Translations under genes and position numbers: made by a program | Notes under the pieces: model-generated | Seen by the model: only the letters and a program-made list of their open reading frames with translations | Told to the model about the DNA's origin: nothing | Database searches by the model: none | NCBI GenBank assembly: GCA_000934665.2 | Contig: JYFJ02002076.1 | Span: 1-63,486, forward strand | Source of the DNA: Catajapyx aquilonaris | Lineage: Eukaryota | Direction: 5' to 3' | Length of the DNA: 63,486 nucleotides | Shown: positions 1 to 63,486 of the stretch, piece after piece | How positions within the stretch are numbered: the first letter of the stretch is position 1 | Layout of the letters: each line of letters begins with the position of its first letter

Positions 1-3000
1 TTCCTTGCGACATTATTTCTGGTGGCCACGGTTTCCGTTGCCAAAGCACCCAGTTCGCCGGAACTGGGCGCACTTCCAGACGGTATAAACACACCTTTAA
101 ATGGAAGAATGTGAAGGGTATAAAAATATGGTGGGATGTCAGGTTTTTCCGCGAGAGGAAGCGCCAGAAAATATGGCAAGTGGATTGTCATCTGGCCCGT
201 GTTGCCGTCTCGTGGATATGTGAACTTTGAGTACCATAATATAGGCCTACCAAAATGTTTGTCATGTCTTTCACATAGTTGCTAGGTAGCTAGGTGTTAG
301 GTCAAAAATGACAAAAATGTAGGTTATCATGTTTTTCCACCACACCCCTCAAATGATGGTTGTCCTTTACATGGGAGAGGTCAAGCACAATGGTAATGGC
401 AAGGATGAAGTGCATTGTTTGCAGTTTTCCTCCCTGGGATGTTTACTGTCCCCAACACCAAACTTATCAGGTCAACTTCAAGGACAGCCAACGGGCTACT
501 AGACCAACAAAACACCATAGTCAACACTTACAATATATTACTTACGTACAGTCCACATGATGAATTATTGGGTGATGCAGACCTACTTTTAAATCTGCAT
601 CACCCAATACTTCATCATGCGGGATACTGTAAGTAATTCACTACTGCCAGTACTGAATAACATTTGCAGTATATCAGGACACCAGTCTGGATATGTCCAT
701 TCATAAAACTATAAATAAATGCCCGAAGAAACTTCCCAATGCATTAACCTATCCTACTCTAATAGCATGTCCTCAGCAGTTAATTTTTTGACACTGCACA
801 CTGGCCAAGACTGCCATCTGGTCAAGTATTGTACTTGATAGGCCTACCCACTTTTTCATTCTCTGTGTTGCGAACATCAACTTCGATCTGAATTTCACAA
901 AGTGGGTGGGATTATAACAGAAGATCGTGAGGGCCCCCACCCTCATTTCTGACCCAGTGCCTGCAGAGAGAGAGAGAGAGAAGGGTGGACGCGGGGAGGG
1001 GATACCAAAGAATCTGACCACGATTCTCTCGTCAGGTGCAAACACCTATTAGTCAGCGCTTCTCGCGGGTTATTCACTTGATGCCCAGGAAAATTCGTGG
1101 ACTGGAAAAACCTTTTGGTTGGGAGGTTCCACTCGGATTTCCACATCCACGCTTTACCAAGTGGAAGAAAAACAGGTGAAAAAAATACCTGGTGTCACAT
1201 CCTTGTATTGCATCTGCCTAACTTTTTGCGCCTTTCGTGGTTAAAAATAGAGTGAAACGTGACTAACTTCACTTTATCCTTATCTTTTGTTCACTCCAGT
1301 CAATAAGTCCAAATGTGAATCTTATGCTATTTCTGCGATATACTCATAATTTTCTAATTGTTACTGACAGTCAATACATGTATTAAAAATTCCGATATTT
1401 TTGAGTCAACTCATATGGCCGTGCCAGGCACTGATGTCAATCAATTTTTTCTGGAGACACTTTACCTGTCTATAGCATACAAACCGCTGCTTACAACATT
1501 TGTCCGATAATAATGGTACTTTTTTATTCCGCCATCTATGCATTGTAGGAATCCAAATAGCCCCTCGCTAAACGGTGAAAGCGCAGTCCCCAATCTACCT
1601 TGCAAAAACGCCACATGAAATCGGATAAAAAATATACCCTAAACTGTACAATCAGGTTACATGTACTGCGAGTAACACAAGCCGTAACCAGCACTAATGT
1701 AGACATCCGATACAGGCTGACACATGACCCCTATCAACCTGCCCTTTTTTTGTCAACAAATCTGCTCTGCATTCCTGAATATTCATCCAACGTCTTTAAC
1801 CTACAACCATCATCTTCTTCCTCCCGACTTTCATCGCGGCATACTGCGTGCCTACAATTCACCCTTCTTCGTGCGTACTGGCACACTCTATTTCGCACGC
1901 CAACCAGCCATAGAGTGCATGGCATGGCAATTAAAACCACTGCCTGAAATCCTCCGTATCACCACTAACGAGATACCAATCGAGACAGCGAAAGTTTTTT
2001 TTTTCCTTTCTTTCTTCCTCTTTAAAAACCAACTCCCGGATGTTCCTTCCTCAAGAAAAAGGAGCACGTATTGCGAAATATATTATACACACACCCAGGA
2101 CAATGATAATAACCGACAAACTTGGTTGGAAAATCGAGTATAACGGTCACGCTTACATCCATATACCAAGTTCCTTCCTCCTTTTGTCATTCTTGGGAAG
2201 AGGCCACTGAATTTTTTTCTCTCTCTCTCTCTCCTTCCTCCAGTAGTCAAAAAATAATAATCTCACCGCAGGGTGAGATAAAATAGCTTTCCAGAGCGCT
2301 TCCTTCCGTTCAGTCACACGTCTCGCGCCATATGAAACAGAATTTCTGGAGGTGGAGGAATGGACAAAGGACAATGGACTCCGGCGCCATTATGCAAGGG
2401 CGCCCGAGTTGGTCACTGTCACTTGTGTCCCATGGAGAAAAAAAAAAACGTCATTGACATTTCTCAGGGTTACACCCACCCACTCCATTCGTTCTTAGAA
2501 AAAGCTTACAAAATCCTCCATGTTGCCTTTTTTTTTTGCCAATTTACGGCCACGAACCATGATAATGACTGGCTATCGCATCATTTTGCAACAGTGTCGA
2601 AGAGGGGGCCCCTCTGAGGTCAAGGCTCTNATTTTCTTTTCAACCCAGAGTCCTCACTCGGTCGAATCTGCAGAACGAGTGGCGGTCACAGTGGCCTTCC
2701 TCCACGCTTTCCTACCGCCCGGAACAATCCGGCCCCACCACCCACATCCTCCCCCAACTTCTTTTTGTGCCTGTCCTCTCTGGAATGCAGATGCCAAGAA
2801 AACACTCGGCTCAATTCCTCTGGTCTCAAGTCGTGTGACTGGAAGCTATACGCTGCCATATGAGTTCCCCCTTATCGACCTGCGAAGTTGCACAAGGTTG
2901 TTTCCCTGTTACCTGCTCAATGCCATCAGCAATTGCCTGGAGAGCAGCTGTTGGCAAATGGTCGCCTTCATTACCAACAGAATAAACTTGGGGGTGGTGT

Positions 3001-3502
3001 CCCCTGTTAATATTGGTTGGACACCTTTCGAGTCAGTAAAAGCTACATATTACAGAGATAGTCCAAAGTAGTCATTTCTTATAAAACCGGTATGTAGCTA
3101 GCACTAGTGCTGTGTGTGGGTGCAAATTATCTGAGTCATTTCAACATTTGCCCATGTGGTGCACAAATAGACAAGACCTTGGGAATGGAAAATGCAAGAT
3201 AATGACATAGAGTTGCTCTTGGCACACCTAAGCACTGAACAAATGTCACAATGGCAATATTGTCATTGACCTCTTGCAGGTTCTCTTCCTGTACCACTTT
3301 GCATAAAAAGCAAATGATCATGTGAGCACATGGTTACCTAGCCTAGTGTACTGTACACAATGACAAAATTAGAGTCCTGAATAACCTTGATTTACTGCAG
3401 ATTCAAATGAGTAGGTCATTTTCCAAATGTGTACCGTAAGAAGCCAATCAAGCCGAACGGTGAACAGGTCACTTCCAGGCTTCCATTATGCACAGCAATT
3501 TA

Positions 3503-3629
3503 TTCCCGATTGCACCAACGAAATTACCGATTCGATAGCTCCTAACAGATCGTTAGGACACCCTTTTAGCGTGTGCCAACGATCTGTTAGGAGCTATCGA
3601 ATCGGTAATTTCGTTGGTGCAATCAGGCA
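3503..3629. mobile_element. PIF/Harbinger-type (Tourist-like) palindromic MITE
   Basis: Near-perfect fold-back over its whole length (TTCCCGATTGCACC...GGTGCAATCAGGCA). TTA flanks both sides (3500-3502, 3630-3632). Confidence 0.75.
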
Positions 3630-3964
3630 TTAGTCTAACATAATTTATGTGGCTTGAATTATTGTACAGTACATTCTAATTTTTTGAAGGATTTGAAGTG
3701 CACTATGCTCTAATTAATGCAACAATGATAATTCTGTTCATCTTTCAGTATTTCAGTACTTGCGTTGTCAGAGATATACTGATTACCGATGACATCCCCT
3801 GAAATTACACCCAGTACACAAGCATTGCATGTTCATCCAAGAAGTTCTGAAGTGCATACCACCAGATCCCTCTACAAAAATATATGGCACCTTCAATGTG
3901 CTGATGATTACCTTGCACATGCAGTAATTTCAGGCAATTTGTAAAGAAGTAATTCACTTCTTAC

Positions 3965-4185
3965 CTCGCGGTCCTCTCCATCACTGTCGTTGGACTCTGT
4001 GGATGCCAGGTGATCCATGTGGTCCAGGGGCTCATTGTCCAATTCGAGGCCACATTGCTTGCTCAGAGATGTGCTCAGGCTCAAGCTTTTTGTTGCCGCT
4101 AATGTCAGCGATGAATCTGAGTCGTACAAGGGCGCACTACCCTCAGTTTCACCTGTGGAGCAATTTGGTGAGGACCTCATTGAAC
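3965..4185 (-). CDS. ARHGEF33: ARHGEF33-like protein, exon 5 (Ser-rich linker)
   Basis: TGCAG acceptor and GTAAGA donor. Phase 1 in, phase 0 out, open frame (G)SMRSSPNCST...NDSDGEDRE, in phase with exon 4. Later exons could not be identified. Confidence 0.7.
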
Positions 4186-5156
4186 CTGCATGTGCAAGAA
4201 AAACTCTTACTTTTAAGGCACAGTGAAATTATATCGAACCCTATCAACCTGACACCAGACCACAAATCCATCTAGGCAAAAAAATCGGACATTTTTTTAC
4301 TCCATCTGTGGCAACCAAGCAAATTGGTCCATTTCATTTTGTGGTGTGAATCAGATCCCATTCGGATAGTACTACATCTGCTAAGGTCAGTGGTTGTTGA
4401 GTGGACGAGGATGCAAAATGGGTGTGAGAAACATTCGACCGCCAACCACGATCCATTGCATTCTTAACGGAAGAGGATTTGCATGGTTGACTAAACATGC
4501 CACCAGGGGACGATAGTCTTGGCCCCATGATGAGACTGTAGAAATGTTCAATTAAACCAACTTTACCAGTACAATAGGAACATATCGACACCAAGCTCTG
4601 AGTTGCAGAATTTTTTATAGATCACAAGGTGAATACACTATTGTAGCAAGGATGCAACTTGCATGATTCAACAGTGAAAGTAGTCACAGTAAACACTTAA
4701 CACTTCCCCATTTCACATGGTGCCCTTTGAGACTCTTAAAAATTTGCTTACTCTTATTCGAAAACTGATTAGACAAGTTCACAGATTTTGCCATTAAGTG
4801 AATACAAATTGAATGCTGGATTTCAGACCTCATTAAGCATGCACAACTTTTACTTTTACTAAGCCACTGAGATAATGTCATGTGATTTTATTTTAATTCC
4901 CATATTCCAAGACCTACGGAGCAATCCCTGTTGTTCTATGGAATTCACACAGCTCATATTTCAACTTGTGGGTAGTACTACTCTGCCATCCTACAAAAAA
5001 TATCCGCACATTGTGATAATTTGTATAACAAGGCCAGGCAAGTCAAAGGAAAACATGAGTTTCTTGCATTAGGCAGGATTGTGACTATTTTTTGTGTAGG
5101 ATGGTAGTATAGCTGATGAGCTGCTATACAGCAACTGTTGCACAAGAAATGCTTAC

Positions 5157-5392
5157 CATAATTGTTGGCATTGTTGTTGCTTGTTGTCGTAGGTTGCCCC
5201 AAGGCAGCCACATAGTCATGCACCAACGATGACACAGCTGGTGGATGTTCAGGGAGTGATGATGAGTCCTGTTCACTGGCTTGGTTGAAAGCAGTGTGGG
5301 CTTTTTCCAATAGAAGTGCCACTCCAGAATCATTGGAATGACAACCACTTGATGGACGTACCAATGATGCTCTGGAGTTCAGTAAACGTTGC
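5157..5392 (-). CDS. ARHGEF33: ARHGEF33-like protein, exon 4
   Basis: TTGCAG acceptor and GTAAGC donor. Phase 2 in, phase 1 out, QRLLNSRASLVRP...SNNNANNY, in phase with exons 3 and 5. Confidence 0.72.
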
Positions 5393-8300
5393 CTGCAACA
5401 AGTGATAAAAATTGTGAACTGTTACTTGCGTTTTCTTTTCAATGCGGTTGTGCACAATATTATTCGAATAATTCAGAAAACGATTCCTGTACATTAAAAT
5501 TAATATTAATACAAGTGTGTACCATTCTGATAATTTATTAATATATCAGACATCCATGCATATCAGATGATGTTATCAATTACCATCTACTGATCATGAA
5601 AGTTAAAAAGAGAAACATCGCTCAATATGTCAATTTAAAGGTGAAATCAACGAACGAAAATGGGTCTTGCCCCATTCTCACCTGATGAAATCTCACTTTC
5701 ATACTTGATAAACGGCCAATAAGTTTGACAGTATAAACCTTCTACAAAAAAGACACCTTTCAAGTCACATCCTGAGAAACAATATTCATCACATGCCACA
5801 AGCATTTCCACATAACTTTCATGAAAATGTATTTAAATGTGTTTGCACATGACTGCCACTTAGCCACCTTGCAATTACTGTTGGCACCAATTCAATAAAC
5901 TGTCACTTTTGAAAATGTCTTATGTTCCCAGCCTTGCATTTATTGCGACATGTTTTCAGCCCAGTGTGAACTATCACATGGACATGACTCGTAATTAAAC
6001 ACAAATGGGCACTTCAAATCATCTAACCTGAATCTCACCACACACCTCTACTGTGAAATGGGTCACTTGTTTTTTTTTCGACTTTTTTTTAAAGAAGCCA
6101 TACTAAACAACCTGATGGCTTGTCAAGTGTATAGCAGAGACCCAACCATGCGCGACCCGATTATGGGGCTCGACTCAATATAATAATGCACTTTGAGGTT
6201 TGCTGCTCCTGTTTTCTCTGAATGATGGATATCTCCCTCTTGTCATTTTTTACCCCTTTTTTGAGACCCACCACATTCCCGGAAGCTTCGTCACAAACAT
6301 CTGGGCAATTCCGCGCCCATTGTGACGGCGTGAAAACCCCAAACACTTCTGCAGCCTCATTACGAAAAACAATAAGGTGGGAGGAGGTGGAAGAACTTTC
6401 CAAGTGTTAGAAAACCAGTGCGACACTATGGCCGCGCATGCAATTGACCACAATGCATTCAACAATTGCAATTTAAAAAAATTACAATAAAAATATATAT
6501 TAAAAATCTTGTGCCGGTTCCCATCAGCATACCGCTGAATACCAGCTGAATACCATTTTACTAAACCGGGTGTTATCGACAGGTATTGGCCTGACTGCAA
6601 TGCTGTTCATGGCCAACACCTGACCGGTATCGTTAATTCCTTGCTCCGAGTCATGCGCAAGTGTGGTTTTGATCTTCAAACTTGATACGTGAAATCGGAA
6701 TTGGTGCTTGCTTTCTGATACCACTTCAAGATAATTATGACTTAGCACTGCTCTTACGTCAATTTGCCTTCTAAAGACCCGCACTTGATTTCCTGATTGG
6801 AGAGATTAAAATGCAAGCGTCGCGTCGGTTGCACGCACTTGGACCAGAGATGCATGAAACGTTCCGGTTGACCTGACCTGCAACCACTGCAACTTTGGAC
6901 AATTTCTTTGTTATTTTATTATTATTTTTTCGAAGGGGGGGTGTTGACACGAATCGATGTGCAACAAATGGGGTTTTCTAATGTGGGTGGGAAGACGGAA
7001 GTTGCTTTCAAAAAACTTTCGCAAATGTATGATGTGACGAGTGAATTGGTTATACAGAATGGGTAATAAAGTCGCATTAATAAAGTCGCTTATAAACACG
7101 TTTTCACAGTAAATGTTGGAAAGCCGAACGGAAGTCACCCCTTCCCTTCCGAATGCCCCAGACTGCATAATTATATTCATAGTGCAGGTTTCATTTTTCC
7201 TGACGATCTATGCAGGATGTTGCTCAACTCCAGTGCAGCATCATAAAATCATACGCAATTTATAAATACCCTGCATGAACACCGTGCGTTTTTCCGCTAA
7301 CCTTTTAATTGCCAAGTACAACCAGTGTAAAATAGCTTACGTGTCTCTCTCCACTCATTCTCACCTCCAGGTTATAATCTTCCTCCCCGAACCATCTCAT
7401 GAATTATGCACGCACTAACCACCGTTTCCCATGAGATCGCCTCAAGTACATACATTACAAAACCATATTTTTTTCCCCACCCACAATCCCACGCGTGCAT
7501 ACGCACAGACCTACGCAACGTCAGGTGCAACAACCCCTTCTGAGTATACATCAATCTGGAGCAGCACATTGTTGACAGGGTGCGCATCCCCAACCAAGAC
7601 TTCCTGATTAGCGGAGACTGCTAAAAGGGCAGTGCATGAGAATGCGACGGCCCTTAGACCCCGAAAAAGTCCCGCAATCTCTTTCCCAGGAATGCGGTAG
7701 TTGGAGAGGCTCAAGCTCGCAGTTCAGCAAAGAGGAACCGGGCGATAGAGAGAGCCCAGGGGGCTGCCAATCAACCACCCCCATCCAAAACTCTGCCCAT
7801 TTGCTGGATTGCACCAAAATCGGCATTTCTTGATATAGATTCGCCATGAGGCAATCCGAAAATATTTGCCATGAGAAAGCGCCCACTTAATGACACTTCA
7901 AAAACTGCACTGTATTAGGCTACTGTACAGTGCTACTGAAGCTGGTCTCGGTGATCGCAATTCCAGCAAACATGCCACGTGCGTATAGTATTTCATAGCC
8001 GTGGGAATTATTGACGACAGGTTTCTCACAGATTTAAACAGTTTTTCTAATAGATTTCGGTGTGAGGCTGGCACGTGCTCGAAATTACAGGGGCGCACGT
8101 CTTCCTCCTGTTCTTGGGCGGATGAATGCCCCATAACGTAGCCGATATTTCACATGCCACGGCACGGAAATCTTAAAAACCTGTACTGAGGCGGTGTTGA
8201 ACAGTGCCAGATGACCCGTCGAGCAATTCCAACAAGGAAATGGCGTGAAGGAGGAGTTCACACCGCAACAGCGAACAACATTTATTACATCATTGAATAT

Positions 8301-11300
8301 GTTTTTTTAAAATAATTGTATAAAAATGTGACAATTAAGCAATTGCATAGAACCAGTTACAACTTACTCCAGTTAACTTGTGTAGACCCAAGCAAACAAT
8401 TGGCCGCCTTTCTCCCCAAGTGAAACTTCATGCATGTTCCATTCAAAAATGGTGGCAATAGTATATGCAACAATATGTAATTTGCCGCCCGTAAATTTCG
8501 TTTCCAGAACGTAAACTTTTATTTATTCCAACCAATAATATATTTACATGCGCATAATTTGTTCCTTCAAAATGACGACTCATTCCAAATCGTATGCCTC
8601 GTCATGCTTGATTAACTTGGGGAGTATACTAATTAATGCAGCATCTTTCCCTTTCATCTGGTGAAACTAGGATGGCCACTTTCCGAACGGTACCCTTTCC
8701 ACTGCACCCCCTTCCTTAGCATGTGTCGGCCTTAATGCCACCGCTGAAAAATACGACCCATAAGTGCATTACGTGGATGATTTGCACCCCCATCGTGCCA
8801 GCCTGGACCTTCGTAAACCTTTTATTTATTTTTTATTTCTTCCACATTCTAAATTTTTCATCTCCATTACCTTGACCGGCTCATTGAATGGCAGCATGAT
8901 TTTCATGAATTTGAAGTGTAACATCGTGTAGGCGAAATTGGCAGTGTACTTTTGCCGGTGGGGGTCAGCCCGATTAACAATGCGGGCCTTGGCCTCAATG
9001 CAAAATATCGGAACTGACAAGTCTTGGAAAAACACATTCTTTGCCTGTCGTGACACTGCAGGAGTCGTGATGGTCCTCAAGCATGTCAGCTAGTTTAGGA
9101 GGAAGGTAACAGACACGAGGTCATACATGTCCTCGCCCTCCCCCGCTAACACAAACCGGATCATGCTTTCCAGAAAACCGTTTCATTGCCCAGCCACACC
9201 TTCCCTGTTCAATAATGCATGCTTCCTTTCACGCAATTACGGTATATCGTTATATGGCTTACCATAGGCGGTCCTTAATGAACGAGAGACTTCAATTGTT
9301 AACCCTTTACTGCTCTTTAATGAATTACTCCCAAGATAAATGTGTTGCTCATGGCGGGTACACGTACAGTACATAAAACAAGCTTTGAATCACAGATCGT
9401 AGTTGAACCTGGTTGAACTGGCGCTGGGGGTTGGGACGCTCCGTCCGCCAGGATCGACACCATCGCTTGGTCTAGGAGCGACACCAGCGCCTGGGTGGGA
9501 GCTGACAATGGCACGAGGGTTTGAATTGACATGAGGTGACTCCGAGCGAGTGACATTACACCATTTGTGCAGGGTTACCATAAATCAGAAGGCTAATGCC
9601 AACACTGTGCCACTCTTGTCTTGACGCCCCATATTCTCAGCCAAAGTACAGTGCACCATCAAAATGTAGGGCACTATAGCCGAACGTCTGTTCCTCGACA
9701 ACGACCGGACGCCATTGTTACCATTCACTTCCCATCCCGTTTATCATTTCCAGTTCTCTCATTTCTACGTACGGATTCACCTTTCACTCGTTTGCAAACC
9801 TAATCGCGTCCGATCTACATGTCTTCTGCTCTTCCGCTCTTGCATGTAGGAAACGCGACCCCCTTTTCCCTCCACCCCGCCCCCACCCCCTGTGCGCGCC
9901 ACTAATTATTGTCTCATCTAGCAATTTGGCCAAATTCGAAAATGACACCCGCGTAAACTTTCTACACACCTATTTCTCTTCGGCTCGCTTGCCCCCCGAC
10001 TTCCAATTACCAAAATTAGGAGCCCCACTTGCAAAAAAAAAAAAAAACAATCGCAATAATGGCCCGGTTCCCAGGCCCCCGTACTTTATGATGTTAACCT
10101 ATTGTTCTCTCTATACTCAATTTGAAGACAAAAAAGGAGTCGAAGTAATCAAGTCGTGCCCTCGTAACCGAAAGGGTCTTTCGACGACGGTTATTTCGAA
10201 GCCAATGATGATGACACAGTTATACACCTCCGCAATCAACGGAGACGACAATAAAAAATATAGACTGGAATGCAGTCTACACAACTCTGCCTGTTATAAT
10301 GTCATTATCTTGTAGAACGAGGAACCGTGTACAGTATATATAGATTCCTTCAACATTACGCAGATCGTTCCACTTGAACTTTGCCACTGTAAAAAGCTAA
10401 CGGTTTGGATCATTGCATCGGTCATGCTGCACATGCTGCTTACGCGAACACAATGATGATGGTAGGTTACAATATTCACGATTCGTAACGTTTTTTTTTG
10501 TTGTTGTTGAAAGAAGGCGTATACGGCAGATTGCTATGAGAATTTCTTACGATACTGTGACACAAGTCACGAGCAATTTTAAGAACACTATATCAACAGT
10601 AATTCTGAGAACCAATAAAAAGAAGTTTACGATGTCCACACAAACAACATAGTGCACGTCAGAACTAGTGCTGCTATACCCTTATAAGTTGCTGGATGCT
10701 GAATATTTTACATGCTTTTCGATCAAGAAAGTCGCATGCTTACAAGTATGTCGCTAGTTATTTACGCAATCTTGAAACATTTACGACTCATTCTGCGTAA
10801 ATGCCCCAGTGTTCCCGAGACACCATTAGCAGCTGGTGTAGTTGAATGACTGCATGTGAGTAATTTCATAGTCAAAACTTAAGGGAAAAAAACATATAAT
10901 TACTGAGTAGGATGGACAATTTTCTCCATCTTTTACGCGACACACATATGGGACCCAAAAAAATCGGAAAGGTAATAACACCTTTGAAGTTTCGTTTCCT
11001 ACAAAATTATGTCCGAAGAAGGTCACGGCATGATTTCCAGCCTCCCCGATTTTTTTTTTTTTTTTAACATCCTTCAAAAATGTCGACCCTGAGACCGGAA
11101 AGGTCAACGTACCCCCATGCTCATACACACATCTCACATGATACAGCACACCCCTATACAGTTATTTATGAAATGTCCATGAGTGGGCAAGAATTGCCAC
11201 AAATATATTATGACCGCGTTTCCTCCGGCCAGGAAATGAAAGGTGTGTAGGCTTGGTCCGGAAGTCCTTTTGCCGTATTTCATTGGGCTCATCTCCTATA

Positions 11301-14272
11301 CACATACGGCCATGTTTCACCTGTCCTATTTTGAGACGTGCAGCACCTGGATGATTCCATTACAGTTCAGGCAAAATTAACATGTCACTCTCTATCCTCG
11401 GACGTGAATGAAAATTTTGACATTGCTTCGTCGTCATAATGAGAAAAAAATGTGAAATTTCTAATCCACTGCGAGTTTCAAAGTCCAGAATTACAGCGGT
11501 TCAAGTGCTTTTTACACACACAAAATTGGAGTTAGAGAATTGACCGTTTCTCAAGATTATAATTGGCACGCATGGATGGGCCAGTGAAGCCATTTTAAAA
11601 AACTAAGCACGAAACTCCAAAAAAGGGTGACATCTGCTACCTGAATAGTCATGAAATTACCCGCCTCTCTCAGAAGGGCGATCGCTTTTGTGCAACAATA
11701 AATACATCCAAATGAATGCAGGGAGGAGTTCATCTCCCGGAAAAAGTCTGGACAGAATGTTGTTCCGTGAATTTGCAACAAAGCTTACCACTGGTAGTCC
11801 GTATCAGTGGCCTTTTGAATCTATTGCACGCCAAACCATAGTATAGCAACACATGCAGAAATATATATTTATTTTGTAATAATACATGTCGTATTTGTAG
11901 CTATAAATACCTGCTCCACATATGCCAATTAGCGCATCTAACACTTGAACAACAACAAAGGTTGAATACCTGCTAAAAATAAGTCACACTGATCTGACAC
12001 ATGGGGAAAAGAAATCATTGTCAAATTACGAAATCCTGATATGCTGCGGGCTAGATGTTGAGACTTTCTGAGGCCAACAGGTCGGAAGGTCATTTGAAAA
12101 AGTTCAGTCCCTAGTAATATTGGTAATTACATGGTAAGACTCCGGCTCGTGAGCATGAGCATCCATAATTGAATCTATTAGCTTGCTAAGGGGTTCCTCC
12201 AAGTCTCTTTTTTTCCATGGGCGGGGTAAACGTGTCTCAAATCGATAATAATTTATTCGCCTCAAAGTAACTTTCGGTCAGGCACGCTACCATACGTTGC
12301 CAATGAACACGTTTTAACACCAGGTCTTGACAAGGTAATTATGGTATTCTAGCTTAGTATGCATTTCCCCTGCATTTTAATCGTAACAATGTTCAATCAA
12401 TCCCAATCATTTTGGTTGCCCATAATAATGTAGCTAGTGCCAATTCTGATCGCAATTTTTTGTAGCGGTGCCATTAGAAAAGTGACCGGTTTAAATCGCA
12501 TGTGTAAAGGCTTTTGTTTCATGTGATAGGATTTTCCTTTCGTCAATATCGCACCAATGCAAAACCCAACCTGACTGGATATCGGAAATGAATGGTTTTA
12601 ATACAGTAAAAGCTGTTCAGTCTTAATTTTCACCCGATTGTCATTATGACAAGTTTAAACTTCCTCATATCCACACCTGTCCACCGTTTTTTTGATTAGT
12701 TCTCTAAAATGGCAAGAAAGTCACTAAGAATAATGGGTCCACCCATGATTCATCACGTAATACACGCCTAATTCCAAGAAACTTCCGACTACGCAGGCTA
12801 TAACCTCCTTTTGAATCCCAGGAATGTCACCTCCGAGCCTAATTTGGTTAGAACTCACACTCAGAGCCACTCCCATAACACCTGTCCTCTATGCCTGCTT
12901 CCACATTTAGATCGCACCTCTTCAACCAGCACGTCAGTAACCCCTTTCATTAATTACCACCATTGTTACATTGGAAATGTGCTGAAATGTTGCTGAATTA
13001 TGATGCCAATGGGAAAGGACTGACTATGCACGGAGGTGGGGAAGTAGCACGTCACTGATCCGTGAAGACAAGAGTGAAGGTCTGTCGCTTCGTGTATCTC
13101 AGAATCACATTCCTAATCCATTAGTCATCACATTATTTTCCCACATTCAAAATAGCTCCGTTTCCCATTCTCTCCAGCGAAACAAACGATTCAACCCATT
13201 TAGACTTATCTATTGTCATCCTGCCCTTTTGATTATATGGGCGTTTCGACCGTCCCTTCATTCGGGCACTCTCCTGTACAATCATGTGGTTCTTTCACAC
13301 TATTCCCTATAATCAGGTTGTATTAGCTAGTCTCAAATACGTGAGGAAATGTATACGCTTCCCTGAGAATCTCAACTGGTTAACTCCTACATTAGTGTTT
13401 GATTCTTTACAAAACAATGAATGCGCGTTACAATAATATCTCACCTGAACTTCCTAATCTTTGTGAGTAGAAATTAGTGCAAGTTTATTATATTCCAAAA
13501 AAATAATGACTAGACCCGTTACGATAATAATAAGACCACCATCGGAAAAGTCATCTCTACGTCGTCAAAAATAACAGTGCGCACGGTGTGCACGAGGTCA
13601 ATCCTGCTATTATTTATTCGTTACAGCGTGACTTACTTTTGCAATGCCATAATATACAACACACGTTGATGCAATAATAGTTAATTAGAACAGCTACAGC
13701 CAATCACTTCAGTCTTTTTATACCATCCAATTTGTCACATCTCCTATTTTGTTTCTCTTATAAAACCATGCTTCTCGTGCATGTGAACAATAATGGAATC
13801 ATATCTGAAACAGTCGTATTCAAACGATTAAGTATAATTTAGGACGGGTTTCAATCACGTTCACGTGCCATGTACCACCTATTTCTTCTGGAGAGAGAGA
13901 GGGGGGGAGGGGGGGAACATGACAACATTCACCGTTGCTCTGTTTGTCGCTTTTACTTCCCGACAAAATTCTCAGAAAGAAAACGCCCGGGTTCTTGACC
14001 CGGTGATGCCACCATGCCCACGCAAAAATTCTCAATGAAGTTCAATTTCTCCACCAAAAATTTCGTCTATATGCAAAAGCCTGCTCGACAACCGTGACCG
14101 ACGCTGTCAATGCAGCGGCCATGCACGACATACATAATCAAAATTTTTAAAAAAATCTTATGTGGAGAAAGGCTTGTCGGGGCATGTCGCTTAATCCGCC
14201 AATATGTGGTCATGCGTACAAAAACCTTTCCAAAAAAAAAACACACACACACACACACAAAAACAGACTCAC

Positions 14273-14418
14273 CGGACGTGATCGGAAAGTGCTCCGGCCT
14301 TCACCAACTCATCCAGTAAAAAGTCCCTCTCCACCATTGTGGCCTGTAGAACAGCCTGCAATTGTTGCTGGCTATGGTGCACAGACTGGACCGATGACCT
14401 GATGGATGCCACTTCCGT
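14273..14418 (-). CDS. ARHGEF33: ARHGEF33-like protein, exon 3 (coiled coil)
   Basis: TTTCAG acceptor and GTGAGT donor. TEVASIRSSVQSVHHSQQQLQAVLQATMVERDFLLDELVKAGALSDHV(R), phase 0 in, phase 2 out. Continues the coiled coil. Absent from the supplied ORF track. Confidence 0.8.
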
Positions 14419-16945
14419 CTGAAATATCATTGAAAACATGGTTCAATAAATGTGACACTGGCCCTGTGTAACAAGTAACAACACATTCATAGTATATTGC
14501 CCTCCACAATTACATTACATCATCACGTACTGACGTTCCTATTGTGTAAAAAAAGTCAGGCCGAAACCGACGTCTTCAAGAATAATAGTCGGCCAAAAAT
14601 AGGGAGGAATTAGACACGCGAGCACGAATTTCAAACTACCATTTTTTCCCCCCACTCCTCCGTGGCCCCGAATTAACACGCTACTTGTATCCGCCGGATC
14701 ACAGAACAAACGAAGGACCATCCCAAAATAGTGGCTTCGTCGAATTTACTGTGCTCTCGATACGGCTCGGATGCGAAAATTGATCGGGTGGCCCAAAAAT
14801 TGCTGAACTTCACCCACTCAATCTTCTAACCCTGCAGCTATATATGTACTATATCAATAAAAAAAGATGGATACGATTTTACATTTGGTTTCATATTCTT
14901 CCAACTCTCTACCTGCCACCCATAATACCACATATTGCCAGGGAATGGTTCCAATCCGATATCTGAATCCGGTTTCCGAAGAATGTTCGCGGGTGAAAAC
15001 ATACCCTTTGGCTTTGCTCCGGGAGTTATAAGCAATTAAATATTTGTAACTATCAAGGTAAGACAAGCGTCCCGTGTGAAGGTCGCCTGACAAGACAACC
15101 ATCGATATATGGGTGGGTTTAGGGCGGACAGTCCCATTATTGGTTTTATGGCGAGATCGAATGTGAGCGATCCTGCTCTCTTTATTTTATATTACATTTT
15201 TTTTCTCGTTATATAGTTTAGTCATTAACACTGCACCAAAAATATTACATACTTTACTTGCTTAGAAATCAGTAATTTACTACACTAAATAAAATTATTG
15301 ACTGGACATTCCAAATGGGGAACAATCTATTCATGCAATCTTCAATTTTGTATTAGTTTAATACCTGTGCGCACAGGCCCGAGTTCTTACTTCGACGCAT
15401 GTACTGAGCCTTATCTTTTCCCAGGATTGACAATTCCATTTTATGAATTTACAAAATTGCATTACATTAATTGCACACGAGGGATATGTTCAAAAGCCAC
15501 ATTTCGTTTCGCGACTCATTCTCAGTTCAAATAGTTTTAAAATGTATAAATATAATTCACATTTACAGGACTTAGGACCTACAACAACAAATGTTGCATG
15601 CAAGGAGGTTATCGCGTCGTCTTTTCTTCAGGTACTGTACTACCCTTGATAATGTACAGTATGACAGAGCAAATACCTAATTACATCGTGTAAGCTCCCT
15701 AACAAGGTGCACACTGACTAGTGTAACATCGTGCAGCACAATATAAACAATAGATTCTGTTATGTGACCAAGTTTATGTTGTGCCTACAATTACTCTTAG
15801 AGATAACCATCTTGGGTTAGCCATTTTTAATTTCCAGCGGACGATTAACAGTTACGCAAATGAGACACTCTCGTAAATTCCTTTTCTAATGAATTTGAAG
15901 TGAGGTAATATGACCTTCAGACACCGGTGCATGTCGAGGAGGATAACGGGAACCAGAACTAATGATCGAATTTCCGGAAACCCAGAGACGTATGAATTGG
16001 CATGCCGTAAAAATTAACGGCACGCAAAAAACAATTACGAAAAAAACCCACACATATACACATGGATGTCATGGACGACAGTCTGATGTTTTCACCCGCA
16101 CGTGTGAATCCGCGAGAAAACGACGCGAGGTACCCAAATGTGAAATACAATGGTACACTCAGGCTCCGGTGGTTTTTTTTACACAATTTTTTGGCGTAGG
16201 TCACGTAGTACTGTACCAAGACAAGCCGCGCATATTAAAACTTTAAAAATATGCTCCGGCTGATGGTTACACATACCGGATGATACCTAATTAGTTTCGC
16301 ACACCTAAATATTTATCTTCTTTTTCCCAAAAGAAATGTATAATCTATATTACTTTTTTTAAAAACTTACAAGGTTACGTTAAACAAAGGTATAGCTGCT
16401 GTGTATACCTTACACTACAAAGTCGCCAACTGCAATATTGCACGCTGCAGACAAAGTCGTCATTGGACATCTCGCGAAATTTCCCGACACTTCGTGAATT
16501 GCAGACACAGTGACTGCTGCATTTCCCCTTTGATGCGACCACTGCATTTTGCGAGAGGTCTTCAGTTTTCGCAAAATCCCCAATTACAGGAAGTGTCAAC
16601 CAGACACATACAAAAAAACAAAAAAAAAACAATTTCCGCTCAAGTACCTTGCACTCTCCTAGGTTAGATTGGAACCTTCATCCTCACAATTTCGCGGCCT
16701 CTTGTTACCCAAACCTTGGTAAACGCGAAGCCAAAATGTATCCAACATTGTAACGCCATTCGTGTGTGCCGGTACCTAACCACACACGTTGTCCTTTTAT
16801 CTGCCACCCCAGTCTTCTTTGAAACAACGTTTTTTTTTTGTTCTCTTCCGAGGCAATCACATGTACAAAGATGACCCTTTTTTGTCCACATGGTGGTTAC
16901 AGTAGTCGAGGGGAGGCAGGTGAATGACACTGGTTTGCATTATAC

Positions 16946-17110
16946 CTTGAGCGAGAGGATCAGTTTGATGACCTCAGACACTTGGTCCTGGCACTGGGCT
17001 CGGTTCGCCTCCACTCGTTCCCGAAGACATTGGTCCTCAGCCTGCACGCTGCCCAGCTGTTGCAGGGCCTGGGTAAAGGCGGCCTTCATCTCAGTCACTG
17101 CTTCTTGAAG
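16946..17110 (-). CDS. ARHGEF33: ARHGEF33-like protein, exon 2 (coiled coil)
   Basis: TTGCAG acceptor and GTATAA donor, phase 0/0. LQEAVTEMKAAFTQALQQLGSVQAEDQCLRERVEANRAQCQDQVSEVIKLILSLK resembles the recalled N-terminal coiled coil of vertebrate ARHGEF33 (LQALASELKTGFTEAMQELSRIQ...). Confidence 0.8.
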
Positions 17111-19077
17111 CTGCAAAGAAAAACATCCATGCAATTGAGTCTCATTACATAGTGTCACCAGAGACAAATCTGCGGGAAATTTGTTTAGTGACAAGGATGT
17201 TTTGTCAATGCCGAAGAGAGACTCCGCGACATCGGAACTATTGTTAGCTGTGCCCACCTATATCCACAGCTGTTGGCATTTGGCCTGATATCCTAATCAG
17301 TTTATTGGTAATATTGCAGGATGTTGCTACAGTTAGGAGAAATCCGATGATTTCTTCACTAGCTAGGTTTTTACTTTTGTTTCGAACTCACCCCAGTGGG
17401 CGTGATGGTGAGAAAATAGAGCGCGTAAAAATTACGGGCGAAAATAGAGCGATAACTGTTTATTGAATGTTACACATAAATACACTGGGATGTAACGGAG
17501 ACCTCTCGTTTTCGCTGTGTATCATCCAATCTGCCTACCACAATTAGGCGCTCTACTTGGGTCCCTTATGCTGAAAGTGCCCTCTTCCCCATTTCGCCCC
17601 CACGGACATAATAATTCCTTTATTCCTGAGTCAGAAATTAATATGAATCAAATTGAATCCAATGAATAAATTGGGTGAATACCATTAAGAACCTATTTGA
17701 TGCAATCCGAAATAGGACAAATCATTAGAGGTTTCCTTCACCATTTCCACATCCAACAATACTCCTAATTTTGTCCAATTTATGAACTAGATTGGACCGA
17801 TTCAAACGTAATGAATTTCTTCCTCCCATTATACTGCCCAACCATGTTACGCACCTACGGATAGTCTACCTCAACTTCCTCAACCCCCATTGTAATAAAT
17901 TTTACCCCCAGTTCCTGCAATTCTCCAGTGTCCGGGTTGAAGGTTCTTGCAAAATCGAGCGATGCGAAACATCAAGGAAGTAGATGCTCCTACAATAGAT
18001 GGAAAGCCTCCCCTTCTTCCCTCCAAAGAAAAACATCTTCAGGGAGCTATTGGAAAGTCAACAGAATGAAGGTCGCCCGGTTGTTACGAATTCAAATAGG
18101 TTTCCTCTCATATTTTTCTTTTCCTAGAGAAATGAAACAGAGGAAGTCATTCATGTGGCGCAGTCACGAAGCCATGATAGCCTGTTTCAACTTGGCGGCA
18201 CGGAATGGTGTAGGCGTTACTTGTTCCTCCGCAATTGAAGCTTGGAGGACTATTGTCATTTTAATCGTTTCACTCTCCCAGACAAAAACAGACACGCCTA
18301 CACAGGAACATTTGGAAGTGAATTATGACTCGTGGGCGTTATATTTTGTTGCAGGATTTTTTGGGCATCAAACAGCAGGATTTGTGGTTAATGAATCCAT
18401 ATATATAGGGTTAGGAGAAAACGAATCATGCAACACCGGCAAAAGTGTGTTAAAGAGTCCGTGGTATGTTGAGGTATGTCGATACGGTCACAATTACAGT
18501 GTCATTAGCAGTACGGTATATATTACAGTATGCTGACCTTTTTAATGGATATTTCCTTCGTGAAGCCAAATGGAAATATCGTAACAGTTTTTTTTGTTTT
18601 TGTTTTTACAAGTCATCCTCCTCGCGGAGGTCAATTACTTCAAGTGTAAATTATTTCAAACGGCGGAAGAAAGTACTGTATAGTTCATTAGCCCACGCAC
18701 CAACAGTCCATATTAATAACTGAAGAAAAGGTAGCTTTGTCATGTAAATATCTCATAAGGAAAAATAATGTACCCTCATTCCCGAGATAATAATTATCTA
18801 AAATCTAAATGAATCCCGAATTGCGATTGTGAATGGGAAAGTGACACGCTCAGGAATACAAGTTACGACTTCTCTTACAAGCAACCCTATCAAAATCAGG
18901 TGCAACACTTATCGAGAACTGTAATGAAGTTTGATAAGTCTTAGAGATAGGCCAATTTAGGTCCTATCTTTGGTGACGCTATATAGTCGTGATTACATGC
19001 CATAACGTGCGGACACGATCTACAGTGCACAGTATACACTAAAATCTAACGAATATACGATAATTATTACACTACTA

Positions 19078-19237
19078 CAGTAGACTCCGGTTATAACAGA
19101 CTTCAAGGGACCGAGGAAATCAGTCTGTTATAGCCATATACACAAGCCATATATGGAAGTATGGCGGGACCAGCCTTTCCAGTCTGCTATAACCGAGAAT
19201 CTGTTATAGCCGAGGCTGTTATATCCGGAGTCAACTG
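19078..19237. mobile_element. pogo/Tigger-type MITE
   Basis: TIRs CAGTAGACTCCGGTTATAAC / GTTATATCCGGAGTCAACTG with TA on both flanks. Confidence 0.8.
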
Positions 19238-21741
19238 TATAACGATCTGGTGAAGGTAAAATACTAAGGACCTTGTCTGCCGCTGTATAAAATCGGTGTC
19301 AATATCCGCATCAGCCCAGTATCGTTCTCAATGTCTGGCGAAAGTCAGAATGCATAATGAATGTCGCATCAAACACTTGGAAGTCGCTGAATAGATGCCA
19401 CTTACAATGAATAAGAAATATTATTCCAACTGTCATAAGTATAACACATAAGCTACAGTACAAGAGGATCAGATTTCAATGTAAATCAGGGAACCAGGGC
19501 GGAACTATAGAACCTAGAACCTCGTTGAAAGTCACCAAGTTGAGCTCGCGTGGGGGAACTGAAGCCTGCGGCACAGACTCATGAGAGACATTAAGATCCA
19601 AGAATATTTGCAATTTAAACTGAACTATAATGTTTCAATGATTTTGTTCCTGGCTATACCGGTTCTATAGTTCTGAAATGAGGCTAAAGGGTAGACCCTA
19701 CCCTTGATAAGGGCAATTTTGCTCTATTTTGGTTCTAGTGCTGACAGTTAGAAGGCTAGCAGCTAAAATTAATTTTGAACCTTATCTGGACGATTTTGTG
19801 ACAAGGTCCTTTTAAATTTTCGTCCTCCATCAACACATGCAGAGATATATTTTTTGTGTGACACATAACCATGACTGTATAAGTCACACCACTTTCCTGA
19901 CAAGTAGACCTGAAGTGGTACTGAACTACCCCCCACTAGGACCATTCGCAACGACATTTTCACGTCAACTGTTACTGAACTGTTGGGCGAAAATGAAAGT
20001 GGTCATAATATTTCAAACGATTTCCGAGGCCTTCTCCCAGCATATATGGCCCATACATCAGCAATCTTTCAAGACCTGAGAGATTCCTATCCTACATCTG
20101 ACATTACCCCCAAGATCCCTATAGAAAATCGGCTTGACACCCGGTTAGTCACTGGTCAACACAACTAGATTAGCAAAGTCACGCGCTAGTCGTGAACCCG
20201 AAGAAAAAAAAAATCGTCCGTTACCCAGTTACATCCGTTACGTTACTCCCCTGTACTTGCAACCTGAATTTTATTCCTCCCCATATCCACCGTACCCAAG
20301 GCAAGACATGCGCAAAATGACTACCTTGCACGAAATTCTCCCCGGGGACTTGACCACGAACTGGACCGCCTACCAGGCCAACTGGCCCCCTTGCCCACGC
20401 CACCAAACTAAACTATTCCACCAGTCATCTAGGCCACTACTTTTCATGTGGTACTGTATCTGTATACGAGGATGAGCCGACAATCAAGTGACATTTCCTC
20501 CCACTTACGCAACTTATGGAATGCCCGGAATTTTCGTGAACCCCCATTTACCTTGCATGACTACGCTTACTATGTGCTCTTCACGAATTGGGGGGGNGGG
20601 GGGCATTCCTTCGGCTACTCCCTCCAGTCCCCTACCGTCTCTCCCTATACCTAAACCACGGCCAATTCAATTCCAAAAACTTTTCCCTCTGGATTCAAGG
20701 CCATCACGGGAAATTGCCTTTGACCAGTCCCCATTCCTGATCAATATGGGTTCGGAAAATCTTCTGCTAGGGAATTGGCCCGGAGTTTTTGGGGAGAAAT
20801 TGAGAGCATTTACAGGATGGCACACTGGCGGACCCCAAATTGCAGGTCTTTTGTGGCGGCTGGCGGGCATGGCATACCATGGCCATGCACATTTTCTCGT
20901 GCAAGGTTGATCGACCTTTATCCAATATGCTGGCGTGTGGTCATCGGTGACGGGTGAACTCTCCGCCGTTGGTTATTAATACAGAGTATTGACTGGCTCG
21001 GAAAAATGCACAGTGTGTTCCTATTCAGTATTGAAATTAGTGGTTAGCCATTTTTTGCCACTATGGTGCTCATTTTTAAGCAGTTTCTCTTAATAGTTAT
21101 CAAAAAATCAGCTTGCGTGGATTAATTATCACCTAAAAGAAAATCCCCGATTAGCATCATCACATCCAAATACATTACACAGGATAGGTTAATGTTGGGT
21201 TAATATAGCTCATCCCCATATATTTTGGAGATTTGCTGGTCGGTGTGTCCGGACCTGCGCTTCGTCTGCCATGTGAACCACCTGCCCGCCGGCCCTTCAA
21301 ACTGATGACAGTATCCAACATACTATTCTTGTCATGATTTCGTGCTTCGATGCGGTTGAAGCTTAGCCCAAGTACTCTCATTCTGATTGTGAAACGGAAC
21401 TCACTGCATACTTGCATATCACTGTGGGCACTCTATGACAGAAATGACACGAAACGGTCTAGTGATAAGCCATACTGCATTGATATCAATCTCAACACGT
21501 CAAATAAATCATATCAAAGAAATTTATCGTAAGTAGTGACTAGTGTCGCTGCACATTTCTTAACGGTTTTTGTATAGCCTACTCACATACATCAAAATAT
21601 TATACTGCATATACTATAATAGGCAAAGTTTGTCGTTTGGCCAATTTCCCTCCCCCACTACCGCACAGTGGCCGGGATCGAGGTAAAGCACGGACATAAT
21701 TGCAAAAGAAGCAATGACATTAATATCTCGACAAAAACCAG

Positions 21742-22090
21742 TATTCTGGGGCATTCCTATCGCTGATTTCGAATCTGTTGTCAGAATTTCAAAATTCAAT
21801 ATGGAGGATCCAATATGGCGGACAGGTTAAACTAAAACTGTCAATTTATATACCCAAATTGGGATTCTGGGGTATTCCTAGTCGCTGATTTCGAATCTGT
21901 TGTCAGAATTTCAAAATTCATTATGAAGGATCCAATATGGCGGACAGGTTAAACTAAAACTTTAAATTTATATACCCAAATGGGGGTTCTGGGGTATTCC
22001 TAGTCGCTGAATTCGAATTCTTTGTTGTAAATTCGAAGATAAATATGGCGGATACAATATGACCGACAGGATAACCAAAAACTGTTCACT
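21742..22090. repeat. About 3 copies of a 122-bp tandem repeat, probably subterminal repeats of a DNA transposon
   Basis: CGCTGA(T/A)TTCGAAT recurs at about 21761, 21883 and 22005 (period 122). Units carry CAATATGGCGGAC-like motifs. Confidence 0.8.
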
Positions 22091-23868
22091 TTAAATTCAA
22101 CATCGCTTAATAATGAGACCTATTTCAGACACTACATTTTAAAGTTTTTAAAATGTAATATGCTGTACCGTTTCTGAACAGCAATTATGTTGAAGAGCCA
22201 GTCAGGTTCAAAATGACAAAGTTGTTTTAAAATTTGCTTTCATAGTTACGATAAAAATCAGGATCTGCATAAATAATTTTGAAGATCTCCCAATAATAAT
22301 AATCAGCATTACTTCCAATACTTCGACCAGCAGGTTTTTACTGAAGGAATGTTTCCAAATGTTTCTCTATTTTCACAGCTACAGGTTGTCAATACCACAT
22401 TTTAAAATGGTGGCTGTAATTCCAGGTCTGAGTGACTTTGATTGCTCTCTGCCGATTGGAAACGAGCGAGATGTACAAATAATTCCAGGAAATTACTTCG
22501 CTTCGTCCCATGTGAACTACCAATAAGCCCGTAAAACCTTGGTGAACCATATATTTGAGAAAATGATGATTGTGAAAGAAATGCGAAAATGTTGCTCCAA
22601 GCACCTATTATCTGCATGCAAAAGCACTCCATCGCCAATGGCCAGGGAAAATATTACGCCCCGAACTTTAAACTTCACCACTCTCACAGTATAGGGCGTG
22701 GTGAACATTGTTTGCCACTATTAGTGCATTCCTGTATATTGTACGTGTCGACTCTCTATCTCAATAGTCATTACCATCCTGCTCCTCTTCAAAATAAACA
22801 CCCAAGTGAGTGCATGCCTCAATAAATATTGAGACATGCACTCACTTGGCTTAGGTCAATGTTCAATGAATTTTTATAAAAAGTCTCCTGTTCTTAAGAA
22901 TGGTGGAAAAAATGGAGATACAAGACATTAAATACCTCATTAGTCTTCAAAATCGTGACTCACAAGATGTACTGTAATTTCCGGTAAACAATTCACTGAA
23001 ACTCTGATTTCATCATCCAATTCAAGGTCTTTACACGTGCATACACTAGTTTTAGTAATTTTATTGTCAACAATTTTTTTTTATTTGTGAGACAAACAAT
23101 TTCAATTTTACACTCTCTATTGTCTTAACCAAGCTAGGTCAGCACGCTACCCAGAAGCCAAACCCACGCACATTATGAAACATAATGAAATCGAACATCA
23201 AATACCCCTCCCCATAACGCCTGCGGCCTATCTGCCTACCAATTAAGTAGATCAGTAAAACACTCATATAAGTTATGTCCAATGACTCATTCGCCCAGAA
23301 GCCCGCAATATTTCCTCCAGATGCTCCTGAACATGCCTTGGACCATTGTTTCGCAACCAACAGCTGCATGGTCCAATTGCCAACAACAAGTCACCTGCAT
23401 CAGGTGACATTTCCGTCTTTTATAATTTATCGTATCACCAACCAGAACACCCAAAGGTGGCCTTCTTCCTCCCCATTTTTTATGCCGTACCCAATCAGAT
23501 TAGACATACTAGTATATACAAGGTGCCGAGCAATTCCTACAGGAAAAGACCCACCCAAGGTAAACAGCATGTGCACAATTCCCACGCCTTACAAAACAAG
23601 AACGAAGTCAAGTGCGACCAATTCATAAGTTCTCCTCCCACTTCATTTGGGTCCCTCATCTAATGTGAGGAAACAGAAATAATTATCAGAGCAGTGATGA
23701 TTTTCTCACTCGAGCTCTACTTGCCACGCACCCGTTTCGTCCCATTTCTTATACACCTCTCCCGTATACGAAAGTGTGTTAGCCTAATGGATTAACTCAC
23801 ACCTAATACACACACGTGTGACCCTCATACGTGCTATTAATTGGGCCCTCACCTGGAAGTCCGCTCCC

Positions 23869-23938
<70 letters not shown>
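23869..23938. repeat. (TAA)n microsatellite
   Basis: Pure trinucleotide run. Confidence 0.97.
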
Positions 23939-25923
23939 TCATTAGAAATGTCTCCTTCGGATGTAAGTGACAATAAATCTGAGAGCACTCTTTGGTATGA
24001 AGAAGACAGTAAGCATATGATCATTACATCCGCCTTGAAATGCCGTTATACGCTGTGGAGTTGGTCTCAGAGCTTGCGCAATCTAATTTCCGCACTTCCT
24101 GCAGGACGTAGCAATCATGGTAGAGTATAATAATTACGGGCCGTGTTTTACATCTCTTTGTGCACATGGTCCGTATAGTTTTTTTTGTCAGATTAAAATG
24201 TACCGTCCACACTAGTTGACGTGGTTGACTGGTCTAAATCCGATCATGTATTTGTGAGAGCCAGTTGAGGTTGGCGAATCACTTCCTGCCACTTATCTAT
24301 GCCAATTGAGTCTTAATGAAAGGACTTTCTGGAGACCTCCGATGTGCCTAATCTCAGATTATATATGCATAAAAAAGACTGTACTGTACAAGCATCCTGT
24401 GACTACCATGACATCATCAGTCAAATAAAAACTGGACTCTAAAACACATCACACAAACAGTATCACCATAAATTGTACGTCCAGTGCAGTAATTCTTTGA
24501 CCTATTATATTAACAAAATATTCTACATGTTATCAAAGACGAAGATGTGTTTTAAAACTCAACTTCGACGGCAACATTCGACCAATGTACAACAAGATAT
24601 CCCTAATGCATACTTTCCAGGTAACAGATGGCTGGCAATAATGTGCAAAGTTCACAGGGCATGCTCTGATAGTCCTTCTACGCAGCCCTGTCTGATAACA
24701 CGTGCTTGTATATCAAAAATACGGAGGGTTCCGTCGATCACCTCACGCCCTCGCGATATCCAGCAAACCATGACTTTTCTTCGTTTTCTTTGCAAACTTT
24801 AAAAATATCTCTCTTGGCGTCGATTGAACACAACAAATCATCTTTCCTCTCCACTGTCAAATTTCTCCATTATGATAGCCAATGGTCACCGATGGAAAGT
24901 CTATTACTTTGAAATATGAAGCTCAATAACCATCAGGTCCTTTCATCGAGTCATTGCTCCAGTTCCCAAGCTTTCAGATTTAATCGTTGCCAATGCACCT
25001 CCGTCAAAGGGAGAGGGCGAGAGAGAAAATGATAAAAAATTTATACCAAACCCAGGTCAGTTCAAGGCCTGTCCACTGACACTTTATCAAGGCATAATTT
25101 GGAAGTGAAGGGAAAGTTGCATATTAAGAGAAAGGATCCATGAAGGTTGGAAACTTGCATATCCTGTGGTAGTAAAAATCAACTCCTGACCATCCATGTG
25201 GCTATTGACATGTGAAAGTTAGAATTGATGACGTTTAAGAGGAAACCCCCTGCTGCAACACCTCATCTGCCCGTGGCCTCCATTAATTTCATTTTATTAG
25301 AGCGTTGTCTTTCAGGATACAGCAAGAGAGTGAAAATGTATAAATAAAAACAAAACAACGGATACACGGAGTCTTCACCTGTGGGCTGCAGCCATTGTTC
25401 TTGTGGCTTTTGCTAATTCATGTGAAAATTGCATGACAACATAAAGACCTACTTGTAAGAATAAGGTGAACCAGGGATTACATACTGGTTCACAGTATGT
25501 CATATTTTACAACCTGAGGGTCTTGTGCTCAGCATCTTCCAATTCTGAACTTTCACTCCTACAATATTGTAATTTTAACTGTGCTTCGAGACCCAGGCCT
25601 ATACAAAAATAAGGACTTGCAGCATGTCTACATCCAATGCATTCATTCTAAACTAGTAGGCATGGTAGTGTCCATTGGTACAGCGTACATAATTACTCAC
25701 AAATAATTTTTATGCAAGCTAAAACCCAATGCAAATACCTAACACCACACATGTAAGATCATATTATACTGTATATCAAATACAAACCCAAAGAATATGT
25801 AGTAGAAGCATGTGATTTAGATCATCTTCATTATACTTCATAAAATTTAATAATAAAACTAACCACATAGTTTGCACAATATTTTTCATATTCCAGAATA
25901 CCTAAAAAATTCCATGGCGTTCT

Positions 25924-25924
<1 letters not shown>

Positions 25925-25991
<67 letters not shown>
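25925..25991. repeat. (TAA)n microsatellite
   Basis: Pure trinucleotide run. Confidence 0.97.
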
Positions 25992-26466
25992 CCAAAGAGG
26001 TCATCAGGTGTACACAACATGGAATTGTATTATCAACTTCATTTAAATTCCATTCGCAGATATGCAAGACACCTGGTATAGCAAATAAATAATCTAATCG
26101 CGTTTCACATGAAAATCTTCCGCCAAATCTGTGAATCCACCTGTGGCCTCAAAATCAAGTGGCCAGGGTGACCCCTAAAATTTTCACCTAGCTTGCACAT
26201 CATAGCAACACTTGCATGCACCTAATTTGCATCTTCACCTCCCCTGTCAATAACTGCAAGGTCCAATAGATAAACATCCATGCATGCCAGTCCAGACAAA
26301 AATTAAATATTTATCGAAATCACTATAGAAACATTACACTAGACAGGTATTTTAATCTGACTTCTCAGACACATGCATTTTCCCTGTGACAGTTCTCGGT
26401 GGTGAATGCACTGATATAATGCAAAGACCACAAAAGGCCCATCCGTTGTATTATTGTTACTTCCTT

Positions 26467-26581
26467 CTAGTCTGGTCAACCTGGGTAAGTGACCCACTGG
26501 GTAAATGGCAACATATAAAATACTAATTAAGTAAACAACCAGTTACCCAAGTGGATAAGCTACCCAGGGTGACCATACTAG
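26467..26581. repeat. Short imperfect inverted repeat, probable MITE remnant
   Basis: CTAGTCTGGTCAACCTGGGTA ... TACCCAGGGTGACCATACTAG. Confidence 0.6.
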
Positions 26582-26699
26582 GGGCCTATGTCCCAACAAT
26601 CTAGAGACAGCATCCATATCCACCATACAGCCCATGCAGAAAATCTCATATCAAAACGTGCAAACCGGCCCCAATATCGAACTGAAACAGTCTGCTCAC

Positions 26700-26792
26700 C
26701 TCATTGATCTGCTCCAAAAGTTGCACCTTGCTCTGCCCGTCCCCCTCAAGGTTCTCCAACGACATGTCACCACCGCTGGCACAGGTAGCCAT
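26700..26792 (-). CDS. ARHGEF33: ARHGEF33-like protein, first coding exon
   Basis: ATG at 26792 with an in-frame stop just upstream; a second in-frame ATG lies at 26765. MATCASGGDMSLENLEGDGQSKVQLLEQINE then a GTGAGC donor, phase 0. Joins exon 2 as QINE-LQEAV, matching recalled ARHGEF33 QIYQ-LQALA. Confidence 0.75.
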
Positions 26793-27456
26793 CCTTTAGC
26801 AATTGCCCATCAAACTGTACTGGCAGTGGACACGGACCGCAACGGCTTGGCACCAAATCCCCGAAATCAAGTCCACTTAAAAAATACTTGACAAATAAAT
26901 AAACCCCGACCCCGCATGTACGGACAGCTGATGTCAGGCCATCTATTTTTCCCGTCAAGAAGAGCTACAAGTCCCAACAGCAGGTTGCATCGACACTGCC
27001 AACGAGAGCCCACCTGCCCTCTGCTCTGGAGGCCAGCCAGCCGTCAAGAGTTTGTTTTGTTCGGGGAGCTGAAGTGGGTGTTTAGAGCCATCTGGTGGGA
27101 GCACCTGTTTACAATTGATTCATTCCATTAATTAATTAAAAATAACTGTTGATATTGTATGTGATTAGTTGACTCGATTTTAATCAAATTTGTTTAGAAT
27201 GTAGCATAAATTGCAAAAATGCCTATATCAAATATGGTGTCATTTAAGCCGTAATGTTTAAGGTCTATGGATGCTGTCCGTTGATGCTGTCAGAGGAGCA
27301 ATAGCCTCACCATCTGTCGGGTTTCTTCCACACTTGCGGAATGTCACAGGGATGATGGAGATCACGTATTGGACATTTGAACCGCATGGCTGGTGCTAAT
27401 CTGATGATCGGCAGGACAGATTATCTCGGGGCCGAGATCACGGATGTCTGGTGGAT
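26793..27456. promoter_or_regulatory. Probable bidirectional promoter and 5'UTR region between ARHGEF33-like and seipin
   Basis: The divergent start codons are only about 665 bp apart. No transcription start site is directly visible. Confidence 0.5.
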
Positions 27457-27671
27457 ATGACTGTCTTTTACTTCTTGGGGAAGATCATGAAGGCGTATCG
27501 CACCAGGACCACCACTGTCATCTGGTCAATGAAGGATGTCATGTACAAACTCATAGTGTTGTTGCTTGTTGGCACTGTGGTTATCTGGTTGTCCATCTTC
27601 CTGTATGCCACCTTCTACTATAGCTACATGCCAGCCGTGTCGCATGTACGGCCGGTGCACCTGCAGTTCAG
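27457..27671 (+). CDS. BSCL2: Seipin, exon 1 (TM1)
   Basis: MTVFYF...[30 protein letters not shown] matches the seipin motif [27 protein letters not shown] donor, phase 2. Confidence 0.93.
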
Positions 27672-27727
27672 GTGAGTGGCACGGGGTGTAATCATCTTTG
27701 TTGTCAGCTAACACTGGTCAATTTCAG

Positions 27728-27873
27728 ATCGTGCGGTAAGAACAAAGGCATTTGCAGCTTTCCGGCCGCAGTGGTGACGCTGACTAAAAAGCAGCAGCTC
27801 CTGATGGTCGGGCAGTCATACAAAATTACACTGGAGGTGGAGATGCCTGAATCACCAGCAAATGAGAAACTAG
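27728..27873 (+). CDS. BSCL2: Seipin, exon 2
   Basis: Follows a 56-nt intron ending TTTCAG. SCGKNKGICSFPAAVVTLTKKQQLLMVGQSYKITLEVEMPESPANEKL contains the seipin CSFP and PESP motifs. GTGAGA donor. Confidence 0.95.
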
Positions 27874-28038
27874 GTGAGATTGCCATAACACCATTCAGGT
27901 ATTTTGCTACATTTGAATAGAAGTGAATCAATTTCTATAATAAATTAAGAGGCCTTTAGCCAAAGAACATGTACAGATTGTGTAGTCTTATGTCAGAGAA
28001 ATAAAATACTGTAAGCTTACAGTAAAAGAAGATTTTAA

Positions 28039-28509
28039 CCCTTAACTACGTAGGTGGGTGAAACACCTTTAACTACGTAGGTGGAGCCTGAGAGGCTCCA
28101 ACGGTATATTTAAATTTCTCCTTATCAACTAAATTGTTATATTGGACTTTTCACATACAGAAAGTGCAGTTCTGATCATTAGGCTTCCGAAAACGTAAAA
28201 ATCACACGCTGAGTCAGCATATTCCGACAGGGAAAAATTCTCAATTAAAAGGTTACATCATGTGTTTGAGCCGCTCAGGCTTCACCTGAGATATAGAGCC
28301 TGAGCGGTTCCAGGAGGGACCTGTTCCTCGTTACGAATTTTTTTAAACCAAACAATAGGGACTAAAAAAATTTTTCTTTCCTATTCATGCTTAGGAAGAT
28401 TTTTCTGACAAAGTCACGGAAGGACAGGGGAAAATAAAATTCAATGAAAAAGTTACATGCGTTTAAATAGTGCTTGGAGCCTCTCAGGCTCCACCTACGT
28501 AGTTAAGGG
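28039..28509. mobile_element. Non-autonomous piggyBac element in seipin intron 2
   Basis: TIRs CCCTTAACTACGTAGGTGG / CCACCTACGTAGTTAAGGG, TTAA on both flanks, and internal GAGCCTGAG(A/C)GG subterminal repeats. Confidence 0.88.
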
Positions 28510-28953
28510 TTAAAAACATACTGTATTATATGTATGACACACTGAAAAATCAAAGGAAAAAAATTGATTTGCGCATTTTATCAATTTTAGTTTAACAGAT
28601 GGTGGCATCATTTAAAATATGTGCCTGCTTGTATGTTACACATAAATTGCCTGGTACAGTTGTGAGCATAAAAATGTGGACAGTGGACCAGAGGAAGAAC
28701 TCTGGTCTACCGTCTACATCTTGCGACTGTACATTGACCAGTCACATGTCACAGGAGTGCCGGCTGGCTTATGCACATGCACTGAGCCATGTCTGGGTTG
28801 TCTCAAACCCATATAGGTTTTCAAAGTGCAGTTAGATGTCACATATCTGCCCCCTCCCCCCTTCCCCTGGTCCACCACCTGCCCTTCAGTGGCATCACAC
28901 TTTATGTAGGTGATGCTCAAAAGCACTGATTATGAAATTTATATCATTTATAG

Positions 28954-29156
28954 GAATGTTCATGGTGTGCATGGAGCTTAAGGATCGTACTAGTAGCATT
29001 GTAGATTCTTCTTGCCGCTCAGCAATGCTCCATTACAAGTCGTCCCTTCTGAGGACCATATCAACTATCATATTGTCACCATTCCTACTCTCAGGATCAG
29101 CTGAGGAGAAGCAAGTAGTCTCTGTGGAGCTTTTTTCTGGGTTTGAAGAAGAACCG
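28954..29156 (+). CDS. BSCL2: Seipin, exon 3
   Basis: TTATAG acceptor. GMFMVCMELK...RSAMLHYKSSLLRTISTIILSPFLLSGSAEEKQVVSVELFSGFEEEP. GTAAGA donor. Confidence 0.95.
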
Positions 29157-29209
29157 GTAAGACAGCTGAATTACCAACAGTGTGAACGACTAATGCTATT
29201 TCTTTGCAG

Positions 29210-29519
29210 GGAAAGCCAGTGACAGACATTGACATTGAGCTTCAGACGCACTTTATAGAAGTTTACTCAACTAGGCTGCGAATCCATGCCCACTTCACTG
29301 GCTTGCGCTATTTCATGTTCCATTGGCCTGTTGCCTCTGCCATTGTTGGTATCAGCACTAACCTGTCCTTCCTGAGTCTTATAATGGTGCTGTCATGGTA
29401 TCGCTTCTATCCACACGAGATGGTAATAAAACTAGACATGAACCAGCCTCGGAGTTATGGTGAGTCCCAACCAGAATTGCAATCCGGGGCGTTGGAGAAG
29501 GAACAGCTGGGAAGGACAT
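29210..29519 (+). CDS. BSCL2: Seipin, exon 4 (TM2)
   Basis: Follows a 53-nt intron ending TTGCAG. GKPVTDIDIELQ...IHAHFTGLRYFMFHWPVASAIVG... matches seipin. The donor is GTGAGT at 29520, or the same-phase GTGAGT at 29460. Confidence 0.9.
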
Positions 29520-29581
29520 GTGAGTATAATTGTACACCTTGTTGGAAAATCTGAACTAAAAATGGAAATATGTTTTTATAG

Positions 29582-29668
29582 TGTCTGGAGGCAACAGAGT
29601 AGAAGAGTTTCACTTTTCAGTGCCTGTCAGTTCCGAGTCATCAGAATGGATAGCTGAGCCGAGTTCAG
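29582..29668 (+). CDS. BSCL2: Seipin, exon 5 (C-terminal tail)
   Basis: TTTTTATAG acceptor and GTAGTT donor, phase 1/1, open frame SGGNRVEEFHFSVPVSSESSEWIAEPSS. Confidence 0.7.
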
Positions 29669-29891
29669 GTAGTTAATGTCATTTTTGGATTGATTGATAC
29701 CATGTGTTTGCTGAAGCAGCAAAGTGAATTTATTTGGTAGGGTCTTAAAACTGCTGTCCAATAGTAATGTAAAACCACTGATTGGAATGGGCTGTCTTGA
29801 ATTGCTCCCTCAAGGTACACTCCAGTCAGAGAGATCTGATTAGGGTTGTAAAATAGCGAGATATGTTGACTTTTTGGAGACCACTGTGGAG

Positions 29892-29967
29892 ATCCCTGCT
29901 AAAATATGCTGATGCAATAACTGGGTTACACTACCCAGTTATTGCATCAGCATATTTTAGCAGGGAT
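29892..29967. repeat. Perfect 35-bp inverted repeat with 6-nt loop
   Basis: ATCCCTGCTAAAATATGCTGATGCAATAACTGGGT, loop TACACT, then the exact reverse complement. Confidence 0.95.
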
Positions 29968-30043
29968 TCCCTTGTTGATTAATCAGAAATATAGTAGGAG
30001 TCGTACATGTTATGGGACAGTGGTTTCCTTTGTTAGTACTCTT

Positions 30044-30392
30044 TTTTTTTTTTACGTTACCCCGTGATAGGGCCATAGGCCCTTATAGGGGGGTGGAATA
30101 CCACCATTTGTCCTTCAATTTTCTGATTTTTTCTTCTAACTCCAGTGCAAGGATGAAAGGACATGAGGTAAGGATATAGGGATTTTTGGGGAGGGAACAT
30201 TGGTGCAAGTGCAATGTCGGTAAAGGGGTCATGTGCTGTTCCCCAGGAGGTTAGGTTGCCAGACACCTCCTTAGTGCAGGTCAGAGACCCTCCTGACGCA
30301 GGTGAAAGGAAAGTTCCCCAGGCGGGGATCGAACCTGGGGCCTTTCACTCGGCAAGCCGAGACGTTACCATCTCGGCCATCTACACCTCCCC
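30044..30392 (-). mobile_element. tRNA-derived SINE (family A)
   Basis: A box TGGCCGAGATGG and B box GGTTCGATCCC on the minus strand, poly(A) tail, and 16-bp TSD CTTTGTTAGTACTCTT (30028-30043 / 30393-30408). A second copy lies at 63048. Confidence 0.9.
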
Positions 30393-30624
30393 CTTTGTTA
30401 GTACTCTTGCTGTACACTGCAACTTACAGGAGCCCTGCAGAAGTTGGTGTGTGTCGGTGGGTGTGTGTGTTTCATGGGGGAGGGGAGAGAGGGAAGTGGA
30501 GTTGCTGCACCATGTATGGTTAAGTGACCAGTATTCAAATGTTAGGCCATTTTTACAGATCTGTTACATTAGATTTTGGAAGTTACTTTTGTACTTGGTC
30601 TTTCCCATTAGGTAATATAGAATA

Positions 30625-31273
30625 CAGAGTGAAGGGTTTCCGCGGACATTCGCCAGGTAGACAGAGAGTACTCGCAAAACTAATACTGGGATGTGCAAGC
30701 AGTTTTTGGTGCCATTGCGTAGTTAATGTGTACAGCACCGTTGTGACGTCCCTCACTAGATGGCAGGAGGGTGCCTGGGTTTGGACCACGTTTGGACCTC
30801 GGGGGAAGGGCTCTCTTGTGTAAACTCAGTCGAGCCCACGTTGTGGGCTAGTCTAATAAACGGTTGCACCGTACCCATTGTATTATTGGACCATGACCCT
30901 AAGTGACCTTGCAGGGTCAGAGGGATGACCGGACTAGGTCAACTCTGACACCGTTAAAGTGTAGTGTCAGATGGTATAATGGGTAAACAACGACAAAGTG
31001 CATGGGTTGCACCCAGATTCTTACTCTGACGGGATTTGATCACCTATTGCATATGGACGATGAGTTACTGACCCAAGGCGGGATTATTCGGAGGCCCTCG
31101 AGCTGACATTTGCTATTTTAAGCTGGCGGAGAGGATGTGATGTCACGAAACTTTGAAGGTGCCGTACGCATTAACTACGCTCTGGCGCCCAAAACTAAGT
31201 GCACATCCCTATATAAGTTTTGCGAGTACGATCAGTCTGCCTGGCGCTTATGCGCGAGATTCCCTTCACCCTG
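30625..31273. mobile_element. Tc1/mariner-type non-autonomous element with about 115-bp imperfect TIRs and a hairpin-rich core
   Basis: TA|CAGAGTGAAGGG ... CCCTTCACCCTG|TA. The arms align as interrupted inverted repeats. Confidence 0.8.
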
Positions 31274-31354
31274 TATATGACTCACATGTGGTATTGCACA
31301 AACATTGATGTCTGTGACATGATTTTATTACAACTTGTTTTTTTTTGCTCACAG

Positions 31355-31434
31355 AAAAAGGTGAAGATGAAGGAGCAGGGAAAGGTCTCCGCCATCGGGC
31401 TTCAGGAAAGGAGGCCTTGGGCGTGGACATGTGA
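31355..31434 (+). CDS. BSCL2: Seipin, last coding exon
   Basis: T-rich tract plus ACAG acceptor, phase 1. EKGEDEGAGKGLRHRASGKEALGVDM*, where LRHR resembles the seipin C-terminal LRQR motif. Confidence 0.75.
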
Positions 31435-32759
31435 ACATTTTTTTGTATTACTCCATCTGGGTTAAAATTGCCAAGAAGGACTATTCCTAATGTTCCTGTT
31501 TTTCTGGTTGAGTTTGTCTTCCATGATATCCATGAGCTAAATATCAATAGAAAGATCAACTGGCTTCCAAAATCACCAGTGGACATATTTAATATTTAGT
31601 CAATTTTATGAAAACAAAGGAAACTTTGTTTTCATTTCGAAGATGAAGGCCATGGCTTAGACTTGGATAGAGGTGTCCATACTTTAAAAATGGAGGGCTT
31701 CCAAGGGAAAAGTACTTAATGAAATGAGAATTTTATAACACTTGATATAATTGCAACATCCAGTACATTTTATTATATGGCTTTGTTTTCCATGGCTGTC
31801 ATTCTGATTCCATTTGATGTAATCATCTTTCTAGGATTGCAGGTGTATTTTTGTAAGTAGTTGGATATACCTCAATAATGGGACATAGGAGCATCATTCT
31901 AGCTGCCAATAAGCATTGGTTTATGAATGAGTGATTTCCCAAACCTCATAAAAAGCAGTTTGGCTATTCATACTTAAGAAGAGAAAATTTTAGATGGGCG
32001 TAAGGGTCATAATTTTGTGATATGTAATTCATGTGAGAGCATTTTGACTCTTCCAAGATCCAAAGTTCTGGTTTTTATACAGAGGATGGCACCACACTAG
32101 TGCATCACCTCCAAATCATGATCCTGCATTGTTGTCATTCAGTTCAAATGAGATAAAATGTGTGCGGATTTTATAGAGGTCTAAAATACGGAGCTGTTGA
32201 TTGTACTAATTCGTGTTCCTAATCCCCCTCATGTAGGAAATTAAGCCCTGACAGTATCTCCATTAAGAGGCCTACACATTGGTGCCCCTAAGATTGTTCT
32301 GGCACTTGTCCTACTAGTCCTTCGAATCCACCAGTTGGTATGGGCCACTCCGTCCTGATAGCCATACTGAATGACGGATCTGAGGAACTAGAAATAAGAC
32401 AAGTATACTAGAATGGCTGTGTGTAGATCCCTCGAGAGTGCCACTACAGGGCAAGAGGAAAGTGGAGAGAAGAACTATACTAGCTCACGATGTAGCAATT
32501 GTGAGGCATTGATTTACATGAATTGAACAAGAGTATATTTTATAAACGTAAAGTGTGAGTTTCTTATGGGTAGTTGGAAATGTGATATTTGCACATGGTA
32601 AACAAAAAATATATATTTGACTCATGGTGAAATAGCAGCCAAATAAATAATGAAAAGCAGAACTTCAGGTTGACCTATGTGGGACCAAACCAACCAAAAA
32701 GTTTGGAAATATTTACATCATGTCCTGGGGTCAGGTTACATTTGGTATCAATGGGTATA

Positions 32760-33268
32760 CAGGGTGTTTCCTGTAACTCTGTAAAGACTTGCATGGGTAA
32801 TAGAGGGAACCAAGATAAGTATTTTTCACATACGTAGGAACCTGTGTCCAGAATCACCATCTAGAGAGGGTTCATAGATGAGAAACGGGTGCACTCAGAC
32901 GCATCAGGCGTGAGGCAAGTGTCCATTCTGTTGCTAGGTGGCTCGCAGATAGTAAACGACAGCGCAATTCACAATAACCTGGCAACAACAGAGTCATTGT
33001 TTACTATCCGAAGGCTACCTAGCAAGCGGGCTTTAGTTGCTAGGTGGGTCTGGTGTTGCCAGGTTATTGCGAATTGTCCTGTTGTTTACTATCTGCGCGC
33101 CACCTAGAAACAGAATGGACGCTTGCCTCGCGTCTGAGCGCACCCGTTCCTCGTCTATGAACTCCCCCTAAGTGGCATTTCCGGACACGGGTTCCTATGT
33201 GAAAAATACTTATCTTGATCCCCTCTATTACCCCTGCAAGTCTTTACAAAGTTACAGGAAACACCCTG
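32760..33268. mobile_element. Tc1/mariner-type palindromic MITE carrying a second palindromic element (32864-33168) at its centre
   Basis: Outer: TA|CAGGGTGTTTCCTGTAACT ... AGTTACAGGAAACACCCTG|TA. Inner: GAGAGGGTTCATAGA ... TCTATGAACTCCCCC. Confidence 0.85.
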
Positions 33269-34567
33269 TATATTCCTGAGTCATGTTGGCACCCAGCTGA
33301 ATGGCATGGTGTCTTGTCTCCAGGCATATGTACTTACTGTCAGAGCAACTTATGCAGGGATGCCAAAACTCACAAGCATGTTAAGATTTCCACTGATCTA
33401 GGCTAGCCGTGGAACACCATACATGAAGTAGGCCACAGGCATTGATTGCATAAGATAATGAGTGGGAATGAAGCAGATGTTTCAAGCTTTTTCAATGGTA
33501 TGGTATATGTCAATAGTGTATGTCATCCCCAGTACGAAATGTAATCTCAGTGATATGTGTAATTCCATGTTGAGAAATTCCTTGTCCATCACTTACATTT
33601 TCTATTTTTGCTAAGTGAATAAAATAAAGTTATGATTCAGGGATTATACTTGAGTGTTGTATGATGCTACGATTTGGCTGTAGATCATGAATGCACGGAC
33701 TAAATATGATAAAATTTGATGGGTCATCAATTTGGTCAATGACGGCACCTTGATTCCTGCTTTACAAGGTAATACAGTCAGCCCACTGCCACTCTGCGAG
33801 TTCTGTATTTGTAGATTCAACCAACTGGCGATCAAAAATTCAGTGAAACCTCTTTTTAACCTCCTGCTTTTAACACCTTTTTACTGGTCCTTTGATCAGC
33901 GCCCTATGGGGCAATTACAAATATTCCCACTTATAATGAATCAATTGATGAGCATCAACAAACATGGAGCATGGAAGGAGTTTGTTGATAAATGTGAACA
34001 AGAGCTTGAGGTTACTCTAAAATTCCAATTTACCTGCATGTCCACCAGGGACAGGAGAGCTGCTGCCAGCGACAAACACCAAATGTGACTATCTGATCCG
34101 CTCTGACCCAAGATGCCACTACCTTTGATTTGCAAAGGTGTCAAGATGGTTTGAAAATTCATCCCATACAACATGAAATAAGACCACCTCAACTGTGTTG
34201 TGCCCCCCCNCCCCCCCCCCCCTCCTCTCCCCTCCCTAAAAAAAACCACAGAAATTATAAATAAATCTGTCTTGCACCACATCTTTTTGGCTGCAGTCTT
34301 CTGGAGGACTTTCCAGTTGATTATCTTGCAATCCTAATATCAATAAATAGAAGATACTAACAAGGAACAGAGAAAATCTGTAAGACTCAAAGGATGCCTA
34401 CCAGCATCCCATTTCATGGAAGTTGCTCTTCATGATGTAAGATGAAATATCGAAACTCAGCTTTCCCCTACTCACATGGACAGAGTTTCAATGAGGTCTC
34501 TCTCTCTCTCTATACACATGGGTTTTCTTGGAGCTCTCCCGTTTCCTCCCGCAATAAAAACCCATTC

Positions 34568-35320
34568 CCGTATTACCTCACTTAAAGCGGCATGCCAGTA
34601 TAACCCCGGGGTGACCGGCATGCCACAATACCCGAGGTAGATTTTCATAATTTTGATCCTTGTCAAATATTTTGGAATGCATCTGATACTGTACTAAAAT
34701 AATGTTACGGTGAAAAATGTGCGAGTACAAGGCTGTGAGAATATGCAAGTTCATCTGTTGCACAGGGCATAGAGTGTGACCAATCCGACTGTCAGCCTAC
34801 TCTGAGAGGGGAACCCCCCTTTAACATTACAAAGGATCTGCAAAGGATCAAGGCAAATTCCTTCAGTCCTTCATTTTGCTATCAATAGTTCGCTGGTCGC
34901 AGATCTCATTGGCAATCAGAGGATCACTTTGAGTAGTGGTATCAATTTGTCTGAGAAGCTTTGTTACTCACATAATAAAATCCACACCAAACTTATGAAA
35001 TATCCTGGGTGGTATGCTTCCCTTCCAGCAGCCTTCACTTTTAATTGAAAATGTTACCGTAAAATTATTTGAACTTAACGAACGATATTATGGGATGTGT
35101 CAGGCGATAGAAGTGTCCTGGGCTGTATCCGTACCGTAGAACATGGTGTAATGCATTCCTTTGAGTAATAATAATTTTCAAAGAGATGGTAAGAAAACCT
35201 TGCCTTATACCGGCATACCTCGCTTAGACCGGCATGCCGGTATGGCCACCAGATTGTGTATTTCTAAAATCTGGTCGACGTCGACTACACCGGCATGCCG
35301 CTTTACATGAGGTAATACGG
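34568..35320. mobile_element. pogo-like non-autonomous DNA transposon
   Basis: TIRs CCGTATTACCTCACTTAAAGCGGCATGCC / GGCATGCCGCTTTACATGAGGTAATACGG, with TA on the right flank. Confidence 0.75.
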
Positions 35321-36107
35321 TACTTATAGTAGCATGAGCAGGAGTAGAACAATTACATGATCTGACCATGCAACCCACCCTTGAGGCCTTTCTCGGATGA
35401 CATCGCCATTCTACTTTTTTTGGAACTAGCTGTAAGTGACTCCCGCACTGAAAGCAGAAAAATTGGGATTGGCAGTGAACCAGCTACAGTACCAGCATGA
35501 ATTTATTTGGAATTTTAGTACAAGGGCAATGAATAAATTAACACGTTTGTTGGGTTGGGGAAAAAATTATTTATTGAAGTTGTGCGTATCAATCACAAAA
35601 GAAGCATGCTGAACCACTTCATGAAAGTCTAATCTAGTGGGAGAATGCAGATGCATCACATTTCAGTGATTGCGTCGGCCCCAATTACAAGTTGAATTTT
35701 GGGAAATTTGCCAATTTCATAACTGGCGCGATTGAGTAACTATTTCCTTCAATTATAAATACTTCTACAGCTTTGAAAAATTAATACAGTGTATGACTGT
35801 TGCAAGAAAGATTGTGGGAAACTACCATAAAATATTTACATTGTTGGCCTTGATGAGTGGCGAATGGCAGCAAGGAAAACAATGGTGTCCTACAATCCAC
35901 TAATACTTTTGATAGCCAGTAAAGTCTGCTTAAATTATGTAGATTAGTGCCAACAACAGCCACAGCAATCGGAGAAGTATTTTAGATCACACTGTGTAGA
36001 CAGGTGTTATATAGTGCAACTTGGGACCCATACTTTCCAAGATTAAAAAAGAGAAAGACCTTCGAAAAATTTATGAAACTCGATATAATGGGCTGAAATT
36101 CTTGAAT

Positions 36108-36108
<1 letters not shown>

Positions 36109-36142
<34 letters not shown>

Positions 36143-36549
36143 TTTGGGATCCCCCTTGAGACCAATTGGCCAATGCAGGGGGAGGAGATCTCCTCCATTT
36201 TTCTAACTTTTTCGATCTCACCGGTGCAGGGACAGGGAAGGGATAGGGAGGGAGGAACAAAGGTGCAGTGCATTGTCCTGTGGTGGGGGCCGTGTGCAGT
36301 CCCTCAGGGGGCCAAGCTTAGACACCCCCCTAGGCGCGGCCGGAAGCTCCCCACCGAACACCGCGCCTCCTCCAGGGAAAGGAAGGAAGCGGCTGTGGCC
36401 TATATAACGGTACGATCCCGGGATTTCCCTGGAGTGACCTTGGAAAACCACAGAAAACCAAGGTCAGGACCGCCGGCCTCCGGGACTCGAACCCAGGACC
36501 TCCCGATTAGCAGTCGGACACCATATCCACTACACCACTACTGCTTCGG
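36109..36549 (-). mobile_element. tRNA-derived SINE (family B)
   Basis: Minus-strand A box TGGTGTAGTGG and B box GGTTCGAGTCC, (TAAA)n tail, and 15-bp TSD TGAAATTCTTGAATT (36094-36108 / 36550-36564). Confidence 0.9.
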
Positions 36550-36697
36550 TGAAATTCTTGAATTATTGGGATATAATACGATTCCATCATTGCTACCAGC
36601 ACTGCACCATTCAATGTGAGAATTGCCACATTGCATTGCATGTAAAGTGAAGCAATGAGTGGAGAAAATATTATACGGATTGTCCTAGCGTTCTCCA

Positions 36698-37330
36698 CAG
36701 GGTGTTTCTTAATTCAGCCGACATGCTTGTAGGGGTAATAGAGGGGACCATGACAAACATATTTCATATAGGAACCAGTGCGTCTGAGCGACCTTGTCTA
36801 TGAACCACCTCTAGATGGCATTTCTGGACATGAGTTCCTATATGAAATATATTTGTTTAGGTCCCCTCTACAGGGTGTTTCAGAGTCACGGGTCAACTGT
36901 GCGCAAGGGGGTGGGGAAAAATCGTAGGTGGCGACAACCCCGGTCGGTTTTATAAAACAATTAGAAATACGGGAGTAATCAATTATTTTATTACGGCGTG
37001 ACGTTACATCCTTTCTGTTCGAATTGACTGGCACAGACTGGCAGGTGCCATGGGTTGAACCTGGTTGAACAGCTTTTTATCCTTCCGGGTTGTACTGAAA
37101 AAGGCGCTCTCATGCTATACCGGGAGTCTGCGCCAGTCAATTTAAACAGAAAGGATGTGACGTCATGCCGTAATAAAATAATGGATTACTCCCGTATTTC
37201 TAATCGTTTTATAAAACCGACCTGGGTTGTCGCCACCTACGATTTTTCCCCACCCCCTCGCTTGACCCGTGACTCTGAACCACCCTGTATTACCCCTACA
37301 AGTTTGTCGGCTGAATTCAGAAACTCCCTG
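36698..37330. mobile_element. Tc1/mariner-type MITE interrupted by a second Tc1/mariner MITE (36871-37287)
   Basis: Outer TIRs CAGGGTGTTTCTTAATTCAGCCGACA / TGTCGGCTGAATTCAGAAACTCCCTG. The inner palindrome TA|CAGGGTGTTTCAGAGTCACGGGTCAA ... TTGACCCGTGACTCTGAACCACCCTG|TA splits the right arm at a duplicated TA. Confidence 0.85.
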
Positions 37331-37562
37331 TATATAGGACGCCTTGTAACTTCTGTTGTAATTAAAATATTACGCTGAACATTTTTTTCTATCTTAGTTT
37401 CTGCCTTCTAACTCATGACTTAAAAATATTATTAAAATAACATAAGTAGATCAACCTTGGGAACAAATTGGTTAAACATAATATACAAGTATTACCAATA
37501 CATTTTAATCATAATAATAAAACTGCATGGAAGAAACTATGCATGTATGTATAGATGTAGGA

Positions 37563-37968
37563 TTAATAATTTGCCTCTTGCTTGCAAGATAATTCAACAA
37601 TGCGTCCACATAGCTCCACTGCTATTCCATTTGCTGGCAGGATAAATTCTCTCTCCTCAGTTGGTTTGATCTCAACCAGATTCTCATTGCTGCGTCTCAA
37701 GTCCTCATACAACCATACCTCAACAAATCTACTTTTTCCATGCATAGCAAGGATGTAGACAGCATCAAGTTCGTCATTCAGTTGCTCTGTAAAGACATCC
37801 CAGTTGTCAGGCGAAACTGTAATGCAGCAACATTCAACTCCATGTGCAGCCATATTGCCAGTATGTGATGGTCTTGACTTCAAGGCTACAGCAATTCCAA
37901 TCACAACAGCCCAGTGAGCTGCATGCCCTTTCTTGCAACAAGGACTGAAGTTGTGGTCAGAATCATAA
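37563..37968 (-). CDS. ACTMAP: Actin maturation protease (UPF0692/C19orf54), exon 3
   Basis: (P)YDSDHNFSPCCKKGHAAHWAVVIG...LAMHGKSR...VWLYEDLRRSNENL...LCGR matches the family motifs PYD.D.N..P...GH.AHWA and GKS....W....L..SN..L. Confidence 0.92.
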
Positions 37969-39931
37969 CTAAATGATATTAAGGTGAACAATTTTCCTTG
38001 TAAATGACCATAGTACTATACGACAGTCTCATATAGAAATATCACAGTCATGATTAGTCAAGTGCAGTTTCAGGGGTGCAAGGTAGTTAGGGTGTCCTGG
38101 ATTTGACACCAATGGCTAATAAGCTATTGTTGACTGTCCTTTTAGTGGTTTTTCTTAGATCAATTGCAGAGAGAGGACAAGATTGTACCCACCGGATTAT
38201 TCCATAACTGTACAATGCACACAATTATGGCAAAGTAGATTGACTCAGGGTTGCTGATCATTATGGCAATGGTAAGAAGGGTTTTGCATATTTATACCAT
38301 GCATTATTATTCATGTCCTACCTTCTAAGTATTAGAATTTGACACCATTTTGCTAACATTTGACATCAACTCCCACATGATATTAACAACTTTTGCCTCT
38401 AAAATGTCACCTCCTATTCCCTCTTCATGTGATGTCACATTTCATTGTGGAGAAATTTTTATAGCTTTGAGCGTGTGGAAACAAGTAGGTAAATTTGGAT
38501 TTTTTTGGTAAGCCCCACTGAGACAGGAGGAGACAGGACAGTGTTAGTCTTGTTAGTGCACTTGCTTTCTCTGTTGGAAATGGTCATGGAGTCATAGGGA
38601 GCACCACAATGAGGTATACCTATTAGGAGGAAACCTGTTTGCCTACTGGGAACTGCTTAGACAGTGGAAGAGAGAGTGTATGATGTCCCACCCGTAAGGC
38701 GAGCTGGACTCCTATAAACAGGAGTGACTTTATGAACACAACTTCTCCCCTTTCTACCATTCCATTACCAGCTGTGGTAATCACTACTCAACAAATTCAC
38801 TCAGAATTAAGTAACATTTTTGAACTTCAGCAATATATGAGGGGCGTTCGGAAAGTCTTTATTTTTTTGCCGCAAATACAGTGCCCCTGCAGGTCGGCAC
38901 ATAGGCACACATAATCGATAGAACCCTTCTGGAGCCAAATGCACTGGCATCATAGGTAAGTCAACCACTCCAGGCCCTCCAGGAACCACATTTTGGTGAT
39001 GCAGCCACCCTCGGACAACCACTTACAGTCAACAACTACTGTCAACAATGCCCTGAAAATGCATTGGCGAAAGGAGTTTTTTATAGATCTGGCTTTGGGT
39101 GCTACCACACTTGCCGTACTCTCCAGACCTGGCCCCCAGACACTTTCACCTGTTCGGATCCGTGAAAAAACCCCTTTGCCGACGCCATTTCGAGGACATT
39201 GTTGAACAGGAACCAGTTGTCCGGGAGTGGGTGCAACGCACCTCCAAAAAATGGTCCCTGCAGGGCCTGGAAAAGTTGACATACCTATGACGCCAGTGCA
39301 TTCGGCTCCAGGAGGGTTCTATCGATTACGTGTGCCTATCTGCCAACCTGCATGGGCCCTGTATTTGTGGCAAAAAATAATGTGATAGAAGACTTTCCGA
39401 ACACCCCTCATGTATAACTTTTCCGTAAGGAATATTATTTTCTTTAAACAACTTGAATAACTCTGGTTGAATAGTATGAACATAATTATATATCAGTAAT
39501 GCAGTTTTAAATGTGTAGTTTGCACAACTTGATATGGGACCCATTTTAATTCTTGCTCTGTAAGCTATCTGCAGGGAAGCCCAACAGGCAAGATCTGCGA
39601 TTTTAAGTTTGATTTCATTTAATTTTGTCAATCACAAACCCTAGCTTGCTTGGGCAACTGCAGGAGAGAGTGTCCACTTGCACACCATATCTGCATGCAA
39701 TAGGTGAATTAGGCCCAGCTTTATGAATGCAGATTTAGGAAAGAGATCTGATTATGTTTAAGTATTCACAATAAATAATTATTTTATGTTAATTTGAGTT
39801 GATACACCTCACCTAGCCTCCTAGCCCTTAATGTGAGAGCAGCAGCATGATACATAAGAAGTCTCCATGATTCTTATTATTCCATACCTTCCCGTTTGTG
39901 CAATATCACATGACAACTTTTAAAAGGATAC
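37969..39931 (-). other. ACTMAP: U12-type (minor spliceosome) GT-AG intron
   Basis: 5' splice site GTATCCTTT. Branch-site-like TTCACCTTAAT about 10 nt before the AG, with no long pyrimidine tract. Confidence 0.88.
38838..39410. mobile_element. Fold-back MITE made of two inverted mariner transposase 3' ends
   Basis: Ends TGAGGGGCGTTCGGAAAGTCTT / AAGACTTTCCGAACACCCCTCA. The plus strand encodes PHLPYSPDLAPRHFHLFGSVKKPLCRRHF..., the mariner YSPDLAP motif. Confidence 0.88.
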
Positions 39932-40180
39932 GGCACAAGGAGTACCTTCCCATTGATAAGGCGCTGAAGGAATCCCTTTGGTCCATCCCTAAATGCATTG
40001 TGAACCAAATCTGCCTTCTTACCTGGGATGCACAAATTTGCTAACTGAGCCATGTTTTCTGCTGAGAACATTTCACCTTGGTGCGTAAAGCCCTCCTTCA
40101 ATGCCACTGCAAGCAAATGATCTTGGTGGACATGATCAGGCAAAAGCTGTGTTGCCATGCTTAGGGCAACTAGGCCACAC
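39932..40180 (-). CDS. ACTMAP: Actin maturation protease, exon 2 (catalytic Cys)
   Basis: TTTTCAG acceptor. (K)CGLVALSMA...GFTHQGEMFSAENMAQLA...VLLVP matches family motifs GP.CGLVAL.MA and T..GEMFS. Confidence 0.95.
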
Positions 40181-40670
40181 CTGAAAAAATGAAGGCAATG
40201 AAACACTTGGCCATAAAAACATATGAGATGAAACAAAACATTGCACTTTTCTAGAAGAACAATACAAACAATACAATGTAAACATGTACTGGCTTACAAC
40301 TTAGGTTTTTTAAAACCTTAATTGACCTTTGTACATTTACCCTTAGTGTGGTGGATGTCAATTGGCAACGAAGATATAATTGATAAAGCTGAAATATGTA
40401 TGATTGCATTTATGTGTGCTGTGGTATACCGTGGTTGTCTCCTACTTAACCTACTTTCTGTGAATATTTTTCAAGCCAACTGTTCTCACATATGCAGAAA
40501 AATATTTCTAGTGGTACATTCCAACATTACTTCACCCCAATAAGCACTGTTATATACCAGAGATTCTTTCCTGAAAACAATGAGACCATGGGGCGTAACT
40601 TATGTCCAACAAAACTGGATAGATACTTTAGTCCAAAGACTGCACAGTAAGACTCACTTTTGATGGTTTA

Positions 40671-40795
40671 GGGCCGGTTTCACCAAGCCCGGTTTTGATA
40701 AAACCCCTGTTCTTTCGGAAAATCCCTATTCTATTTGCAGGGATTTTCCGAAAGAACCGGGGTTTCATCAAAATCGGGCTTGGTGAAACCTGCCC
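40671..40795. mobile_element. 125-bp PIF/Harbinger MITE (diverged copy)
   Basis: GGGCCGGTTTCACC ... GGTGAAACCTGCCC with TTA TSD. Related to the copies at 56320 and 61991. Confidence 0.85.
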
Positions 40796-40975
40796 TTAGG
40801 AAGGAAGTCTACAGGTACCAGGGGTATAATGCAATAGAGTGGTGAAATACAAAATAATACCCATTTCACGTGGTACCACACGCTCCCAAAGTCATCAATA
40901 AGTCATACTGTACAATCTTTACAGACTTGATCTCTGAGTCACATTTATTGGGCCTCTATCCAAATGCGATTAATA

Positions 40976-41526
40976 CAGGGTGATTCTCCCGAATGGAAAC
41001 CCAAATATTCCTCAATAACTTTTTAACTATGGTATGGTTCCCGATGAAAATTGACATGTACTTACCTTGTATCATGCCAAACAAGGTCTGACTAAAGAAT
41101 GTACCAGAAGTGGTCCCCTCTAGCATCCAAGAATTTTTAAATCCGAGTCTGCATATTGCCGAAGACTCCTGCAGATTGGCGGTGGGGATTGCACCAATCG
41201 ACGCCCGCCACTCGCTCCCGTAAGGCCCATCATACCCCAAAACTAATTGGACTGTTCCCGTTCCCTTGCGATGCCCTCTCGCCAAGCAGACGGGCCGGCC
41301 GGAGATTGAGCCATGCCCGCCGCCAATCTGCAGGAGTCTTCAGCAATATGCAGACTCGCATTAAAAAATTATTGGATGCTGGAGGGGACCACTTTTGGTA
41401 TATTCTTTAGTCAGACCTTGTTTGGCATGATACAAGGTAAGTACATGTCAATTTTCATCGGGAACCATACCATAGTTAAAAAGTTATTGAGGAATGTTTG
41501 GGTTTCCATTCAGGAGAATCACTGTG
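40976..41526. mobile_element. Tc1/mariner-type palindromic MITE
   Basis: TA|CAGGGTGATTCTCC ... GGAGAATCACTGTG|TA with about 205-bp inverted arms, which explain the mirror-image ORFs in the track. Confidence 0.87.
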
Positions 41527-41617
41527 TATAATTCCACTAGCCAAAACAAGTATTATTAGCCTCCCTTGGGCTAACCTGGCAAGACCTTCAAACTGATTTA
41601 CACTTAAGACCCATATA

Positions 41618-42201
41618 CAGTAAAACCTCTATAAGTCGAACTTCCCTAAGTCGAAGTTCTCTATAAGTCGAAGAAAACGTTGAGCTTGGTCACTGGTCAC
41701 AATGTAAAAGAATAGGAAATAAACTTCCCTAACTCGAATTTCTATAACTCGAAGTGCAGGCAGGGCCTTACGATAGGATATCAATGCATTTTCAGTCTCC
41801 CTAAGTCGAAGTTCATGTTGGCGAGTACGGAAAATTTTCTCATTTCCCAGCCGAAGGGTCGAGAGGAGGCCACATGTACAGAAAGGCTCAATTTCCTGAT
41901 CTCCGTCTACCAGACGTTCCGAAAGAAGTGTTTGACTCGATTGTGACAATTGAATCCTTGAATCTAAGAGTAGGCAAATGTCCATAACGGAGATTTTTTA
42001 CAACAAAACAATGAGGAACCATGTAAGTGTGATAGTCACAGTTATTTTTAAGTTATGAACCCCTTTCGTCGCTAGATATAAAGGTAGGTTTCCTTATAGA
42101 GTTCTGTGCTTTAAAAAATCCAAAGGTCTCTAACTCGACTCTTCTATAACTCGAAGTTTTTTCCCGGTCCCATGGAGATTCGACTTATAAAAGTTTTACT
42201 G
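41618..42201. mobile_element. pogo/Tigger-type MITE
   Basis: TA|CAGTAAAACCTCTATAAGTCGAA ... TTCGACTTATAAAAGTTTTACTG|TA with repeated TAA(G/C)TCGAA motifs. Confidence 0.85.
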
Positions 42202-42377
42202 TACCTGCTGTCCAACAAGAATTGTCGCAGCGAACTACAGTCTCTCGTGTCCCTGTGCTCGTAGATTGTAGTTCATGCGCTGCCGCTGCGACAATTCTTG
42301 TTGGACTGATAGTACTAACAAGCCGGGACCAAACACATTAATACACACATTATAAATGAATTAAATACTGTTTCGGT

Positions 42378-42810
42378 ATGGAACCCTACTTTTCTCTTGG
42401 TCTCCCACTCTCTCAGCAACGTATGTTAATAAATTTAAGAAATTCTTCAAAATATCTCCCCATCAAACCCGGCATAACCATTCAGATCCTTGACGAAAAT
42501 AACTGTAACTGGTGTAACTTTAAAAATGTTCCCTTAACCCCTCACCATATTTTATTTGAATGCCCTATTTTCATCATTCCTCACAAACTCAATCTATATG
42601 CACTTGCTGTTCTCCCACCCGAGTTATTACCATTTGTTATTGATAATATTTCTAAACATAACATTTTTCACTTCCATGCTTTCCTTTCAAACATTTGTAC
42701 ATGAATGCAATTATGTTCTTAACTTGTAAATCTTGGCGATGTGTCCCCCCAAAAACGACCTGTCAGGCACACAACAGGTAATAAAATATAATAAATAATA
42801 AATAATAAAC
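42378..42810 (+). mobile_element. 5'-truncated non-LTR retrotransposon 3' end
   Basis: ORF with a CCHC finger (CNWC...LTPHHILFECP) typical of LINE ORF2 C-termini, followed by a short UTR and an (AAT/AAAT)n tail. Confidence 0.75.
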
Positions 42811-43224
42811 TAGAAAAAAGACCACATATAAAACATATAATAAACATTATAAAAATAATGTAAAATGACTGAGGTGCTCTGGCTAATGGTTTAGTTGGTT
42901 AGTGGCTTCTATCACTGTGGAAGTTTGTCAATTTTGGAAAATCAGAACTGCTCCTCTGTAGCCTATCATTCAATAACTAGTAATCAATGCCTGTCATTAC
43001 AGACATAACTCAGATAGGCTATTTCTATGTTTTTGTGCAAATGTGGGTGTTTTGCAGTGCCTGATGGAATTCAATTTATTCAAATGTAGAGGTCCCTTCT
43101 TTGAAGCACATTATCTCGGTAACTATGCTGCGGACACCCATGATTGCCTGTACTTAAAATGATCGCCTAGAACCCCACTATCATTTCCCACAACGAAGGT
43201 ACGATAAATTTCTTCACCCTGTTC

Positions 43225-43701
43225 ATATGAAAGGACAAGTCTTTGTCTACATAATTTTAGACATAGTCACCATGCACATTGATGCACTTGTCCCACTGGG
43301 ACACTAGTTTTTCCATGCCACTGCAGAAAAGAGCATCAGGCTGGCTGGGAAGCCAGTGGTGGACTTCCTCTTTCACTTCCTCCATGTTGCTGAGGTCTTG
43401 ACAAGCCAGTGCTTCTTTTTTGGTCCTAAGAGATGGTAGACCATGGTTAAGACCATCATTTCGTACCAATGAAGAAGCACCTGGCCAGCCCACACTTCAG
43501 CGACGAGGAAGTGAAAGAGGCCATCCACCACTGCCTTCCCAGCCAGTCCGATTCTTTTTTGTGCAGTGGTATGGAAAAACCAGTGTATGGTGACCATGTC
43601 TGAAATTTAAGACTTGCCCTTTCATATGTCAGGTTCAGTTTCTGAAGTGAAGCTTTGGAATCTTAAAAGTTGTGAATTCATTACTTTTTGATTCGCCCTC
43701 G
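43225..43701. mobile_element. Mariner remnant with an inverted duplication of the transposase C-terminus
   Basis: Minus strand EEVKEEVHHWLPSQPDALFCSGMEKLVSQWDKCINVHGDYV is a mariner C-terminus. A mirror copy extends to 43627, and the terminus is TTACTTTTTGATTCGCCCTCG|TA. Confidence 0.8.
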
Positions 43702-44003
43702 TAATAATTAATTGCTTTTTCTTTTATTAATTTGTGGATACCAATTTTTAAAATGTCTCGAAATGACTCATCCTATAATGATGAAATGTGAGCCACCTGA
43801 TAATATGGAACTCAACTTGAGAATTTCCCCTGTCTGTTTCACTGTTCCTGACTAGTCCTGAACTAGCTTGGAGCAGCAAAATTAATAAGGCCAATGTTGA
43901 CATGTACTGTACAATTTTCTTTTTATCACAAAATACACACCTTACAATCAATATTTTTGCATCTTAGATAATGTTCCAATAATAACCTTTAGTTTCATGA
44001 GTA

Positions 44004-45429
44004 CAGGAAGTCCCCGGTCTACGAACGAGGTTTCATTTCTGAAAATGTCCATAAGTCAGATTTGTACGTAACTCGGATCCCTACGGAACAGCACATACAC
44101 AAGCTTTCAGGACTTTCAGGGGCTGACCCAGCCATGAATGGCCCTACAACCCCTCCAATCCCCATTTATTCATCCCAAAACACAATCTACATAAATACAA
44201 TATAAAATTTCACTCTCTTCTTCATGCCTCCAAATCCAGTCCTGCTCTCGTCATCTAGCTCATCAGCTCTCTACCCCTGACCCACATCAGAACATGATCT
44301 CTTCATTCCCAATGGTACAAGCTAGGCGTTTAACACTGCAAGGACCCTATCCACAGCTAAACAGAAGGAATTGAAATCCTGCTGGAGATCAGTCGTGAAG
44401 GCGATCCTGGAGCATGACCAGCTGAGTCCCCTGGAGACCGCCGCTCTCATAAGCTGATGGTGCCGGGATGGTGCAATACCACACCATGTGCGCCACGTCC
44501 TGTCATCCCTGGCCACATGGACATCTCGCTACCTCCTTGGTCCACACACTCCGTCTGAAACAGAAAAGGTAGGCCCAGAGCAGGCCATGGCCAGATATGA
44601 TTCGGCCCACGTGCCCGTGCCCGTGCATGTGACAACAGTCATCCACTTGCGGGAAGGAAGGCTTGATACCACTTGCCACCGGCTGCATCCCACCTCATCT
44701 GCCAGCTCATCAAAGACTGCTGTCAAGAATGTCTACCCATGACTGCTTACTAGCTGCCAGTCACCACACCTTGTCCCTCACTATGCGGGGATACAGGACT
44801 CAGGTCAAGCTGGAATCTAGATGGAGGCCCAGGATCCTCACTGTCTTGCCCAGTATCACACACTCTCCCTGGACGGCCACCACCGGATCCTTGTCCACGG
44901 ATGGTATGGGAGAAGAGGCCCTCTGTCTCGCTCGAGTTGTATCTCAGCCCCAGGCCCCGGGCCCATTCCCCCAACCACACCTCCAGTCACCTCCACACCC
45001 TCTCAATCTTCTTAGCTGACGGTCCACGGATCAGCAGGACCTGGTTGTCAGCAAACACCTGGGGGTTCACGCCTGTGCCCCCAACTCTCCATACCCCTGG
45101 GAACCAGGAGTTCATTCCCAGGTTCCAGAGGGTAGGGCCCATGCTGGACCCCTGTGGACAGCCCATCATCATAGCGTAAAGATGCTTCTCCAACAAACCG
45201 CTTATGTCATGTGTTTGTTTACATGTGCGGAAGAAAGTAGTTCTCCAATTATTATTTATTTATTTTACAAAATCGATGTTGAACTTGGTATTGCTATTGG
45301 TCAATGTACACAGAAGTGATTGAAAGCGGAAGGATAATCATAAATTATCTTTATGGGGAGCCTTGGGAGCCCGCTCATAAGTATATGGATTGCTGTAAGT
45401 CAGGCCGTTCGTAAACGGGGGACTTCCAG
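44004..45429. mobile_element. pogo/Tigger-type MITE interrupted by a LINE fragment
   Basis: TA|CAGGAAGTCCCCGGTCTACGAACG ... CGTTCGTAAACGGGGGACTTCCAG|TA. Confidence 0.7.
44105..45180 (-). mobile_element. Degenerate non-LTR retrotransposon fragment (R1-like; RT plus C-terminal region)
   Basis: GCPQGSSMGPTLWNL...QVFADNQVLLI corresponds to the RT motifs PQGS.LGP and YADD. Further on lie ISGHGLLWAYLFCF and CPCG/CVCG. Frameshifted; boundaries approximate. Confidence 0.8.
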
Positions 45430-45658
45430 TACACAGTTCAGAAATAAAATTACACAATGATAATGATTAATATTAGTACCATAATATTTAAAAGTAATAA
45501 ACTGGTATTAATACTGGGGGAAGTCAAAATATAAAAAATAAAATTGGTTGTCAATAATTGGAACCACTGCAAAAGGAATAAAAATTTTCTCCACACTATC
45601 TAAGCATTAATGCACAGCATATAAGCTCCTGTAACATCAACCACCACACCACACCTAC

Positions 45659-45897
45659 TTTGGACCAGACTGCAATACAGATTCCACATGATGGTAGTAC
45701 ACCCAGGCTGTGCAGGACGGAGCCAACACTCGGCCTAGGCTGCTGCATATCTGCATGTGCGCTTCTGCCTCACTCTGAACATGGTGCTTGTTCAAAGTCT
45801 CATAAAATGTTCTTGTAGGATGTGAGCATGGCTGGGGTACAGGAGGAGGTGGAGGAGGTGGTGGTGGAGTTGGCAAAAGTGAGCTTCTTTGGCTCAT
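45659..45897 (-). CDS. ACTMAP: Actin maturation protease, first identified coding exon
   Basis: MSQRSSLLPTPPPPPPPPP...VESVLQSGPK with a GTAGGT donor, phase 2, giving QSGPKCGLVAL. A Pro-rich N-terminus is typical of the family. A TTGTAG acceptor just upstream of the ATG implies an unseen 5' exon. Confidence 0.88.
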
Positions 45898-47323
45898 GTT
45901 ACTACAACAATCCCAAACAGTACATATACACACGCATGATATGGGGTGGAAGGGGAAGCACGTGGGGCTATACTATCGTGAAGTACTATCTCCATAAATT
46001 TATTTCAGTCCTTTATTTAGTAAAGGCCGAAGTGGGACATCACTATCCCCGCCAAAAATCTTCGAAGGTATACATAATATAGCAATAACATAACTCTTAT
46101 TAGTATATAAACTACATAACCGTGCACATAACCATATTCGGATCTCCCGCCCGCTTGATTTAAATCCAAATACATTAGCATAGTTTCTGGCATGGTTTCT
46201 GGTGGTTTCTGGTATTGTGAGTATGTGAAGTTAATACATATTAATACTAATGCAATCAATTTGAAAAAAGAGACAAGGTTGTAGCCAGAGCACGAGCCAG
46301 AGCATGAGCCAGAGCGTGGTTGCAGCGTTGCCACTTCCGTCCGCGCCGCGTTCTTCTGCAGAGTGCAGACATCGTGGTCGGACTGACCAAGCTGGTGCTC
46401 TGGGCCCGTCTCGCTTCCTGGAGCGTACCTGGGCTGCGGCTGGATTGAACATAGCCAGCCCGTAGACGTAGAGCTTTGTAAAAATTCACGTAGCTTCCTG
46501 GGCCCCTACATCGGAGGATTGGCCCAGGGTTTTCACCTCTTGCACCCATATGCCTTAGGGACTTGGAATTCATTGTGCGGAGCTGACCCTGGTGCCGAGC
46601 CTGAGTTGATTCCATGTGCTGACCAAAGAGGACATGGGTCATGGTACACGGCGCGGCGGTACACGGTATACATTAATTTTTTTTTTAAATTGGTGTGAAT
46701 CTTGTTTTTTATTGGGGGGGGGGNNNNNGGGGGGGGGAGAGAGAGAGAGAGAGAGAGATCTCACATCTTCCGCCAAAAGCAAAAACACAGTAAACCTCAC
46801 TTGCTTATGCGGAGTTACTGTGTTTTCACTTTTGGCGGCAGACATGGAATTGCCCTCACGTAACATTTGATTCTCCTCAGTAAAGTTCTTTAACACCTGC
46901 CATTAGGCTGTTAGTTCCGCCCGCAATGCGTTAAAGCTGGCTGACCAAGTTCTGGTTAGGTTTGAGGAGCACTGGTAAATTAATATCATGTCCAAGATCA
47001 TCCTTTAAGTCCTTTGTAAGTGACTGATCAGCGTGATGAATGTTCAGAGCAAGTTTTGAACACATCTATTTGGTTCAACTGTCTGGAGATAGGCTCACCA
47101 TATACACAAGTACATTATGTCATGTATCATTGGACAGGGCTGGAAATGTGCTATTAACACTGCTTGACTTTGGCAACCTAGGGTGAAGGGGGCCTCTATC
47201 ACTCACATGTCTCATGTATTGATATGTGTCCTTAAGGTGGCCTCGTGGCCATATTCATCATGAGCCAAAGCGGGACGGTTTTCGTAATCGCCGATTTCGA
47301 GCATTTAAAAGTGTCACTGACTC

Positions 47324-47638
47324 CTGCTCCGAATGTCCCATTAGGCACAGTAGGCACTGGCCTAGGGGCGGCCGCGAGTTGCAATAAATATTTTTAAAAT
47401 ACAATAATAGGAAAAGAGGGCGAGATCATAAAGAAAAACAAAATTTGAAGGGAGCTTGATTTACCACTACAGGCAGAAAAGGTAATTGCCGAAGGGCAGC
47501 CATAACTTACGCTATAATTTTAAAATAAAATAAAATAAAATGAAGGAGAGAACACAAGAAAAAATTGAATTTTCAGGCTTCATGAATGGGTGGGGGGCGG
47601 GGCGGATCTCAAGTGCCTAAGGGCANAATCTGGCGCTG
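47324..47638. mobile_element. Nested hAT MITE
   Basis: Exact 8-bp TSD ACTGACTC (47316-47323 / 47639-47646), degenerate TIRs, and GCCTAGGG motifs. Confidence 0.72.
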
Positions 47639-47711
47639 ACTGACTCTGCTTAAGGTATATATGTACCCTTTGGTATTAAAATCCACATAATTAAATATAT
47701 TTTTGCAAATG

Positions 47712-48267
47712 CGAGGGCCATACTGAAATGATTTACAATTTATTTTTTTGCTACAAATACAGTGCCCGTGCAGGTTGCCAGATAGTGACACATTATAGAT
47801 AGTCCTCCTGGAGCTGAATGCCGTACCACCGCAGGTGTGTCAACCTCTCCAGGCCCTCCAGGAACCACCTTCTGGAGGTGCGACGCACCCACTACCGGAC
47901 AACTGCTCACAGTCAACAACTGTAAACAATGTCCTCGAAATGGCGTCGGCGAAGGGTTTTTTTTTCCTGGATCTGGGTTTGGGTGCTTCCACACCCTCCT
48001 TACTCACCTGTTCAGAAACATGAAAAAACCCCTTTGCCGATGCCATGTCGAGGACTTTGTTGACTGTAAGCAGTTGTCTGGGAGTGGGTTGCTGCACCTC
48101 CAAAAAGTTCTTCCTGGAGGGGACGGAGAGGTTTCACACCCATCACTCTTGTATATTAAGCTCCAGGAGGATTCTATCTATTTGTGACTATCTGCCGACC
48201 TGTATGTACGGGCACTGTATTTGTGGCAAAAAATAAATAAATTGTAAATCATTTTAGTATGGCCTCA
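47712..48267. mobile_element. Fold-back MITE from mariner 3' ends, related to 38838-39410
   Basis: CGAGGGCCATACTGAAATGATTTACAATTT ... AAATTGTAAATCATTTTAGTATGGCCTCA. The interior is homologous to the 38838 element (HLFRNMKKPLCRCHVED). Confidence 0.83.
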
Positions 48268-48436
48268 TAATTTTTATGTGGTTCAGTATGGTTACTTAGG
48301 AGGTTTTGACATTAAAATACCTTAACCACCAAATGTGCTCTTGATTCATTAGGCAAGAAGCAAGAATGCAAGATGGCAGTCATATCAGTTCGGACCAGCC
48401 GAGCCCCCTGGTACTTCCAGCCTAGCCCTGTGTTGA

Positions 48437-48645
48437 CGGTAGTTTAATATGAAAGTCTCTGCTATGCGGGGAATTTGGCGCTGGCACGCACCCACATGAA
48501 TCTACTGGGGGTGGGTCAGTTCGGGTTGGCCACCTTCAGAACCAACCCAAACTGTCCTTTCCTCAGAGGGTGTTTGCAGACTAGGATTCAGATGGCTGGC
48601 AGCGATAGATCCCCGTCTGGCAGAGACTTTTATATTAAACTGCCT
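48437..48645. mobile_element. Small MITE, possibly Harbinger-type
   Basis: GGTAGTTTAATATGAAAGTCTCTGC / GCAGAGACTTTTATATTAAACTGCC inverted ends. Confidence 0.65.
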
Positions 48646-49193
48646 TATCGTAGGAGTGACAGGGATGAGCTTGTTCGGTCGGACTCGGAATAAGCGTGCA
48701 CTGATTTCTGGGTGCGTTAAAGGTCTATAGGCTCAAAGCCGGACATTTGTGTGTCCCACCAATCCTTTCTTCGACAGTGGGACACCAATCTGAAATTCGG
48801 GACTGTCCCGCCTAAATCGGGACATATGGCCACCTTATGTATCCTAGATATGTATTGATATATACTGGGTGTGCCAAAAGTTACTTTACCATAATATTAT
48901 CATTAACACAGTCATATTCCGTGAAAGATTTTATTCAAAACAATCAGTGACCAACAGAGATCAGCATGTCATAATCGATTTAACATGTTTGCTCTTGAAA
49001 AGAAGAACTATTTTTCTCTTGGCTGAATAGCATCCCAAGAATTCAGACGCCCGGCAGGAGTGAAGCAGCACGGTTGTGCTCAGTTGGTGCTCCTCTTCTC
49101 CCTGCATTTGCCCTCTCACCAACTGATTCCCCGTTTGACTCTGAGAGTTACCTGGTGGTCCTTGTCAGCGCACATTGCTGATACTGTTACTAC

Positions 49194-49499
49194 ATGGAGG
49201 AGGTGACAATGGACGCAATCCGATCCCTGCTGGATGGTCTTAAAGCTGACCTAGTAGCTGGGATGGACCAAGTCACCACGGACTTACCCACGTCCTGGGA
49301 GGAATCACAGCGAGGTATGCACGACGAACTGGAGGACTTAAGGGCCACCACCAACACACTGAGGGGAGAAAATTCGATGTTGAAGGCGGAGGTGAACCTT
49401 TTGGGGACACAGCTGGAGGATCTTGAAAATAGATCCCGTCGTCTCAACCTCGTCCTGTACGGGATACCGGAGAAGGGACCAGAAAAGTTACAGAGATGA
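49194..49499 (+). mobile_element. Truncated LINE ORF1 fragment (L1/Tnp_22-like coiled coil plus start of RRM)
   Basis: Heptad coiled coil followed by LEDLENRSRRLNLVLYGIPE, the hallmark of L1-type ORF1p. Confidence 0.82.
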
Positions 49500-52069
49500 C
49501 TTTTACTGATTTTTGAAGCTCTGTCGATGTACATTTACAGACATGAAGATGACACAAAAATCACAAGAGGAGGGGGAGGAACAAAAGACTAACAACACCC
49601 ACCCCCCAGACCCCATTTTTGACCAGAGTGTTCCACTCTTTTAATTTGAAAATGAAAATAGTTACATATACAGGGTGACCACCGGTCAGGGAAAACAGGG
49701 AAAACACTTGGAAATTAGCCTGTAGACAGGGAAAATACAAGGAAATTCATGTCAATGACTCAAAATATGCTAAAATTGCACTAGGCAACAAAATTTCTTT
49801 TGTGTTGATCTGGAGGGATATTTTGATGTTATTTCTTTATTAAGTTTGGTGTGGGAAATCAAATCCAACAGTGGTATTGGTTTTTTTTTTTTTTTTGGTG
49901 TCAAGCTTTTTCTAGTTTTCTTAAATTTGGTGAAATTTGCACAGAGGTTCCAAAAAATACAGCTGGCTTTCCTCCTTGACGTGAAGACATACCAAAATGC
50001 CACCCAAATATGCACAACATTCCTATGAATCCATAGTACACTCTCGGCATCCTTCCAGGCACATATTTATAGTGGGTGACTGAACGTGGGAAAGAATATT
50101 AATAGCCTCAGAATAAGAGATTTTGTGTCTTTTTAGGTCATTTTCTAGGGAATTCTTTTTTTCTCGGCAGTTATGGACATCTGCTTGTCCATGCTGATGA
50201 ATGCGAGGCAGCTAAGTTGTGTGAAGTCTGATAGAGCAGCGGTTCCCAAAGTGTGGGGTGCGCCCCACTGTTGGGGCGCGAGACGATTTCTGGTGGGGCG
50301 TGGAAGTTTTTGAAATTCGAAAATTTTGCATTATAACTATGAAGACCTGAAATGAGCACCATATGGCACATGCTAAGTTCTAGGGACAGGCGTGGTTGAC
50401 TCGTTATGAGAAATAGGTCAGCTAAAAAAATTATATTCCATTTATATATTTTAAAACGTAGTAGGCCTAATATTGATGATGATATGATACATACCTCAGG
50501 TTCTCAATTTATTTAAATTTATTTAAATTTTCAGCCTTAATCCATTCTGCTTTTGTAGCAGCAATTTAGTCCTAATGTTCTCATTGGTTCTTTGTCATTA
50601 TTTTTGTCAATATTTACTTTTTCTCATTTTTTATTGGCAAAATGTTCAGAAAATGCAACATTGCGTCACTCACTTCTTCTCTGGGTCTCAGGAGGATAAC
50701 TGGAATTTTTTCCCGGTCCTATGAAGATTCGACTTATACTGTAGAAGTATCTGTATCTGTACATCTGTGATTATTTTCACCGAGATCTGAGAAGATGTAA
50801 GAAGATTTCGGCTCACTTGATTCGGAAAGTAAACCGGTCCAAACTTTAAAACGATATATCTCAAAACCCAGCGCTGATGGGGCACAACGGGAATCAGCGC
50901 CACAGATATACCCTAAAATCGGTCTAACCTTCAAGGCACCCAAGATAAATATTCAATTTTGTTGGCCTGTGTAATCATATAACCTGTATTTGTAATATTT
51001 AATAAAATGACATTTTCTTACTGTTTTTAAAATTCTTCCGGCCAAAGTTTAGATCTGTGACTACACCCACACCCTGACGTTTAAAACAAGTTACTTACGA
51101 GCATTCTGGGGTGATTTCGAGCCAAACTGCTCACTCTGGAGTGAAATGTCGATGTTTTTGTCACTTAGGACCTTTATGCTTGTTAAAAACCATGTTCCGG
51201 TCTTCGGATTTCTCAGGACTTTTAGTGTCTTGTTCAGGGGGTCGAATAGTACCTCTGTACCAATTTCCAGCTTTACACGAATTTTTTTTGGGTCAAAACC
51301 TAAAATGACTGGGCTACCCCTCCTCTTGTGATTTTTGTCATCTTCATGTCTGTAAATGTACATCGTCAGAGCTTCAAAAATCAGTAAAAGTAATATCTGT
51401 AACATTTCCAGTTTTCGAGTACAATGGAAGAGAAAATTCACCTGCTTTTTGCAGGGGGCCCCATTATTTTGTCCAACCCCTATATATATTTGTTCTTGTT
51501 TAGGGTAATATAAAAATGAAAGAACAGTTGTGCTCAAAAATGTGCATAAAAGTTTTTTTTTGCACCTGTCTTAAGCCTAGTAGTGTATGCATCTGACTGT
51601 GTCTTGATTACATTCTTCATGAAATAATGTAGCAGTTATGTGAGCTTAACAATTTCAGAGAGAGAAACAATCAAGTCACAGGATCAGAAATGTTTATGCA
51701 CCTGTATATCTTAAGTATGAGACAAAACCAAACACATATTTATCACAGATTAATTTTATTGATTCAGTTAATTGACAAAATATTTATGGTTGGATCAAGT
51801 GACAGATTGACATGGCATGATGTTGAGAGGCTCAATTGAGGAGATAATGATGCATATGTTCTAATATTCTGATTTCCTTCATTGCTGCATCTAAAGAATT
51901 GTGACTCAAAGGAACTATGTTTCACCTATCACTTCCCTCTACAAGTAATTTGGCACCACACATTATACTCCCATGACAGGCTGATTGTGTGAAATGTTAC
52001 CAAACTTACATAACAATAGTTTCTTTGGATGTCATTCTACTTTGGCAGTCTAGAGCTATAAAATGGACA

Positions 52070-52435
52070 TTAGGTCTACAGCTGATGATAGATAGGTTTT
52101 GAAGAGGATTTTGTACAACATTTTAGTTCATATTCAATTTTGAAAATGGGTGGTGCAATAAAGTTCAAAATTTTTACTGATCACTTAGGATGTAGTCCTA
52201 CAAAAAGCTACAATTGATGATTAATAGGTTTCAGTGGGAATTTGTACAACTTTTTAATTGATATAGTTTTGAAAATTGGTGATGCAAGAATAATTCAACA
52301 TTTTTACGGATTACTTAGGATGTAAGTCTACAAAGATCTCAATTTGATGACTTCTAGGTTCAATGGGGAATTTGTACAACCTTTTAGTTTATACAGTTTT
52401 GAAAATTAGTGATACAAGAAAAGATCAAAATTTCA
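52070..52435. repeat. About 3 diverged copies of a 130-bp tandem repeat just downstream of the kinase stop
   Basis: TTGTACAAC at 52111, 52242 and 52372, each followed by TTTTGAAAAT. Confidence 0.8.
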
Positions 52436-52526
52436 GTTTAGTCAGGTTTGGAGGCTATTGGAGGTTATTGAAGGAGCTGCCTGAAGTCTAGGTAGTGCAG
52501 GCAGGCAGGCATCAGGTTTCATCTGG

Positions 52527-54476
52527 TTAGCAAGAAGTGGTAGATGGCTCAAGCAGGGAGGATTCCTCATTTCCCCATTCCTTAGTGTCGCCATCATAAT
52601 GCTTAGCCTCTTCTCCATCTTCCGTATCTGACGATGTTGGGACTGGATCTTGTGATCCTGTGGCAAGCAACTTCTTTGTGACCGGTTTTCTTGTTCTTGT
52701 TGACTGCTCCAGCTTCCAAGTAGAAACTGACTGTTGGCATGTGCTCTTTACTTCTTTGTACGTAGAGGTTGTCAAGGTGGTTATGACAGGAGTACACTCC
52801 TGCTCTTGAAGCCACTGGGCACCTTGTTCTTCTAAACTGCCTTTCTCTGTACTGGAGATGGGTGATTCATCATTTCCCCATTCCTTAGCGTCACCATCAT
52901 AATGCTTAGCCTCTTCTCCATCTTCCTTTTCTGACGATGTTGGGACTGGATCTTGTGATCCTGTGGCAAGCAACTTCTTTGTGACCGGTTTTCTTGTTCT
53001 TGTTGACTGCTCCAGCTGCCAAGTAGAAACTGACTGTTGGCATGTGCTCTGTACTACTTTGTACGTAGAGGTTGTCAAGGTGGTTATGACAGGAGTACAC
53101 TCCTGCTCTTGAAGCCACTGGGCACCTTGTTCTTCTAAACTGCCTTTCTCTGTACTGGAGATGGGTGTTTCCAACCTGGTGATGGCAGCAGGAGTGCTCT
53201 TCTCTTGAGGTGATGATGCTTTTTGCAGCTGGGTAGCAGATTCCTTTGAATTGTATTTCTGTTCTGGAGACATAATTGTTGTTATTGTGGGAATCAGAGG
53301 GTGAGGTGGAGGGGTTCTCTCATGTTGTGTCTGAGGTGGCTTCTTTGTTGTATTCTTTGCTTGGGATACAATGGATGAGGTCTTTATGCCAGCGCCTTTC
53401 TGCTCGCTGCAGATCAGTTGATCCAGCTCAGGCAGAAATTTTTCAAGAAATCTATCACTCTTGAAATAAGAATGTTTCATTAGATTTTTTGCCTTCCATC
53501 GTGTCTTTGGGTCAGGATCCAGGCAACAGCCAAGGAAGTCGAGAGTCTCATTGGTCCACTCAGGGCGCAGGTTTTTAAGGCACTCGTTCACTTTCAGCCA
53601 GGGTTTTTTATCCTTGTTTTCCAACTCTCCTCCCTTACATTCATAATAACTTGTCATCGTTTTGCAAAATTTTTTGGAAACTGCACGCATCAGCTTGTGA
53701 TTATCCTTAATTAATTGCCACTGGGACTCTGTGAGGTGTCCCAGGCAGTTAGTCACAAGAATCAGTTGGTGTTCATTTGACTCACCAGGAAATAAAGCCT
53801 TTCCACTCAGTATCTCATACAACAGACAGCCAAATGACCAGATGTCCACTTTTCTTCCATATTTGTGCTCTTGCACTATCATCTCTGGAGCACGGTACCA
53901 AGTCGTGGCGACATAACCGGTCAGTGTTACCTCCGTTCCTGCAGTCCCTGGCTGTCTGGTGTCCTTGCTGGTTGGATGTGTTCCAGCACTCTGCTGTGCT
54001 AACTCCTGGCTTGTAGATAAACAATATCTTGAGCATCCGAAGTCACATAATTTAATTAAACCGCTTGTCGTAACGAGGACATTTTCAGGCTTGATATCCC
54101 GATGCATAATTTTATTAGCATGGCAATAATGCATGGCTCTCAACAGCTGATAGACATATCTTCGTGCACGGTCAGGATGTAAACCCGGTGAGGAAGATTT
54201 TTGTAGCTCTTTCCTAAGTGAATGGTGCACATACTCCAAAACAATGAAGGTACTTTGACAGTTGCGAAAGACTTCTATCAGGCCTACGAGATTTTCGTGT
54301 TGGAGCTTCTGGAGAAATTCAACCTCCCTCTTAATCATCAACTTGTGTTGTTCGCCTACTCCAGCTCTTCTTATTGCTTTGATTGCAACCATTTTTCCAG
54401 TTATTTTGCTTTTTGCTTTCGTCACTTCGCCAAAACCTCCCCTTCCTATGATTCTGAAGGTCTCATACCTCTCCAT
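52527..54476 (-). CDS. CDKL: Intronless divergent cyclin-dependent kinase-like (CDKL2/3-type) Ser/Thr kinase, 649 aa
   Basis: All catalytic motifs present (GRGGFG, VAIK, HRDIKPEN, DFG, WYRAPE). CDKL-type segments include HENLVGLIEVFR, EYVHH, GLIKLCDFG and FLEKFLPEL. Long low-complexity tail. Confidence 0.9.
   Translation of the reverse strand: MERYETFRIIGRGGFGEVTKAKSKITGKMVAIKAIRRAGVGEQHKLMIKREVEFLQKLQHENLVGLIEVFRNCQSTFIVLEYVHHSLRKELQKSSSPGLHPDRARRYVYQLLRAMHYCHANKIMHRDIKPENVLVTTSGLIKLCDFGCSRYCLSTSQELAQQSAGTHPTSKDTRQPGTAGTEVTLTGYVATTWYRAPEMIVQEHKYGRKVDIWSFGCLLYEILSGKALFPGESNEHQLILVTNCLGHLTESQWQLIKDNHKLMRAVSKKFCKTMTSYYECKGGELENKDKKPWLKVNECLKNLRPEWTNETLDFLGCCLDPDPKTRWKAKNLMKHSYFKSDRFLEKFLPELDQLICSEQKGAGIKTSSIVSQAKNTTKKPPQTQHERTPPPHPLIPTITTIMSPEQKYNSKESATQLQKASSPQEKSTPAAITRLETPISSTEKGSLEEQGAQWLQEQECTPVITTLTTSTYKVVQSTCQQSVSTWQLEQSTRTRKPVTKKLLATGSQDPVPTSSEKEDGEEAKHYDGDAKEWGNDESPISSTEKGSLEEQGAQWLQEQECTPVITTLTTSTYKEVKSTCQQSVSTWKLEQSTRTRKPVTKKLLATGSQDPVPTSSDTEDGEEAKHYDGDTKEWGNEESSLLEPSTTSC
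52562..53167 (-). repeat. In-frame 303-bp tandem duplication (101 aa) in the kinase tail
   Basis: Units 52562-52864 and 52865-53167 are nearly identical (PISSTEKGSLEEQGAQW...KEWGN). Confidence 0.95.
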
Positions 54477-55037
54477 TGTGGCTGCAATATGATATGAATT
54501 ATTAACACTGCTTTGTTGGGGTGCTGATTTTTGTAGCTATCCCAGAGATATCAGTTGCAAAAATCGAGGGATCAAAGGATTTGAAGCTATAGACTGACTG
54601 GGACCGGCTGTGACTTGTGGCATTTCAAAATGAGCACTGTGGCATAATTGATTGAGTGTTGGTGATCTGTTGCCGATTTGAATAATTTTACCATTGCAAC
54701 CTCCAACACTAGTACTTCTTTTGTTATACCATACCTTTTAATTACGTGTGACACAGTTGAACAGTACTCTCGGAACAAGGCCCTGAATTTACTTTTCCCT
54801 TTAAAATACATATTCAATTTCATGGAATTTTAATACATCTATGCCTATATGCATCTATTATTATTGTAGCAAAAATCCCTCGAGTAACCTAAGAATATTC
54901 CTTGAAATAAGTAAGACATTTGTAAGTAACGGTTCATAAATGTTTCTGGGGACAAAAATCTGTGGATAATAGATGGCATTTTTTATGTTAAAGAAATTGA
55001 TTTGCATCTTTGCCTACCTAAAATACGTTTTTTGCAG

Positions 55038-55370
55038 GTGCGCTTGGTGGCAGATGTAACCGCCAGGAGAGGAAGGGGAAGGATGTGATCCACCTACTGT
55101 CAGTCACTCTGGATGAACTCTACAATGGTGAGGTGAGGAGATTGGCCGTGGCGAAGAAGATAGTCTTCGACAAGTGGGAAGGAAGGTTACGCCATGTGTT
55201 GCAACATGTGTAATGGGCAAGGGATAGTGGTTCGCATTTAAGCCCTGGAGCCTGGTGCTGTCCAGCAGAAGCAGTGCCCGTGAATGTATTGACCCCAAGG
55301 ACAGGTGAAAGATCTGTATGGAACAAAATATGGTCCACAGCAGGAAGATCCTGGAAATGAATATTGATAA
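55038..55370 (+). pseudogene. DnaJ subfamily A (DNAJA1-like) pseudo-exon
   Basis: Manual translation gives [40 protein letters not shown] / [23 protein letters not shown] / IDPKDR*KIC...RKILEMNID. This matches the DNAJA zinc-finger region, with stops, deletions and lost cysteines. Confidence 0.88.
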
Positions 55371-55570
55371 TTTATCAATAGTCCAAGTATAAGGTTGCTG
55401 TACATTACTTTGCCTGTTATTTTCACCTACATTGGACCTCTTAAACTAATATTACTTTTACATGTTGTAGAAAGTGTACTAAAAATACAACACCAAAGGG
55501 CATGAAACCTGTAAATAGTAGCTAACTGTGAAGTCTACAAGATAATATTGTGTTTGTATTTCCCTGTATA

Positions 55571-55997
55571 CAGGGTGGTCGGTAAATGGTGCACAAGCTT
55601 CAGGTAGCGAGATTCCTTGTGAAAAACCAGTATATGGAAGTGAAGGTCATATTGCTCTACGAGGCCTGGTTAGGGCTGACGAGGCCTCCAAAGTTTGGGC
55701 CAAATCATGACGTCACATCCACCCGCGAAATTCAAACACTACCGTATAAACTGGCGGGGACGTTGCCAGGCATGCGGGGCAACGTCCTGGCAACATGGCA
55801 ACAAACCGTGTCCAGTAGCGATACGGTAGTGTTTGAATTTCGCAGGCGGATGTGACGTCATTATTTGGCCCAAATTTTGGAGGCCTCGTGAGCCCTAACC
55901 AGGCATCGTAGAGCAATATGACCTTCACTTCCACATACTGGTTTTTCACAAGGAATCTCGCTACCTGAAGCTTGTGCGCCATTTACCGACCACCCTG
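55571..55997. mobile_element. Tc1/mariner-type palindromic MITE
   Basis: TA|CAGGGTGGTCGGTAAATGG ... CCATTTACCGACCACCCTG|TA with about 175-bp arms. Confidence 0.9.
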
Positions 55998-56319
55998 TAT
56001 AGAGTGAACCTTGTTGTAATGGGTCTCATGTTGTAATGGGTATGACACAGGCTTTATGCAGAGTTTTGCCACTAATTTTTATACTACAAGCTACTAAATA
56101 CTTGTATCCAGTAATTTGCCCATATTTTCCCACATTACTGATGCCAAGCAGGATATTTATCCTAGAAAAGTCAGATAATTCCTATAAGTCACATTGAGAA
56201 AAATGGTCTCCAAATAGATTACATGTGTGAAAATACAATGGGTATTTGAATGATATAATTAACAGGTACAATTTAACGCTAAATGTTGTTTTTTGTTGTT
56301 GTGGGTTATCAGGGGCTTA

Positions 56320-56444
56320 GGGCCGGTTTCACCGAGCTTGGTATATGATAAAACCAGGTTTCTTTAGGAAAATCCATACAAATAGATAGGTATTTTGAGA
56401 AATACCCTGGTTTTATCATATACTGAGCTCGGTGAAACCGGCCC
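56320..56444. mobile_element. 125-bp PIF/Harbinger MITE
   Basis: GGGCCGGTTTCACCGAGCT ... AGCTCGGTGAAACCGGCCC with TTA TSD. One mismatch to the copy at 61991. Confidence 0.9.
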
Positions 56445-56939
56445 TTAGTGATATGATTTTTAAAATGAAAGATGTCACATCAGAATCAACTACTCTTGAA
56501 TTCAGGATTTACGGGCTTTTGAAACTGACTGACCCCCCTTTGGTCTTACCTTTAGCAGTATGGTGAGGTATCCGTCTCAAATTCAGTAACCATGGGCTCC
56601 TCCTGCCCCACTAGCATGCCCCATTAACAGATGTATACAGACTGGTACATATAACATGCATTAATTATGCTTTAAAAATTTGAGCCTGTGTTGTAAATTT
56701 TTTAAATTTTTTAAATGAAATAATATGGTGAGTTGTTAACATGTGTTTCCATGGCTTGGGCTAAGCAGGGCAAGAATGGATAAGGCTGCCAATGGGGAAA
56801 ATACTGGATTTTCTTTGCATACAGTAAACGACATTAAATTCTTGCATGGTGATTGGACAGAGACATTGCCTCCAGTGGTAACTTACTCCCATTGCTCCCC
56901 TTCCCCTCTCTCCCCTATTAACACCATAAATCAGTAGTG

Positions 56940-57170
56940 CAGAGGTTTGCAACCTTTTACCAACTGCGACCCCCTAAACATGTTTCCATAAATGTGTGAC
57001 CCCCCCCCCNNCCCCCGGCCCCTTCTACAACTGACCCATTTCCAGAAAACATACACTCTGTACGGCCGCAAAAATGGTTCAATTTACACAGAAATTGCAA
57101 AAAAAAAAGTTGAACAAAGGCTCACGACCCCCCGCGACTCTGCCCACGACCCCCAGGTTGGAAACCACTG
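56940..57170. mobile_element. hAT (Charlie-like) MITE
   Basis: CAGAGGTTTGCAACCT ... AGGTTGGAAACCACTG, GACCCC motifs, and TSD CAGTAGTG / CATTAGTG. Confidence 0.8.
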
Positions 57171-57368
57171 CATTAGTGTGTAGCAATTTTCTGTATCAGA
57201 AAAAAGTGTAAGTTTACCATCTTACATCTTCCATATAACTTGTATGAATAAGTTTTTTTGTCCATGGCAACAGAGTTACCATGGTAACCTGTTGCCATGG
57301 ACCAAAACAATAGGACTCCATGGAAATGGGTTACCATGGCAACAAGTTACTATAACAATGGGTATGGT

Positions 57369-57972
57369 CAGTGACGTATTTAGCCATTTGCCGGCCCTAG
57401 GCATAACCTTATCTGCCGCCGCCCCCCACTCCTGTCTGTTTTTTTAGGTCCGAGATTGGCGAAATTCCGCAATTTGCGGATTTCAAGGCCAAATATCTCG
57501 AAAATTGTTGTTTCAAATTATTTTGAAATTTTGGTGATTCAAGTACTTAGCAAAATCCAGTGAATTTCATCTTGGGGGTTATACATTTTCTATGCCGCTC
57601 CAAGGTGAATCGGCCGATGCCCAGACAAGTAAGGGTGAAAGTCGCCTGTAGATCCTGCACAGATCCCCACTGTCCTAGGGGGGAAGGGTGCATGCGACTT
57701 TCGCCTTACTGGTCTCGAGCATCGGGCGATTCATCTTGGGGTGGCACATGAACGGTGACGCCATAAAGTCTTGCATAAAGTACATATTTTCGCACGCGTC
57801 AAAATTTTCTCCTCGATACATTTTTTCGCCTCCATGACAGTTAATGTCATGGATGCGGAAAATTTTATCGAGGAGAAAATTATCTTGACTCTAGGGCGGC
57901 AAATTTTGCCGCCCCCTAAAATTTGCCGCCCTAGGCACGTGCCTACTTGGTCTAATTGGTAATATGTCACTG
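57369..57972. mobile_element. hAT MITE
   Basis: TIRs CAGTGACGTATT / AATATGTCACTG, exact 8-bp TSD GGTATGGT, and GCCCTAGGCA motifs. Confidence 0.88.
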
Positions 57973-58266
57973 GGTATGGTACCGGTAACCCATTGTTTGT
58001 CCATGTCAGGGAGGTTACCATGTTGCCTGTTGCCAGGGTACCCTCGTGATGGACAAACAAACAAACATCCGGCCTCCATGGCAATGGGTTATCATGTTAC
58101 CTGGTGCCATGGAACCCTGTTATCATGGAGACCCTCTTCCATGGTAACATTGCTGGCATGGACAAACAAACAAACAATGGGTAACATGGTAACCCATTGT
58201 TTGTTTGTTTGTCCATGTCAGCGAGGTTATCATGGCAACGAGTGAACGAGTTACTATGGTAACAGG

Positions 58267-58716
58267 TAAGGTGACCATATTTTGAAAGCCAGAAAACAGG
58301 ACACCCCCTTCCCGCACCCTCCCTTCACCAAACGCAGGTTATACTGTCTTGGGTTTATCATTTTATGACTTTATGTTCATAGACATAGTTTATCTTTATG
58401 AATTATGTGACATTAATTTTGTTCATTTTCCATATGGCACTATTCTGTAAAGTAAATTAATGAAATAAAGGAGTGCAACAGCTAGGATTGGAAAGTAACG
58501 GAGCTCGCATGTCGCATCACGCATGTCTATTGTGTTCCTCTTTTGCTTTTAGAATACACTATACAGTGACACATTCTATTTCTTGAACCTCCAAGTACGG
58601 GAAAACCAGGACTGTCAGGACGTCTAACCTCCAAAAGCGAGACATTTGGGCGTCCCCAGACAAACTATGAGGACAGCAGGACAGGGGCCTAAAAAACAGG
58701 AGGTCTGGTCACATTA
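58267..58716. mobile_element. hAT MITE (TAGGGTGACCA type)
   Basis: TAAGGTGACCATA ... TCTGGTCACATTA, with TAACAGG duplicated on the flanks and CAGGAC subterminal motifs. Confidence 0.72.
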
Positions 58717-59160
58717 TAACAGGTAACATGGTAACCTGCTTCCATGGTAACCCATTGTTTATCCATGTCAGTGAGGCTACCATGCCAACGGATAACATGG
58801 TCACCTGTTGCCATAGTAACTCGTTCCCATGCAGATCCTGTTACCATGGAGTTACCATGGTAACCTCGCTGACATGGACAAACAAACAGCAGCTCTCCAT
58901 GGCAAGAGGTTTCCAGGGTAACCCTGTTGCCACAGAGACCAGCAGTTGCCATGGACAAACAAACAAACAAACTTTCCCTTGGGTATGCGTATGATAATAG
59001 TATTTGACAATGAGTTTTAATAAGCTGGGACTGACAATCTTCGTTGCCATTTATGCTGCGAATTGCTTAGTAATGACAACAATGGTGACGTCACTCCGAT
59101 CTAGGAAACCCGATAATCATTTTGATAACAATGGCTGATGAGGCCAATTATTCGACCTGT

Positions 59161-59753
59161 ACTAGCAGCGGAGCCCGTTCTTCGCACAGCCAGTTTCCTT
59201 GAGTAATCCATAACTGCCGCATACCGTGAAAATCCTATTTTAGTCATTTAGACTCAAAAAAGTGCGGTTTTCGGACCTTTACCGGAATCACCGAAACGTA
59301 GGCCTACATGAGTGTGCCAAGTTTCGGTTCTCTCAGAGGTGTGGAAGTGGGTTAGGGAGGTGGGACAAACATGTATACAAATATTTCCATGTATATTAAG
59401 AGGTGAGAAAAAGTTTGTCGGTATGTCCCAACCCCCCACCCGGGGTACCATGGCAATGCAATGGGGTGACCATGGAATCGGGTCTCCATATAGGAACGAG
59501 TCTCTATGGCAACCGGCGGGTTACCATGGCAACGGGTGTTCAGGACGCGGTCCCCTCCACACTCAATCCGGATAGGACAATCATGGCAACCATAGTTACC
59601 ATAGCATAACAGGGTTTCTATGACATCAACAGTGATTGACTGTTGATGTTTCATTGTTTCCATAGTAACAACAACACAATACCATAGCAACAATGGCATT
59701 CAACAATATCAATGGTGCCATGGTCCAGTGCAAAGAACGGGTATCCTGCTAGT
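59161..59753. mobile_element. Non-autonomous element with ACTAG inverted termini (Helitron/Helentron-like ends)
   Basis: ACTAGCAG..CCCGTTCTTCGCAC / GTGCAAAGAACGGG..CTGCTAGT, with internal CCATGGCAAC repeats. Confidence 0.6.
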
Positions 59754-61744
59754 TATTTCTTAAACGGACATTAAAGGGAGGGGGAGCAACATAATTATTC
59801 CGTAAAACAATTCCAGTCGGGTTGCGCTTGTTATTAATTGTTGACAAAAACTAACCGCCTTAGACTGTGGTAAGCTACTTTGTTATCAAAATTGCTTGCT
59901 ATAGATTTCAATATAATTGAAGGGCTCCATGGAACCCTTCAATTATGTTTAGTCAGCCGTTACCGTACCTCCCGTACCTGTTCAATGTTTCAACAAGCTT
60001 GCTCGTTGCTTTTGTTGCTAATATCAATAATATTATTGTTGATATGCCTCTTTCCCACTCTTTCCCGTCGATATCTTGCGTCACCCAACAGAGCTTATCA
60101 AGAGGGCGGAAAGGTTTGTCTTTTAATGCCCAAGTTGGAATACACCCCTGCCCTTCCCTGACAGCTTCAGGAAGAAAAATTAGCTGAGGGTAAATGAAGC
60201 TAGAAAGCGGAGGCGTCTGATCTGGAAGCAGCCCCNNNNNNNCCCCCCCCCCCCATGACTTTGGTCTGTTGCCACTTGAAGAATCAGCAGCGGTTCCACC
60301 ACTAACAACACAAGAGAACCCAGCGAATGCCATGCTCCCGCTGGATTTAATGACGCACGTCCGCACTGGTATACCCGGATTCCAAAGTATATGTGGAAGG
60401 GGACGCACGAATATTCCGGGTTTTGGTTACGGTTCAAGTCAACTGTGCACCCGGTTTGGGCTTCCACCAACTGATTTATTGTGTTTCTTGCTTGGCGGGT
60501 GGGCTGGAACTAATGCTGAAGAGTTGCTGACAACATTGTGGATTTCAGCCCTTGGAAATGATTCGGTACACCTATAGATATATGTACTGTAATGGGCGAT
60601 AATGGGTATGTTATAACCAAAATAAAAACTTCCTCTGGCTATACTACTGTTTACTAGGATGTTTACTATTTATTTTTACCCCATGCTACCAAAACAAAAT
60701 GCAGCCATTCCAAAGTGCTTGTTCTCCATCCAAAGCGATTTAAAAAAAAAAAAGTGTGCCCACATCTCATTGTCACGATTTGTAAATGTCCCTATAGGTG
60801 TGGTTAAACACCTTTAATTAATCAGTTGTCGGGATCGATTAGTCGAAATATCGGTCTTATTCCTTTGCAACAAGATTTACAAGCCGTACCTCTGGCAGGT
60901 TTAGATGAGAGAAAAACGTGAAGGAGAAAGCCCTTCTTAAACACTCCTCGATGCCTCTAATGCACCCATTTAATGAAAAGCCTGCCGCCAACATGTCAAT
61001 CTGTGGCTCAGGATGTTTTTCAAAATAGATTGCTTTGCCTGCGAGAGGCATATTTCATACTGTCCGTCTGGTAAAATAAAAATAACGGGGGGGTGGGGAT
61101 GTTCATTTGGCGGCGCGTTTCACGTTGTCTCGGTTGGTGTCGCGTTTTGCGGAAACGACGTTTGGAATTGCTAGTCTGTCAGAAGGAATGACGTTCAAAG
61201 CTGAAAGGACCTGGAAAATATTCGAATTATCCGCCATATAGCCTTTGCCCAACACGTGCAATTTGATGGACGACAATGAACTCGGTCTTTGCGCCTCGTG
61301 CAGCCTCGTGCGCATATGCTTTCATACCTTTATGTATGATTGGGATGCCTCATTAAAGTCGATAATATGAGGAGGTACGTTTCAAAGGGATTTGTATGCT
61401 GTAACGCCGGAACGTTTATGCGCAGTTACATTTGGTGGTCGTGTAGAGAGCGATCTGCAGAAATAAATCATCTTGTGACCACTTGGCGCAAAGGAAAGCG
61501 ATTTTTAACCCCTTCACTATACCAGCTAGGCCCAAAACGCCTATATAGATTGTTGTCTACGCCTACTCTGAAGATAAAGACAAGGTATTTTACCAATAAT
61601 AACACCTAACTAATAACAGCCATAATTCCGAATGTGTTGCGAATAATTTTACTCCTCTAGAAGTCCCTAAATTTATTTCCAAAAAGACCGCTGTAAAAAC
61701 TCGAAATTACGCTTTACACACACTTTATAAGTGGGAAAAGAAGA

Positions 61745-61818
61745 TGGCCCGCATGGGGGTCGAACCCACGACCTTCGCGTTATCAGCACGACGCTCTAAC
61801 CAACTGAGCTAACGGGCC
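61745..61818 (-). tRNA. tRNA-Ile-GAT: tRNA-Ile, anticodon GAT
   Basis: 74-nt cloverleaf, exact reverse complement of 62304-62377, followed by a T4 run (61736-61739). Confidence 0.93.
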
Positions 61819-61990
61819 TGGTTGTTATACAACTGGTTCAAATGAAACGTAAAGTGATAAAACAATCTATAGAGTGATAAAAATATTACTCGACCTTCTC
61901 TTTCCTGAAGACAGTGATCATTACAATTTATGGGATGGGAGGATGAGGAGAGGGTTCATTCGAGGGGAGTACATTGTTAGTTTTGATTCA

Positions 61991-62115
61991 GGGCCGGTTT
62001 CACCGAGCTTGGTATATGATAAAACCAGGTTTCTTTAGGAAAATCCATACAAATAGATAGGGATTTTGAGAAATACCCTGGTTTTATCATATACTGAGCT
62101 CGGTGAAACCGGCCC
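61991..62115. mobile_element. 125-bp PIF/Harbinger MITE in the tRNA-pair spacer
   Basis: Identical to 56320-56444 except for one base. Confidence 0.9.
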
Positions 62116-62303
62116 TGAATGGAAAGCGACAGTTGGACACCTCCCCCCCCCNCTCCCCTCGAATGAACCCTCTCCTCATCCTCCCATCCCATAAATTGTA
62201 ATGATCACTGTCTTCAGGAAAGAGAAGGTCGAGTAATATTTTTATCACTCTATAGATTGTTTTATCACTTTACGTTTCATTTGAACCAGTTGTATAACAA
62301 CCA

Positions 62304-62377
62304 GGCCCGTTAGCTCAGTTGGTTAGAGCGTCGTGCTGATAACGCGAAGGTCGTGGGTTCGACCCCCATGCGGGCCA
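62304..62377 (+). tRNA. tRNA-Ile-GAT: tRNA-Ile, anticodon GAT
   Basis: GGCCCGT/GCGGGCC acceptor stem, GCTC/GAGC D stem, TCGTG-CTGATAA-CGCGA anticodon arm (GAT at 62338-62340), GTGGG-TTCGACC-CCCAT T arm, discriminator A, and T5 Pol III terminator at 62383-62387. Confidence 0.93.
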
Positions 62378-63047
62378 TCTTCTTTTTCCACTTTATCATA
62401 AAGTGTGTGTAAAAGCGTATACATTTCCATTTTATTAATAATTTAGTATAGGCTACGCAATATTTTACACACTTTACAATAAGTGGGGAAAAGAAGCTTG
62501 TTAATAAGTTTTTTATTTTTTTATTTTCTCACGCATACCTCCCTCTCCTCCAGTATAGGCCTACATAGACGTCATCATGTGACTTCGATACAGTTTTAAT
62601 CTTTAATTATATGGAACCGGTATTTTACGCATAACAGACCGAAAGTGACACCTCTTCATATATAGACTTATAGAGGTTGCAATAAATGTAACTTATATAA
62701 TTATAGAGAGCTACCGTAGCGTGTAACGTCTAAAACGGCTTCGTAACATCAACATTGAAATTACATGATGGCTGAGCGTGTATAGGGTGTTTGTGCGAAT
62801 TACTGAAAATTAGCTAAACTATACTATTATGCTTGCTGGCGTGTAGTTAATCTCGTTTCTTATCTCTAAGCAGGTAGGCTACTCGCTACCCCCGCGAGCA
62901 TAAAGACGGAGACGGCAGCGGCAGGCCCTTTTTTGACCTTTCTTTATCCGACTCAAATTAAATAATTAATGAACTCTTTTTGGATCGAGTTAGCTGCTTC
63001 AGGCGTGTGTTCGTGTATTTACGACTACGACAGTATATTTTGATACC

Positions 63048-63397
63048 GGGGGAGGTGTGGTGGCCGAGATGGTAACGTCTCGGCTTGCTGAGTGAAAGGC
63101 CCCAGGTTCGATCCCCGCCTGGGGAACTTCCTTTCACCTGCGTCGGGAGGGTCTCTGACCTGCACCAAGGAGGTGTCTGGCAACCTAACCTCCTGGGGGA
63201 CTGCACATGGCCCAAAAGCCATAGGACAATGCACCTGCACAAGTGTCCCCTCCCCATGAATCTCTTTCCCTACCCTATACGGAAAACTGATGGTGGTATG
63301 CCACCCCCTATGTAAGGGACATCACGGGGTAATAAAAATAATAAAAATAATAAAATAAATAATAAATAATAATAATAAATAATAAGAATAAATAATA
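63048..63397 (+). mobile_element. tRNA-derived SINE (family A) with (AAT)n tail
   Basis: A box TGGCCGAGATGG and B box GGTTCGATCCC. Homologous to 30044-30392. Confidence 0.9.
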
Positions 63398-63486
63398 CAG
63401 GGTGATCCAACTCTATGGCACCAGTAGTTATTGAAAAAATCGCGCAAGCTGCTTGTTTATAAGCAAGTCGTTGCTAAGAGATGCTT

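What the first reader, a model, noticed from the sequence alone, without database searches (positions are those of the whole stretch)
61745..62377. Two identical, intact tRNA-Ile genes with the GAT anticodon that eukaryotes generally avoid
Seen: both copies have a eukaryotic Ile(AAT)-type body but G at position 34. All stems pair (with G-U wobbles), the A/B boxes are intact and T-run terminators follow. Established: eukaryotes normally decode AUU/AUC with A34 edited to inosine by ADAT2/3. G34 Ile tRNAs are the prokaryotic solution and are rare in eukaryotic nuclear genomes. Inference: this could be an expressed, ADAT-independent Ile decoder, a genomically hard-wired A34-to-G variant, a non-translational tRNA, or a young duplicated pseudogene. 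There is no encoded CCA, which argues against retroposition of a mature edited tRNA.
Basis: partly seen in the sequence, partly recalled or inferred. Interest (0 to 1): 0.75.

Follow-up and report, generated by a model that had tools for sequence, protein, structure and literature searches.

The report
Conserved G34 isoleucine tRNA gene, doubtful duplicate
This is a real, working-looking isoleucine tRNA gene with a G-starting anticodon that also occurs in several other eukaryotes, a known but uncommon kind, and its second copy in this window may be an assembly error.

Summary
ARAGORN and Rfam each find two 74-nt tRNA-Ile(GAT) genes, at 61745-61818 (-) and 62304-62377 (+). Both score 63.4 bits, all stem pairs are standard, a T-run follows each, and neither encodes CCA.

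The two genes are the arms of a near-perfect inverted repeat (61729-61969 / 62153-62393). Its right arm starts directly after an assembly N (62152), and a very high-copy foldback element sits at the centre. In contigs of the probable source run, the arm has single-copy depth (33, against flanks of 27 and 35). The second copy may therefore be an assembly artefact.

The gene type is real and conserved. An identical G34 gene occurs in a second organism's run. Thirteen further G34 genes in two metagenome sources share the same linked variants (C59, U7-G66). They differ from the window gene only by a compensated acceptor pair, have unrelated flanks, and all carry T-run terminators. The same 52-nt core carries AAT in 83 of 97 metagenome matches, so the body is Ile-type. 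It is absent from the prokaryotic and viral collections.

A functional Ile-GAU tRNA is already documented in human cells. I rate this a new member of a known kind, of modest interest. Expression, charging and the AAT gene count in this genome could not be tested.

The parts
61745..61818 (-). tRNA-Ile(GAT) gene, copy 1 (G34 = C at 61784 on the + strand)
   Evidence: ARAGORN. Rfam tRNA 63.4 bits. In run X1 no other letter is read at 61784 (0 of depth 246.8).
62304..62377 (+). tRNA-Ile(GAT) gene, copy 2 (anticodon 62338-62340), identical to copy 1
   Evidence: X1 contig 62349-62690 (depth 34.8) joins its 3' part to the right flank.
61736..61739 (-). T4 run 6 nt after copy 1 (Pol III terminator-like)
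   Evidence: Direct reading.
62383..62387 (+). T5 run 6 nt after copy 2 (T4 if 62387 is C, as the X1 contig reads)
   Evidence: table 3 shows 62387 T>C, 34.8 of 34.8.
61729..61969 (.). Left arm of the inverted repeat: 16-nt trailer, tRNA, 151 nt of 5' flank
   Evidence: X1 contig 61795-61990 has 0 differences and depth 33.
62153..62393 (.). Right arm of the inverted repeat. It begins directly after the N at 62152 and has one mismatch to the left arm, at 62387.
   Evidence: No separate contig depth over 62192-62279 in X1.
62152..62152 (.). Single N (assembly gap or ambiguity) after a C-run, at the inner edge of the right arm
   Evidence: 8 N runs in the window.
61981..62125 (.). Foldback, MITE-like element with 49-nt inverted ends at the palindrome centre; very high copy
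   Evidence: I2; copies at 56319-56445 (99%) and 40667-40796 (79%). X1 depth is 62,000-106,000 against about 30 for unique sequence.
61697..61728 (.). Outer left trailer, homologous to 62394-62433 but with indels. This is the diverged edge of the duplication.
   Evidence: (inverted self-match 61697-62433) and the alignment.
62467..62496 (.). Third, solitary trailer-like stretch (80% complementary to 62379-62408) with no tRNA beside it
   Evidence: (I3) and reading.

Best explanation
This is a genuine nuclear, Pol III-type tRNA-Ile gene whose anticodon is encoded as GAU. It belongs to a distinct, conserved, multi-copy G34 lineage derived from the ordinary Ile(AAU) body. The lineage is marked by the linked variants C59 and G66 (a U7-G66 wobble). 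The inferred mechanism follows. Transcription starts from the internal A and B boxes and stops at the T-run 6 nt downstream. The ends are trimmed, CCA is added, and isoleucyl-tRNA synthetase charges the tRNA. It reads AUC by Watson-Crick pairing and AUU by G-U wobble, but not AUA. With no A34 it cannot be an ADAT2/3 substrate, so it supplements (or in this lineage perhaps largely replaces) the I34 decoder. What is shown: the gene's integrity, its Ile-type body, its conservation with a compensated stem change, and its multiple copies. What is inferred: transcription, charging and decoding. The second copy in the window sits in a near-perfect palindrome that abuts an assembly N. I give about even odds that it is a real inverted duplicate and not a fold-back or gap-closure artefact.
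For: Structure: 63.4 bits, full-length, no non-standard pair; anticodon GAT.

Ile-type body: the 52-nt core (positions 8-59, with N at 34) gave 97 matches in 93 metagenome loci from 50 sources. Of these, 83 had A34, 13 had G34 and 1 had T34.

Distinct lineage: all 13 G34 genes are identical to each other. They share C59 and G66 with the window gene, and none of the 83 A34 genes has either variant. They differ from the window gene only at the pair 6:67, G-C versus A-U, which is a compensated change.

Dispersed genes: the 13 have unrelated flanks. All 13 have T4 or longer within 20 nt, and 0 of 13 encode CCA.

Other organisms: run X6 (organism B) has a contig identical over 61735-61818, and also an A34 contig with 6 differences. 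A marine RNA-library contig (X22) matches 62298-62377 with 1 difference and none listed at position 34.

Copy number: in X1, depth at the anticodon is 246.8 with 0 other letters, against 27-35 for unique flanks. The bin 62324-62367 has depth 674. This is a rough sign of several to many copies.

Not prokaryotic or viral: 0 matches in genome contigs and 0 in viral contigs.

Precedent: human tRNA-Ile-GAU has multiple loci, and its depletion lowers translation of AUC-rich genes (passages read).
Against: There are no expression or charging data for this organism. The X22 RNA-library contig carries leader and trailer sequence, so it may be DNA or precursor.

I could not count Ile-AAT genes in this genome because no genome is held.

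The metagenome matches were selected with an exact 52-nt core. The invariance of the D and anticodon arms is therefore by construction, and only the acceptor and T arms carry information.

A review passage states that G34 tRNAs of the ADAT families miscode and are toxic in eukaryotic systems unless positions 32 or 38 change (PMC8266599). This gene keeps the C32 and A38 of the AAT genes.

The only long ORF in the window uses ATT 9, ATC 8 and ATA 10, so there is no AUC preference. This is one ORF and counts for little.

For the duplicate, the arm contig depth is 33, which is about 1x, and the right arm starts at an N.
Confidence: 0.7

Rival explanations
1. Only one tRNA-Ile(GAT) gene exists at this locus, or the two genes have different 5' flanks. 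In this reading the perfect 241-nt palindrome was produced by assembly. The assembler either folded back through the palindromic high-copy element at the centre, or joined or filled across the N at 62152 using the shared tRNA repeat. This concerns the copy count and not the function of the gene, so it can hold together with the best explanation.
For: The X1 contig 61795-61990, which covers the arm and its junction to the central element, has depth 33. The unique flanks have depth 27.2 and 34.8. Two identical arms should give about 2x, because both strands count together. No variant contig of the arm was laid at 85% likeness or more (table 3). The right arm begins one base after an N that follows a C-run, and the window has 8 such N runs. 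No listed contig supports the junction 62126-62200. The centre is a foldback element of thousands of copies.
Against: The two 3' trailers are homologous but not identical: they carry indels beyond 16 nt. The two inner spacers differ, 11 nt against 27 nt plus a C-run. A plain hairpin artefact would not produce these differences. A third trailer-like remnant at 62467-62496 suggests real local duplication history. Contig depth is a mean per contig and only a rough measure, and only 19 of 895 pieces were listed.
Confidence: 0.45
2. The genes are neutral, recently mutated (A34 to G) and recently duplicated copies of an Ile(AAT) gene. On this view they are young pseudogenes with no role of their own.
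For: The gene is only 3 differences from the closest A34 variant seen. The two window copies are identical, as a recent duplication would leave them. There are no expression data.
Against: The same G34 + C59 + G66 combination recurs in organism B with 0 differences. It also recurs in 13 genes of two metagenome sources, with a compensated 6:67 change and intact terminators. None of the 13 shows decay.
Confidence: 0.08
3. The sequence is the head of a tRNA-derived repeat (SINE-like) family, or it acts in a non-translational role such as a chromatin boundary or a source of tRNA fragments.
For: X1 depth over the tRNA is several-fold the unique depth. The gene sits between two very high-copy repeats, 61532-61707 and 61981-62125.
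Against: In the 13 related G34 genes, similarity stops at the tRNA borders and the flanks are unrelated. The body is a complete cloverleaf with no degenerate positions. The neighbouring repeats are separate elements with their own borders: loose ends at 61708, 61990 and 62116.
Confidence: 0.04

Closest known systems
Human nuclear tRNA-Ile-GAU (tRNA-Ile-GAT genes)
   Same: It is a nuclear-encoded G34 isoleucine isoacceptor that coexists with the A34/I34 system and is very similar in sequence to the AAU isoacceptor. It is encoded at more than one locus and assigned to AUC. Source: passages of 10.1101/2021.04.22.440519 and 10.64898/2026.10.08.757597.
   Different: The organism is different. Here there are no expression or perturbation data. 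Copy number appears higher: 11 dispersed genes in one metagenome source, and roughly 8-fold depth or more in run X1. I did not compare the sequence with the human gene because none was available from a tool, so orthology and the C59/G66 signature in human are untested.
Eukaryotic cytosolic tRNA-Ile(AAU), deaminated to IAU by ADAT2/ADAT3
   Same: Same body: positions 8-59 are identical apart from 34 and 59 in 83 A34 genes from metagenome contigs. Same gene architecture: internal promoter boxes, T-run terminator, no CCA.
   Different: G instead of A at 34, so it is not a deaminase substrate and does not read AUA. The linked C59 and G66 are absent from all 83 A34 genes.
Bacterial and organellar tRNA-Ile(GAU)
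   Same: Same anticodon and the same expected decoding of AUC and AUU.
   Different: The body is unrelated. The 52-nt core has 0 matches in one genome for each of 185,579 prokaryotic species. No CCA is encoded, and the gene lies in intron-bearing nuclear DNA.
Giardia nuclear tRNA-Ile(GAU)
   Same: Another eukaryote-type Ile body with G34, judged there to be a conserved normal gene.
   Different: A different genome. That claim was not checked here, and no sequence comparison was made.

Membership tests
Eukaryotic nuclear (Pol III) tRNA-Ile gene | Complete cloverleaf that scores as a tRNA | tested here: met
   RF00005 at 63.4 bits (gathering score 29), model 1-71 of 71, no non-standard pair flagged. 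ARAGORN agrees.
Eukaryotic nuclear (Pol III) tRNA-Ile gene | Isoleucine-type body, not only an Ile anticodon | tested here: met
   The 52-nt core carries AAT in 83 of 97 metagenome matches and TAT in 1. No isotype-specific model such as tRNAscan-SE was available.
Eukaryotic nuclear (Pol III) tRNA-Ile gene | Internal A and B boxes, T-run terminator, no encoded CCA | tested here: met
   Read directly. The box consensus sequences are recalled and come from no call. T4 and T5 runs lie 6 nt downstream, and TCT follows A73.
Eukaryotic nuclear (Pol III) tRNA-Ile gene | Transcribed, processed and charged with isoleucine | not testable with these tools
   All runs were held as contigs only. The X22 RNA-library contig carries flanks and does not show a mature tRNA.
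ADAT2/ADAT3 substrate tRNAs (A34 to I34) | Adenosine encoded at position 34 | tested here: not met
   G at 62338 and C at 61784. In X1, 0 of depth 246.8 reads another letter at 61784.
Bacterial/organellar tRNA-Ile(GAU) | Body shared with prokaryotic Ile(GAU) genes | tested here: not met
   0 exact matches of the core in genome contigs and 0 in viral contigs. The match had to be exact, so distant likeness was not tested.
tRNA-derived repeat / decaying pseudogene family | Copies share sequence beyond the tRNA and accumulate disabling changes | tested here: not met
   The 13 related G34 genes are identical to each other and have unrelated flanks. Only 300 nt of flank per locus was examined. The window organism's own genome was not available.
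Retrocopy of a mature I34-edited tRNA | Encoded 3' CCA and loss of flanking terminator context | tested here: not met
   No CCA in the 2 window copies or in any of 13 related genes, and T-runs are present in all. An ancient origin by this route cannot be excluded.

The most novel reading that the evidence does not exclude
In this organism and its relatives the G34 gene is not a minor extra but the main decoder of AUU and AUC. That would be an animal-like eukaryotic lineage that has largely returned to the G34 solution for isoleucine and no longer depends on ADAT for this codon box. The hints are these. Run X1 shows roughly 8-fold or more of single-copy depth at the G34 anticodon, and no A34 contig was laid at 85% likeness or more. 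One metagenome source has 11 dispersed G34 genes and no A34 gene with this core. Against it: organism B holds both forms.
Probability: 0.15. Interest if true: 0.6.

Novelty: new member of a known kind. Interest (0 to 1): 0.3.

Why it matters
Reviews state that eukaryotes lack G34 tRNAs for the eight ADAT-dependent amino acids, and that I34 is therefore essential for C-ending codons (passages of PMC8007984, PMC4446420 and PMC8266599). A conserved, multi-copy Ile(GAU) lineage with its own linked body variants is one more documented exception, alongside the human case. The C59/G66 signature has a practical use. If the lineage turned out to rely mainly on G34, it would be a natural test of why eukaryotes prefer inosine. 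As it stands the gene itself is ordinary. The main correction is that the duplicate may not exist.

Tried and rejected
Whole genome: none is held, so Ile-GAT versus Ile-AAT gene counts and an ADAT2/3 search were impossible.

Earlier notes for this place: none.

Run X5 (same organism, another sample): it covered only the two high-copy repeats and nothing on the tRNA or the arms. It gives no independent confirmation of G34.

X22 RNA-library contig: it is not taken as evidence of expression.

Taxon: the 649-aa kinase ORF has best hits at only 38% identity, to animal CDKL kinases. An ACTMAP-like exon searched against longer proteins gave nothing. The organism is left as an intron-bearing, animal-like eukaryote.

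Bacterial promoter and terminator scan: irrelevant to a Pol III gene.

Search for the trailer motif elsewhere in the window at up to 3 mismatches: only the query site itself.

BLAST of the 93 metagenome loci against the window: nothing shared beyond the tRNA, short T-rich trailers and simple repeats. Relatedness of those organisms to the window's is therefore unknown.

Sequence look-up in earlier findings: only an unrelated viral tRNA-array note.

Literature: five searches found no paper on a conserved invertebrate Ile-GAT lineage. This is not proof that none exists, because GtRNAdb tables and subscription papers were not searchable. Supplements were not opened.

Full report
What is there. ARAGORN finds exactly two tRNA genes in the 63,486-base window. 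Both are tRNA-Ile with anticodon GAT, at 61745-61818 (-) and 62304-62377 (+). Rfam's tRNA model matches both over its full length at 63.4 bits (E 2e-11, gathering score 29) and flags no non-standard pair. These are the only two Rfam hits in the window. The two 74-nt sequences are identical. Reading the sequence directly shows wobble pairs at 7:66, 30:40 and 49:65. TAGCTCAGTTGG and GGTTCGACCCC stand where the A and B boxes belong; the consensus for those boxes is recalled, not looked up. No CCA follows A73, and a T4 or T5 run starts 6 nt downstream.

The two genes face away from each other and form the arms of an inverted repeat, 61729-61969 against 62153-62393. The whole inverted self-match runs 61697-62433. 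An alignment of the two halves shows four things:
- The core of 241 nt is identical except at 62387.
- The right arm starts one base after a single N at 62152, which follows a run of C. The window has 8 such N runs, so it is a draft assembly.
- The inner spacers differ, 11 nt on the left against 27 nt plus the C-run on the right.
- The outer 3' trailers remain alignable for about 35 more bases, but only with indels.

The centre, 61981-62125, is a foldback element with 49-nt inverted ends. It has a 99% copy at 56319-56445 and a 79% copy at 40667-40796. A third, solitary trailer-like stretch lies at 62467-62496.

Is the duplicate real? I laid contigs of four public runs on 61400-62700. X1 is the best holder and probably the source sample. 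Its unique left flank (contig 61400-61666) has depth 27.2, and its right flank (contig 62349-62690) has depth 34.8. The contig covering the arm and its junction to the central element (61795-61990, 0 differences) has depth 33. Word depth counts both strands together, so two identical arms should give about twice the flank depth. They do not. No variant arm contig was laid either, and nothing listed supports the junction from the C-run into the right arm. The right-flank contig reads C at 62387, where the window has T.

Against a plain fold-back artefact stand the different trailers, the different inner spacers and the third trailer remnant. These look like real local duplication history. I rate it about even that the genome has two genes here with identical 5' flanks. 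The tool listed only 19 of 895 laid pieces, and contig depth is a mean per contig, so this stays open. The central element reaches depth 62,000-106,000 and the repeat at 61532-61707 reaches up to 41,000. Both are very high-copy families.

Is the gene type real and constrained? I scanned metagenome contigs for the 52-nt core of the gene (positions 8-59) with any base at position 34. The scan gave 97 matches in 93 loci from 50 sources: 83 with A34, 13 with G34 and 1 with T34. The body is therefore the ordinary Ile(AAT) body.

The 13 G34 genes come from two sources, 11 dispersed on separate contigs in one and 2 on one contig in the other. They are identical to each other. Like the window gene they have C59 and G66, giving a U7-G66 wobble, and none of the 83 A34 genes has either variant. 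They differ from the window gene only at pair 6:67, A-U instead of G-C, which is a compensated change. Their flanks are unrelated. All 13 have a T4-or-longer run within 20 nt, and none encodes CCA.

On an alignment of the 10 distinct variants, 96.7% of cells pair, and 5 acceptor-stem pairs show changes on both sides. No shuffle of 500 and no slid control reaches this. The D and anticodon arms are invariant only because the scan required them to be.

In run X6 (organism B), one contig is identical to the window over 61735-61818, including G34 and 10 nt of trailer. A second contig has A34 and 6 differences. A contig of a marine RNA library (X22) matches 62298-62377 with one difference and none listed at position 34. 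It carries unrelated leader and trailer sequence, so it shows presence and not expression. The core has no match in one genome for each of 185,579 prokaryotic species, nor in the viral contigs. The window itself carries split exons of seipin and an ACTMAP-like protease, plus an intronless CDKL-like kinase ORF. It is eukaryotic nuclear DNA of an animal-like organism that I could not place more closely.

Copy number. In X1 the depth at the anticodon of the left copy is 246.8 with no other letter read. The bin 62324-62367 on the right copy has depth 674, against about 30 for unique sequence. Summed contig depths are a poor copy-number measure, and contigs resembling human DNA are dropped silently. 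All I take from this is that the G34 gene is present in several to many copies, and that no A34 relative was seen at 85% likeness or more. Whether A34 genes exist in this genome is unknown, because no genome is held.

How it most likely works. This part is inferred from established tRNA biology. RNA polymerase III transcribes from the internal boxes and stops at the T-run. The ends are processed, CCA is added, and isoleucyl-tRNA synthetase charges the tRNA. The GAU anticodon then reads AUC directly and AUU by wobble, with no need for ADAT2/3. None of these steps was observed here.

Comparison with what is known. Review passages say that eukaryotes lack the GAU anticodon for Ile and depend on I34 (PMC8007984; PMC4446420; PMC8266599). 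The last also reports that G34 tRNAs of these families can miscode in eukaryotic systems. [quoted passage not shown] However, human tRNA-Ile-GAU is encoded at several loci and is highly similar to the AAU isoacceptor. Its depletion or overexpression has codon-specific effects (10.1101/2021.04.22.440519, passages; 10.64898/2026.10.08.757597, passages).

The window gene is thus a new member of a known but uncommon kind. The new elements are the conserved C59/G66 signature, the compensated acceptor pair, and the apparently high copy number. For all papers I saw search listings, abstract starts and the cited passages only. No supplements were opened.

Verdict. Interest is 0.3. The boldest reading still open is that G34 is the main Ile decoder in this lineage. 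I give it a probability of about 0.15.

Noticed in passing
window 61981-62125; copies at 56319-56445 and 40667-40796: A foldback, MITE-like element of about 130-145 nt with 49-nt inverted ends. One copy elsewhere in the window is 99% identical. Contig depth in run X1 is 62,000-106,000 against about 30 for unique sequence, suggesting thousands of copies. It is also present in a second sample of the same organism (X5).
   Followed up: partly
window 61532-61707: A second very high-copy repeat (X1 depth up to about 41,000) ends sharply at 61708, right beside the left tRNA trailer. Many contigs run on with unlike sequence at 61564, 61630 and 61708.
   Followed up: no
window 52527-54476 (-): An intronless 649-aa ORF with a full protein kinase domain (Pfam Pkinase, 225 bits). 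Its best hits are animal CDKL kinases at only 38% identity over 55% of the query. It may be a diverged retrogene in otherwise intron-bearing DNA.
   Followed up: partly
window 29186-29551 (+); 37566-38015 (-) and 39880-40293 (-): Isolated exons matching seipin (C-terminal part) and an ACTMAP-like protease C-terminal domain, the latter split by about 1.9 kb. They show that the window is intron-bearing eukaryotic nuclear DNA.
   Followed up: partly
window 62467-62496: A solitary inverted copy (80%) of the tRNA 3' trailer with no tRNA beside it. It may be the remnant of a third gene copy or of a rearrangement.
   Followed up: partly
L091:286-359 (-), metagenome contig: One gene carries the same 52-nt Ile core but anticodon TAT, a quite different acceptor stem, and no intron in the anticodon loop region. 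It is followed directly by a T6 run.
   Followed up: no
L025:708-781 (+) and L042, metagenome contigs: In two loci, a second tandem copy of the A34 gene, about 414 nt after the first, loses similarity after the T-loop. These look like truncated or pseudogene copies.
   Followed up: no
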